Below, piece by piece: positions 1 to 64,000 of a stretch of 64,000 bases of DNA; the first letter of the stretch is position 1, and each line of letters begins with the position of its first letter. Source of the DNA: Podarcis erhardii (lineage: Eukaryota). Where the stretch lies: the NCBI GenBank assembly GCA_964252035.1, contig OZ176206.1; one strand, written 5' to 3'. The translations under genes and the position numbers were made by a program. The notes under the pieces were generated by a model that worked only from the letters and a program-made list of their open reading frames with translations, was not told where the DNA came from and did not search any database.

Positions 1-98
1 TGTCTGAAGTGGTTCAGGGTAGCAACAAAGACCTTATGTGTTATGCTTTGTTCTTTCTCTCTGCTTTAGTAATGGTGTCTTCCTTCTCCATCCCTTAG

Positions 99-242
99 GA
101 CTGTCTTCAGCCGCTGAGTATGCAAGCTCTCCCTGCCCAGCCAGAATCACTGTGTATTGTGGAAATGGGTGGAGCTGAGAAGCAGGATGAGCTGGGAGAG
201 CGGGGCTCGATTGGCTTCTTGTACCTGAACATTGGCTTGCAG
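99..242 (+). CDS. SF3B3: SF3B3 coding exon 15
   Basis: ccttag|GAC...CAG|gtaagc; 144 nt; DCLQPLSMQ...LNIGLQ. Confidence 0.97.
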
Positions 243-3200
243 GTAAGCAATTACTGCCCAGAACCTTTGCTGGATCCTCGATATACGGGATTGGACCAGG
301 TCTTGGTGCATTTGACTGGACTGTGTGGGAAGCCATACTCTTGAGTTTGTACAACCCTATAGAGACCCGTTCCACATACCCTCCCAGAAGGCCTGCCAGA
401 ATGGAACATTGCGTCCCTCCTGTCACCTTCTTCACTCTTCCAGAGCTCCCGAGGAACGGAGCCCTCTCCCGCTTTATTAAGGCAGACTCTAATCCCATTG
501 TGAAGGATACCTTCTGTCTGCCAGGGAGGAGGGTGGAAGTGTTAGAGCTCATCTTCCAGCGGGTCAGGGGTCTTTGTATTTAGGTGGGAAGTGGCAGTAG
601 CCTACACTTTAAGCTGCTTCACAAAAAAGCCTTTTCTTAGTTTGTTAAAGGAGGAAACAGCAGCTTTGTAGCAGTGTTGTGCTTAATTTTGTACATGCCA
701 GAGAGAACCTGGAAATAGTAAGACTTCCAGAGTCAGGAGCCGAAGATACATTGGTATTCTGAGTTCATCTGGTGCTCTTTTTCTCTCTGCCTGCCCTTGT
801 CCCTCTCCCCACACCTTGCTTTGCTCATCTTCCCTTGTAACCCAGAACGGTGTGCTTCTCCGAACTGTCCTTGATCCAGTTACTGGTGACCTCTCTGACA
901 CAAGGACCAGGTATCTGGGCTCGCGCCCTGTGAAGCTCTTCCGAGTCCGGATGCAAGGCCAAGAAGCGGTGAGTGAGCGGGGAATCAGAGGAGTGCACTC
1001 ATGAAAAGCTGGAGGGGGAGGAGCAAAAACTTCAGGAGGACTGTGAATCTGGTGACTAAGATCTTTTAGAAATTTGGGGCGGGATGAGTTCACATCTAAA
1101 TTCCTTGTTTACCGTCTGGTACAGACGGAAAATACATGCTATAGGATGGGGGTGTGAGTGAGGGAGAAAACAAGAGTGTTGATCAGGCCAGGGGAAAGGA
1201 AATACCTTGGCCTGCTTCTGGATCCTGCTCATTTTAGCTGCTTGTGAGAAAGGGAGGGGGCATTAAAGGAGGAGGAAGTATTCAATGTACTTTGTTTGCC
1301 TGGCTCTTGCTGCTGTAAATCATTGCACCTGATTTACAGAGTGCAAGGTGTTTTTGAAAGTTGGTGATAAAGTAGCCAGGCTTGTGGCCTTCAGGATCAT
1401 ATTGTTGTGGAGCTGGAAGGGACCCTGTGGGTCATCTAGTCCAACACCATGCAATGCAGGAATCTCAATTTGGCCCCCTCACAACTTCTCTTATGCTGCT
1501 GGCTTGGGGACTCCTAGAGCCTGTAATTAGTTCTGCCCTGCCAACAGAGCCTTTGATTGTGGAAGAAGAAGGCAGCCAGCTTGGTTCCTAGAGGTGTGAG
1601 CTGCTCTGTCCCATTTGCTGTTCTCTCCCTGAGTTTTCTCTCTCTTCTTTTCCTCCTGCTCCAGGTGCTGGCCATGTCAAGCCGTTCTTGGCTGAGTTAC
1701 TCCTATCAGTCCCGCTTCCACTTAACACCCCTCTCATATGAAACGTTGGAGTTTGCCTCTGGCTTTGCTTCAGAGCAGTGTCCAGAGGGCATAGTAGCCA
1801 TCTCAACAAACACACTGAGGTTCGTATCAAAATGCCAGCGGTGGGAAAGGAAACAAATAATGGAACCTGTTTGCCTTCTTTCTTGGCACACAGGACTGTC
1901 TGTCTGTCTTGCTTGTCTGTCCCAAGCTCCTTCCTGCGCAAAGCAGGGGCATCTGGTGCCCAAAAGGGTTGCCCTGAATGCCTCCTTTCTACATGACCTT
2001 GCATGGGTAAGGTGGCTTACCCACTCTGCATTGAGTAGCTTGATTTGGCCTCCTTCCTAGTTTCTCAAGATGGGAAGGAGAGCTGTACATGGCAGCCACC
2101 CACCCACTGCATCCCACCCGAAGCATGACTGGTTGTTGGGAGGAGATTATTCCTTGGTGGTAGCCAGTCTGTGGAGTGTACACTTCAGAGGCTGCTCTAC
2201 TTTTTCACAAAGCATCGGGTGGTTCTGAAAAAGCAGCCTTGTTGGTTTTGTTGAAGGTCTACTTGATCTCTCTTCAGGGGCAGGAGGCAGCTGTCTCTCC
2301 TGATCTTGAATATTAAAGGAGGTTGCCTGGCATGCTGACACCCACAGGCTTTCCTGCATGAAGCTCCATAGAATACAAAGTACTGTGAATTGGCTGTCAA
2401 GGGTGGCCATTGTAAATAAGCCTGCAAAAGTAACTGGTCTTTAGCCATCATGCAAGTGCAGGTACAGCGCTCTTCCTTCCACTAAGCAGACTGAAGGAGG
2501 AGGGATGCAAGGACCCTTTCCTCCTCTGCCTTTCACTCACACACTCATGGAGCTCCCCATCACTGATGGCTACCAGGCAAGTTGTTAGTTTTCAGGTTGA
2601 AAAGGTCCCACTTCTCCTTGATGGAAGGTGGTTCATGCCACAGATGCTTTCCCACAAGGGAGGCTCCATTGTTTGGCCTGGATGTCCTTTTAGTTCCTTT
2701 AAGGTGGCTCACTGGGATAAGCTTAATGTCTGCAACTTTTTGGCTCCCACAGGATTTTGGCCCTGGAGAAGCTTGGAGCTGTCTTCAACCAGGTTGCCTT
2801 CCCGTTGCAGTACACTCCTAGGAAGTTCGTCATCCACCCTGAGAGCAACAACCTAATCATCATTGAGACGGACCACAATGCTTATACTGAGGCCACTAAA
2901 GCCCAAAGGAAGCAGCAGATGGCGGAGGTAACATGCCTGGCTTCTGCCTCGGGCCCAGCTCTCACCAAAGAAGGGCAGGGACAGGATTCTGTGAGCTGGA
3001 GCTTCTTTTGCTGCTGCTGCACTTGGTGGGGAAGTTGTCGCAACACAGTGCAGAGCAGTGACCACTTTCCTTTCTAGAGAGGAGGCTAGTCTGCTTTTGT
3101 AACCCATGGAAAAGCTCACTTACTTTCTGCACCTCAGTTAGGACTGCCTAATCGTCATAATCACAAGAAGCAGTGATGGCCACCAACTTGGATGGCTTTA

Positions 3201-6200
3201 AAAGAGCATTAAACAACTTCACGGAGAAGTATATTATCAGTTGCCTACTAACCATGATGACTATATTCTGTCTCCATTGCCAAAAGCAGCATGCCTCTGA
3301 ATGCCAGTTCTTGGGAATGACTTAGGTCCTGCTTGGGCTTCCAAGAGGCATCTGCTTTGGCCACTGTGAGAACAGGATGCTGCACTAGAGATAGGTCTTT
3401 GGCCTGAACCAGCAGGCAGCTCTTACAGTCCTTTTTTTGCCCCTTTGTGCATTGCAGGAAATGGTGGAAGCCGCAGGGGAAGATGAGAGGGAACTAGCTG
3501 CAGAGATGGCGGCAGCGTTTCTGAACGAGAACCTTCCCGAGTCCATCTTTGGTGCCCCAAAGGCAGGAAATGGACAATGGGCGTCTGTTGTCCGGGTGAT
3601 GAACCCCATCCAAGGAAACACTTTAGATCTAGTCCAGCTGGAGCAAAATGAAGCTGCCTTCAGGTAAGGAACAGTTTCTGCACCTCTGAAGCAAGTTACC
3701 CTTTTGAATGCTGCCCTTTCTGCTAAATAATGGAAATACTCTTTATACTTTTGTATACTTACTTTGGTCATACTTGAAGTACACCAGTCAAACCAAATAT
3801 TTACTTGTGCTATTGTAGCTAGATGACTCTAGAATCTAATTAAATAAAGCAAAAATGTGGTCTACCTGAAGTTGTTTGGGGTCTTGGGGCTGATACACGG
3901 CAGTCATTTACCATGATCTTCTCAGCTGACAACGGCCCTAATTAAGTCTCATTCAGTTTGCGTATTGCATTTCTATGCTTCCTTAGTCACAAGCAAATGG
4001 TACAACATACTCTTCGCTGCTGCCTTCCCCCAAAGTGTTCTCTCTTGCTCTTCGTTGCTGTGAAGCAACTGCTTCTTTTGCCTTCCCAGTCTTCCCTTGT
4101 CTTGTCAAGTAACATTATCGTTCTGGCTCTCTACAGTGTGGCAGTGTGCCGATTTGCCAATGGTGGTGACGACTGGCATGTTCTAGTGGGCGTAGCCAAG
4201 GACCTCATCCTGAACCCACGCTCTGTGGCTGGAGGCTTTGTCTACACCTATAAGTTGATAAACAGTGGGGAGAAGCTTGAGTTCTTGCACAAGGTGAGAA
4301 TTTCCTCCACTAGTGGGTTGGAGGGGGAGGAATCTGGGAAGATGAACATGGATGGGGCTTGCCAAGAGGTAGCTAAAATGTACTGATGAGACCCAACTCT
4401 TTGGGACGGAAATCTCTTGGTTGGGAACAGAGGACCATCACTGTTAGTAAGTACTCCACAAATGGTTTTCCTTCTGTCCACAAAACAGCAGCCATATCAA
4501 AAATCACATTGGATTTTGTCAGTGTTTGCCATGCAAAATGTATGCACATTGCTTGCTGCCAGGGAAATTTGAGCAATTATAGTAATGGTGTGACAGTTGC
4601 AGTTATCTAATGGACATTTGAAGCAAAACAAGCATAGACCTGTGAATGGGTCATTTATAGGTGATCTGACTTGAGCTTTTGCAGCATCTGATGGTGGTTG
4701 CTGAATACTTTGGCTTCTGTTGACGTGGAGAAAGCCAACAATGTACAGAGCACTGCAAAAGTTGAATTCTTCCTCCTTGTTGATACCTAGCAGCCTGGAC
4801 CTGTGTGGATGCAGGTTCTTTTGTTGGGCAGGAACTGGACTAGGAGGCCCCTTCCTAGAGGCAGTTTGTCCTTGTGGGCTTGCAATGTCCATCTCTTCCC
4901 CAGTGGATGCAATGGGTACTTGATTCAAGTGGGCCCCAAAACTCAGTGGTGGTGGGTCTGCATCCTTTGCCAGGGCTGAAACTTGCCCATCCTTGCAGTG
5001 GCAGGGCTTCATCTATGCATTGAGGGTACTATTAATGATCTTTGTTTTGTCTGCTTGACAAAGGCTACTTCTCTTTCATTTCATTTCTGTTCAGACCCCA
5101 GTAGAGGAGGTACCAGCTGCTATTGCCCCCTTCCAAGGCAGAGTGCTCATTGGCGTGGGGAAACTCTTGCGGGTATATGACTTGGGCAAGAAGAAGCTGC
5201 TCCGGAAGTGTGAGAATAAGGTATTTAGAACGTGTTGTGTGTGTTTGTGTGCGCAGATCTCCTGGATGCTGCATTTCCTAAGGCAGACATTCCCTATCGC
5301 TTTTAACAAATTTGGTTGAAACCTTTGAACTTTTTTCAAGCTTCAGGGAAACGTTCTCTTGCCCAGAACTTTGGCTTCCTTCAAAAATTTAGGAATTAAG
5401 CAATTCCTAAATTGCTTAAGGGGTAAGTCTTCAGGGCTGTTTCCACCCTCTCTGTACCTTATTACATTTCACTGGATAGATAATCATTTTCTTTCCCTTT
5501 CGAATAGAATTGAGAATCAGAGGCTCAAAGGTGTGGTTTTGTGTTTCTGAAGCCATGGCCTATGATTCACATAAGGTGATAGTTGAAAGTTTTGGATTTT
5601 TTTTTGTCATTCCTGACACCAACTTTATAATGGTGTAGTGAACAGTCTGCACAAAAGGGCACAGAGCAGCCTGGAGCCCTCCAAATGTTTTGGACTACAA
5701 CTCGCATCAGCTTTCAGCGTAGCCAATGGTCAAGGATGATGGGATTTGTAGTCCCAAACATCTGGCGGGTGCTGGGTTATAGAAAGTAGAAATAGGAAGA
5801 TTTTCATATTTCACATATTTGCTTTTCCCTTGTTTGTTTGGCCTTCTGAGTATTATAGAATCAGGAGAGCTACCTAGAATGATGTTAGCACTGGTTCTCG
5901 GTGCACATTCAGATATAGAAAGTGATCACAGATAAGCAATGTCCCAACTCCCCTTTTCTCTCTTAGAAAGCTACAGCTGTTGCACTATAAATGATCATAG
6001 CCTTGCAGAGAGATGCCCGTGATGTTCAGATTTCATGAAGGCTCAGGAAGGGATTTTAGGGCTTGCCTTGAACAGCCTCCCCTTTCTGCTTTTTGAACTG
6101 CTTTTCTAAATTGCTATCACTTCCCAGCACATTGCCAACTACATCTGTGGGATCCAGACCATTGGGCACCGAGTGATCGTCTCAGATGTCCAGGAGAGCT

Positions 6201-9200
6201 TCATCTGGGTGCGCTACAAGAGGAACGAGAACCAGCTGATCATTTTTGCAGATGACACCCACCCCCGCTGGGTCACCACTGCCTGCCTCCTCGACTATGA
6301 CACAGTGGCTGGGGCTGACAAGTTTGGCAACATCTGTGTGGTGAGTCAGCCTGAAGGCAGCCAGGAAACTCCTGGGGCTCATTTGAGAACTGTCCTGCTG
6401 TCGTTTTGATTCCCTGATGTGGGAGATGCCAGTGAAACCCCGGCCTTTTGCTAAGCACCATTTAGCTGGTGGCCTGAGACCTTTCTCCTACACTCACACG
6501 CTGCTGTCATGGGCGGTGGCAACTTCCTCTGGACACTCTTCTGCCAAAGTGCACACCTTGTGACTGTTCTGTTAATAGAGACATATGCTTGGTTGCTCTC
6601 CTTTTGTGGCTTGGATCACACATCACAGTCAGCCCACAGCTAAAAACAGACTGTGGATCTATGTGGTTGTGTTGGTGCATGCTGCTGAAAAGTTCTTGCT
6701 TTGCTCCTCTCCTACTACTGCTGCTGCGACGGCTTGTTGTGACTTCCAGACTTCATCCTGTTGGTTTGTTTGCTTCCAACAAGCACAAGCAATGAGTCAA
6801 GAACAAACCTTGTTAACTCTCATGGTTTGTTGGGGGAGAAACATGCTGTGAACCCAGGTTGGGGCACTCACTGTGGTTTTATGTGACATGCAGAGTGTTT
6901 GCTTGTTTGGGCTTTTCTGAATTCATGCTTACAACACCTTCAAGTTATTCCCATTTGCCATTGAGGCCACGCTTGAGTTTGACTCTCCTGATGCCTCCTC
7001 CTGTAGGTGCGGCTGCCACCCAACACAAATGATGAGGTAGACGAGGACCCAACTGGAAACAAGGCGTTGTGGGATAGAGGCCTTCTTAATGGGGCTTCTC
7101 AAAAGGTAACTTTGGTGTAGGGAAGGGGGTGCTTCCTCAGGTGAGAAACTGGAGGCTCTTTCTAGTTTTCTGGTTATTTATTAACTTCATTACCTGCTTA
7201 TTTCTGGAACTGGCAACTTCCTTTTTAAGAATATATAAATCTACTGATAAAAAACATGTTAGAGTGATTTCTTTTTTTTTTTAAGCCAGAGTATCCCTAT
7301 GGAATTAATAACATGACTGTCTGCCTGTTGGAGCCTGAAACGGCTTTTGAAATTAACTTCTGTGTCTATGTAAATGCAGTGTGGAGCAGAGTTAAACCCC
7401 TGCCTAGAGTGCAATTGTACTCATGTGGTCAAGCAGATGCCTTTGGAGCTTTGTAATTAGGGTTGTTTGTAGTTGTTTTTCATGCACAAAGAATGGAGAT
7501 TTTTAAAAAGTTCACAGAAAAATCTCTTCCGTGTTCTTGAAATACTGTAACATGATACAGGCAAAACTTTTGTGATTTCCCCCTACTCTGCTTTGAGAAG
7601 TTCCTGGGGAGAGGAGGGACAGTTTCCCTTTCCAGTAGGGGAACATTGGACCCCTTTAGTTAAATGAAACTTGAAACAGAATGGGGGAGAAACAACCCAG
7701 GACAACTGACCCCGTGCAATTGTTGAGCCAGTATAGGGAGTATGAAGTGATTCAGGTTTGCTTAATTAATTTATTTATTTTTGCAAATATTTGAAATGCC
7801 TTCTGAGGTTCATAGCAAATTTTAAGACATATTTCAACAGTCCTCCTGTTTTAGGGGGGGATAATTTAATTGACACCTCATTTTAGAAATGTGAAATACT
7901 GTCCTAATGAAATACTGTGCTCATAATGGAAGGGGTCCAATGTACTCCAGTAGCCTAATTGCACCTCCCTCCCCAATCATTACACATAGGAAATCACTGT
8001 TGCAAGTTTGCATTATAAGTGTGTTTAGAAATGTCCTCACCAACCACTGGAAGTGATAAATGTAGGTTTTCTTTGATGAAAATGAGATTGTCTTGATTTA
8101 ATGCATTATCTTAGGTCACCTGCTGAAGTCTTGCTTGTCTTACTTTCAGGCAGAGGTGATTATGAACTACCATGTAGGGGAAACAGTCCTGTCCCTGCAG
8201 AAGACAACTCTAATCCCCGGAGGCTCTGAATCTCTTGTCTATACGACCTTATCTGGGGGCATTGGCATTCTGGTCCCGTTTACATCACATGAGGTAGGAA
8301 GTTCTTGTATGATGGAAATATTAAGAGTTGTTCATCTACATAGTGCAGCAGGAGCACTTAATGCCCTGCAGTAGGGACAGTGAGTTATGGGAGGATGGAA
8401 GACAAAGCTGAAGGGGGGGGGGAGGCTATGCCACTCCCTGCCCACAGTTGGCCTCTTGGCTCTTCCTTGTGTGGATCAGAAATGGATCTGCTTAATGCAC
8501 GTACTGAGCTTGGCTGCTGTTGGACCTCCTGAGCTGCCTATGGCTCTCTTTGCTCTCTGTATGTCTCCCCCCCCCCCAGTGCATACACTGATATCTGGCA
8601 ATATAATGTACCCTGAAATTTGCCAGTTGGCTCTGCCCATGAGGCATGACTGAAATTTTATTGCATGACAGAATGAAGCAGAGCTAAAAAGGATTCACGG
8701 AAATTTTGGCATTTGGTTGCCCAAGGTACAAATGGGCTGGGCTACACGTTAGAAGCATCTGTCTAAGGAAAGGACTGGGTGACATATTTTACAGGAATAT
8801 ATGGCCCCCGCTCTGACTCACCCTCACAAGTTTACTATACTCAGTTGTTATAACTGCCAGAATGGTCAGACATCACGCCCAATCATAAGCCAATTAGCCA
8901 ATAAAGCTCTAGGAGAAGACATGATCCCAATGGAGATTTATAAGACCGGATTTCTGGTCGCCCATTTTTGCAAAACAGTTTTCATATATTAACAGCTCAG
9001 GTTACATACCGGAAGGGTGGAAGCTGAGTATAATTGCCCCAATATACAAAAAGGGTGATTAGAAAAATCCTGCCAGTTATAGACCCATTAGTTTGTTAGA
9101 TGTAGCCTCTAAACTATATGCTAGGCTCCTTCTTGGGAGACTGGATGAATGGGCAGATACAAATAAGGTGATATCTGAAGTCCAGGCCGGTTTCTGAAGA

Positions 9201-10959
9201 GGGAAATCCACATTGGACCAGTGCTTTGTGATGAACTTTCTGCTATGTAAATACATCCTTCCCCAAAATGATGCATGCCAGCCTGCAGAGGGCTCACTCT
9301 CTCTAGGACAGGGATCAGCAATCTTTTTTAGCTGTAGGCCGGTCCACCGTCCCTCAGACCATGTGGTGGGCTGGACTATATTTTGAAAAAAAACCTGAAC
9401 CAATTCCTATGCCCCACAAATAACCCAGAGAGGCATTTTAAATAAAAGCACCCATTCTACTCATGTAAAAACACCAGGTAGGCCCCACAAATAACCCAGG
9501 GATGCATTTTAAATAAAAGGAGACATTCTACTCATGTAAAAACACTCTGATTCCCGGACCGTCCACAGGCCAGATTGGTCAGGCCGCTGGGCCTGGGGTT
9601 GCCTACCCCTGTTCTAGGAGGTTTGTTCAGGTGGCGTGTTGTCAACCAGTGTACCAATCACAGCTGCTCCTCTTTTCAGTGCTGGCCCCGGGTTTGGCCT
9701 GACACTGCTGCTTCCAGCTGTTTTCCTTTCCCTTTGATGGCGCTCTCTCTTTTCAGGATCATGACTTCTTCCAACATGTTGAGATGCATCTGAGGTCTGA
9801 ACACCCTCCTCTCTGTGGACGAGACCACCTCAGCTTCCGCTCCTATTACTTCCCAGTGAAGGTAGGCTGAGTTTGTGGGTCTCTGCTACGTGTCCATCAT
9901 AGGCTAGTAAGCACTTGAGCTCTGCTCATGGGTAAAAGTTGCCAATGTGAAGGCCAAATTTTCCCCTGCATTTTATGCTTGGTCAGAGCATCTGCTGAGG
10001 TTGCTGGAATGGCTTTTCCAGGACAGGATTCTGCTTGCTAAGAAGGGTAATCAGCAATGGGGCCTATATGTCTATGTGATTCTCTGACTTTTTCACCATC
10101 TGGGTGGTTTGTCTGAATGGACGTTTATCTTTTCTAAGTCATATGTATAGATTTCAAGCCCCGATTCCCTATTGCAGTTCTCCCTGGTGATGGTAGCATC
10201 CTGTTAGAACTGACCTAGGTATCAAGGTGGGTCTACTTTTTTCTTTGGAAACCATGTGTTTCTCTTGGGTCACCTGTACATCATGGATAGGGCAGCACTG
10301 TCCATTGTGTCAGAATTCGGTTTCTGCCCCCCCCCCTATGAATCTGCATTTCAGGAAATGCTTCTGTCACAATGAGGAGTCATGCAGCAGGTTATTTTTG
10401 CATTAGCATGGTTAAGTCTTCATTTCCAGACTTGCAGCATTAATAGTGTAGCTCTAAAGCTGCAAGTTCACCACATGCCAAGCCCTGGGGTGATCTTGAG
10501 CAAGATAGTTCAAGTTTGTTTGTTTTTTTGCTGGAGTTTTCTAGTTTTTTGTCCCGTCCCCCCCCCCCCCAATTCCATGGACTTGTGGACACCTTCATTT
10601 TTCACTTTTAGGAAAATGTCTGCTGAATACCTGTACTTTTTTAAAGAGAGAATTTGCTTTTTTTCATTCTGACTCTTGTGGAGAATCTTTGGGCCTCTTA
10701 GACAAGCCTCTTGTTCTGTGTGCTTTGGGTCTGCTTTCTGTGCTTGAGCCCATTCCCTCCTTCGTTCCATGGGCTACAGCTTCTAAAATAGCCCCCCACC
10801 CTTTCTTTCTCTTGCTAGAATGTCATTGATGGGGATCTGTGTGAGCAGTTCAACTCCATGGAGCCCAACAAGCAGAAGAACGTGTCTGAAGAGCTGGACA
10901 GGACCCCACCAGAGGTGTCCAAGAAGCTGGAGGACATCCGCACCCGCTATGCTTTCTGA
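99..10959 (+). CDS. SF3B3: Splicing factor 3B subunit 3 (SAP130), 3' part; join(99..242,846..968,1665..1819,2753..2927,3458..3663,4137..4293,5095..5220,6128..6340,7007..7105,8150..8293,9757..9861,10819..10959)
   Basis: 12 GT-AG exons splice in frame from [18 protein letters not shown] to [12 protein letters not shown]-stop, nearly identical to recalled human SF3B3. 5' exons lie upstream of the window. Confidence 0.98.
846..968 (+). CDS. SF3B3: SF3B3 coding exon 16
   Basis: cccag|AAC...GCG|gtgagt; 123 nt; [10 protein letters not shown]...MQGQEA. Confidence 0.97.
1396..1466 (-). mobile_element. CR1-type 3' tail (truncated LINE or CR1-tailed SINE)
   Basis: gagctggaagggaccctgtgggtcatctagtccaac...gcaatgcaggaatc is the reverse complement of the tails at 14810-14882 and 25484-25544. 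Confidence 0.65.
1665..1819 (+). CDS. SF3B3: SF3B3 coding exon 17
   Basis: ctccag|GTG...AG|gttcgt; 155 nt; VLAMSSRSW...ISTNTLR. Confidence 0.96.
2753..2927 (+). CDS. SF3B3: SF3B3 coding exon 18
   Basis: cacag|G ATT...GAG|gtaaca; 175 nt; ILALEKLG...RKQQMAE. Confidence 0.97.
3165..3430 (+). mobile_element. CR1 LINE 3' fragment
   Basis: Encodes [17 protein letters not shown] (CR1 ORF2 end), followed by a CR1 3'UTR (ggccactgtgagaacaggatgctg...tggcctgaaccagcagg). Confidence 0.75.
3458..3663 (+). CDS. SF3B3: SF3B3 coding exon 19
   Basis: ttgcag|GAA...AG|gtaagg; 206 nt; [10 protein letters not shown]...QNEAAF. Confidence 0.97.
4137..4293 (+). CDS. SF3B3: SF3B3 coding exon 20
   Basis: ctacag|T GTG...AAG|gtgaga; 157 nt; VAVCRF...LEFLHK. 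Confidence 0.97.
5095..5220 (+). CDS. SF3B3: SF3B3 coding exon 21
   Basis: ttcag|ACC...AAG|gtattt; 126 nt; [10 protein letters not shown]...RKCENK. Confidence 0.97.
5669..5780. mobile_element. Palindromic hAT-type MITE, degenerate
   Basis: ccctccaaatgttttggactacaactc...gatgggatttgtagtcccaaacatctggcggg, an internal inverted repeat; same family as 30937-31072. Confidence 0.7.
6128..6340 (+). CDS. SF3B3: SF3B3 coding exon 22
   Basis: cccag|CAC...GTG|gtgagt; 213 nt; [10 protein letters not shown]...KFGNICV. Confidence 0.97.
7007..7105 (+). CDS. SF3B3: SF3B3 coding exon 23
   Basis: ctgtag|GTG...AAG|gtaact; 99 nt; [10 protein letters not shown]...NGASQK (absent from the ORF track). Confidence 0.97.
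8150..8293 (+). CDS. SF3B3: SF3B3 coding exon 24
   Basis: tttcag|GCA...GAG|gtagga; 144 nt; [10 protein letters not shown]...PFTSHE. Confidence 0.97.
8790..9257 (+). mobile_element. Non-LTR retrotransposon reverse transcriptase N-terminal fragment, decayed
   Basis: [14 protein letters not shown] / frameshift / [61 protein letters not shown]...[14 protein letters not shown]; two stops and one frameshift. Confidence 0.85.
9309..9611. mobile_element. hAT (Charlie-like) MITE with internal ~65-bp duplication
   Basis: Ends CAGGGATCAGCAATC / GGTTGCCTACCCCTG; 8-bp TSD CTCTAGGA / TTCTAGGA; direct repeat ~9410-9473 vs ~9481-9545. Confidence 0.85.
9757..9861 (+). CDS. SF3B3: SF3B3 coding exon 25
   Basis: tttcag|GAT...AAG|gtaggc; 105 nt; [10 protein letters not shown]...YYFPVK. 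Confidence 0.97.
10819..10959 (+). CDS. SF3B3: SF3B3 last coding exon 26
   Basis: gctag|AAT...TTC TGA; [10 protein letters not shown]...RTRYAF-stop. Confidence 0.97.
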   Translation, partial: NVIDGDLCEQFNSMEPNKQKNVSEELDRTPPEVSKKLEDIRTRYAF

Positions 10960-11493
10960 GAGGCGCCTTTTCAGGGACGTGGCTGGGATTCCTGTTCCAA
11001 AGATGTTTTGAAGGGTATGAGCTTTTTTGGCCAGTTGCTCCCACTTTGGTACTCTTGTTTTCTTCCAGCGACGTGAAAGCCCAACCGTGTCATCAACCTG
11101 TTCTGTCCATGCTGTTCCAGGAGTCAGTCAGGTTCTCCCAAGTGGCGAGGCCTCCCCTTTCAGGTGTGTTTCTGGCTCCACCCTTTTTACAGACAGTTTG
11201 GGTGCTGCACCCACTACCAACCTGCCCTTGGACAAGGCCCTGGTGCCCTTTCCTTGTCAAGTGAGCTAGCTAGATGAAGTCCCCTTTTCTGAGTTGGTAA
11301 GATATGAGCACAGGGACGTTAGGGCTCCTCCTCTTCCATTGGCCAGTGTCTGGGAAGCCTTGTGGGCGTGGCTGGTGTAATTTTTCCATCCTGCAGTTTT
11401 TATCTCTGTGTTTGTAAATAGAGTCTTGTACCAAGTTAGCCTTTTGTCTGCTGAAGAGATGGCCTGTGTGATTCTGGCCATAGATTTTTCGTT

Positions 11494-11499
11494 AATAAA
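11494..11499 (+). terminator. SF3B3 polyadenylation signal
   Basis: First AATAAA after the stop codon (~535 nt 3'UTR); ATTAAA follows at 11513-11518. Confidence 0.75.
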
Positions 11500-13239
11500 A
11501 CCCAGCATCTGGATTAAAGGTTGGCTGACAAACCTGTTTGGTGACTTCTCTCATGAATTTTACCTGCTCCTGGGGACATGAGCTAGGGAGGAGCTCTGCC
11601 AATGGCACATTAAATTCATGGGAGGATCAATCTTGTCATCCATTTTAAAATGCACTTCTTGCCCTTTTGGCTGCAGAGGAAAGCCACATTTCCCTGCACT
11701 TGCAGTGTCTAGTATTAGGCTCTGTATTTCTCTAGAGATCTTACTCTCCCCTACCCTACCCCTTCAGAGAAGATAAGTTGCTGTTATGTTTACTTTCCTC
11801 AAAAGCAAACCTTTTGCACTCCCTCCCTCCGAGCCATTCTTAGGGCTGCATTACATGTGAATGACAGATCTCTTTGTTTCTATGGTGGGCTGACTACTTG
11901 TTTTAAATGTAATATAGGGGTTTGATTCATCCGAGTCAGCCTGGCCCAATAGTCAGGGATAATGGTAGCTGTTTGCAAATATTTGGAGGGCACAGGTTCC
12001 TGACCTCTGGAGGACAGTGCAGGTGTCTATGGAACTTGTGACTGGCTGCAGCTCCTAAACACAGATACTTGCTTGAAGAGATACAAATGCCCTTCAGATA
12101 TTACGGGGACCAGATGTTCAGTTAAAAATGTGCTGGCTGCTGAGAGATCAGTGTCTGGTTTTAATAGTCATGAGCTCACCTTTAGTTGAGGTCCGGCTAG
12201 AAATACAGTGGAACTGGCAGCACTGCCCCTTGGTGGAATGGGCACTTGCCGGATCAGGCTACAGAGAACTTATGAGCAGTAGTTTATTTAAGCCCGAAGC
12301 CAGGTGATTTCAGATCTAGAAATTGGGCCAGGCTTTCTGGGCCTTTTTCAAAAGTTTCCTGGTGCTTCGGGTTGCTTTTGTTTCAAATGTCTTCACTGAA
12401 CAATTACTTTAAAGGACCATTTCTCCTTCCATGTATGGATGTGGGAGTTCTGGATTGGATATCATCCATTTCAGAAGTAGAACTAAGCAAATTCTCTTGC
12501 CAGCTGAAAATCTCTCTTTCGGCTAGGCTCTGACATGCTATGTCAAACTGCCACACTGGACCTTCTCTGGCTCCAAGAAAAGGAGAGCCCATCCCATCAG
12601 AAGGGAGCCAGTAGCCAGTGAGGGATTGCGGAAAAGGGAGTAATCAGTGTCTGGTTGGGAAGTCTCTTGCCCTCTTAGACAAGGCCAGAGTGGAGCAGTG
12701 TGTAGCCTTTGAGGACTGCTGCTGCCTCACTAAGGTTGGGGCTGGTGGAGAGGCCTAACACAGCCCAGCCTTGAAATGGTTCAGTGATTAGGGGTGGGGA
12801 TTGATGTGAAGGGCAACTGTCAGTGACAAAGACTGTGGTAAAGCTTGCTGTGGGGAAGAACTATCTTCTATGCTGCTATAGTGGAAGCTACAGAAATAAT
12901 ACCCCTCAGACTTCACCCCCATTACTTCTCCACATACACAAGCAGGCACACTTGGATACTAAGCAGCTCTTTAGATTCTATGGGCATGGTAATGCTCGTT
13001 TCTTGCTACAAGGTGTTGGAAATATGCAAATGGCTGTGAGAAGAGGGTTGGGGATTGATGCACTGGCTGGTACTGAAATCAGCAAGGTCCAGCTCCTTTC
13101 TCCTAGTCCAGGGGCTGGGGCTTTAGAGCAACAGCATTAGAAAAAGGCAGGCCCCAGAAGGCTAAAAAACAACAACACATGCTTATTGCTTTCCATGTGA
13201 GAAGATACAGAGAGACGCAGCTATTGATTGCTACTTCCA

Positions 13240-13385
13240 CTGTTGGAGACAGTGTGCTTCTGAATACCAGTTGCTGGGAATCACATGAGTTATATTGTGC
13301 TCTCCCTTTGAGTTTCCTACAGGCATCTGGTTTGTCTCTGCCAGAGTGGGATGGGTCTTTGCTACAATCCAGCAGGCTCTTGTGC
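13240..13385 (+). mobile_element. Degenerate CR1 3' fragment
   Basis: gtgcttctgaataccagttgctgggaatc...ttcctacaggcatctgg...atccagcaggctctt resembles 3290-3425. Confidence 0.55.
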
Positions 13386-13705
13386 TCGTCTGAAATACAC
13401 CTTAAGACATCTCTCTTAAGAACCCCTACTAGGCTAGAACTATAGAAGCTGGTGCTTTGTTTTAAAAAAAATACACTTACCTTTCGATTTCTGTAACCAT
13501 AAATTCAGAATTGGAATGGCTGGGACAAATGTGTGTTAGCATTTGTGTTGTGATTCCAGGAGGGTTACAGGTAGGGAAACCACCTGTGGATGTTGTGTGC
13601 CTGGCCTGAAGAAACAACTGCTTTCTTCCTCTTATGCGTAGGAGAGTAAGAATGGGTATCCCCATGGGGTGGGAGGAACCAATTTGCGTTAATTACAGTA
13701 CAACT

Positions 13706-13711
13706 TTTATT
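13706..13711 (-). terminator. Probable MTSS2 polyadenylation signal
   Basis: First minus-strand AATAAA I found downstream of the MTSS2 stop; preceded on the minus strand by U-rich UTR-like sequence (13720-14000). Confidence 0.6.
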
Positions 13712-14744
13712 AATACTGGAATCTTCACAGTGCATTCGTTACTTGTAGCAGTGACTATTTTAAATGAAGGGAGAGGATAATTAACTTTAAGAATGAAAGA
13801 GGGTGGGTGGGTAAGGCCAGGGCTGCTAGCAAAGGGGGGGGGGTAGGGAAAATAAATTAGAAAAAAAGAACAAGTTAACAGCACCAGAATAGTTAACATC
13901 AGTTGAGAGAGACATTTTAAAGGGTTTTTTTCCTCTGTACAAAAAAATAAAAATAAAAAGCAAAATGCAAACATTTCTCACGCATTGTCACTGTTGTCAT
14001 TTCTGGCCATGACAGGGAGGAGGGGGGCACCCACAGGAAGGTTGGTTGGTTAGAAACTAAACTGTTATTACTACGACAGTATAAGAGTTAAGGAGGCTAC
14101 AACGTGACACCCACGCAAGCGCACATAAGACGTCTGGGCTGTGGGGAGGGTGGAGGGGACTGCTGTGGCTCTATGTACAACAACGACAACACCAGGCCCT
14201 GCTGTGCCTTGCAGGAACTAAGGATGGGGAGATGGGGAGGATCCAGCAAGAGGGAGCAGGCGCAGTTGTGCTTTCTCAGAGGCTTCTAGGCTCCCCAGCC
14301 CTTGCAAGGGGCCTTGAGTTGGCTGGTTTGTATTCACCACCGCTGTGCTTTGCTTGTGCCTCACCACACAGCACTCAATGCTGTCCACAGCTGTGCTCTC
14401 TCTCTAATAGAAAGGGTTGTTGACCACCATGCTGCTGCTATGAGAAATGTGGTGGCATCTCTCTTGAATAATTGTCACAAGCCCATCTTTCATTTTTTTC
14501 TTTGCATGGGTAAGCTCTGTACTCGAATGCCTGGCCTGTCCAAAGACAAAGGAAGCCCCTAATGTCTGGCATGGGCTCTGCCTCCCCCACTTAGCCACCC
14601 CATATGTGCTACATCTGTGCTGTTCAGTGATCCTTGGATACTCAACAATCCCACGAGAGGAAAGCAAGACATGCTCATTCTTGAGCCCAACAAACACAAA
14701 AGGTGGAGGTTATGCAGCACGGGCCGTTTAATGGACCCTCATTT

Positions 14745-14882
14745 GTTGACGAAGCTTGATCTGTAAAGCATGAGACTCTTAACCCAGGGCCAGGCCCCAT
14801 GTTGGACAAAAGATTTCTGTATTGCAAAGGGTTGGACTGGATGACCCTCATTGTTCCTTCCAACTCGACAATTCTCTGATTC
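14745..14882 (+). mobile_element. tRNA-derived SINE with CR1-type tail
   Basis: tRNA-Lys-like head remnant (agcatgagactcttaac...ccccatgttgg) joined to a CR1 tail ending attctctgatt. Confidence 0.65.
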
Positions 14883-15989
14883 CTTCCTAGTCAAAGCACA
14901 GGGAAAGGCGTCTCCCTCTTTCCCCCTCACTTTAGACCACCTTAATTCCCAGCCACTGACTTTCCCCATCACTTTCTCTTTCTTTCAAGACTGTCCCCTT
15001 TCCCAACAACACTTTCCATTTGCCAACAGAGCCGATTTCTAGACTTTCTGGGACAATATCAGGGTGAGCACAAGGTAGATCCAAGTCTCTTGCACTCTCC
15101 AGATCTGGGTATAAGATTACGTAACTAATATAAATAAACTCAATGAATTTATCCAAACCCTTAAGTTGTTTCTGCGGGGCAAATTCTTCTGTTCCAAATT
15201 TGGGGGGGCAGGTGGAAGTAAATGAAACAGCTTAAAAAGTTGATAGGCACTATTTGTATTTATGTTCCTTCTGACTACCTGGCTTGCGTGCCCTAAATTC
15301 CAGCCCTGCTGAACTCTTAACTCCCATCAGGCCCAGAAACCGGCCTAGCCCATGGTCAGCATTGATGGGAGTCTTAATAACATTGGAAGGTGAAAAGTTA
15401 TCCATCCCTGGCCTAAAACAGTGAGAAATGTGGATATTCTTACAGCAGCTGCATGGCCCAAGCTGGAGCTTCTGGCTGGGAGCTGCAATCCAACTCATGC
15501 TCCTTCAGCTCCAAGCACAAAGGAAGAAGCTGTGCTGAATATTCATTTGGTTATAGATCTGGAGGCCAAAACCAGAACAAGGGAGCTGGTCTGTTTCTGT
15601 AAATCCCCTCTGCCCCCATTTTTAAAGCCTGCTTGTGGCAATTCTTTCCTCACTTTCTGCTGGGACTCTAATTTCATGAGCAGGTCAGGGTGAATCGGGG
15701 AATCGTACCATGAATGCGATGTGGTTGACCATATAGCAGATCTGGCTAAGCAGCAGCAACTTCGCCAAAGGTAAACGAACCAACCAAGAGGGTTGGTTCA
15801 GCTATTTCCCTCTCTGCAGATACTTTAAACCCCTTTCAAAGTATCCACCCAATATTGACAAAATTGGGCCCCTTTTGATGCTGTTAGAAGAGGCACCCTG
15901 CCACACACTCACAGGCTTAGTCATAACCATACCCATACTTGGCCAAAACAGGCTCACATTGGAAAAGGCAGAGGACACTGCCCCAGACC

Positions 15990-16125
15990 CAGCACTCCGC
16001 CTAACACTGCTTGGCAGCAGCCTCCCACAACAAAGATCTTTCCTATTCTTATCTGGAGATGCCAACAGTTGAACCTGGGACCTTCTGCATGCCAAGCAGG
16101 TGCTCTACCACTCTGCTACAGCCTT
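15990..16125 (-). mobile_element. tRNA-derived SINE
   Basis: ggagatgcc...ttgaacctgggaccttctgcatgccaagcaggtgctctaccact is a reverse-complemented tRNA head with A/B-box-like motifs; body resembles 46155-46220. Confidence 0.65.
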
Positions 16126-16839
16126 TCCAGTGACACCAGAACCTGTGAGCATCAGTTTAACAACCTTTGGCCTTGCCAGATGGTTGTAGGAGAATTCAAG
16201 AGCAGACACCCTTGGTCTTTGCACACACCCTGCTTTCAAAACCCTCTAAGGCCCTCAATTACCAAAGTCCTCCACTACCATCCACAAAAATACTTCTTTT
16301 GCTCCTATATCCACTTAGCTACAGCTATTCCGGAGCAACAGCCATCCACCTTCACCTTTCCATCACTACCAATTCTGCTCCCTCCCACCCAACTTCAAGG
16401 GAGAACCATGGCCACTGCTCTTATCAAAAGGTTCAAGCCCAGTCCTGAAGTGGCACTGAGGGCAGATCAACAGCAGCCCAACCCTCGGCCTCAGATTACA
16501 GAGCTCCTACCCCACTTGGGATGAGAGCACAATCCTCTTCCTGAATATAACCAACCTGCCCACTCTGCTCCCAGTAGAGCCACGGAGGAAACGGAGGCCA
16601 ATAAGTCTGTGGCTGTGACTCAACCTCTTGTTGGGGGGGGTTGGGCCCTCCTGCCTGGTGACATGCCTGCAGGTTGTTCACTCCCTGCCCCTTGCACCCT
16701 CTCCTCCAGCTGCGCATTTGGGATCCACCTGGGAACACGAGAGGCTTCCGGGATTGTTCACGGGGGTGTTAACTGCTGCTTGTAAAGTCTTTCTTGAAGT
16801 AGCTGATACAAACAGATGGCAAACAGAAAATAACTGGAA

Positions 16840-16840
<1 letters not shown>

Positions 16841-16877
<37 letters not shown>
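16841..16877. repeat. (GACA)n microsatellite
   Basis: gacagacaaacagacagacagacagacagacagacag. Confidence 0.9.
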
Positions 16878-17435
16878 AGAGCTGTGAAGGGAGGATTCAG
16901 CACAGGACTAACAGTGCATTTTTTTTGTCCGGAGGAGGTGGGTGCTCTCTAGGAACGGCAGCCTCCATTTCTTTGCCATGTGCAAGTGTGTCGGGGCGTG
17001 TGTGTGTAGTTTATACTAAGAACACTGTAGTTGCTAGATCCAGTTCAGGTTTTCACTCCTCCCTGACAATCATGGAGCAAGGGAATGGCCTCCCTCCTTG
17101 TGGCGGCAGCAGCAGCAGCAACCGGTCTCTCTGCAGGCCAGGATGAAGGAAGGTGCAGGAGGGGAAAGGAAACCTGGGCAGGGCAGCAGATGGAAAAACA
17201 ATGTGTATAAAAGAGGCTCCAAAACCAGTTCAGTGCCAGGCTGTGCCTGTGCAGGTTTGTTAGCAAAGGCGTATAGATTAGTCTCCTTTATATCTAGACT
17301 CTGACACGATCTCCATAAAGTGGCTTTGCCTTTTGTGGTTCGTTTACTTCTCTTCCATTTCCCCTGGTTTAGTCCTGACTCTGGTTGCTCTCCAGCCACC
17401 GGGTGGGCACTGAGCAGGCGCTGGGGAAGAGTCCA

Positions 17436-18199
17436 TCACAAAAACCGGGGCGCCGACCTGTCATTGGTGATGGTCCTGCGAAGGCGCACCCCACGCCGGA
17501 TGGCCACCAGCATGTCTTCCGCCGGAGGGTCGCTGGAGGCCGCCGGGGGAGGAGTGGGTGTCTCTTCCCCGGGACCGAGGGCAGAGACCCCCGTGGGGAA
17601 GGGAAACTGGCCCTCGCCAAGGGCATGGGCACTGGCTACCAGCTCCCCAATCTTCTCCACAAGGCTGTGCCGGTTGGCTGCCAGCTGCTGCTCCTCCTCC
17701 TCTGTGGAGAGGTGCTTCCCGGCATACACAGAGATCTCCATCACGTTGCTGCCCCAGGCGGTGTTTGGCAGGCTCAGCCTCTTGGGCGAGGCTTTGGCAA
17801 AGTCCATGGCGCTTGGTGAGGCATCGTCAGTGTAGAACACACATTCCTCGCTGCCCACCCGGGTGGGGCCGGTGTACCCAGGGGAGTCAGGCACTGTTGG
17901 CGTCTTGACAGGGACAATGGGGGGTCTGATGGGAATGGGGCCGGCGTTGGAGAGGGTTCGGCGTACTGTGGGCTTGGTGGAAGGTGTGCGGCGGATGGTG
18001 GCCACCCCTGGCGTGGCGCCGGTGGGCAGGGCAGTGCCGGTGGGCAGGCCAGCAGTAGAAGCAGGCCGCTTGGTCTGGATCATGCGCCGGTAATTCTGGG
18101 CGATGTTGCTGTTGCGAGGGATAGTCGAGGATTTGTCGAATTCGCTCTGGTTCTCCCCTTCCATGTCGCCGTTCACGGAATAGCAGTCGTAATCTGAGC
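17436..18199 (-). CDS. MTSS2: MTSS2 last coding exon 15 (Pro-rich region + WH2)
   Basis: ccacag|GC TCA GAT TAC...CTG TGA; 764 nt; SDYDCYSVNG...NDRSAPRFL-stop. Confidence 0.97.
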
Positions 18200-21100
18200 C
18201 TGTGGAGGCGACAGATGGACAGGGTGGGTGTCAGCATTCTCAGCTGGCAGGTGCAGCACAGCCAAGCAGCCACTGCTGGACTCCATGCGCAACACTCTCC
18301 ACTATATGAGATCTTTCATACGTATATATTTTGATTTTGTTAATATATATAACCTGTGTCTATTTTAGTTGTAAGCTGCCTTGAATCCCATGGGTGTGGG
18401 GGGGAGGCAAGATATAGATAAATGTAATAACCATGTATGCCACCCTAAAAAAAATTACCACATTAAGTAAAACGCCACCCCACCCCTTCCCTGGGTGCCA
18501 ATAAGCCCATTGGCAGAGATACCTTGCGAGGGGATGGTGTCCTCAGAGCAGGAAGGAGTGGTGGTTTGTGTGCTGTAGCCACTGGAGTACTGCAGGGAGT
18601 CCCGGCTACTCTTCTGGTGCTCAAGACTCAGGCCTCGGGTCAGCACCATGGCCAGGTCACTTGCGGCTGGGGACACCTCCTCCCCATGCTGGTGGAGAAA
18701 CAAAATGGGGTGGGAAGTGAGCGGTGTGATGAGCTGGTCTCAAAGCAAATGGCACCCTGAGCTGTAGGAGATGGCACCATGTGTGTGCCTGGGCCAGGCC
18801 ACCTGCACCCAAAGGTCAGAAAACATGAATGGAAAGCAAGTGGAGATGGGGAGATAGGAGAATGATCAAGTTATCTCATTCCCCAAAACTATGTTGGCCG
18901 TGAACACAACACCCCTAGTGGGCAAGCAGCTGCTGACATGAGGGTGGTTAGCCTGGATCTCTCCCAGGCTAACATGTGTGCCCCAATTCCACATGCACCC
19001 CATGAGTCCCTGCTCTGCTCAAGACAGGATGTGCAAATAATGCCCATTTCTTTTGTGTGTACTGGGGGGGGGGGCTGAAGTGAGGAGGCTTTGTGGGGCA
19101 GAGGCAAGGTGGAAGTAGGAGGAGGAAAGTGGCGCCTAAAGGCAGTGGCCAGCCCTCCCTCCCTCCCTCCCATGGCTATTCCCCAGTGACTCACATACAG
19201 CAGCTGGTGAGAGTAGGCATCATGTCTGCCAGGGTCACTCAAGCAGGTCCCTCATCAAACATATGAAGTATAAGCAACAGACATGCATCATTCAATTCCT
19301 CCAGGGCTCCACAGCCCCATCAGGGCAAAGGGCTACACAGGAAGCTGCTGGCATGCGATGGCATGCTGGGGGTGGCATTTTTTCACGATTCATATGAGCA
19401 AAACCCATCAACTGCAAAACACTTCTCCGAGAGAACTTCCTCTGCTGCCCTGAAATTCCCTTCTGCACTCAGCTCAAGGATGCCAGTTGCTATTTGGGTA
19501 AATCTCCTTCTGGAACAAGATATACAGAGGAGGCCTGGGTCTCCTCCTCCAGGGAGTTGCCTCCTAGCTAAGGTCTGGGACAAGTAAGTGCTCCATCACC
19601 TGGGTACCAAACCTATTCCAAGTTCCTGTCCCCCCGGTCTCCCATTTTGACACTGAAGCTGGCTATACCTTGGCAGCAATGGAGGCCGGGGACATGCGGG
19701 GCCTGGAGCCTTCCTCCAAGCTGATTCCTGGGTATACCAGGCTGGTGGAGCCCAGCTCAGCTTCACGGAGATGCTCTACGCGGTCCTTCCTTCGCTGCAG
19801 TGTGCTTGCCACCGGCTGTTCATAGAGGCTAGCCTTGGACCAATCCTGCAAAATCCAAGAGGAGATGGGTAGGACGGCACAGCTGGGGCCCCAACATCGG
19901 GCACAGCAGTGCAAAGTCAGGTGGGTATGGAATAGGGCAGAAATGGGAGATGAGACTGGATGGAGAGGGATTGGGCAAGGGGGTGGGGAGAGAGGAATTG
20001 GCAAAAGGGCCACCCCAGGGCAAAGAGCAGGGGTTGTGGCAATCACAAAATGGCTCTGCCACCATTTTGCTCTGTTGGGCTGGTGACGGAGAAATCCCCT
20101 CTTGGCTTAAAAAGGGTTTCAACAAAGACAGGAAAGGTGGAGGCGCCAGGCCAGGAGGGTGCCTGCTTCCTTTTAAAAGTGTGGGCTGCTTCCCCAAGAG
20201 CTTGAAGCAGCTGACAGTCATGATACCTCCAACAATATGTGTCCCCCATCCCACTGGAATCCCAATTCTCTCACTCTCCTCAAACACATTTTCTGGAAAG
20301 TCAGGTGAATGCATCTTCCCTCTTACAGAAAGTGCTATATAAATATTGAGTGTTCAAAACACAGCACATTCAGTTCTGCACGATCCATACAATGGTCCTG
20401 AAAGGCAGACTGCTGTCTAAAAGAACTCAGTGAGCTCATGGCTGACCTGAGAATGGAAGGACTTCCAGGCAGGGGCTGTTCTTAGCCCCCCCACCACCAC
20501 CACTTCACTCCACTCACACCAAACCCTACATGGTGTTTGTTTATGGGAAGCAGTTCCTGCCCCAACTCAGAGAGATGGCAGCACAGGGACATTGCAGAGA
20601 CTTTGGGGGGGGGGCAGGTGGGTCAGCTGAGGGGAAATAGTTCATATTCTGCCATCCCAAAGCTGTCCTGATGCAGGCTTCCTGTGTTCAGGAAGAAGGA
20701 AGCAGCACTTCCTGTTTCCAGAGCACTTTGATGTGCTCACAATGCCAGTGTGCAAGAGGAAAGAACGACTGCTTCAGACAGCCTGATGGGTTTGATCTGG
20801 GGCCACATGGGAGCCTTTGCTACCTGCACCTAAAAATGCTGGGGTGGGAGCCTGGCTGGGTTCAACCATTGAGCATATTAAATGATGCAGAAAACCCCCC
20901 AAACAGAACGGAACTTGTGCAGAGCAGAGGCTCTTGCTCCTGAGTGACCTCTGCAGCATCACCTCCATTGCTTTCCAGAGGGGAATCCCTAGGCTGCTGC
21001 TGGAAGATTAGGCTTGGAGCTACATGTTTCCAGAGCCAACAGAGCCACAGAAGGCTCCTGTTCCAGCTCTGGAGCAGCTGACTCCCCTGGTCAAGATCTC

Positions 21101-24100
21101 GGAAACGGACACACCACAATATACACACCAGGCTAAGGCTTCTTCTGGAGCTTCCTTCAGTCCTGGCCACATGAGCTACATTCAGGGGTTTCCACTGAAA
21201 CACAGTAAGAAACCACGGTGAAGAGAACCCAGAGCACATGCATGACCGCTGCACACCCAGCCAACCTGCAGGGGGTGGGAAGGGGGCGGCCCGTGGCAAC
21301 CGGCTGGGCAGAGCTGCAGAGGAAGCCAGAATCACACCGGAATCATCAAGCCAGGACCAAAAAAACAACAACCATCAAAAAGCCAAGAGCCAAAAGCCAG
21401 CCAACAAGGTGGGACCGGGAACAGAAATGGTGGAGGAAGAAGAGGAGGAGAGGGAGACGGCAACCAGAGGAGCAGGAGGAGGTGTCCATTTCCCCAAAGG
21501 TTTGTGACATGCTAAAGCCCTGCAGTACATCAGCCACTGGGTGGGGTGCGTATCCCTGGATCCTGGGTGTGTGATGGGTGGGTTGGTGGGTGGGTGGGAA
21601 GGATGTTGCCGATTTGCGCGTCACCTTCCGGCCGCCTGACCATGCCCCGGGGGCAGAGCTAGAACTGACCGAGGTCGGGGAGTTGCATTCGCTAACAGAC
21701 TGGCAGGTTTCTGAGGCCTCGGACGATGCGGAGCTGGAGGACTTCTGCCATGCCCAAAGTCCAAAGGTCAGCAGGAGCAAAACAGACATATGGGAGAGAA
21801 GGGAGAGAAGAGACCTGGTTAAGCAGCTGGTGGAGGGAAAGCAGCAGGCAGAGAGAGAGAGAGAGACAGAGAGAGACCCGAGGAGGCAGATGCAAGCGCA
21901 GGGCAGCCAGCCTTGACACTTAAGAGCCAGGTGTTAGATCACAGCAGGCAGTGCAAACACCGGAGGAGCCACACACGCTCACGGGAAGCCCATGAGAGGC
22001 CTCACATGGATTTTGCACAGGCACTTGCAGGCCCTCTGCAATAACTCTTCAGCAGGGGAAGCGATGAGGAAGGAGCCGAGGAAAGGAAGGCCTCCTCCCT
22101 CTGCAAGGGCAATAGGAAATGACCAGCTGCAGGAAGCAGAGAGGCAGGGGGGGAAAGCCTCCTCTCGCCCAGGGTGTGGAAACAAGGCACACAGGAGGCC
22201 AGAGGGACGTCCCAAACTTCCTGCACCTTCCTCACAGGTGCACTCGGCAGCTGCCCTCTTCCTGCCCGCAGGCCAGACATTCTGCTTGCACCTCCATGAG
22301 ACACTTTACAAAAACACAACATTATTCACAAATATCTTAACTTGCTTTTCTTGGAGCCACCCTCAGCTCAGAGCAGCTTGATAAACCCTCGCTCTGCAAG
22401 TCTTGGATAAAATCCCTCTGGACCATCTGTTGCAGAAGCCCCAGAGAAAGAGCTGCTGGCTCTTTACACTTAAAAGAAATGGGGACGTGAGAACCTTTGA
22501 GTGGCTGTAACCCTTCACGGCTGTGGGATTCAGAAATCCATGCTTTAGTGCCGCCTTCACGGGCCTGGAGCCCTCCAGATGTTATGGGCTCTTAATTCGC
22601 ACTGGAACGGCCACACTGGGGCAGGCATCTTAATAGGCAGCAGGCTGGCAAAAGCTACTTGAGTGGGTGAGGGGGCTTGTTACATTCCCCGCAGCACTAA
22701 GCCCCTTCCCCAGTCACAGAGAAGTAAGCCATTATGTGCACCTGGCTATTCAGCTGGAGGGATGAGAGAGATCTTTTTGCCCTTCAAGGGAGGCTCCGAG
22801 CTGCAGGTCCCCCAAATCTGAAGCCTTGACACCTATGTAGGAGTTCTTCACCACCCCTGGAGAGTTGAGGCTGTCAGTTCCTGGGGCTCTGCAACCACCA
22901 GGTGGCCAAGGAGAGAAGCAGGCTTCTTTTCCTCACAGATTTCTGGGCCTACTCCCAGGCAAAAGAGAGACGTGGCTGCCAACAACTCACCTGGAACCAG
23001 CTAAAATGGGGACTGGCACACCCATCCGCTGCACAGCCCATGTAGTGCTGGGAACCTACCCCACCTAAATAGTCAACCAGCCTGGTTTATAAAATGAAGG
23101 ACTGAGGGCAGAGGAATCTGATTAAACTGGAGGGGGTGGGGGATGGTAGCTCATTCAAGGGGTCTGTCCTGTGGCCACCAGTACCCTTGACTTCCCCTAA
23201 GAGACTGTGCCTGCACAACCGGATTGGGCCTGCCTGCAGCAGAGTAACAGCAAGAAGAGTGTTGATAGCTGCCATGTTTGCCCAGGGCTTCCCCTTTTCA
23301 TTCTGTGGCCTTTGGCGGCTGCCCCGCTAAGCTTACCTGACTGGTGAGGTCCGAGGGCATTGGCGAAGGTGGCTTGGAGAACATGGCGTCCTGGGAGATG
23401 AAGCCAGAGTCATGCGATGAGACGCTGGACAGGCGGGTGTTGGCATTGACGGGCTGTGCCAGGCTGCGGTAGCGACATATGGAAGTTGGTGAGTATGTTT
23501 GAGAACCCGTGAGCCACGGGGGGCCACCCTGAGCACTGCTAGCGCCGCTAAAGGGTGGCAGGATGAGACGGCATGGCGGGCAGGAGGGGGGCGGGACGAG
23601 ACGCGCAGGAGAGACAAAGCGCCATCAGCAAAGCGCATTGATGGGGTAGGAGTGAGAATAGCAGGGGGTGCAAAAGAAGGAAGAGAGAGTTTTGTTTTCA
23701 TTTATTAAAAAAACAAAAAAACCAATCCAACCCACACAAACTGTGAGGAATTAAGTGGCATTACAGACAGGAAAGGAGCGTATTGGGGAAAGTGACACAC
23801 TTCTCTCCCAGCTAAGAGACTGCAGTGGTGCTGAGGGCCTGACAATGATCACACACACACACAAATATACACACACAACCCCAGGGTGTTTCTGCACTAG
23901 GCCCACTGCTCTGGAAGTGCCATGTTCCCCCACTTCTTAGTCCACATGGCATGTCAGTTTCCTGAGGAGCCCGAGACACAGTCGCAGCATGAGCAGGCAA
24001 CATGTGCCTAAAGCACCTCAGGGCTCCTGTGCCTTTAAACATGTCTCCTTTGCAAGTTCAGGTGACTGACTCCATTGCTTCCTGTTGATCCAAACTAGGG

Positions 24101-27100
24101 GACTGTTGGTCAACAGAGCTTTGAATTGCTAGCTTCTCTTCCCACAGTGATGGGGAGAGGTTTGCATTAGTTATTTGAACTTGGGATTTTTTAAACAAAA
24201 TACCACAAAAAGAACTATTAAAAAAAGAAGAGTCACTCAAGAATTATAGCACCTCACTGGCTACCTCCATGGGATCATACGAGTGGCGACAGGCCCATTT
24301 AGAGAAAGGCAGGTCATGCTATGCTCCCCTTGGCAGTCATGCCCTTGAGCTTGGAGATTCCTCCAGCTGCGCCAAACACACCTACCTGCACATGCTGGAT
24401 TTGCGGGACCCAGAGCTGCTGGGAGAGGACGGCGGGGTCTGGTAAGACCAGCTATAATCAGAGCCCTTCAAATCTTTGATCACCTGCAAAATATTTGGCA
24501 TTAAAAGGTAGCTCCGTGACACTTCTCAGGGTGCAAAACGTTCTTCCAACTGTGTCTCATTTGTCCTCCCAATTAGAGCAGAGTCCAGGGGGTTACTCTA
24601 CTTTCTCAGAAAAGGAGGAAATGCCACCAGTGGCCACTCAACAATCCCACACAGGCAGGCACACATTCTGACAATGCCCCATTAAGACCACCTTTAGCTG
24701 CCTCGAGACCACTGGCCCATCTAACCCTTCAATTCCACCTTATAAGTCTGCACTTCTTTTCTTTGTTTAATTCTCAAAAGACATATGTTTGCATATAAGG
24801 CCCATAAGTCATTACTTGGTTTGGCTAAGCTCCTGTATCCATCACTGTGGGTGTGAAGGAATAATTAGTTTCCATTATATAAAGGTATTTTGAACCTAGG
24901 AAGTATTTTCCAATTCCTTCCTTTCGGATTACCTCCTCCCTGGTTTCAGTTAGAGACTCTGCCACTGCTAGAAGTTTGATGCTGGGCTATCTGGGCACCT
25001 GTCACAATTAAATTCTGAAAGCTGGAGCTTGGGCTGGACTAGTTCCATATTTCCCAAACTGCATGATGCAATAAATTAACTGAGAATTTAATCAAGGGCC
25101 TTCTAGGATTTGTTCTGATTTAGTGAAGCTGCTACTGTGTTATCATTATTGTCGCTTTTAAATTGTTAATGTTTTATCTTTTGTACTGGAAGCCAATCTG
25201 AGAATTTGACTTGAAGAATCACATACAGATTTGGTATATAAATCCAAATAACATCCACATAGCTACACATCCTTTTCTAAAACCTCCCCAGCACTCCATC
25301 CTTTTGGCTCTCCCACCTGTTCACTGGCCGATGGCAATTTGTGGGGGTCAGCTGTCAGGACCACCAGGTCGTCAATGATGCCCTGCAGGTGGGTGATCTC
25401 TCCCAGCATGGTGATCTCTCCATTCTGCAAAAGAGACAAGAGAGAATCAAGCATTTGCTGTGTTCTGGAGAAAGACAACTCAATATTCCTGGCATTGCAG
25501 GGGGCTGGACTAGATGGCCCTTGTGGTCCCTTCCGATTCTATGTTAAGTATCCTTGCATTACAAATGGACCCTTTGCAAGTGCTGGTTCTGTCTGATGAA
25601 GGTTATGTGGCTTAACTTGGGCAGGGCCCAGCCATATGGTTCCCTAGCCTTGGAGATAGAAGTATGGATTTTTGGATGAAGAGTCAAAGGCAACTTAGCA
25701 GTTCAGCCTGGGCGATACTACCACAAGCACAGCCCACCTCTGGGGCTGATGGGAGTTGTAGTCCAAAATAACTAGAAGGCACCAGGTTGCAAAAGGCTGA
25801 TCTAATATGTAGTCATCAAGAACCACATACACGGCCTTGAGCTCCTGGGAGGAAAAGATGAGATATAAATGCAATAAATAAATAAATCAACAGCATCTCT
25901 AGGGAAGGGCTTGACCAAAGTTTCATTAATTGTTGGCGCACACAGCCTCCTTAACCTTAACTTGGCAAGTCCACCTAAATCCACAATAGGACTGGCTCCC
26001 ATGCACAGGGCTGAAGCCTTGGAAAGGAATGGATAGATAAAGACAGAATGTAGATTAGCAATATAAACGGGGCAAGTCCTTTTAAAGCATTGCTTCAGGT
26101 GGGAGCAGAGGTGTGTGCAGGTGTGACAGACAGTGTTGGGTGCAATCCAACCCTGTTGACACCCCATAGCTCAGAGTAAGTGTAGGAGGAGCCAGAGTTT
26201 GTTTTTCTCTGCAAGTTGCCTAAATTTGCATCTATATGCATAAATCACCACATACAAAATTGAGGCACATTTTTCTCCAATGGGCCCGTGCACCAAATAT
26301 TTTAAGTACCTACCAATACCCAGAGATGTATAATGTCACTATGGGAGGGGTGGGGGTGGCTGCTAGAATTTTATTTGCAAATTAAAATACACTATAAATA
26401 AGGGACTTGTTTTCTCAGTTTACTCAACCCATGAAACAAATGTGGGCAGCTGAATATTGGGTAAGGTAGGGGTGGGGGGCACCTACCACCACAGGTTGCA
26501 AATAAGCAATGAAGGTGCAGAACCGCCCTCGCTCCTCAATGAGTGCCTTGCGGACAGCCTGTTTCTCCGTTTCTTCCAAAAGAAGGTACATGTCATTGAC
26601 ATCTTGGAGTGCATTGTCCAGTTGAGGCTGCAGGTCCCCTTTACCTGAAAGGAGGACAGGGAGACAGAGGCATCACCTCCTCTTCACCCACCAGCCCCCA
26701 GGTCCAGCCTCAAAGCTCTGGCCTACTTCTGGAGGTAGCCCCTGAACAGATGTGGCATCTCAAATCTGTCTATTTCCTGACTATGGTGAAACTGGGTAAC
26801 CTAAACTGGAGCACTGAGAGGTCATCTAGGTAGGGAAAATGCCAGTCTAGAAACAAGCAAACCTTCCTAGATTTTACTGCTGCAAGTGATGTCTCCTGAT
26901 ATCTTCAGTGACTGGTGGTCTCTGCTGAATTAACACTACCTGGGCATAGAGCAGACTCCAACCTGGTGTCACAGATTTCTGTGAAAAAGCCTGTCGTGTC
27001 CTCAATAAATGGCAATTCCTCATCTTCCATTGTTCAGACACGAAATTAAATTCTGTTTAAACCAGTTTGATTATAGCATAATGCACCCGTATCCAGACTT

Positions 27101-30100
27101 ACTGAATAGCTCCCAAGAAGCAAAAGCAACCATTTTGTGAGTCCTCTGACTTGTACTAGAGATGTTTAAAATACTCAAGAGTGTTGTGAAGAAACACACC
27201 CAAGTTGGTTTGCCAAACACTATGAGGGGCTCTTTTTTTTGTTCAATTTATAAGCTATTTTTGGAGCCTTTTTGCCTGAAGAGCAGGTTAAATGACTTTT
27301 TAAATAAGTAAACACTGGTCTTTGACCCTGTTGTCCAGGATTTGTCATTCTGATGAACTATGATGTTGGCTCTGTTGCTCTCAGTCCCTATTGTTATGAT
27401 AGAGGGAAGCTCAGTTTCATGCTTGCTTAATTTTTATGGATGTTCACATGTGATAAAATTGATGATTTCAGACAAGTAGCATCATGACTGCATATATTGC
27501 AAAGGTCTATAAAAGTGTGAGGGCCACTATTAATATCTGTAGCTGGCACTGGGCTCCTGGCCCACATCAGCCCTGGCGACATTTCTGTCCATGTCTGCAT
27601 CCCGAAAGGAGTGATATTGGCCAGATATGTCATATCACTGGTCACTGTGGAAAGCAACAAATTGTATTTATGTCTTTCCTAGGCTGCATGTTGTGCACTG
27701 ACTGCCTTATACTTTGTATACCGCTTTGGATTTTTTAAATATTAAGCAGTTTACAAGTAATTTAAACTCAATCTATCAATAATAACTATATTTGTAAACA
27801 GGGCTAAGCCAAAACCTTCATTGTTTTTCAGGAACATCTTCTGCATAACCGAAAATGCCCACCATGCTATTTCAATATTGCTTGCAAAAATACTCCCCCC
27901 CCCCATCTCTTTGTACTGCCCTCCCCTGCCTACTCCCTCAACTGACTTCATTTGACTTCGCAGATGTCATCATGGAACCAAGCCTTATTTCACCCCATAG
28001 TCCCCAACTGCTACCAATTCATGAAGACGTATGAGGCAATAAAGGGAGTGGAGGATGTCACAACTGTCCCCATCTCCACTCCAAGGAGCACCTCACTCCT
28101 CTCCTTAAGCACCTGTGTTGGCTCCCACCAAGGATGCAAGCTCTCCACCCTCTTCACTTCCTATGAAATATTTCTCTTTTTGTCCTCTTAGTCTGAAGCA
28201 AGTTCTCCTTTACCTCTGCCTTCTTCTCCCTACTCTGCCTTTGCACCTTTGACTATGCCATTCTACAGCATCTGGAACAGCAGCCTCCTCGCTTTCAATC
28301 TGTGAAGTCACCTTTCTACCTTCTGGCCCATCGTGACCTATGCAAAGCACAATCGCTCCACCATTCCTGCTCCTCCTGTTACCACTCCCTCCACCTCCAT
28401 GATTCACACAAGTCCTTTGCCAAGCCTCTACTCTCTAGCCTGACTCTCTAGACTGGGAGAGGAGCCATCGTACTGCTAGCAATAATTAGATGTTACATGA
28501 GATGCAGGTTGTCCTTCTCATATAGGGTTGCAGGGAGAAGAAAGCCCCATTGGCCCACGCAAGTCTGAAGGGGTCATGGTCAAAGCAGTGGGAGGCCTTC
28601 TCGTGCTATGCAGCATTTTCATTTTCTGGGTGTAGCAGCAAAATTGGGCCAAAACAACAAGAGCTTCTGGCTCTTCAACTCTCCAAAGGTGGGCAGGTGT
28701 GTCTAGATCCATCCTTTTCTGCTTCTTTGAATTCACCCCACAGGCTTTTTCCAATTGCCCAATGGCAAGAGGAGTCCCAGCAGTGGATCTGTGTATCACT
28801 AGCCAGATACAGAGCACAGTGGTCCTTTGGCACTCCTAGAGTCATGGAGAAGGCTGCCCTGCTCCCATGATGCACCTTGCCTTTCCCTCCTCCATCCCAG
28901 TTTGTGCTGGATTCATCACTCTCTCCTTCCCACACAAACCCATTCACAATTCCAATACTGTAATTCAAAAGCAGAAGTTCAAATTCATTCCAAGTTCAAA
29001 CTGTAGTGTCACAGCGGTGCTGAAATTTGTGTGACTCAGTTCCTTGGAAGGCTGCACTGTGAGCAATCTGGGGTGGAGTGAATAGGTATTGCTACTCATA
29101 CAAATACTCAAGGACACACAAAGGGAGACACAGACACAATGACTTCAAAAGCTCGTCGGAAGCACAGACACCAAGAGAGTCCTTAGGATCAAGGCTCCCC
29201 TGGAGCTGTCCATGCTCACAACCACCCACTGATCACAAGCTATGCAAAACAGAGGTGCCAGCAAGCAATTCACAATGTGTGCAGAACCAACCATGAAATG
29301 CTTGGCTTGATGGACAGCAATGAAGACCACCCTTGTGCAACCGCAGCCCTGCTGTCACTCAGATATGTTGCCTCCCACCACCACCACCAGCAGCCCACAT
29401 GCAAAGAAGGTAAAGCAAGATGACGGAGCAGCCAGGCGGGTGGAAAACCAGTGTGGGGAGGAACGGGGAAGACTGGAAGAATGGCTGATTGCTGAGGAAA
29501 AGTCAAGAAACAGCCAAGCTGTTGAGGCAGTGGGCCCCAGGATATTGGAGGGCTAAGGCTGAGATCCTGATGCTTGGGCTTGGCAGCCAAAAGACCCAGG
29601 GAAAAGGAGCTATAAAGTTGAGGGGGGACCTGCGAGACCTATATAACGCTTGCTGAATTTAATAATGCTTGGGGAAAGCCAGAACTGGCCTTTTGAAAAT
29701 GGAAGCCAAGGCACCAACCCACCCTTCTGATGAGCTGTTGCTGAAGGGTGCATTCCCTGTCCAATTCCACTTTTTAAAGTGGCTCTTCCCCCATCCCTAA
29801 TCTCAAGGTTGTCACTCTCTGGGGTGGATCTGGGCCCAAGGTGGGTGGATCTCAGCATTTGCCCCAGAGCCATTTTGGAGCGGTGCAGCAGAGCCAAAGA
29901 ATGAGGAGTGTCCAGATGGGAATAATGAGGCCCTGTGGTGATGCTGATAAGGCCTGAAATGAAAGCCAACTTAAAAAGCGCCCACTGACTATGTCTTGTT
30001 GCTTATGCCTTTGTGGTTCATGAGGGTGAGGATGCTAAGAGGGATCATAGGGACGCTCTTGTGAGTGTCTCACAGCACAAGACAAGAAGGCCTCCTCTTT

Positions 30101-33100
30101 GCTTTGGCCTAAGGGGGAAGGAATGGTTATTCCAAGCTGCACCAATCATTTTAACCAGGCCTTTGGTCCCTAACTGAAAGCACCTGGGGCCCTTAAGTGC
30201 CCAGACAAAATGGTGGCACTCTGCTGCAGGTGGAAAATGTGGTCTCCCTCTGAAGGAGACCTAGCCATCTTCCAGAACAGCCTTCCCTGAAGCCGGTGCC
30301 CTCCAGTTGTTTTGGGTTACATAAGCCATCCCATAAGCCAGTGGTATCCAAACTTTTTAAAAAGAGGGCCAGATTTGATGAAGTGAAGGGCCATGGGGGC
30401 TGACCAAAGGGCCAAGCAATGTTGTTGACCTTTTTTTAGGATTGAAGTTGTTGAGGGGTTTTTTAGGCTTTTACCCCAGGAAATAAACTGACGCAGGGGC
30501 TGGATTAAACCGACCAGCGGGCCACATTAGGTCCCCGAATTGGACTTTGGACATGCCTGCCATAAGCAATACCAAGGAGGATTTCCTCTAGAGAAGGCTG
30601 AGGCTGATGGGAGTTGTGGTCCAAAACACCAGGTTGGAGAAGATGGCCCCAGAGTGAGAGACTGAGCCAGTCTGGATCTGTGAGAATTCTAGCTGTTTTT
30701 CCATTGTGTGTTCAACTGATGAAACCAAAGTGTATGTGCTTTGAATGTGCCCTTTGATTTCCCCCTTTTCAAAGTGGCAGTAGGGCATATGAAGCAGCCT
30801 TGCACTGAGGCAGACCCCTGCCCAGAGGAGTGGCTCTGCAGGGTCTCAGGCAGGTGGAGAGGGTAGGACCCCTTCTTCCTCCTTCACATTGCTTGCTGCT
30901 ACCAAATTCTTTAAACTGGGATTAAACCCAATACATCAGGCACAGGCAAACTTGACCCTCCAGATGTTTTGAGACTGCAATTCTCATCATCCCTGACCAC
31001 TGGTCCTGTTAGCTAGGGATGGTGGGAGTTGTAGTCCCAAAACATCTGGAGGGCTGAGTTTGCCTATGCCTGCAATACATTCTGTAAAATAACCCAGTTT
31101 TTTGCAGCCCCAGGAAGGTGGGGCCTGAATGCAACTCTTCCAAATCAAACTAAGGGTTTTCATGTATGCTAGGCTTCTTTTAAGACACACAGAGCACTGT
31201 CTTTAGAAAACAGCTTCACAACAACCTTGTAAGGGAGCTTAGGCTGAAAGGTAGGGACTTTCCAAGGCCAGGAAAGGCCCAAGGTTGGAATGGTCAAACT
31301 ATAGATACAGTGGTGCCTCGCAAGACGAAATTAATTCGTTCCGCGAGTTGCTTCGTCTTGCGATTTTTTCGTCTTGCGGAGCGCGGATTGCCCGGGTATT
31401 AACGGTTTTACGAAAAAGGAAGCAAACCCGCAAGACGTTTTCGTCTTGCGAAGCAAGCCCATAGGGAAATTCGTCTTGCGAAGCACCTCGAAAAACGGAA
31501 AACCCTTTCGTCTAGCGAGCTTTTCGTCTTGCGAGGCATTCGTCTTGCGGGGCACCACTGTAAATAAACCCAGCACACACCACATATTTTGACCTAAAAG
31601 GTCTCATAAGCCTCAGCCAGCAAGGCCAAGGGTTGGGGGTAGGAGTTCTACTCCACCAACATCTGGGAGGCACCAGGTAAGTGGGGAGTGTGGGGGGGGA
31701 GAGACTACTCTAAACAGAGGCAAGGCAAGAGCCCCATGGATTTTGGCATCTCAGGTGCTTAGCTAGTTTGTGGATGGGCTAGTCTGGATGTTGGCGTAGT
31801 AGGGGAGGCACACACCCATTTCCCATGGAGTCTTGAATGCCAGCAGGCCAAAATAAGATGGCTTTGGAACAAACTCCCAAGTCTCCAATTTGGCCTGAGG
31901 TAAGCTGCTCTTCTTCAGCCTCAGTCTGGCCACCTGCAACATGGGGGGCAGTGATGCTGGCCTGCCTTACAGGGTCATTGCAAGGTTCACTGAGAATAAT
32001 GAAGCAACTTTGAACTTAGCATTTCTGTTCTTGCCATGTGATCTGTCAGCACCTTACACCTCAGGTTCCTGTGTTCATCACAGAGCAAGGACCACCTCCT
32101 CTCTGCCTCCAGCAAAGCTGGGCTGAGCCTCAGTCGGCCCCATCAGCTTAAGCTGCTCCCAACCCTCAATGCACCACTTGCGTCAGCATGGCCTCTGGAG
32201 GTTTCATTTCATTTCAAGCCCAACCGAAACAGAGTGGAGGGAGGGAGGGAGGAAAGGATTACAGGTAGTGAAGCCAAGAGCGTGGAGGAAGGGTGAGGGA
32301 TGCCTGGATGAAGCTGAGATGGCAACATTTGACTTACCAAGTAGCTCTACAGGAAGGATGTGGAAAGGAGGGAAGAGAAAAGAGAGAGGGAGGAAGAGAG
32401 AAAGAATGTGTGAAAGACAGGCTGATGTATAGAGCCATCTTCTCACCCGGAACAGGACCCCACAGAACCACCACCCAACTCAGCCACATCACCAGGTACA
32501 CAACTGCCCTCCCGCCATAAAATGACAGCAAGGGACAGCTGCATCTGGTCAGGTCTTCTCCACTGGCACAAGGAGCAAAAGTGGGAGCCACAGGACTCTG
32601 GTAACCTCCCCCAGGTGGGGGGTAATGGCAGGTCCAGGGATGGGGTGGGGATTCCCCAAGGCAGAATGCAAATGCCCCAGACCCAAGCCAAACGCCACAG
32701 GTCCCCAATCCACCTTGCATGGAGCAGCCAAACAGGAGGAGGAAGGCACAGAGACATTTGCACCCTGCACCTTGTCTTCCCAAGGAGTCACTGGTGGCCA
32801 CGTGCACACGCAACATCTGGTTTGGGCCTCAGAGGGTCTGCTGCAGGAGCCAGGAAGATCCCTCTCAATACCTAGAAGGACTGAGAATGGTATGAGACGC
32901 CACACTGAGAACACCAACACAGTTCTCTTCCCATGACAGAGTGTGTGCATAAAGGGGAGGGAGAGGCACTTTGATAGGCAATTATCCCCGAGCCCCCCCC
33001 CCTTTGCAGTCAGCACCAGCATACACACATGGTAACTTCAAGGAGCAACAACCTGGATCAACACACTGGCCTCATTTTAGGGCAATAAGAACTTAGCAAG

Positions 33101-36100
33101 GCTCTGAAAGCAACCCTCCCCTGGCAATCACATGTTCACAAGATGGGAGGGCAAACCAAAAGTGCAGAAACCTAAAGCACCGGCTGTACAACGCCCCCTG
33201 CAGAAACTGCCACTCTCATCCAGACCCATTCAGACACACAAGCGAACCAGAGGCAAGCAAGCTTCCTTCTCCCCTAGGAATCTGCTACCACAACTCTGAA
33301 GACAGCTGGGCCTTCTTTCTCCTTGGGGGTTAAAATGCCTCACAGCTTTGAAGAGGATCGATAGCTGAGAGGCATGTGTTTTCTTCTGCACTTAAAACAA
33401 ATAAATCCAAGATTCTTGAACTGAGCAAAGGTGAATGCTGTGAGCCTAATCAGCAGACCTCTCACTCGGCCATCTCCTCCGGTTTCTGAGGTCTCAGCCA
33501 GCATTGCCCACCCACACTGTCAAGCCACAGGGGCCAGAAACTTGCTTTAACACCCCCCCCCCAATAAATTCAGGAAGCTGAATTCAAGACTTCATTCCCT
33601 TTTCTGTCACTGCCTAACACAAAGCTCTGTCTCACCTGCAAAGCAAACAACCCACAAAGGGATTTGGAGAGCCTCTGGGCCCCAGGACATTATGCCGCAA
33701 GGAGGCCTCCACCCTAGTTTAACCAGGATCTTACACTGCAATGCATTTAACTGAAGAATTAAACCAAGGTCCTTGCTCCATCCATGCCATTACCTGTGCA
33801 GGGAAACGTTCACTGCTAAGGCAGAAGCAAATTATTTTATCCAAGGGCAGCCCAGCAAATCCAGCCCCCCTCTTCAATCAGGGGTTGGAGGCCAACATCA
33901 CTAGCCAAACTGAGCTGCCCTTTGGCCAGAAACACCCTGGCAGATCTTACCTTTGCGGGCTTTCTTCTGAAGCTTCAGTGTGTCAGAGGACTTCTTCTTT
34001 ATCTCATGGCGGGCTCGTTTGTATTCTAAGGAGACAGGAATCGGGAAACACGAGGCCTGATTCCAAGTGACCAGAAGGCAAACAGCTTGGCGGGTGGACC
34101 CCGAGGTCCCCCACATGGCGTGAGCAGACAAGGGAGGCCACTGCTCTCTATGGGGCCCAGACTCCTGGCTTTCATCTCCTCCCACCCTAAGCCACACAGT
34201 CACATCCTTGCCACTGCTTTCCTCTGAGCATCAGACACTGCCTCACAGGCTATGGGGCAGCCAGGATGCCTCCTGCCCTTTTACCTTTCGCGTGATCTTT
34301 GTCAAGCTGGTTAGCAGTCTTCTTCCAGTCCTCTATCCGATCCTGCAGGGGGTTAATCAGGCTCTCCATCAGGGCGCTGCAGGAGGGGGGAAGGCACCCA
34401 GAGAGAGGCGGGTTAGAAGGGCCAAGGGATGTGGAGAAGAGTTTTGCAACGAAATCCCCATAAATGTGCCGTGATCCAAATGGTTCAATAACTCATTCTC
34501 TGGACTAGAGTATGGAAGTGGCTTGAGTTTCTAAAACCCTGAGCCTCCTTCTGCATGTCTTGCCTATTTCAGCACCTCCCCAATCCCGTTTTCAAGGCCA
34601 CTGAGCCTCTCCCTCTTCTTCGGAAAGGGAGCCTGGGGCTGGCCCGCACACATGACAAGCACACGAGTCTAACAAAAGGCACTTACTTGGTAAACTGCCT
34701 CAGCTTGGTCTCAATACTGCGGTGCCGCATACACATCCGGGTTAGTGCGGAGCCGATGTCCCTCGTGGCTCCTGAGGTGAAAAACCAGCCCTCATGTTAA
34801 TGGAGAACAGTCAAGAGGTACTGCAGAAAAATTCAAGTACGGAATTTCTTTTCTTTCCTTCTCTCTTGTTCAGTCAGAGAGAAAGAAAATGGAGAGGCAA
34901 GGAATTGAGATGTCAGCACAGGCTGAAGGAACGCCTGACATTGGGGCTGGGTGAGGGAGTGAGATCACATGGGCTGGGAAACCAAGTTGCCTAAGAGTCT
35001 GAGGAAGGAGCACCTTGTTTCAGAAGTAGCAAAGCAGAGCTATCAGGGCTCTCTCCTGACTTTCCTCCTGAGGGGGCATACAGAAAGGCATCATATGTTA
35101 CTCTCACAGGAGCCCTGCAAGCTGTTTCTTCAGCCTCTACCTGAGACTCAGTTCCTCCTCTCTGGACATCCCTGCTCTGTCGCCACCTTCTCTGAGGGAA
35201 AATGGATCTCCTGAACACTGTCCCAGATCTGGCTTTCTCTCCAGTCTCCTCAGAAGCCCCTATTATCTCCAGGCATTACATAGTACTGAAAAGTCAGAAT
35301 AATAGAAGCTCTTATGAAACATTACTTTGGGGCAACATCTTCCCCTCCAGGATTTCACAGGTGAAAATGGACTCTCCAGTGGGCTTGTAACACTCCCCCC
35401 ACCCAATTCATCTCACAAACACTTCTTCCCCTTGCCAAAGGTTATTCCAGGATTCCATTCATGCTAGAGTGACTCACTTGGCAATAGCCTATCTTACACA
35501 AATTAGTAAAATGTTCACAAGAGTTTCCATTAAAAAGAAAGGGTTTTTTCCTCTTACACAGTGGAGCTAGAGGCTGTGTTTGCAACTTAAAGAGCATCAG
35601 AAGGATCCTTCCAAACTGGGAGATTAGGAAACAAATGCATTTTGATGTTAAGAAGGTGTGTGGAGGGGAATGCATTTGGGGCACACCCCCTAACTTCACC
35701 CATAAATACACCATGATGAGGTCTGAGCTGCATTGCAATGTTGCAACCTTTCTGCAAATGGGGTTGATTAGTCCAGCCCCTTTGATAATTTTGGTTGCTC
35801 CTTTCTGCCTTTCCCTCCCAGCTCTAGAATATCCTTTGAGTTAAAGGCTATCACTATCAAAGGCTAACAATTGGCTCCAAGTCTAGATTGAGGGCCCTGC
35901 CTGATGGAGAACAGAGCAATTCAGATTTTGTCCATTGGGGGTAGCAATAACCACACTGACACTGACCCCTCTCTTTCTCTCTCTCTGAGCCTTGAACATG
36001 AGGATATGAATGGATGGAACAGTCTTTCATAGGAACCGCCCATCAAACTGCATCCCTCACAAAGCATGGATTATGGGGCATTCTGCTGCTTGAGGGAGAG

Positions 36101-39100
36101 AAAAATGCCCACATACACTAATTCACATGGGAGCCCAATCCAATGAGAAGTTATCTAGTGCAAGCCTCATTAAAATGACCGTGAACATGCATTTTTAGGG
36201 GCCTTTACGCAAGATGAGATGGCAGCCTGTGGGTCGCAGCTAAATGCCCTTGATAGTGCCAGAAACTAACAGCCAGAGGTGATTTCTGTCTCTTTCTGCT
36301 CATTTCCATTTCAGCTTGCTCCTGGTCACACGTGCTGTAATTGCTATGAGTGCTCCAGTTGGAGAACAGCCTCTACTAAAGGTGTCATTGACCTTAAAGA
36401 AGCACGAACTCAGGACGAAAGGGAGAAACGAGCTAAGAGGAAGGCAGCTTTGACAAATCCTCACCATGATCAACTCCCACCCAGAAACCTACGTCCCCAC
36501 TATGGAAGGACGTGTGGATCCAGAATTGGCCTCCACAGCCACTTACGGACTCACTGTTAAGACCGTGGTCATGGAAGACAATCTTACTTGGCTACGAGTG
36601 ATCGCCAAAGAAGAAGAATTGCTGCTCTAGAGAAGCCTTCTCCAATCTGTTGCTCCCCATATGCTTTGGACTACAATACCTGTGCTGACTGGAGCTGTTG
36701 GGAGTTACTTCCCAAAACATGAATGGCACCAACTTGGCAAAGGTGGCTCCAGGATCTAGACTACCTTCTCTTTTCCTTGAGATATACATAAAAAGTGCCC
36801 CCGAAGGATGTGTCTTCCTCTCAATCCTTCCTTTTAAGCACTTCCTAGGAAGAATACATTGCGTACTCCCACAACACCGAAGCAGAATGATTGTGAAAGA
36901 TTAATGAGGCAAAGGCACGCAATTGTGCCAGGAAAGACGAATGCACAGAAATCACACATCAGAGGAACCCGGTGTCACCTGGGAATGGCAGATCCACCCC
37001 TCAAAGGTACTGGGAGGGAGGAAGTTAAGAGTGGATGCAACAGACCATGATCAACTCAGCCGGCATGATGAATCCAGGTTAATGAGGGATCTGCACGCAC
37101 ACCAGTATGCAGCACTGCGTGAGCTGCAGAGAGAAATTTGCCCCTCTTCAAAGCAGGATATAAGGCACTGCAAAACAGTTCACCTTCTGCTGGCCAGCCT
37201 GAGCTGGCCAGGAAGTGGCAAAAGTTGCAGGGAGTCTCCAAGACACAGCTTTCAGGAAGGGATCTTTGGAGGCTGCCCCAGAGCACTTGACATGCATTCT
37301 CTAACCCTACTCCTTAAAACAGCCCTTTAAAGCAGGCCAGCCACCACACTGCTTGGAAAGACATCTTTCATCCAGCTCTGGGTGAGGCACCTGATGCTCA
37401 TTCAGTCCATGAGTTGGCCTGACCTGTCAGCTATCACTGGGGGGGAGGGAATGGAACAAGCTGCAAAATTTTTAATCAAACAGAGATTAATCAATTTCAA
37501 ACTTTTGATCAAAAAGGTGCTCTTAAAGGTAGGGTACCTGTGAGGGCCAGGTGTCCTACCAGTGACCCAGTTCCTTTTACTAGTCTTGGATTACTAGGCA
37601 ATGATTCGCCAAGTGGCCTTGCTCAATGCTAAGCACGATCACTGCGCTTTAGTCATCTCTCTCGTACATTCCAAGAGCCCAAGACCATTTCCTTCTTGAC
37701 CTCAGATGAGGCCAGCTAATTCTCCGCAAGTCTGCTTGTGCTTATGGTTCTGGTCCTGCAGTCTGTTGAGCCTGACCTTCCAGAGCAACACTCTTTAGTG
37801 TTGGGGCATCAGAAGGTGACATTGTTGTGATTGACCCTCTGTTGCTTTTTGGAATTTGCTCCCAACCATGGAGGATGGAAAGACACCAGCACTACCTCCA
37901 TAACAGTGGTGCACTTCACATACCCCTTCTTACTGGGGGTGGGGGGTCATTCTGGCTCCAGAGCCACCGCTGTGCAGCTGCAGCAATAGACAGAGGAGGA
38001 TGACTCACTTCCTTTGCTTCTTTCCTTAGCTTGCTGAACGGGGCTTCTGCTGCATATCACAGCCATTGACAGGGAGAAATCATTTCCTCCTGTTCCCCCT
38101 TTCCTGGTTCTGACCAGGAGTGCTGCTTCCTCTTAGAGTTGCCAAGACATTTTGCCCCCAGCCCCCAACCCTATGGCTGTAATCACCTGACACAAAATAC
38201 ATCCTTAGCATCTCTTTCAGAAAAAAATTTTCCCAGCATTTTCTGCAAACATTGAGCTCTTGTGGTCCACATTCTGAATCACACTTGGCAACTTCACTAG
38301 CAACACCCCCCCCCCAGCAATGTCCACACATGTGCAATCAGAGCAACCCCCCAGTTTCCCTTGCCCTCTTCCACCACCCCACTAACAACTTAGTGGATAA
38401 AACTGTGCAGTCCCAGAGGTCCTTCTGTCTCTTTTCAGAGACCGCCTGGGGAATTTTGTTGCCATAAACACAAAAGTTAAAATGACGCAGCACCTCCTAC
38501 TCACCCACCCATCAACCTTCTTGGACAACAGCGAAACATTAAAGAGGAAAGACAGACAAGAAAATTTAAAATGGGGTGGGGGAGGGGAGTCAATGCATTC
38601 AAAAGTCATCAGTGTCAAGATGGGAAGGCCAGGCCAAGTTGATTTTTTTCTCTCCTTCAATTACTGAGCTCAAATTGGCTACTTACTGGGGCTGGAAGCT
38701 TGGAGTTTCAGTAGCTGTGGTGTGTTTCTGAGACCTGGTGCTGACATGTAAAGCCTTGCTCTGCTTAGAAGCTGGTACCTGAAGAACTGCCTGCTCCCTT
38801 CCCACATCCCTTGGTGGGAAGGTTCATCCCCCGCCTGTGATTGTTTTGCACTTCAGTGTTTTTGCCTGCCTTTGAATTGTGAGCTGAATAATATTGTGAT
38901 CATTTCAAGCTCCGGGACACCTTATGTTTGCAATTATTTATACCTTGCCTTTCCAAGGGAGCTTATACACATCTGTTAAAATAGCACTGAGGACAAAATA
39001 CGAACTAAAACAGGCTAAACTACAACAAGCAAATAGCTTCATTTCCTTCATTTGTGCACCCCAGAGTGGTTGACATAATAAAAGCCATAAAACACAGTCA

Positions 39101-39332
39101 TAAGCAAATGAGCCCACAAACGCAACTAAAAGCAAAACATAATCAGCACTAATAACCAGTTAAAGCCAAAAACCTGTCCTTAATGGTGTCGCACTAGCAT
39201 AATAGGGCAGCTTTCACTTGGCCCTGAAGGAGAAAAAACTGGGCAGTGCATGATCCCCCACTGCAGCAAAGGTCCTATCGCTACCCTGCAATGGGAGTGG
39301 AGTGGAGTAGAGTGGAGTGGAGAGAGAGAGAG

Positions 39333-39366
<34 letters not shown>

Positions 39367-42300
39367 CGAGAGCTTAGCAACTCCATATACAGGCAAGTTC
39401 ATATGGGAGTTGTCCAGCCCTGTCTCCAAATATGTTAGAGGGCACCAAGTTGGGGAATGCTAGGATAGACAGCCCTTCAAAAGCCATGATTCCAAGCCAC
39501 TTGGGGCATTATAGGTAGAAAACAAACAAACAACATGAGCTGAGCCTGGTAGAGAACTGGAGAAGCCAGTGAACGTCTTTCAACCACTGGTCAAATATTA
39601 TCAGCACAGCAGATAGTAGTCCATATGCATGTCTACCACACTTTGAATCTACTGCACTGAAGTTTCTCAACACTTTTTATTGGCAGCCCCACATATAACA
39701 TTGCCCTAGATATTACCAAGGCATGAGAAAATGTGGCAAAATTATTATTTTTCCAGACAAGCCCACAGTGCTAGTAAAAGTCACTCTTGAGCCACAGACT
39801 ACTTTATTGCACTGTTGACCGTTTTAACTCTGCATGTAAATTTCCTTGGCAAATTTCCTGCCACGTCGAAGCATTAGACAGCTTTAGAATACCAAGATGA
39901 TGCAGGCTTGTGGGCACAATGGCTTCCTTCCCATGGACTAGCTGCTTGTTTACTCCAGGAAACTTGGGGCAATGAAGCCAGCCTTGATTAAGGACAGCCA
40001 AGTGGTACAAGCACATGCACCAGGCGTTCAAGCACATGAAATTAAGAGTCTCTGAAACAGGGAACCTGTAAAGGGAGCTGGACATCCAACAGAGACAACC
40101 ATGACTTCCCCAACCATCAAATTATGGTGAACCAAGGACCCACAAGCAAATATCCTGGACATATCTGCTGCCTTTAGAATCAAAAAAGCTGTCGCCATTG
40201 AAGTGTTTTCACGAGCAGCCTAACACAGTGCGCAGGGCAAGGCATTGTGAGTTAAAGAGCAAACGCTACAAGAAAAGGGGTGTATTTAAAATTGTTTCAC
40301 CTTCTATTTTCTCTCTAGATGTTTTCTTTACTTCGTAAAAAAGCTCTCAACGTCCCTTTCTGTCCTGAATGTGCAAAAGGCAAAATAACTCAATCATAGC
40401 AGCAGAAGAATGCAAATAACAGCTGAGCTGCAAGTCTGCCTTACAACTATTCAAAGTCTCAAACTTCAAATTGCAATGGCAATCTCAAAACTGCATGTAC
40501 GCAATTAAAGAAATGCATGAATGACTTTTTGCATATTTGTACAGAACATAAGTATACCACCTGAGACATCCCTGCTTCCGCTTTGATCTTCCTACAGAGG
40601 AAAGAACCACAACTGCACACTTTGCACATCATCAAAGTCTTCCCTCTCAGCTGCTCTCTGCTGAACAGCTGGACAGAAGGAAACCCAAAGAGAAGGATGA
40701 TATCTAGCTGCCAACAGGCTCTGGGTGATTACCTATCATGTCCCCCTCTATATAATTCGGTTCCTTTTAGTTTCATGCCATAACCAAGACATCTAACCTC
40801 CAGAGGCAGAAACTGCCCACCCACACAAAATACCTGGATGGTGAAAAATTGGATTCAGCCATTCTTTCAGTAAACAGCTATGGGTGAATTGGCAGTTCTA
40901 GTCTGCAGGAAAAATTGAGAGTATGGAACTGGGTGATGTCCTAGGCATGTGGTTCAAGCATAGAAGCCATGTTCCCAAGATAGATCCAGATGCATCAGAT
41001 GGGACATTCACTATGGTCTGAGTCAGCAGTGCAGCCCACAGGCTAGGCAGGCAACAAGGATGTCAAAAAGAATTACAGAGCAAAGCAACTCTCATTCACA
41101 GCCTGAGACTCACATATAGAAAGCTGGGGGTGGGGGTGGGGTAAGGAATAGTTGTATATGCTCATATGCTAATAACATGCTAATATTTAATTTGCTGGAA
41201 GCTGCTCAGATGACAGAATATAAATTATTATAATTACTACTACTACTATTGAGAATCATGCAACTGTTTCCCACTTGTGATCTGAAATGGCGCAGATGAA
41301 AAGTATTACCACCTCATTTTCCATTTGCATGATCTATGCCTCAGTCTCCCCTCTTGTGGAATTCTCCAAAGGGCCACACACTGCAAGCTACCAGGCAGCC
41401 CAGAAGCCCCTCCTCCTAAAGGACTCCCTTTCCTCTCCCCTGACCTCCTTTCCAAATCACAGCCGTGGCTGAATTTTCTATTACCTGTGGCTCCCTCCTT
41501 TAGTAATCACCCTGCACATCTGTCCACTAAGGCTTCCCTTAATTCCCTAGACCTAAAGAACAGGGAATTCTGTAGACTTGGGGGAGGTGGCAGGCTGGGC
41601 TAAGCCAGGCATGGACCTGTTCATTAAACATGTGTTGCTCACTGGTTTGGAAGAGGGGGGTTACTTCTAAAACTAAAAGTAAGCACACAAGGGTAGGTAG
41701 GTTTGAACCTTGCTCCCTTTCCCTACCTCTTTAAGACATTTCCCACATGCCATGTGGTCCGTTTTGCGTTAAAAGGGAAACTCCCTCTCATGATTTATAA
41801 CCAAACTGATGAGCATGTGTTTGCTAGGCATACACTCCTGGCCTGGCACGGGTCACTGGCATCGCCACATCTTCCCAAAACATCATCTCAGCAGCAAACG
41901 CAAATCTCTACATGGGTTTGAGTAGTAGGTGCAGAAAGCCTGTGCAAGTAAATATGGAGGTCTACCCTTGTTTCCTCATCACAGCCCTTCCCTAGATGTT
42001 TATAGATAACAAGCTGTGGCTTCTTGTCTAAAAGCCGGAGTGAACCAGCCATAATAGAATGTCAGGAAACCGCTCCATAGCCCTTCTGCCCTCATACAAA
42101 GAGTCACGTTCAAAGGAAGAACCCTTCCCACACCAAACTTTTCCTGAAAAAAGGAAATAAATAGGTTCATAAGAATGTATAAAGAGCCTGCTGGGTCAGG
42201 CCAATGACCCATCTGGTTCTTTCAACGCTTTGTAGGGTTTTTTTGTTTTACATTTTATTTCTTACGTTTCTATCCCACCTTTCTGCGACCAAGGGAGCAT

Positions 42301-44894
42301 TCCTGTGGTTCCCAGGTGGTTTCCCATCCAGGAGTCAGACCAGGCCCAGGGTTGCTTAGCTATAGCAAAGTGGTGAGTTCTTGTGTCTTCAGACCTTATT
42401 CTGGGATTAACTCACATTCCAAATCAGTTTTTTCATCCTGCTTCAGGTGAGAGGTGTTATTTACATTTTGCTTCCCTTCCAAGCTGCATTCGGTGCTCCC
42501 TATATCTCTCCAGAATACATCAGCCCTCCCTCCATCTCCTTATTTTGTACTAGCCTCCTCAGCTTTCCTTTATTGCCTGCTCCATCCTACCCAATTCTCT
42601 GCTTGCTTTCAGAGATTTATCCCAGTAACTGATGGCTCAACACAAATGCTGCCCACATACATTATTCTATCAATTGCTGTCAAACAACAAACTAACCTGC
42701 ACAGTCAATTCCTTCCAATTCTGGCTTACTGCTGATTCTCCTTCTTTAAATAACCCAGTTTTTACTGTGGCATACCATGGCCCTTGTTTTAATTGTAACC
42801 TACCCTGGACCTTAGGGGTGAAGGGCGAGAAAATATATATATAAAATCCCAATGCCAGTTCTGAGAAGGGGCGGGCGGGCTCTTTACACGTGTACACAAG
42901 GAGGCATGGTTACACTGGTCTTTTTAAGGCTCAGAGGAGATTACTTTTTTAAAAAGCTGTGTTTTCCCTCTGCTCATTTTTGAAGAAGTTCAGGGCAGTG
43001 AAAATGGGTTATGTAGGTCAGCTCAAGGTTGATCAAGACCATCTCATGAGCTTCCTGGCTGATTTGTGCTTGGGTGGTGCCCATATCCAAGAAAAATCTG
43101 AGGGGCCACAAGCAAGACTGGTCCTCAGGTGCAGACCTCTGCGATCTACATGCCACAAGGTGCCCAGAATAGGTCACTTCGCCCTGCTACACCCCTACAC
43201 GGAGGGAAAAGAGGCACACTCTGAAACTCTTCTTTCTTTCACAACATTTCTATACTGCTTGATAAAATCTCAAAGCAGTTTAAAGGTAAAGGTAAAGGTA
43301 AAGGGACCCCTGACCATTATATCCATTCGTGGCCGACTCTGGGGTTGCGGCGCACATCTCGCTTTATTGGCTGAGGGAGCCGGCGTACAGCTTCTGGTTC
43401 ATGTGGCCAGCATGACTAAGCAGCTTCTGGAGAACCAGAGCAGCGCACGGAAATGCTGTTTACCTTCCCGCCGGAGTGGTACCTTTTTATCTACTTGCAC
43501 TTTTGATGTGCTTTCGAACTGCTAGGTTGGCAGGAGCAGGGACTGAGCAACGGGAGCTCAACCGTCGCGGGGATTTGAACCGCCGACGACCTTCTGATTG
43601 GCAAGTCCTAGGCTCTGTGGTTTAACCCACAGCGCCACCCACGTCCCTTCAAAGCAGTTTAGAAACATAATAGAATGATCAGTAATAACAACAACAACAA
43701 CAACAACAACAACAGGTAAAAGCAAATATTTAAAACATTCAAAAAGAATAAATATCAACAATAAACTAAACCAGATTAAAACACATGACAGCTTCTACAT
43801 GTCTGGAAAGACTGCCACTTGCCTGAACAAAAACATTCTTAGCAGGAAACCAAAAGGTGCACTGATGGCGCCTGCCCAATGTCAGTGAAACTCATTTATA
43901 GGTAACTTTTAAGGGCTCCTGCCTTGCTGCCTCCAGAAGCCCGTTTCCCCCGCAATTGTAACACCCACCCAGAAATGAAGGAAGTGCCACTTAAAAGAGG
44001 GCCCTATTTATCACAGGGCCTCCGAATGAGCATTGCTAGAAAAGCAGGGTGATTGCTCTTCCCCTCATGGTGATCCCACAAGCATGTCTGGATTAGCAGA
44101 GATCAGCAGGGGGATTGCCGATGACCACGTAAGACCCCACCATGAAATTAATCTCTCTCTCTAAGCACCACAAGCTCAGGGTTTCCCAGATGCTGACTGG
44201 AACTTGGTTCAGAATGCAACACATATTTTATCTGCTGCTGCCACCCCCTTCTCATTTGGCTGTTTTATTACTATTGTTTATTACTGATGTGACCTGCCTC
44301 AAATGCTTCCTCAGAAGTGGGAAGGCGACATAACAAATCCTCTAATATATTTTTCTTCGGGAAAATATATTTATTGCTAAAAAATTAAAAGCCTTTGGAA
44401 CTCACTGCCACAAGATGTGGCGATAGCCACTAAACTTAGTACCACAGTAGGGTCACCCATGGGGATGTCACAGAAACAGAAAGAAACACACACAGCAATT
44501 CTTGCTCCATCTCTGATGTTTGAACATGTCCCTCTTGAATGTTTCCCAGAGGCACCTGTTTGGCTGCTGCAGGTGGAAACCAAGCACAGGGCTAGATTGA
44601 GTGTGAGTACAAAGAGGGATTAAAAGTAGGTTGTGGGGTAACTGCAGCACTGTAAGTGATCACAAGAAAACAGAAAGGGGCCATGGGCCTGCCAGTTTGG
44701 TGGTGAGTTTTTTTCCACAGGTATTGTTCTGCTCTCTGCCATTGGCTGTGCGACATGGCTGGTTTTGCAGTCAGCTAGTTTTTAGTCCAAAAAGCTCCCA
44801 CAACGTACCTCGTGTGTTGGTGGCCATGTCTGCCACTTTCTGGAAGGCATCCAGGAAGGCCACTGCAGCCAGGACAGTAGTCCTAAAACATAAG

Positions 44895-44929
<35 letters not shown>

Positions 44930-47900
44930 CAGAGGGTTGGCGGTCTTCACGCAGGAACAGCACAAGCCATTTTGCCATCTCAAAGGGCTGGGTGGGTGCA
45001 ACAAGTGAGTCGGCCTCATCTCATCCCTTCACGGCCAGACCTGCATTATTAACACTTAGGCCTAAACCTGCAATGCTGCCAAGACTCAGGTAATCAGAGG
45101 TCAAAAGTACAACTGGGCTAATAATTCTGAGAAAACCGAATCTTGTTTGCTTCTAAAATCTTGAGGACATCCAGTGCCTCTTGCACAACTCTCCTCAGTT
45201 ACCCTATTTAACAAATGATTTAAAGCCCACACTGTCAGCCTGTGGTCTGGAGAACTCTTGAAATTCCTCTGAAGCTTATCAGGGTCCCTGAGAGGCAGAG
45301 CGGTCCAGAAAGACTACGGGCTGACCACAGCTGACCTTCTACCAACATCGCACCCCCCCCTTACATGTACCTACCTTGCAAAGGAGCACATGGTGTGTTT
45401 CAGTGCACACTGTGTGTTTCAGCGCATACTCTGGGCTCTATGGACACAGGCTGGCTGCAAGGCCAAGAGAGCCAAGCTAGCAACCTGAGCATTCCATGTG
45501 CCAAAAGGCTCAGAGGCATGGAGAAAGTCCCATGACACATCCATGTGCACTGATGTTAAAAAGCCTGCATGTGACGGATCCTTACCCTAACTTCTAGGCC
45601 AAGCCAAACACCACACACCTGTCTTAGGTAGATCTTAAAGAACCAATCACAGCAATCACTATCAGGTGCCTTACCCCCAGGAAATTGGGAGGGTAGGGGG
45701 AAAACCTACAATTTTCTTTTTGTGGGGGATGGGCAGCATTTATCTCAAGAATGAACTTAACCAGCTCAAATAGACTCTATGCCAGCACCAATGTTTCCCC
45801 AGCTTTCCAGTTTTCTTGGAACTATATTGCCTGCCCTGTTTTTGTTTCAGCTTCCTTCCTTCCCTCCTTATTCTTGTCTTTCCCCCTTAGGCCTCCCATT
45901 CCCTGAGTTTCTCTCTGACGTCCTGCTGCCTTTGGCCACCTCAGGGCTGGCTCCTTGCCCTGCAGTCTGCCAACCTCTTCTTTACACATCATCTGGCCTC
46001 TGTGTTTAGCAGCAGCACTTGGAAACCGGGTGGGCTGGCCCAAGCTTCTGTGAGGACTTTGCACTCCCTGCTCTCCCCAGTCTGAGCAACATAGGAAGCT
46101 GCCTCAATACCGAATCAGACTGCTAGGTCTATCTAGTGCAGCATTATGAACACTGTCTGGCAGCCAAGGCTTTCCAGGGTTTCAGACACAGACCATTCCC
46201 AGCCCTACCTAGAGCTGCCAGTAGAAATTGAGCCTCAAACAGTTTGCATGCCAAGTAACCGAGATAGTGACAGGGCCTTTTCAGTGGTGGTTCTCTGGCT
46301 GTGGAGTAGCTGACAAAATACTGTTTCAAGTAACTCTAAGATCACTGGATGGAATAATGTTTTTAGCTGCTTCTAGAATTTTTTTTATAATTTAACTGCA
46401 ACTGATTTTAGATGTTTTTAATTGTAGTTGTTTTTACAATGCTTTAAACAGATTTAAAATGTTTCCTTTTTTATTTTGTTTCTTTATTTTAAATGATACA
46501 TGTGTTTGCTGCCCTGGGTTTCTTGGAGAGGAAAGGAGGGATATAAATCAAACCAATCAATTAATTAATTAAAACAGAGGAGGCTCTTCCCAAAGAAAGG
46601 CTTTAAGCGCCAAGTTTGTCCAGCCTTCCCTTCTACTTATGGGTTGGCCTACACTCCCTGTTAGGCAGAGCCCAGAGCTTCCATCTCTCCCTCCCCAAAC
46701 TAGCTCTGAGCCGATGTGGAGTTACTCTGTGTGAGGAGAAATCGGAGGAAATAGAGAACACTCTCTCCAGATAGGCAATGAGCACAAAAGGCGCTTTGGG
46801 AGAGTGGAAGGGGAACACAGTGCGCAAACAGCTGAGGAGATGCTGAGCGGAACACAAGAGGCTCTTTCAGCTCCACGGAGGGCTGAGAAACACCAGCGAA
46901 GCCAGGGGGGCTATTAATAGGGCAGCCGCACAAGGCATATCCGGCGACGGCAAAGCCAGGGTGGACGGGCTGAAAGGGCCCCTTCATAGAAGCCTTTGAT
47001 ATGCCAGAGGAGGTGGCTGGCAAGCAGAAAGGGGGAGGATTCCAAAAAACTCTTGGGGAAAAGCAAAGCAAGGGGGTGACCCTGGGAACAAGGCTGGGGG
47101 GGGGGAGAGCAAGGCTCCTTTTGGGAACTCTGGGGAGGAAACCTTCTTACTCAGCGTTGATTGGAAGCTGCTCACAGGCAAGGCAGTCGAGGCAACTTTC
47201 AACCTCTTGGGATCTCAACTGCATCGGGATCTTGGGGCCGTGATATGTGGGGAGGGGGCTCTGCAGCTTCCCTCTGGATGCTGCAACTGCCTTGCCACTC
47301 TCAAAACCAGCCCCTTTGCTTCTGTGTTGCTGCATGGGAAGGAGCAACATGGCTTGAAGAGAGACTTCACATATCACAATTTTGGCACATTTACCTGGGA
47401 TTTAGGAGAGCCAGGGCTTGCATTCTTAGCTGCTGGAAGGAGCTGGTAATGAATCAAAGCCACACTAGGCACTATGATGCTCATGTGTGCACTTCTTTTA
47501 TTTCACTGCAACAGGGAGGCAGGGCTCCAACTTCAGCTGGAGTAGTGGGACAAAGGGAGGGGGGCTTAGCTAATACCCTGATCATGTGACTCTGTAAGTC
47601 ACAAGTAGCTTAAGTGGTGCCCTGTATTGTTGGGACTACAGTACAACTTATCATCCTTGGCCACTAGCCATGCAGCATGGGACTAATGGTTTGGGGGAAA
47701 GCAGGGATTTTTATTGGGGAAAGGGCAATGGAGAAAGTCCATTAGCACCCCTTGCTTGCCCCCCCCCTGCAAGCACAAAAGGAAGCCTTGTCCATATTGT
47801 GTCATCAATACAAAGAATTTACAGATTGAATTGATAATCTTTCATTAATTAACAACTTCTGTGCTGTTAAATTGTGCATAATAACTCATTGGGGTTATAT

Positions 47901-50900
47901 ATGTTCCTATACTTTCCAATTCCAAAGAATCTTACTCAACTCTCAACTGAATAACTTTCCAATTTACTCTGCTTCTTGTCTGAGTAAAATTAGTAAGCTT
48001 CATCATACTAAAATCCCAGACATTTTCACAGCCATTGAAAGCTCGTTGTAACCTCCTATTTCTTGTTATACGTGAAATACATATTCCGGCAGCCATTAAA
48101 AGATAAATAACCATTTCCTGATCTTCCTTAGAGAGTATTATTTCTGTATGATCAAAAAGAACGACTAACGGATGTAGTGGGAGTTTATGGTCTGTCTTGT
48201 CTTCTGTATCATTGTTCCTAAAATTCCTTTATTTTAAGGCAAGATCCATCCACTGGTGTGGATGTCAAGCAGCAGAATATCAGTGACTATTAAGACAGGG
48301 GGAAAATGGGATTGCGTGGAAGGTAGCGTGCCAAAAGTGCACACAGAAAAATTGAATATGCAGGACTTGTTTGCGGCTTAAGAGCTGCTGTCCGGAAGCA
48401 TCCTCAGTCTCTGTGGAGAGAAACATCATCTGCACAATCACTTGTAAAACTTCTTAAGGTTTGTGCTCATATTCATTTGAGTTGCAGAGTTCCATATGCA
48501 TTTCCAGCTGTCTAAAGCAATATTTATCTGTAGATCTCGCTCCCATTTACCTTGCTAGGGATAAGGGCAAATATCTGATTCTGGCAATACTTAATATAAT
48601 GTACTCTTTAGTATCTGGAGAACTTACGCCTTTCTCAAAATATACACATTCCTTTAGGGGCCTGTGTTTCCAGATTAATGGCTGGACCAGGTGGCAAGTA
48701 CCTGGAAGCACTGGAACCATCACAGAAGGTGCGCCTGTGAAAATATCCCCAAGGCTTCTGAGCAAGACAACATGTCTCCTTGGCACAGTATATTTTCTTA
48801 CTTTCACTGGATTATCTTGCTCCCGAAAATATCCTCATTTTTTACTTCAATATTATAGTAAGAGGTGGCAATCCTGGAGACAGTTTATTATTATTATTTT
48901 ATTATTAACCAAAGAATCCTTCAGTTCCTTGTGCCACCTCAATCAAAGCAACCTACACTCTCTCTGTTGCAAAGGCGTGACACAATGGACCCATAGCTCA
49001 TTATTATCCAGCATAGATACCCAAGAAGTGCTCACAAGGGCTCAGCATTAAAATGGAAGGGAGGTCTCACAGGGTGCCCCAGGGCTCTGTCCTAGGCCCT
49101 CTGCTGTTTTATAAAAGACTTGGAGGAGAACATAGAGAGTGCTTATCAAAACTGCAGATAATGCAAAACTGAGGGGTAGCTAACACTACAGAAGACAAAA
49201 TCGAGGGCTAAAACTGCCTTGACAGGCTGGAAAGCTGGGCTGAAACCAAGAATGTAAATTCAATAGAAATGAATGTAAAATCCTCCATTTAAGTACCTAA
49301 GGGCCAAAGGTACAAGGATAGGATGCAGAGACACCTAGCCTGGCATCCAGATGACACCTTTCCACTCATTACTGAAACCTACCAGCTCTTAGCTGATTGC
49401 ATCAGCACTGCAATTAATTTCACACACCAACCCCTGAAATCCCTTTTCCCTGTAAAACACATACAAGACTGTTGTCATGGTGTAATTCACAAGGCCACTG
49501 ACAGATGGCACTAGCCCTGCAAACTACAGCATGATGACAATTAGGAGGAGAGGAAGGTGGAAACTGGAGGACAGGAGGTTAAAGCTGAAGCAAAGGAGGG
49601 GGGGAAGGGACTGAAGGAGGAGATGAGGCAGAGGAGAAAGGGTGCACAGCTGAGGAAGAGCCTCATGAGAAAGGGAGGAGGACTTTTGTGGGGTGGGGGG
49701 GGGGTGGACCAAAGGTGATAGCCCTGTCTGCCAATTTTATTTCAATTGCTTACAAAGAGCTCCGTTTGGCCATTCCTTCTGGGAACAGGCCAAACAGATG
49801 CGCCAAACTGCCCTTGACCTCTCCACCCATCAGCTGATGCATAGGGAGATCAAGTTAGCTTGACCTGGGTTCATGAGAGAGCTCCCTGCTCCATTTGCTG
49901 GGCTTTGGAGTCTTGAAGTTTGGACTTCAAAGTACCTCACAAGCAGCAATGTGGTACTAAAAGGAAGGCAAAAACCTTCTTTTTAGCAGCATGCAGCTGC
50001 CTGAGAGGCGATTTAATGCCCAGGCTTAGAAGCATGATGCCATTTGTGACATCACTTGACTGGCAGGTGGATGGACTTGCCCACCTGTCAATTTTGGACC
50101 ACAAGGCAGATCCTGGTAAGGATATGGCTTGCAGAGCCAAAATGGTTCCCCACCCTGGGCTAAAGGGGGTATTGCAAGTAGAGGAAACAGGGGCACAGTC
50201 CCTAGTTTTTAGGTTTTTTTAATCCCAGGATAACACCAGACTATACTCTATCCTTCCTCCAGCAAAATGTCAAGAAACTCAGGTGTGATATAACACTAGC
50301 ATAAGAAAACAGTGTTTTCCATAAATTTTTGAACTGTGATCAGAGTGATTTGTACAGGATTTTTTTCTGATGCCCTACATAATATTCTCATTTATCATGT
50401 TTATTTTACATTTGATTAGTAAACAAGATTAAAAACTTTGAAACTGCCAAGGTTGCCCGATATTGTACTTACAGTTGGCATCCACTCATTGCAACTAGCA
50501 CACTCATAAAATATAATAGTGTGCATGTGTAAAAGAAGGCATTAGAAAAAATTATGCCCAAGGTAACTGTTAAAAAAACCAACTGCCACAGATGCTTTTA
50601 GCAGACTAACTGAATATAGTCAAATAGGCAAAACTGAGGCAGGCTCTACTCAAATACTGGGTTGGGCCACAAAGTAGTGTTTGGAAAGGTGCTTTTCCCT
50701 AAAGAATACCAGGAAAATGCTATATTCTTCACTTGAACCCTTTAGTGCTGCTGAGGCACTCACTTTGTTCAATTAACTAAAAAAAAAATTGAAAATAGAG
50801 GTTCCACACAAAGCCTTAAAATAGCTTTGTATTATCTATTATTCTCAAGATCCTTCTATAACATTAACTCACAAGAAAATCCTGTTCATGAAAGGTTTTC

Positions 50901-52690
50901 AGAAGCTTTAATTAAAAGTTTACTCCTTATAGAATGATCCCATTTTATGTTACCTGGAATCAATTATGAACAGCCTATTAATTGCCCCTTGAATGGACTT
51001 GGTTAATTGCCGGCCTAGGGTCAGTTTCTGTTCCCATGGGGTGGGGGCTTGGATTACAGATTTCCTTGTGTAAGTGTGTCTCCATACACACCCACCCTCA
51101 TTTTTATATAGCCAAAAATGTATTCTGCTATTTTTTAAAATGATTTTTTAAAAAAAGAAAAATGATAAATGGAGCTTTCCCCTCCCCATGGGAACCACAA
51201 CCAATATTAAGGCAATTAAGAAAGGCTATTCAAGAGGATATTAAAAGCTACTCACCACTAATCTTGAACCAGTGCTAATCACAAAGCTATGAGTTAAATC
51301 TGCAAACAGGAACTGTTTAATTAAAAAGGCAAAGGAGCCATTAAAAGACTCAATAGCACTTTGCCTGTAGATGGGCTGGGACTTCAATTTTGTTTTGTTA
51401 CAAGAAGAAAAAGAGCCACAAGGTCTGAAAAGTATTGAGAGAAAATAAAAACCCCTAGGATACAAAGAACTAACAACAAGATCACAGTGATGATCAATCA
51501 AAAGGGAGAGAAGGAAGAATGGCAGTTCCAGAGAAAAGAGCAGGCACACTTGTCTGAGAGAAAGCAGCTGACATGGAGGAGGCTGTGGCTTTGGCACATG
51601 CTTTTCTGTGATGGCTGGAAGGGGATGGAAAGGAGGATCAGAACATGCACACCAGATCATGCTAAGAAATGGTACCTTCTTGTGGAGAGGGACATTCAGG
51701 TAAGAAATGGCAGGTGAAAGGAACTCAGGGGCCAACTATGCTGTTTCTGAGCAGCCATATGGGTGGGACCTCATTACTGGCAGCAAAGCTACTAGGATTC
51801 TGCCCTCCCCATTGCTTCTAAAACTTCTTAACTTAAAGCAGTAAGTTATTTTATTTTTGCATTGAACCAGGGCATTCCCAGCTCATTATGTGGTAGTCAC
51901 AGCCTCCAGGGGTGCCAGCAGAATTTCCTGGGCCCATTTCACTGTATGTGGATTGAGCCCTATAACACACTCAGAAAAACTGACACAGATCTGCACAGGT
52001 TTTGTTTCCCCACATAGAAATGAGGCAGGGTGGTTTTTAAAAAATACGACTTAGACTGCATTTCGTCTGAGAGAAGACCTCCACCCAGCTTTTGGATCTA
52101 ATGATATCCAAGGTAGCTTGCAGCAGATTACAATAATCCAAAATCGGCTCTCATTCTTCTGGCCAGTGTCACTCAACTCCTAGAGTAGCTGCCAGCTGGA
52201 AAATATACACCACTTGGGGTTATTTGCCCAGCTTGCACTGCTGTTTGGCCAAGAGCGCCTGATGAAACCATAATCTGCCATACAAAATCTACCCCATCAC
52301 CTGCCACCCTCCAGCTGTTTTGGACTACAACTCCCATCAGCTACAGCTAGCATGACTAGGTGATTTGGGTCTAATGGGAGTTGTAGTCCAAAGCAGCTGG
52401 AGGGCACTCTCACTACGTACAGCGCTACTGCCTGTGGGGTTTCAAAAGAACCTGAACCAGCTGGGGACACATTGTTTGTTTTCTAAAGAAAGGAGGGTGT
52501 GGGGAGAGGAAGCTGAGAGCATAGAAGAAATCAAGAGTCTCTTTTCATGACACACATGGCGAGAAGACCAGGCTGGGGGACAAATGGCAGCTGTGTTGTT
52601 GCTGTGCCAGCTCTGTCGAGAAACTCACCGCAGCTGGGAGTGGAGTTTAGTTGCCTTGGAGTTGAAATCTTCCCAGATGGGGTAGGAACT
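17436..52690 (-). CDS. MTSS2: MTSS I-BAR domain containing 2 (MTSS1L/ABBA), exons 2-15; complement join(52629..52690,44809..44882,34687..34771,34285..34376,33951..34025,32338..32346,26487..26644,25317..25424,24386..24483,23337..23547,21670..21744,19669..19845,18523..18688,17436..18199)
   Basis: 14 GT-AG exons total 2154 nt in frame (717 aa + stop). I-BAR region SSYPIWEDFNSKATKLHSQLR..., Ser-rich middle, C-terminal WH2 (AEDMLVAIRRGVRLRRTITNDRSAPRFL). Wording matches MTSS2 rather than MTSS1. Exon 1 (METAEKEC...) not seen. Confidence 0.96.
18523..18688 (-). CDS. MTSS2: MTSS2 exon 14
   Basis: caccag|CAT...G|gtatct; 166 nt; HGEEVSPAASDLAMVLTRG...DTIPSQ. Confidence 0.96.
19669..19845 (-). CDS. MTSS2: MTSS2 exon 13
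   Basis: ttgcag|GAT...AAG|gtatag; 177 nt; DWSKASLYEQ...TLQRRKDR...SIAAK. Confidence 0.95.
21670..21744 (-). CDS. MTSS2: MTSS2 exon 12 (alternative donor extends it to 21625)
   Basis: tggcag|AAG...TCG|gtcagt; 75 nt; KSSSSASSEASETCQSVSECNSPTS. Confidence 0.93.
23337..23547 (-). CDS. MTSS2: MTSS2 exon 11 (long form; short form 23337..23463)
   Basis: ctttag|C GGC...CAG|gtaagc; 211 nt; GASSAQGGPPWLTGSQTYSPTSICRYRSLAQP...SHDSGFISQD...DLTSQ. Confidence 0.9.
24386..24483 (-). CDS. MTSS2: MTSS2 exon 10
   Basis: ttgcag|GTG...AG|gtaggt; 98 nt; VIKDLKGSDYSWSYQTPPSSP...KSSMC. Confidence 0.96.
25317..25424 (-). CDS. MTSS2: MTSS2 exon 9
   Basis: ttgcag|AAT...CAG|gtggga; 108 nt; NGEITMLGEITHLQG...SASEQ. 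Confidence 0.96.
25484..25544 (+). mobile_element. CR1-type 3' tail
   Basis: gcattgcagggggctggactagatggcccttgtggtcccttccgattctatg. Confidence 0.65.
26487..26644 (-). CDS. MTSS2: MTSS2 exon 8
   Basis: tttcag|GT AAA...GTG|gtaggt; 158 nt; KGDLQPQLDNAL...YLQPVV. Confidence 0.96.
30339..30559. mobile_element. hAT MITE
   Basis: Perfect 8-bp TSD CCATAAGC (30331-30338, 30560-30567); imperfect TIRs CAGTGGTATCCAAACT / ACTTTGGACATGCCTG. Confidence 0.85.
30937..31072. mobile_element. Palindromic hAT MITE, intact
   Basis: TIRs CAGGCACAGGCAAACT / AGTTTGCCTATGCCTG (1 mismatch); perfect 8-bp TSD CAATACAT; internal hairpin. Confidence 0.9.
31308..31560. mobile_element. Tc1/mariner-pogo superfamily MITE
   Basis: TA flanks both sides; 22-bp TIRs CAGTGGTGCCTCGCAAGACGAA / TTCGTCTTGCGGGGCACCACTG (1 mismatch); CpG-rich. 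Confidence 0.92.
32338..32346 (-). CDS. MTSS2: MTSS2 9-nt microexon (exon 7), adds E-L-L
   Basis: Long CT-rich tract, then cctgtag|AGCTACTTG|gtaagtc; phase 1/1; gives KARK-ELL-GKGDLQ as in recalled human MTSS2. Confidence 0.88.
33951..34025 (-). CDS. MTSS2: MTSS2 exon 6
   Basis: ccttag|AA...G|gtaaga; 75 nt; YKRARHEIKKKSSDTLKLQKKARK. Confidence 0.96.
34285..34376 (-). CDS. MTSS2: MTSS2 exon 5
   Basis: ctgcag|C...G|gtaaaa; 92 nt; ALMESLINPLQDRIEDWKKTANQLDKDHAK. Confidence 0.96.
34687..34771 (-). CDS. MTSS2: MTSS2 exon 4
   Basis: cctcag|GA...AA|gtaagt; 85 nt; ATRDIGSALTRMCMRHRSIETKLRQFT. Confidence 0.96.
36330..36618 (+). mobile_element. RTE-clade LINE 3' end, 5'-truncated
   Basis: Encodes SSWRTASTKGVIDLKEART...RPHYGRTCGSRIGLHSHLRTHC-stop (decayed C2H2-like finger typical of RTE C-termini); short 3'UTR and GAA tail. 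Confidence 0.75.
39293..39363. repeat. Compound microsatellite (GGAGT)n(GA)n(GT)n
   Basis: Read directly from sequence. Confidence 0.9.
42163..42217 (-). mobile_element. CR1 3' tail fragment
   Basis: cataagaatgtataaagagcctgctgggtcaggccaatgacccatctgg. Confidence 0.55.
42240..42395 (-). mobile_element. 5S rRNA-derived SINE (SINE3-type) with LINE-like tail
   Basis: Minus strand gctaagcaaccctgggcctggtctgactcctggatgggaaaccacctgggaacc aligns to the 5S internal control region; too diverged and truncated to be a 5S gene. Confidence 0.65.
43283..43648 (-). mobile_element. Full-length Sauria SINE
   Basis: (ACCTTT)n tail on minus strand, tRNA-like head, typical body (gagccggcgtacagcttc...catgtggccagcatgact); 13-bp TSD TCAAAGCAGTTTA at 43270-43282 and 43649-43661. 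Confidence 0.9.
43687..43713. repeat. (AAC)9 microsatellite
   Basis: Read directly from sequence. Confidence 0.9.
44809..44882 (-). CDS. MTSS2: MTSS2 exon 3
   Basis: ttttag|G...G|gtacgt; 74 nt; TTVLAAVAFLDAFQKVADMATNTR. Confidence 0.96.
44898..44927. repeat. (AG)15 microsatellite upstream of the MTSS2 exon 3 acceptor
   Basis: Reads (CT)15 on the transcribed strand, ending ~13 nt before the AG. Confidence 0.9.
47790..48860 (-). mobile_element. L1-clade LINE ORF2 C-terminal remnant
   Basis: Minus frames give WERDLQINIALDSWKCIWNSATQMNMSTNLK and KLPLHPLVVLFDHTEIILSKEDQEMVIYLLMAA...VWDFSMMKLT, with stops and frameshifts. Confidence 0.7.
49050..49300 (+). mobile_element. CR1 RT core fragment
   Basis: Decayed GVPQGSVLGPLL...LIK.AD..KL...LDRLESWAE...KILHL motifs. 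Confidence 0.75.
52305..52410. mobile_element. Palindromic hAT-type MITE copy
   Basis: ccctccagctgttttggactacaactcccat...atgggagttgtagtccaaagcagctggaggg. Confidence 0.75.
52629..52690 (-). CDS. MTSS2: MTSS2 exon 2
   Basis: ttccag|AGT...CG|gtgagt; 62 nt; SSYPIWEDFNSKATKLHSQL. Confidence 0.96.
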
Positions 52691-54261
52691 CTGGAACAGA
52701 GAAGGGAGGGGGGAAAGAGTTGAGCAAACAGGTGACTGCTCTGCGTTCACTGCCTGAGCACCCCAGCCCCACAAACAGGACACAACAAACAGCCAATCTT
52801 GAATCCAGAGGGCTCCTGTGAAAAGACCAACCGTCATCTCCTTGTACATTTTCAGCATCATTCGTAAATGTGAGCAGCCATCTCTGGCTGAGGATTGTTG
52901 CCTCTCTTTGAGAAGAAAACTGTTAAAGGCGGCCATTTTTAAATGACTGATTGTTGAAGCTGAACTTAAAAGAGGCCTCAGCTGCTTAGCAAACCCTGGT
53001 GGGAACCTGGTTTACTTTAACCATAGTTACCATCTGGTGCTGATGTTTACATTGTTAAGGGGTGTTGTGCTTGGGAGGGGAAGTGGGCAACCCCTCCCCT
53101 GTCTCAGCCCAGCCCTAAAATCTTGGCAAGGGTGAAAATATCACCTCCACTGCATCTGCTGTCCCAGCAGTCTCTTGTCCCCTATGTTGGAGAGGCAGAG
53201 ATGCTGCCAGGCGGCTGCCAGGTCCAATGACCAACAGCAGAGACCCAGCTGTTTCTGCCGGGTCATGAATGAGGAAAAAATATTTCACTGTTGCAAGGAA
53301 GAAATGCAGCTGTCCACATTCTCCTGCCCCAGTTTGGAAACTGACAGGCCTGCGAGAGGCCTAAAGGCAACTCAACAACAAACTTAGCTCTTAACAAGGA
53401 CTGCCTATAATTTCTTCTTCTGCAAATCCTATCAAGGGAGACGGCAGGGAGAAAGGGAAAGATGCCAAAACGGACTCGCCTCTCTCCCCCCCCCCTTGCA
53501 CTTTGTGGCAACTTTGTGCTTATGCACTGCTGCACTGCCACATCAAAACCCGGGCTTAACATATAATTTTCTTTAAAGATTCTAGGCCAAACATGTGTCC
53601 TCAGATGTAGAAGCAGGACCAGCAGAAGTGCCAATCAGAAACAGTATGGAGAGCAGCACATTTCATGTCCATAGCTTTGCATACTGCTCATGGAGGGTGC
53701 TGTGCCTTCCCGGGTCTTTGGGGAGCAACAGCTTGGACTGAATTGCCCAAAGGCGGCTGGAGGTGCCATTTTCTGCCTTTCTTTGGAGAACTGGTTGTTT
53801 CCACAGAGAGTTTATGTCCACTATAGTTACCACAATACCACATGACCAAGTCTAAAGAATCCAAAAGGTACTTTATTACTGGTTAATGTTTGCTGAGACA
53901 GAAAAGGTGGCAACCCTAATAATTTACCCCAAATTTATTGACCCTTATTGTTATGAATCAACATAAATTGATCTTCTGCATGGGCTCTCTGTGTGGTACA
54001 AACTGTGTCTGTGAAATTGAGTGTGTTCTATGCAGGAAGAAAGAATAAATGAAATAACCAAACCTATGCTAATTGATTGAAAAAGCAGATGAGAGGAAAA
54101 AATGACCCCTCCTTTTTTTACTGTGAAGGATGGGTTTTTTTATTGTTCATGCTGAAGTTTGTCTTTAAAATAGAAATAACAGTACCAGAACTCCCTCTCC
54201 ACTCTTAGACCGATTTTGAAATCTTTATTTTTCCACAGCTAGTAGCACGAGTAGTATTAAC

Positions 54262-55720
54262 ACTATTAATAATCAGATTTGCTATTTGCTTGCTACCTGA
54301 AGGTCTCCAAGTAACTTACAACACTGTTAAAAGAACAAATAAATATACTGTAGCATGGAACTAAAACAAAAAGTAACCCCCTTAAGAGCCACAGGAAACT
54401 TGGGCAGCACACTAACGACAAAAGCGTCATCTTTCATCTGTCAAAAGGCTGGGGGGAAACACAGGCTTTCTCCTGGTATCAGTCAATGAAGGCATTAGGC
54501 GGGCCTTGCTGAGGAGCACATTCCATAGATGGGAGCCACAACTGAAAAGCCCTCTTCCCTTGTCAGAACCCTCAGAACCAGAATCTGCAGAAGGGCCTCA
54601 ACAAAGCTCTAAAGGCCCCGGTAGGTTCATATTGGAGATCCTGAGCTCTAAAGGTCAAAACCAGCACTTTGAATTGGGCTTGGAAGCATACAGGCAACCA
54701 GTGTTGTTGGAACAGAACTGGTGTTATATGATCTGTTTGCCTTGAAGCTGTCAACAGCTGGGCAGCCACACTCTGCACTAATTGAGGCTTCCAAAGTTTT
54801 TAAAAGGCAGCCCCATATAAATTGCTCTGCAGTAATCTAGCCTCGGCGTTACCAGAGAAAAGATTGTTGTAGCCAAGTTATCCTTGTGCAGGTAGGGTCA
54901 TAATTGAACTGACAGCAATGAGTCTTGGAGGAACGCCCAAACTATGAACCCGCTGTTTCAGAGGGAGTGTAATCCCCACCTAGAACAGGCCAAACGCCAC
55001 TCAGCAGGTCAGAGGAACCACCTACCAACATTTCAGTCTTGTCTGGATTAAGCTTTAGTTTTACTGGCTCTCATCCAGTCCATTATTGCAACCAAGCACT
55101 GATTCAGAACACTGCCTGCCTCATCTGCAGAAGATGAAAAGGAGGGCTAGAACTGTGTCATCAGCATACTGATAACAACACACTCCAGAAATCAGTATGA
55201 ACCCACTCAGCTGTTTCATCTAGATCAGGGTTCAGCAACCCGCGTCTCCGGAGCCGCATGTGGCTCTTTTACACCTTTGCCGCGGCTCCGGGGCAGATAC
55301 TAGCGAGGGGAGGAGGTGCATTGTGTGCCCCGACACTCCCCACTGTTTTAAATGTCGTAATGGTTTTGCGGCTCCCAGTTGTTTTTTCTTCGGTCCAAGT
55401 GGCTCTTTTTGTCTTAAAGGTTGCAGACCCCTGATCTAGATATTAAAGAGCATGGGAAACAGAACTGACTCTGTGATTCATGCAGGACCCCATACTAGAT
55501 AAAACACAAGAGTTGAGCAATGCTCCCCAAGAACTACCTTCTGGAGCCATCCATCCAAGGAGGAGTGGAACCTCCACAATGCAGTGCCCCCAATACCCAA
55601 CTCAGACAGTCGCCTCAGAAGGATACCATGGCTGATGATATTGAAAGTCACCAAGCGATCAATGAGGATCAACATAGTCACAATCCCCCTGCCTTGTTCC
55701 CAGCACAGGTCATGTAACTA
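54262..55720 (-). mobile_element. L2 LINE remnant
   Basis: RT motif FNIISHGILLRRLSELGIGGTALWRF...LQKVVLGEHCS (55478-55681) and C-terminal DHITPVLFQQHWLPVCFQAQFKVLVLTF (54572-54778); L2-like tail near 54262-54330. Confidence 0.85.
55226..55433. mobile_element. hAT (Charlie-like) MITE nested in L2
   Basis: TIRs CAGGGTTCAGCAACC / GGTTGCAGACCCCTG; perfect palindromic TSD ATCTAGAT. Confidence 0.92.
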
Positions 55721-57937
55721 AGGCAGTTTCGGTACTAAAACCAGGCTTCAGTCCAAATTGAAATGGATCCAGAAAACCTGTCTCTTCCAAGAGCACCTGA
55801 ATCTGTTTGGCAACCACCCTCTCAAGAACCTTGCCTAAAATGGGGACATTTGATACTTGTCAAAAATTATTCAGATCTTCCAGGTCTAGGGAAGGCTTAT
55901 TCAGGAATGGTCTTATGATGACTACTACTGATAATAATGGTCTTATTTAATGCTTGATCTCTCCTCTCCTCTTTCTAACATAGAAATAAACCAAATAAAG
56001 AATGATAATACAGTACCCTCTGCCCAACTTAAGCCATACTAAAATACGTTTCCTCCCTGAACTGCAAGGAATACCCACCTTTGAAGGGGTTGGCATGAAC
56101 CACCCCTGTTGGCACTAAACAGCAAGTAAATGGCTCTCTCAATTTGAGACGCTGTTCTTTTTCTGGAGCACCCTTTAATATACGCAAAGCAGGCAAGTGC
56201 CACATTCTCTGTCTCTAGGAACTCCAGGAAAGGCTCCAGGTTTCTCCCGGTCCTGCAGTTGTGGAAAACACGGTAGCCTCCTCCACCACTTTCTCAAAAC
56301 AGAGCTGGAGAGGGGAAGCCCACCCCTTTCAGATATGGCAGAACACCTCCCACTGCAGTGCTCTTACCCATGACAGGATTGCAAACAGCAACATCTCTAG
56401 CCAGGCAGTTCTTCAAGGAACCCAGGAGTCCTGCCGGTTCTGATCTAGGGGCTACTTTGAAGAAATTCAGCTCTCTCAGACACAGGCACCCAAAGTGGCA
56501 CCAAAGTGTTTTTTGTGAGGGAGAAGGAGGTCAAAGCACGTGCCCTGGCAACACCTTTCGTCTCACATCTATCATGCAAGCCCCTCTCCAAGCCACTGCT
56601 GGGAACACATCAATCTGACATCAAGTATCTGCATCACATCCAGCTGAGCCTCTTCCCCTTCTGCTGTAAACTGCCTGAACCCTTTGCACTAAAATCTGAC
56701 TTCCTTGCTAGTAATTATGAAAATCCTGAAAACTATTGCGGGAACTGGGCCACATGTCGAACTGGGCTGGGGGCATGCGGGAAGAGAAAACAGCTTTGGA
56801 ATGCCTCATTGGCAAAACATGTACTTCTTGAGATGGAAGGTAGGTGGACATCTTGAAAGCAAGTTTTCCAGACAGAAAGAAATGTTCGACCGGGGCATCA
56901 AAACTTCTGGGGGTACCACTGAAGGTGGCAGCACCAAGGGGTGGGGGACTGCAAGTGATGCTAGAGCTCCTCCCCCAGATTGCTGAGCGGGGCAAATGAA
57001 GATGCTAAATACAGAGTGAGACTATTCACTCGTCTAGTACAGTGCCAGCAGCTCTGACTGGTAGGATCTCTCCAGCATCTCTCCTTAGACAAGAATTCTT
57101 TCTGGCCCTACTTGTAGGGCTAGCAGGGGGGACGTAAAGGGGGCCTCCTGCATGCACAGCATGTGTTCTGCTCCTGAACTTATGAAGAGCCTGCTGGATG
57201 AGCTACACAAGTCAGGTACAGCAACATGCTTTGTGGAAACATTCCTGCCTCCAACTTGGGAGGGCTGTTTGCTGCCTCCTGCTCCTCTTATAGCCCAGGA
57301 AGAGCTCCCTTGCCTTGCTAGAGAGAGCTTGCCTGAACTCTTCCGCGGGTGCTGTGCTCTCCTGATCCCTGGCTGCCAGATGGGGCTGCCTGCTACCACT
57401 GCCATGGCTCTGGTTTTGATTTAACTGTACTCTGCTCTCCCACATCCAGCTGCCAATAGAAGCCAAGCCACACATAAACACAGAGACAAAAAAACAGCAA
57501 GAGCTGGAGTTCTCCATCTACTCCAGATCTCTATGCACAATCTTGCCCAGCAGCACCGGTCAGATTAAACATGAAGGAAGAGACTATGGAGACTTGCAGA
57601 ACCAAGAGGAGAGGGGATGTCCCAAGGAGCTGGACATCTGGACTGCAAGGACCAGTGTTCGAAACTCCCATTGTTCTAGGCGCATTTTGCGACAGGGAAT
57701 TTCATTAGCACAAGCAGTTTCTGAGCTCTGGGCACAGTGCTGCGCCTAAGATTTCAGATTAAAACTGCAGAGTCGAAGGAAAGGAGGACCTTTTTCTGCC
57801 TCCCCACTTCCAGCTACTCTCTGAAGACTGGAGAAGAGACCCTCTTAAGAATATTGGGGGGTGGGCAAGGGAAGGAATAGACCATGTGAAAAATGAACAC
57901 TTTTAGCTGCAGTTCATTCATTTTCAACTTTGAAATC

Positions 57938-58223
57938 TTTTTTTAAAAAATATTTTTATTGGTTTTTAACATACAGAATTATAAAGCATACCACACAATT
58001 TATCACAAATACATTCTTATTGGACTTCCATCAGCACCTCTGATAATCCTCCGTCTTAATCACTTCTTACGCATTTCCTAACTTAATATTGCCTTTACAT
58101 TCTTAATATATCATGTCTCCTCCTCCATTTTTGCAGTATTTCTAATATTATTCCTCACAGAACTTCTTGCAAACCTACAAACGTCGTCTGGTGATCACAA
58201 ATACTTTTCAAATAATCCGTAAA
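57938..58223 (-). mobile_element. 5'-truncated L1-clade LINE with TSD
   Basis: ORF end EFTDYLKSICDHQTTFVGLQEVL-stop, 3'UTR, AATAAA and A-tail on minus strand; TSD TTCAACTTTGAA(A/T)TC at 57923-57937 and 58224-58238. Confidence 0.8.
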
Positions 58224-60809
58224 TTCAACTTTGAATTCTTGTTATAAAAAAGTGCACCTAGACATTCCGTTGTTGCACCCATAACCTAGATTTAAGGTGC
58301 CATTTAGCTCCTAGCTTTTATATCTCAGTTTCTAATACTGGTCAGAAGGAGGCAATTCCTACGAATGTATTCCAGGTGGCGAGATGTGGTACTTGCTAAG
58401 CCTCTCTTATGGAAATGATGAAAGTAACATTCCGCATATGACATCATGCAAAACCACCTCAGGATAACTTGGCTACAGTGCACCTCAATACTGCCACAGA
58501 TACACTTGATGAGCAAAATCCAATAATCAACAAGGAGAGAATGCAATCAAGACTCTTTCCAAGGATGAACAACAACAACAACATTCCCTGGCCAGACTGC
58601 CCAATGCAGAAGGCATTTGTAAGTGTAGAAAAAACATGCACCCATTTTCTGCTGGATTCTAGAATGTCACAAATGGAGAGGACGAAGTATCTAGACCACC
58701 AGGCTTGAAACTCAACTTGGCTTCAAAGAAATTGCAGCACAACCCTCCTTCGTCCAAAATGCTTAGGTAGACATGCTCTATCAAAAATCAAAACCACAAC
58801 CTGGGGAACTCCCTCCCTGCCCCCTTTTAAAATTGTGTTCACATCCATTTTGTGCTGTAAAATAATTTTATGACATATACAACAAACTAGTCAGAAAGTC
58901 TGCCTTGGAGACTTCCCTGTGATCTTTGCCCATGCATGATGCAGAGGGAATCTCACCCTGCTTCTCAAAATCATCAATTCACCATGCCTTCGCCAACCTG
59001 GCACCCTTCATCTGCCCTGTAGTACAACTCCCACCTGCCTTTGCCTTTGGTACTCCAAAACATCTGAAGGGCACCAGGTTGGCAAAGGATAGGTTAGGTA
59101 GCTAGTATCCCCCGACTTGCTGTGTTTATTGTTAGTCCCTCCAGTTATTCTCTCAAAATGGTTGATCTGAAAAGTGACAGTTCAGTTGTTCAGGAAATAG
59201 GATGATGGCAACAATTTACATGGCTTCTTTGCCTACTTGAGAATTTGTCTTTGTCCCTGCCAGCTGGCTCTAGCCACTTGCCCACTCTACTTTGGCATGT
59301 GTTGAAGTCATCATGGGTAAGGTGCCCGACAAGGCCCATTAATAACACCTACCCAGGGCCCACTGCTTTGAGCAGCACTGGGGGGGGGGGAGGTTGGGTC
59401 GAGTTACTATTTTAATTTTCCCCAGTGCCCCCAGTATAGAATTACCCCAGGGCATTGTGGGAATCAGGCCCAGTTGCCCGGCACTGCTTGCAGCAAGGAC
59501 TGCAGCAACTAAGTAACACTCCCAGGGCTCCTGGAGAGAGGACAAGGCCTACCAATCAGATGGAGCTGGTGCTGGCCACACAGGCTGTTGGGTAGAGCCC
59601 CATAATCTATGTGCTGCCTAATCTTCTGCAGTTCTAAATAAATTAGCATTGTTGTATTATATTGCCAAGGCTCTCTAGTGAAGTACCATTTAAATGAAAA
59701 AGCACAGCCAGAAAAGCATTAGTACTAAATAAAATACAAAAAGGTGTTAAAAATGGTGCCCATCACAAACGTTATAGTGAACATGTGCTGAGATTCAAGT
59801 GGCTTCTCAGGTGAATTAAACTTCCCCAGCCACAACAGCCCACTGGGGTGCATGGAACATAGTTGAATGACCACACAGAAGAAATGCAGCAGTTATAAGG
59901 AGTCAATCCATGGCAATTCTGCTTGCAGCTTACAGCTGAAGTATAGTGACTATGAACACTAGAAGCCCCCAGACTCCATCAGAAGACAGCCCAAGGCAAT
60001 GCACAACATTTTGCCGAAAACCATCAACCTATTGCCGAAAAAGGTGCCACGAAAACCATAAGCAGTACTGTCCTTTGACAATTTTGGAATGCAACTGCTG
60101 ACTGGAGTCTGGCATCCTATGGCAACAGCAGAGCCAATGCAGACCCAAGCAGGTCAGCCAATGAATGCGGAAGAGAGGAGAAGAGAAGCAAGGCAGGTGT
60201 CAAGTGTATGTTAACTCTCAGGGTTGGATTGATAGCAAGGCATGTTGCCTAGCAGCCAGAGGAGAAGGAAGACACTCAGTGCAGCCATGTGGGTTTTCTA
60301 AAAAAAATTAAAGTGGAAAAATTTCAGATGCAAATTAAGGTAATTTGCATTGAAAAAAATTCAGTTTGCATCGGAAAATTATCTTCTACCCAGGAGTGAT
60401 CTCATTTCGGATGTTTACTGTATTACTCAGCAGATATTCTCCCAGCTGCTTGCAGTGCGGTTTGCAGGGCATCATCTCTCCCTCCCTGGCAAAACTGACT
60501 CGCAGTGGAAACCCCTGGAGTGCCTGTGGTTATACAAAGCCCTAGTCACCGGGCTGGGTCAGTGGCCTGCGTGGCGTCCAGAGGAACCTGGGCCTTCAGA
60601 GGCACAGTTGTCCTAGCCACAGAGGCCTCTGTCTCTCTGCCAGGGAAAAGCTCAAGCAGTCAACTGCAGCGCCTTTCATTTCTCACCCAGCTCATCTTCC
60701 TCCGCCTGCCCTGTGCCAGACGGACGGGTTGCCATGTCTGCAGCTAAGCCTCTTGGGGAAGTCTTTTTTTGTAAAAAAAAAATTGTGTGTTGCCTACCCA
60801 AGGGAGAGA

Positions 60810-61270
60810 AAATGAAGATGTCGGCTCAGTGTGCAGCAGCTGTGAAAGAGGCAAATTCCATGCTAGGGATCATTAGGAAAGGAATTTAAAATAAAACTGC
60901 CAATACCATAATGCTGTTATACAAATCTATGCTGCAACTGCTCTTAGAATATTGTGTACAGTCCAGGTCCTCTCACCCCAAAAAAGGATATTGTAGACCT
61001 GGAAAATGTTTAGAAAAAGGCAGCCAAAAGGATCAAGGTGAAGAAAGGCTGCAGCATTTGAGGCTTTTTAGTTTAGAGAAAAAAGATATACGAAGCAACA
61101 AGACAGAAGTTTATAATAGCTATGCTGTACCTTCACTATCAGAGGCAGTATGCATCTGAATACCAGTTGCTGGAGGTGAGAGTGCTGATGAGCTCTGGTC
61201 CAGCTTGAAGGCTCCCCATAAGGTCATTTGACTGGCCACTACTGGATGCTGAACTAAATGGGCCGTTGGC
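60810..61270 (+). mobile_element. CR1 3' fragment
   Basis: QCAAAVKEANSMLGIIRKG...IMLLYKSMLQLLLEYCVQ...ERLQHLRLFSLEK, then CR1 3'UTR. Confidence 0.8.
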
Positions 61271-61937
61271 AAGTGGCACAGTCACAGCATGTGCCAAGTG
61301 GTACAGTAACAGCATGCCAAAATGATGGCAATAGCATGAAGCCACAGCGTGCAACGGAAAGCTTCTCTCTTTTGCAGTATTTATTATTGCACTTCCTCAT
61401 TCAACACTACTATTCCTGTCAGGCCCAATGCCTAAAGTGATCCTGGCACTCAGGCCCAGCAAACCCAAAGGCTGACACTTGACCTTTGAATGACAAGACA
61501 TTCTCAGGAAGGCTCAGTGTCATGCCACCAGGCAGTTCCTGGATTGAAATGGACCTGAACCATCTTGTTTGGCCCCGTGGAACCTCCAGCTGCAGGAGCA
61601 GTGTGCACCCCTCAACTCCAGTGGTTATAGGGCCTCCCCCTTGTGGGCTTCTCAGAGGCACCTCTGACTGAGCACTGCAGGGAGCAGAGGGGCCTGTGGG
61701 TGGTGTGACAAGATAAGGTGCTTAACAACAGCGGGGCCCTTGTTCTGTTTAACTCAAATGCCCCTTTCCTCTATGCTGCAGGGTCAAGCTCTGAAAATGC
61801 TAGGTCTCTGCAAGTCTGCAACAAAAGGGCTGCTTGTGAATGGTGCTGACTGATGGCATCAACTGTGATGCTAAGAAACTGCTTCCCTTCCCAGCTCCAG
61901 AAGAGTATTTTAAAAAAGCAACAGAGGAATGTTTCAG

Positions 61938-61956
61938 ATATATATATATATATATA
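61938..61956. repeat. (AT)n microsatellite
   Basis: Read directly from sequence. Confidence 0.85.
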
Positions 61957-63519
61957 AAAGCAGGTAGCCCAACGTAGCCATCGAGGCAGGGCAAGTCCAA
62001 TGGCAACCCAGCCAGATGGGTAGGGTATAAATAATAAAATTATTATGAATATTATGTGTGACAATTCCTCCCTCACGCCCATTTTCCCCTCCCCTTCTTC
62101 GGTTGCTTCCTGTGTGCCATATTCTACACCACAAGCTCCAGAGCCAAGGCATCCTCTCACTCTTCATAAAGCACCATTTTCATGAATGGACCTAGATCAG
62201 TAATAAAGGGGTAGTTGTCATTCAAGATGAGAAGTCAGGAGGGAAGTAGGATTTCCATTTGTCATTGAGGGGCCCACCAAGAGTTATTTTCTGTATTATA
62301 TCCACCTTCACCCCGTATTCCACCTTCTCTCCAACACTTTAGGCAGGAGAGCTACAGGACGAGGCCCAAGCATCTCCTTTCAGGGGTTGCCACCACCTGG
62401 TCCTCACAGCCAAACAATCCGCTGCTCCTCTGAAGCCAGACAAAACTCTGCAGCTGCTCATCTTCTGCTCAAAGCGCGGAGCCAACTGTCACTTTGCTGC
62501 TTCTGGCACACCTGTCACGGATGGTCCCCACTGCAGGCAGCCAGTCACTGCAGACCCCGGAGCTATTTTCAGAATGCTTTGGAGAGATGGTTTTGGAAGT
62601 GTTGCCAGTCTCCACACCACATATACTCCCTCTCTCACACACGCTATTTTAATCCTTAAGTTGTACTTTTGCAGGGTAGCCTAAATATCAATCACCATTG
62701 CGGACAACAGATTCAGAGATGGATGTTTACAGAGAAAGGGTTAATATTAAGATGGCAGTGAGCAGGGCAGAAGAAAAAAATTTGTACAAATGTTGTGCAC
62801 ATGAAGGGGGAGGATTAAGCATTGCCTACCACAGACAACAAATGAATCAGGAGCGTGTCATCGGCAATAAAACACCACCCCCATATTATCCACCATATTG
62901 CCTATACTTCTGACCAAGTAGCATGGGATGCCAGTATGAAATTAATGTAAAATTAAGCTGTTGTGTATATGGTGCCCATTACATGGAATGACCAAGTCCA
63001 CATCTGCTAATCTGGGAGAGTGACAATGAGTTTCCCACAGCACCTGCTCAGATATGCCATCAAGAGAGGGAGGGAGGGTTGCCTCCTGTACCTATACTTG
63101 GGACTCACTTCCTCACTTGGCCCAGCCAACGTGGTCCAGAGAGAGGCTTGTGGGCCAATATCATTATCCTCTTTTAAGTATGGCTCCTCCAGGACAAACA
63201 TACCTGCTGGCTGGGATAAACTGGCTGTAATATACAAGTGATATACAAGAGGACCGAAACATGAAAAGAACTTTGATCTGCAGTCATTGTACAAAAGAAA
63301 AGACTAAGAATCCTGCTGCAATGGAGTCCTCCAAGAAGTTCATGACAACAAACAGAATTGACCAGAGAGCTGCAGAGAAGAGAGATAATAACAGCCCTAT
63401 GGTTTCATTATGAGTAACGCTAACAATGTGTGATCCCTATCCCACCTTTTCATATATAAGCTAAAACCTGAAGTGAAGAATAGAGAAGCCCAACAGCAGG
63501 ATTCAAAAATAACAAGGGG

Positions 63520-63890
63520 TTCTGGGGTTTCCGTAAATCATAAGCTAAATGCAGGCCAACTCTGATGTGGTGGCGAAAATGACAAATGCAATTCTAGGCT
63601 ACATTAGCAGAAAAAAGGCATCTAGAAGATGTTGTTGTAACAGCATCACCCATCTCTGCTTAGGTTGCACTACACCTGGACTGCCATGCCCACTTCTGTG
63701 TAACACAGTTTAAGAAGGATATTGGTAGACTGGAAAATGTCCAGAGAGGGCAGGAGGCCAAGTCCTAAGAGGAGGAGAGGCCTACAGTGCTTTGAATGTG
63801 TAGCCTGGGTAAGAGGATTAAGAGGTGAGACGATAGCCATCTGAGACGATAGCCATCTTCAAAGAACTGAAAGGCTGTCACAAAGATGAT
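63520..63890 (+). mobile_element. Decayed CR1 ORF2 fragment
   Basis: NAILGYISR...FKKDIGRLENVQR...IAIFKELKGCH motifs; tandem duplication of tgagacgatagccatc. Confidence 0.65.
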
Positions 63891-64000
63891 GGACCAAACT
63901 TCCTTTGGTCCAATTAGCTCAGAAAGGACTACTCTGGCAGAAGCAGCCCCTCTGAGGGTCTCTGTCAGAGAGAAACGTCTTTCTCAGACTGCTCCTGAGG

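What the first reader, a model, noticed from the sequence alone, without database searches (positions are those of the whole stretch)
11520..13690. IL34 is not recognisable at its syntenic position between SF3B3 and MTSS2
Seen: the SF3B3 polyA signal (+, 11494) and the first MTSS2 polyA signal (-, 13706) leave only ~2.2 kb. That gap has no CpG island, and reading by eye I found none of the IL34 motifs (LQYMKHxFP, ANVTRL, LRYLW, RPKALLDNC) here or on the + strand of the MTSS2 3'UTR. Established: human 16q22 order is SF3B3(+), IL34(+), MTSS2(-); I recall this being conserved in other tetrapods but have not verified it. Inference: IL34, the second CSF1R ligand needed for Langerhans cells and part of the microglia in mouse, was deleted or moved in this lizard lineage. 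I do not know whether this has been reported.
Basis: partly seen in the sequence, partly recalled or inferred. Interest (0 to 1): 0.7.

Follow-up and report, generated by a model that had tools for sequence, protein, structure and literature searches.

The report
IL34 missing between SF3B3 and MTSS2
In this lizard window the immune signal gene IL34 is absent from its usual place between SF3B3 and MTSS2, but this loss was reported for lizards and snakes in 2020 and shown across 261 squamate assemblies in 2026.

Summary
Observation confirmed; interpretation supported; not new.

- **Flanking genes.** SF3B3 (+) ends with a stop codon at 10957-10959 and an AATAAA at 11494. An MTSS-family gene (-) has its last coding exon at 17439-18230 and a TTTATT at 13706.
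- **Size of the interval.** That leaves 2.2 kb between polyA signals and 6.5 kb between stop codons.
- **No IL34 signal.** Pfam's IL34 family did not match any ORF of 25 aa or more on either strand of 11.3-17.9 kb. It also matched no ORF of 60 aa or more elsewhere in the window. The same scan picked up single exons of both flanking genes.
- **Assembly.** Contigs of public runs tile the interval at flat depth. They break only at three short high-copy repeats, and a relative about 2% diverged has the same spacer.
- **Literature.** Pinheiro et al. (eLife 2020) reported IL34 lost in Squamata. Salve, Sonal and Vijay (BMC Biol 2026) showed the SF3B3-MTSS2 segmental deletion across 261 squamate assemblies, with long reads spanning this locus in the common wall lizard.
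- **Limit.** Absence from the whole genome was not testable here, because no IL34 sequence could be brought in by reference.

The parts
10819..10959 (+). Last coding exon of SF3B3 (approximate start), ending ...EDIRTRYAF and the stop codon at 10957-10959
   Evidence: Translation. Upstream exons match CPSF_A and human SF3B3.
10960..11520 (+). SF3B3 3'UTR with AATAAA at 11494 (ATTAAA at 11513)
   Evidence: A contig of the RNA-like run X16 covers 11401-11558.
11520..13690 (.). SF3B3-MTSS2 spacer where IL34 would be expected. It has no IL34 exon, no CpG island and no Rfam family.
   Evidence: Pfam scans of all ORFs of 25 aa or more on both strands, CpG and motif scans, Rfam. One contig of X1 and one of relative X4 cover 11401 to about 13270.
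13232..13285 (.). Short high-copy interspersed-repeat fragment; short-read contigs break here
   Evidence: Depth about 6600 against about 9 beside it in X1, with many loose ends. There is one weak copy at 61128-61173.
13706..17438 (-). Putative long MTSS2 3'UTR, from the first letter after the last coding ORF down to the TTTATT at 13706
   Evidence: The ORF ends at 17439. RNA-like runs X16 and X17 cover 14300-16099 and 14817-16996. Transcript ends are not shown.
14794..14875 (.). Second short high-copy repeat fragment
   Evidence: Depth about 4000 in X1 and X4.
16050..16128 (-). Third high-copy fragment, tRNA-like (probably the head of a SINE)
   Evidence: Depth about 19000. Rfam tRNA scores 26.6 bits at 16054-16125(-), below the cut-off of 29.
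17439..18230 (-). Last coding exon of the MTSS-family gene (MTSS2 by position), with a C-terminal WH2 motif
   Evidence: Pfam WH2, E 7.9e-6, residues 234-260 of the ORF.

Best explanation
The interval is a plain intergenic spacer left by an ancient deletion of IL34. SF3B3 (+) and MTSS2 (-) keep their ancestral convergent arrangement, but the IL34 gene that lies between them in other tetrapods is gone. What remains is about 2.2 kb of non-coding sequence evolving at about the rate of the neighbouring 3'UTR, with a repeat fragment, followed by a long MTSS2 3'UTR. According to published work the deletion is shared by squamates, so it predates this lizard's own lineage, and CSF1 is the only CSF1R ligand so far recognised in squamates. 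Shown here: the flank genes, the absence of any recognisable IL34 exon in the window, and the lack of signs of a collapsed assembly. Taken from the literature: absence from the rest of the genome and from other squamates. Inferred: a single ancestral deletion event, and compensation by CSF1.
For: Flank genes and their ends. Pfam IL34 does not appear at E<=10 among 177 ORFs of 25 aa or more covering both strands of 11.3-17.9 kb, nor at E<=1 among 394 ORFs of 60 aa or more in the rest of the window. The same scans find single exons of SF3B3 (down to 3.4e-10) and MTSS2 (1.1e-7 to 4.2e-20; WH2 7.9e-6), so exon-sized pieces of a conserved gene can be detected this way. There is no CpG island, no motif hit and no Rfam family. 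In reads, run X1 tiles 11401-16833 with 0 differences at a flat depth of 7-10. Relative X4, from another study, has one contig over 11401-13266 with about 1.8-2% differences. Differences in X16 are about 2-5% in the spacer and about 3-4% in the MTSS2 3'UTR, so the spacer shows no sign of constraint. The only joints are short-sided ones at repeats. Literature: PMC7717901 states IL34 is lost in Squamata. PMC13005343 reports the SF3B3-MTSS2 distance significantly reduced in squamates, long reads spanning the locus in Podarcis muralis and Naja naja, and no IL34 by BLASTn in assemblies or raw reads.
Against: No true IL34 sequence could be used as a query, so the only IL34-specific test was Pfam's family model, with no positive control on real IL34 exons. 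IL34 evolves fast (about 40-50% identity to human in non-mammalian groups, PMC7717901), so old remnants would escape any such scan. Outside the core interval only ORFs of 60 aa or more were scanned. None of the contigs listed bridges the three repeats at 13.23-13.29, 14.80-14.88 and 16.05-16.13 kb with 31 letters on both sides, so continuity there rests on the assembly and on the published long reads. That the genome is a wall lizard comes only from unchecked notes of other agents. The published genome-wide negative rests largely on BLASTn and annotation.
Confidence: 0.88

Rival explanations
1. IL34 survives elsewhere in the genome, moved and strongly diverged, so that annotation and BLASTn miss it.
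For: IL34 shares only about 40-50% identity with human IL34 in non-mammalian groups (PMC7717901). PMC13005343 itself warns that fast-evolving immune genes may persist in diverged form, and it reports rearrangement of the locus in some vipers. Nothing outside this 64-kb window could be tested here.
Against: No IL34 is annotated in any squamate in RefSeq (PMC13005343) or in NCBI Gene and Ensembl (PMC7717901). BLASTn of 261 assemblies and raw reads, and transcriptome searches, were negative, and CSF1R shows relaxed or altered selection in squamates (PMC13005343). There is no hit in this window.
Confidence: 0.06
2. Assembly artefact: sequence holding IL34 is missing at a repeat-mediated false join inside 13.2-16.1 kb.
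For: No listed contig of X1 or X4 bridges the repeats at 13232-13285, 14794-14875 and 16050-16128; neighbouring contigs overlap by only about 15-30 letters.
Against: Unique depth is flat at 7-10 on both sides, and contigs meet end to end exactly as in the assembly. Two of the three repeats lie inside the MTSS2 3'UTR, which the RNA-like runs cover on both sides. Long reads span the same locus in Podarcis muralis and Naja naja, and the short spacer is seen across squamates (PMC13005343).
Confidence: 0.03
3. A compact, unrecognisably diverged IL34 gene or pseudogene still sits in the 2.2-kb spacer.
For: Run X16, probably RNA, covers the whole spacer at a depth like that of the UTRs. ORFs of 76-133 aa exist at 12077-12304, 12805-13137 and 13106-13504.
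Against: None of these ORFs has a Pfam match to IL34 or any credible family. There are no spliced joints, and the one at 12772-12838 in X16 skips only 65 letters with a 29-letter side. There is no CpG island. Divergence between relatives is the same as in the 3'UTR. The two longest ORFs overlap the repeat fragment.
Confidence: 0.03

Closest known systems
Squamate-wide loss of IL34 by segmental deletion between SF3B3 and MTSS2 (Salve, Sonal & Vijay, BMC Biol 2026, PMC13005343; first noted by Pinheiro et al., eLife 2020, PMC7717901)
   Same: Same locus, same flanking genes in the same convergent order, same shrunken spacer, and no IL34 remnant. Their Fig. 6 shows this locus in the common wall lizard, in a 5-kb view spanned by long reads.
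   Different: Nothing of substance. This report adds window-level detail: 2.2 kb between polyA signals, 6.5 kb between stop codons, repeat fragments, an 87-letter indel between relatives, and RNA-like coverage of the spacer.
The SF3B3-IL34-MTSS2-VAC14 block of other tetrapods (human 16q22)
   Same: SF3B3 on + and MTSS2 on - with facing 3' ends, as described in PMC13005343 and PMC7717901.
   Different: IL34 is missing and the spacer is only about 2 kb. No comparison genome could be read here.
Other squamate-wide immune gene deletions, such as the TCR gamma and delta loci (PMC11754216)
   Same: An immune gene conserved in other vertebrates is deleted in all squamates, with a presumed compensating relative.
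   Different: A different locus and a different pathway; listed only as context from an abstract.

Membership tests
IL34 gene (Pfam IL34 family) | Protein-coding exons that match the IL34 family profile | tested here: not met
   IL34 is not among the families listed at E<=10 for 177 ORFs of 25 aa or more in 11.3-17.9 kb, nor among the 25 most-matched families listed at E<=1 for 394 ORFs of 60 aa or more elsewhere.
   Zero matches in six frames of the whole window with 0-3 mismatches allowed. The motifs come from memory, so this is a weak test.
IL34 gene (Pfam IL34 family) | A spliced transcript on the + strand between SF3B3 and MTSS2 | tested here: not met
   No credible splice joints in four runs; the only joints are short-sided ones at repeats or small indels. 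Only contigs were available, so rare forms could be missed.
IL34 gene (Pfam IL34 family) | Match to IL34 of tuatara, turtle, chicken or frog by tblastn or HMM, in the window and genome-wide | not testable with these tools
   No IL34 sequence could be obtained by reference, and no squamate genome collection is on hand.
Published squamate IL34 segmental deletion | SF3B3 and MTSS2 adjacent, in conserved convergent orientation | tested here: met
   MTSS2 as opposed to MTSS1 is inferred from position only.
Published squamate IL34 segmental deletion | Strongly reduced SF3B3-MTSS2 distance | tested here: met
   2.2 kb between polyA signals and 6,479 bases between stop codons. The larger distance in non-squamates is taken from PMC13005343 and was not measured here.
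Published squamate IL34 segmental deletion | Assembly at the locus is sound | tested here: inconclusive
   Flat depth and error-free tiling by X1, and the same spacer in relative X4, but the three repeats are not bridged by any listed contig. Long-read proof comes from the paper, for P. muralis and N. naja.
Published squamate IL34 segmental deletion | The source is a squamate | not tested
   Organisms of the runs are coded. 'Wall lizard' or 'lacertid' comes from other agents' unchecked notes. A tRNA-like high-copy SINE fragment fits but is not specific.

The most novel reading that the evidence does not exclude
Squamates still make a second CSF1R ligand: either a relocated IL34 diverged beyond sequence recognition, or an unrelated four-helix protein that took over its role in microglia and Langerhans-type cells. 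The empty SF3B3-MTSS2 spacer would then mark a move or a replacement, not a functional loss.
Probability: 0.05. Interest if true: 0.6.

Novelty: already known. Interest (0 to 1): 0.12.

Why it matters
IL34 is one of the two ligands of CSF1R. A whole order of vertebrates living without it is a natural knockout of interest for macrophage biology. That point has already been made in print in 2020 and 2026, including for a wall lizard. This window therefore only adds an independent confirmation at one locus and some local detail.

Tried and rejected
No IL34 sequence was available by reference and I did not type one from memory.
- **The large protein searches** were not used. They need a query from the window, and none is IL34-like.
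- **A spliced protein model** was not built. Exons were searched one by one by reference and the joining step was left out.
- **Supplementary tables of PMC13005343** are not held as text, so per-species distances could not be read.
- **Rfam** on 10.9-17.5 kb gave only a sub-threshold tRNA-like match and a noise hit.
- **Self-comparison** of the interval against the window found one 46-letter repeat match.
- **Tandem repeats** between 11 and 33 kb: three small arrays, two in the interval's surroundings, (AGAC)n at 16840-16878 and an 18-mer at 18018-18052.
- **Earlier scan notes** hold nothing on IL34.
- **Collapsed repeat or gap**: rejected on flat depth.
- **IL34 hidden in introns of SF3B3 or MTSS2**: rejected only for ORFs of 60 aa or more.
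- **Literature check for a lizard IL34**: one search and one paper read (PMC5719456) turned up no claim of an IL34 in lizards.

Full report
**What is at the coordinates**

The window has no N.

On the + strand, stop-to-stop ORFs up to about 11 kb carry SF3B3 exons.
- ORF 6110-6406 matches human SF3B3 residues 983-1063 at E 1e-43.
- Other ORFs match Pfam CPSF_A and the RSE1/DDB1/CPSF1 second propeller.
- The last exon reads ...EDIRTRYAF, with the stop codon at 10957-10959.

On the - strand lies an MTSS-family gene.
- ORF 17439-18230 ends in a WH2 motif.
- IMD-domain exons lie at 25.3, 26.5, 34.0 and 34.3 kb, with one more between 37.7 and 52 kb.
- I call it MTSS2 from its position tail-to-tail with SF3B3. 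I did not test it against MTSS1.
- The first - strand polyA signal after the stop is TTTATT at 13706.

The interval is therefore 2.2 kb between polyA signals and 6,479 bases between the two stop codons.

**Is IL34 there?**

I scanned every stop-to-stop ORF of 25 aa or more on both strands of 11.3-17.9 kb (177 ORFs) against Pfam at E<=10. The IL34 family did not appear. I then scanned the 394 ORFs of 60 aa or more in the rest of the window at E<=1, again without IL34.

The same scans recovered single exons of SF3B3 and MTSS2, at E-values from 8e-6 down to 8e-25. Exon-sized pieces of a conserved gene are therefore visible to this procedure.

Other checks were also negative.
These motifs come from memory, so the test is weak.
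- No CpG island lies between 11.5 and 17.7 kb.
- Rfam finds only a sub-threshold tRNA-like match at 16054-16125.

**Is the assembly sound?**

One run-finding call and one read-laying run were available, and all four runs laid were contigs.
- **Run X1** holds all sampled words, so it may be the source sample. It tiles 11401-16833 with zero differences at a flat depth of 7-10. Its first contig continues leftward into SF3B3.
- **Run X4** is another organism from another study, about 2% diverged. It has one contig across 11401-13266.
- **Breaks.** Contigs break only at three short pieces whose depth is in the thousands: 13232-13285, 14794-14875 and 16050-16128. None of the listed contigs bridges them with 31 letters on both sides. 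My data therefore argue against a collapse but do not prove continuity at those three points.
- **Zero depth at 17201-17400** in all runs is most likely the tool's filter for human-like contigs, next to the conserved last MTSS2 exon.
- **Joints.** No spliced joints were seen. The joints listed are short-sided ones at the repeats, or small indels.

**Rate of change**

In run X16 (organism F) the spacer differs from the window by about 2-5%, and the MTSS2 3'UTR by about 3-4%. In X4 the figures are about 1.8-2.0% against 1.0-1.6%. The spacer shows no sign of constraint.

**Literature**

The loss is already in print.
- **Pinheiro et al. [quoted passage not shown]
- **Salve, Sonal and Vijay (BMC Biol 2026, PMC13005343)** analysed 261 squamate assemblies.
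  - They found COG4-SF3B3 and MTSS2-VAC14 flanking an empty site.
  - They showed a significantly reduced SF3B3-MTSS2 distance in squamates.
  - They recovered no IL34 by BLASTn from assemblies or raw reads.
  - They verified the locus with long reads in Naja naja and in the common wall lizard (chr8:39,120,000-39,125,000).
  - They rank IL34 as their strongest case of gene loss, and they report altered selection on CSF1R.
  - They say that most of their 53 unretrieved genes are present in tuatara, which points to losses specific to squamates. I did not see IL34 named in that passage.
- Notes by other agents on this same genome call it a wall lizard or lacertid. These notes are unchecked. If they are right, this is the same genus, or even the same species, as the published figure.
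- One literature search and one paper read turned up no claim of an IL34 in lizards.

**Explanation**

The interval is an ordinary intergenic spacer left by an ancient deletion that removed IL34, while SF3B3 and MTSS2 kept their order and orientation.
- Shown here: the flanking genes, no recognisable IL34 in 64 kb, and no sign of collapse.
- Taken from the papers: absence from the whole genome and from other squamates.
- Inferred: one ancestral event, and compensation by CSF1.

Three rivals each keep a few percent.
- A moved and diverged IL34 elsewhere in the genome.
- A false join at one of the unbridged repeats.
- An unrecognisable remnant in the spacer.

**Limits**

It could not be run, because no IL34 sequence could be obtained by reference and I did not type one from memory. 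There was no positive control on true IL34 exons. IL34 evolves fast, and remnants some 250 million years old would not be expected to show in any case.

**Verdict**

The finding is already known, so interest is low.

Noticed in passing
window 11749: Two related organisms (runs X4 and X16) carry about 87 extra letters at this point of the spacer, so it is an indel relative to the window.
   Followed up: no
window 11401-13624: Run X16 is small (127 M letters) and only guessed to be RNA. It covers the whole 'intergenic' spacer at depth 46-160, similar to the SF3B3 3'UTR (118) and the MTSS2 3'UTR (141). Repeats are only about 10 times deeper there, against 700-2000 times in the genomic runs, so it looks like RNA. 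The spacer may be transcribed, either as a longer MTSS2 3'UTR using the - strand signals at 12283 or 12160, or as SF3B3 read-through. Contigs show neither strand nor ends, and run X17 does not cover it.
   Followed up: partly
window 16050-16128 (also 13232-13285 and 14794-14875): Three very short fragments of high-copy interspersed repeats (depth 4000-19000 in genomic runs). The one at 16054-16125(-) is tRNA-like (26.6 bits, below Rfam's cut-off), which suggests the head of a SINE.
   Followed up: partly
window ~31305-31562: A CpG-rich patch (o/e 0.86) inside an MTSS2 intron is a roughly 250-base element. Its terminal inverted repeats read CAGTGGTGCCTCGCAAGACGAA ... TTCGTCTTGCGGGGCACCACTG, it has internal copies of TTCGTCTTGCGA, and TA flanks both ends. 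It looks like a miniature DNA transposon, not a promoter.
   Followed up: partly
window 17201-17400: Depth is zero in all four runs beside the conserved last MTSS2 exon. This is probably the read tool's filter for human-like contigs rather than missing sequence.
   Followed up: no
window 16840-16878: An (AGAC)n microsatellite in the MTSS2 3'UTR. Contigs of X1 and X17 end just before it.
   Followed up: no
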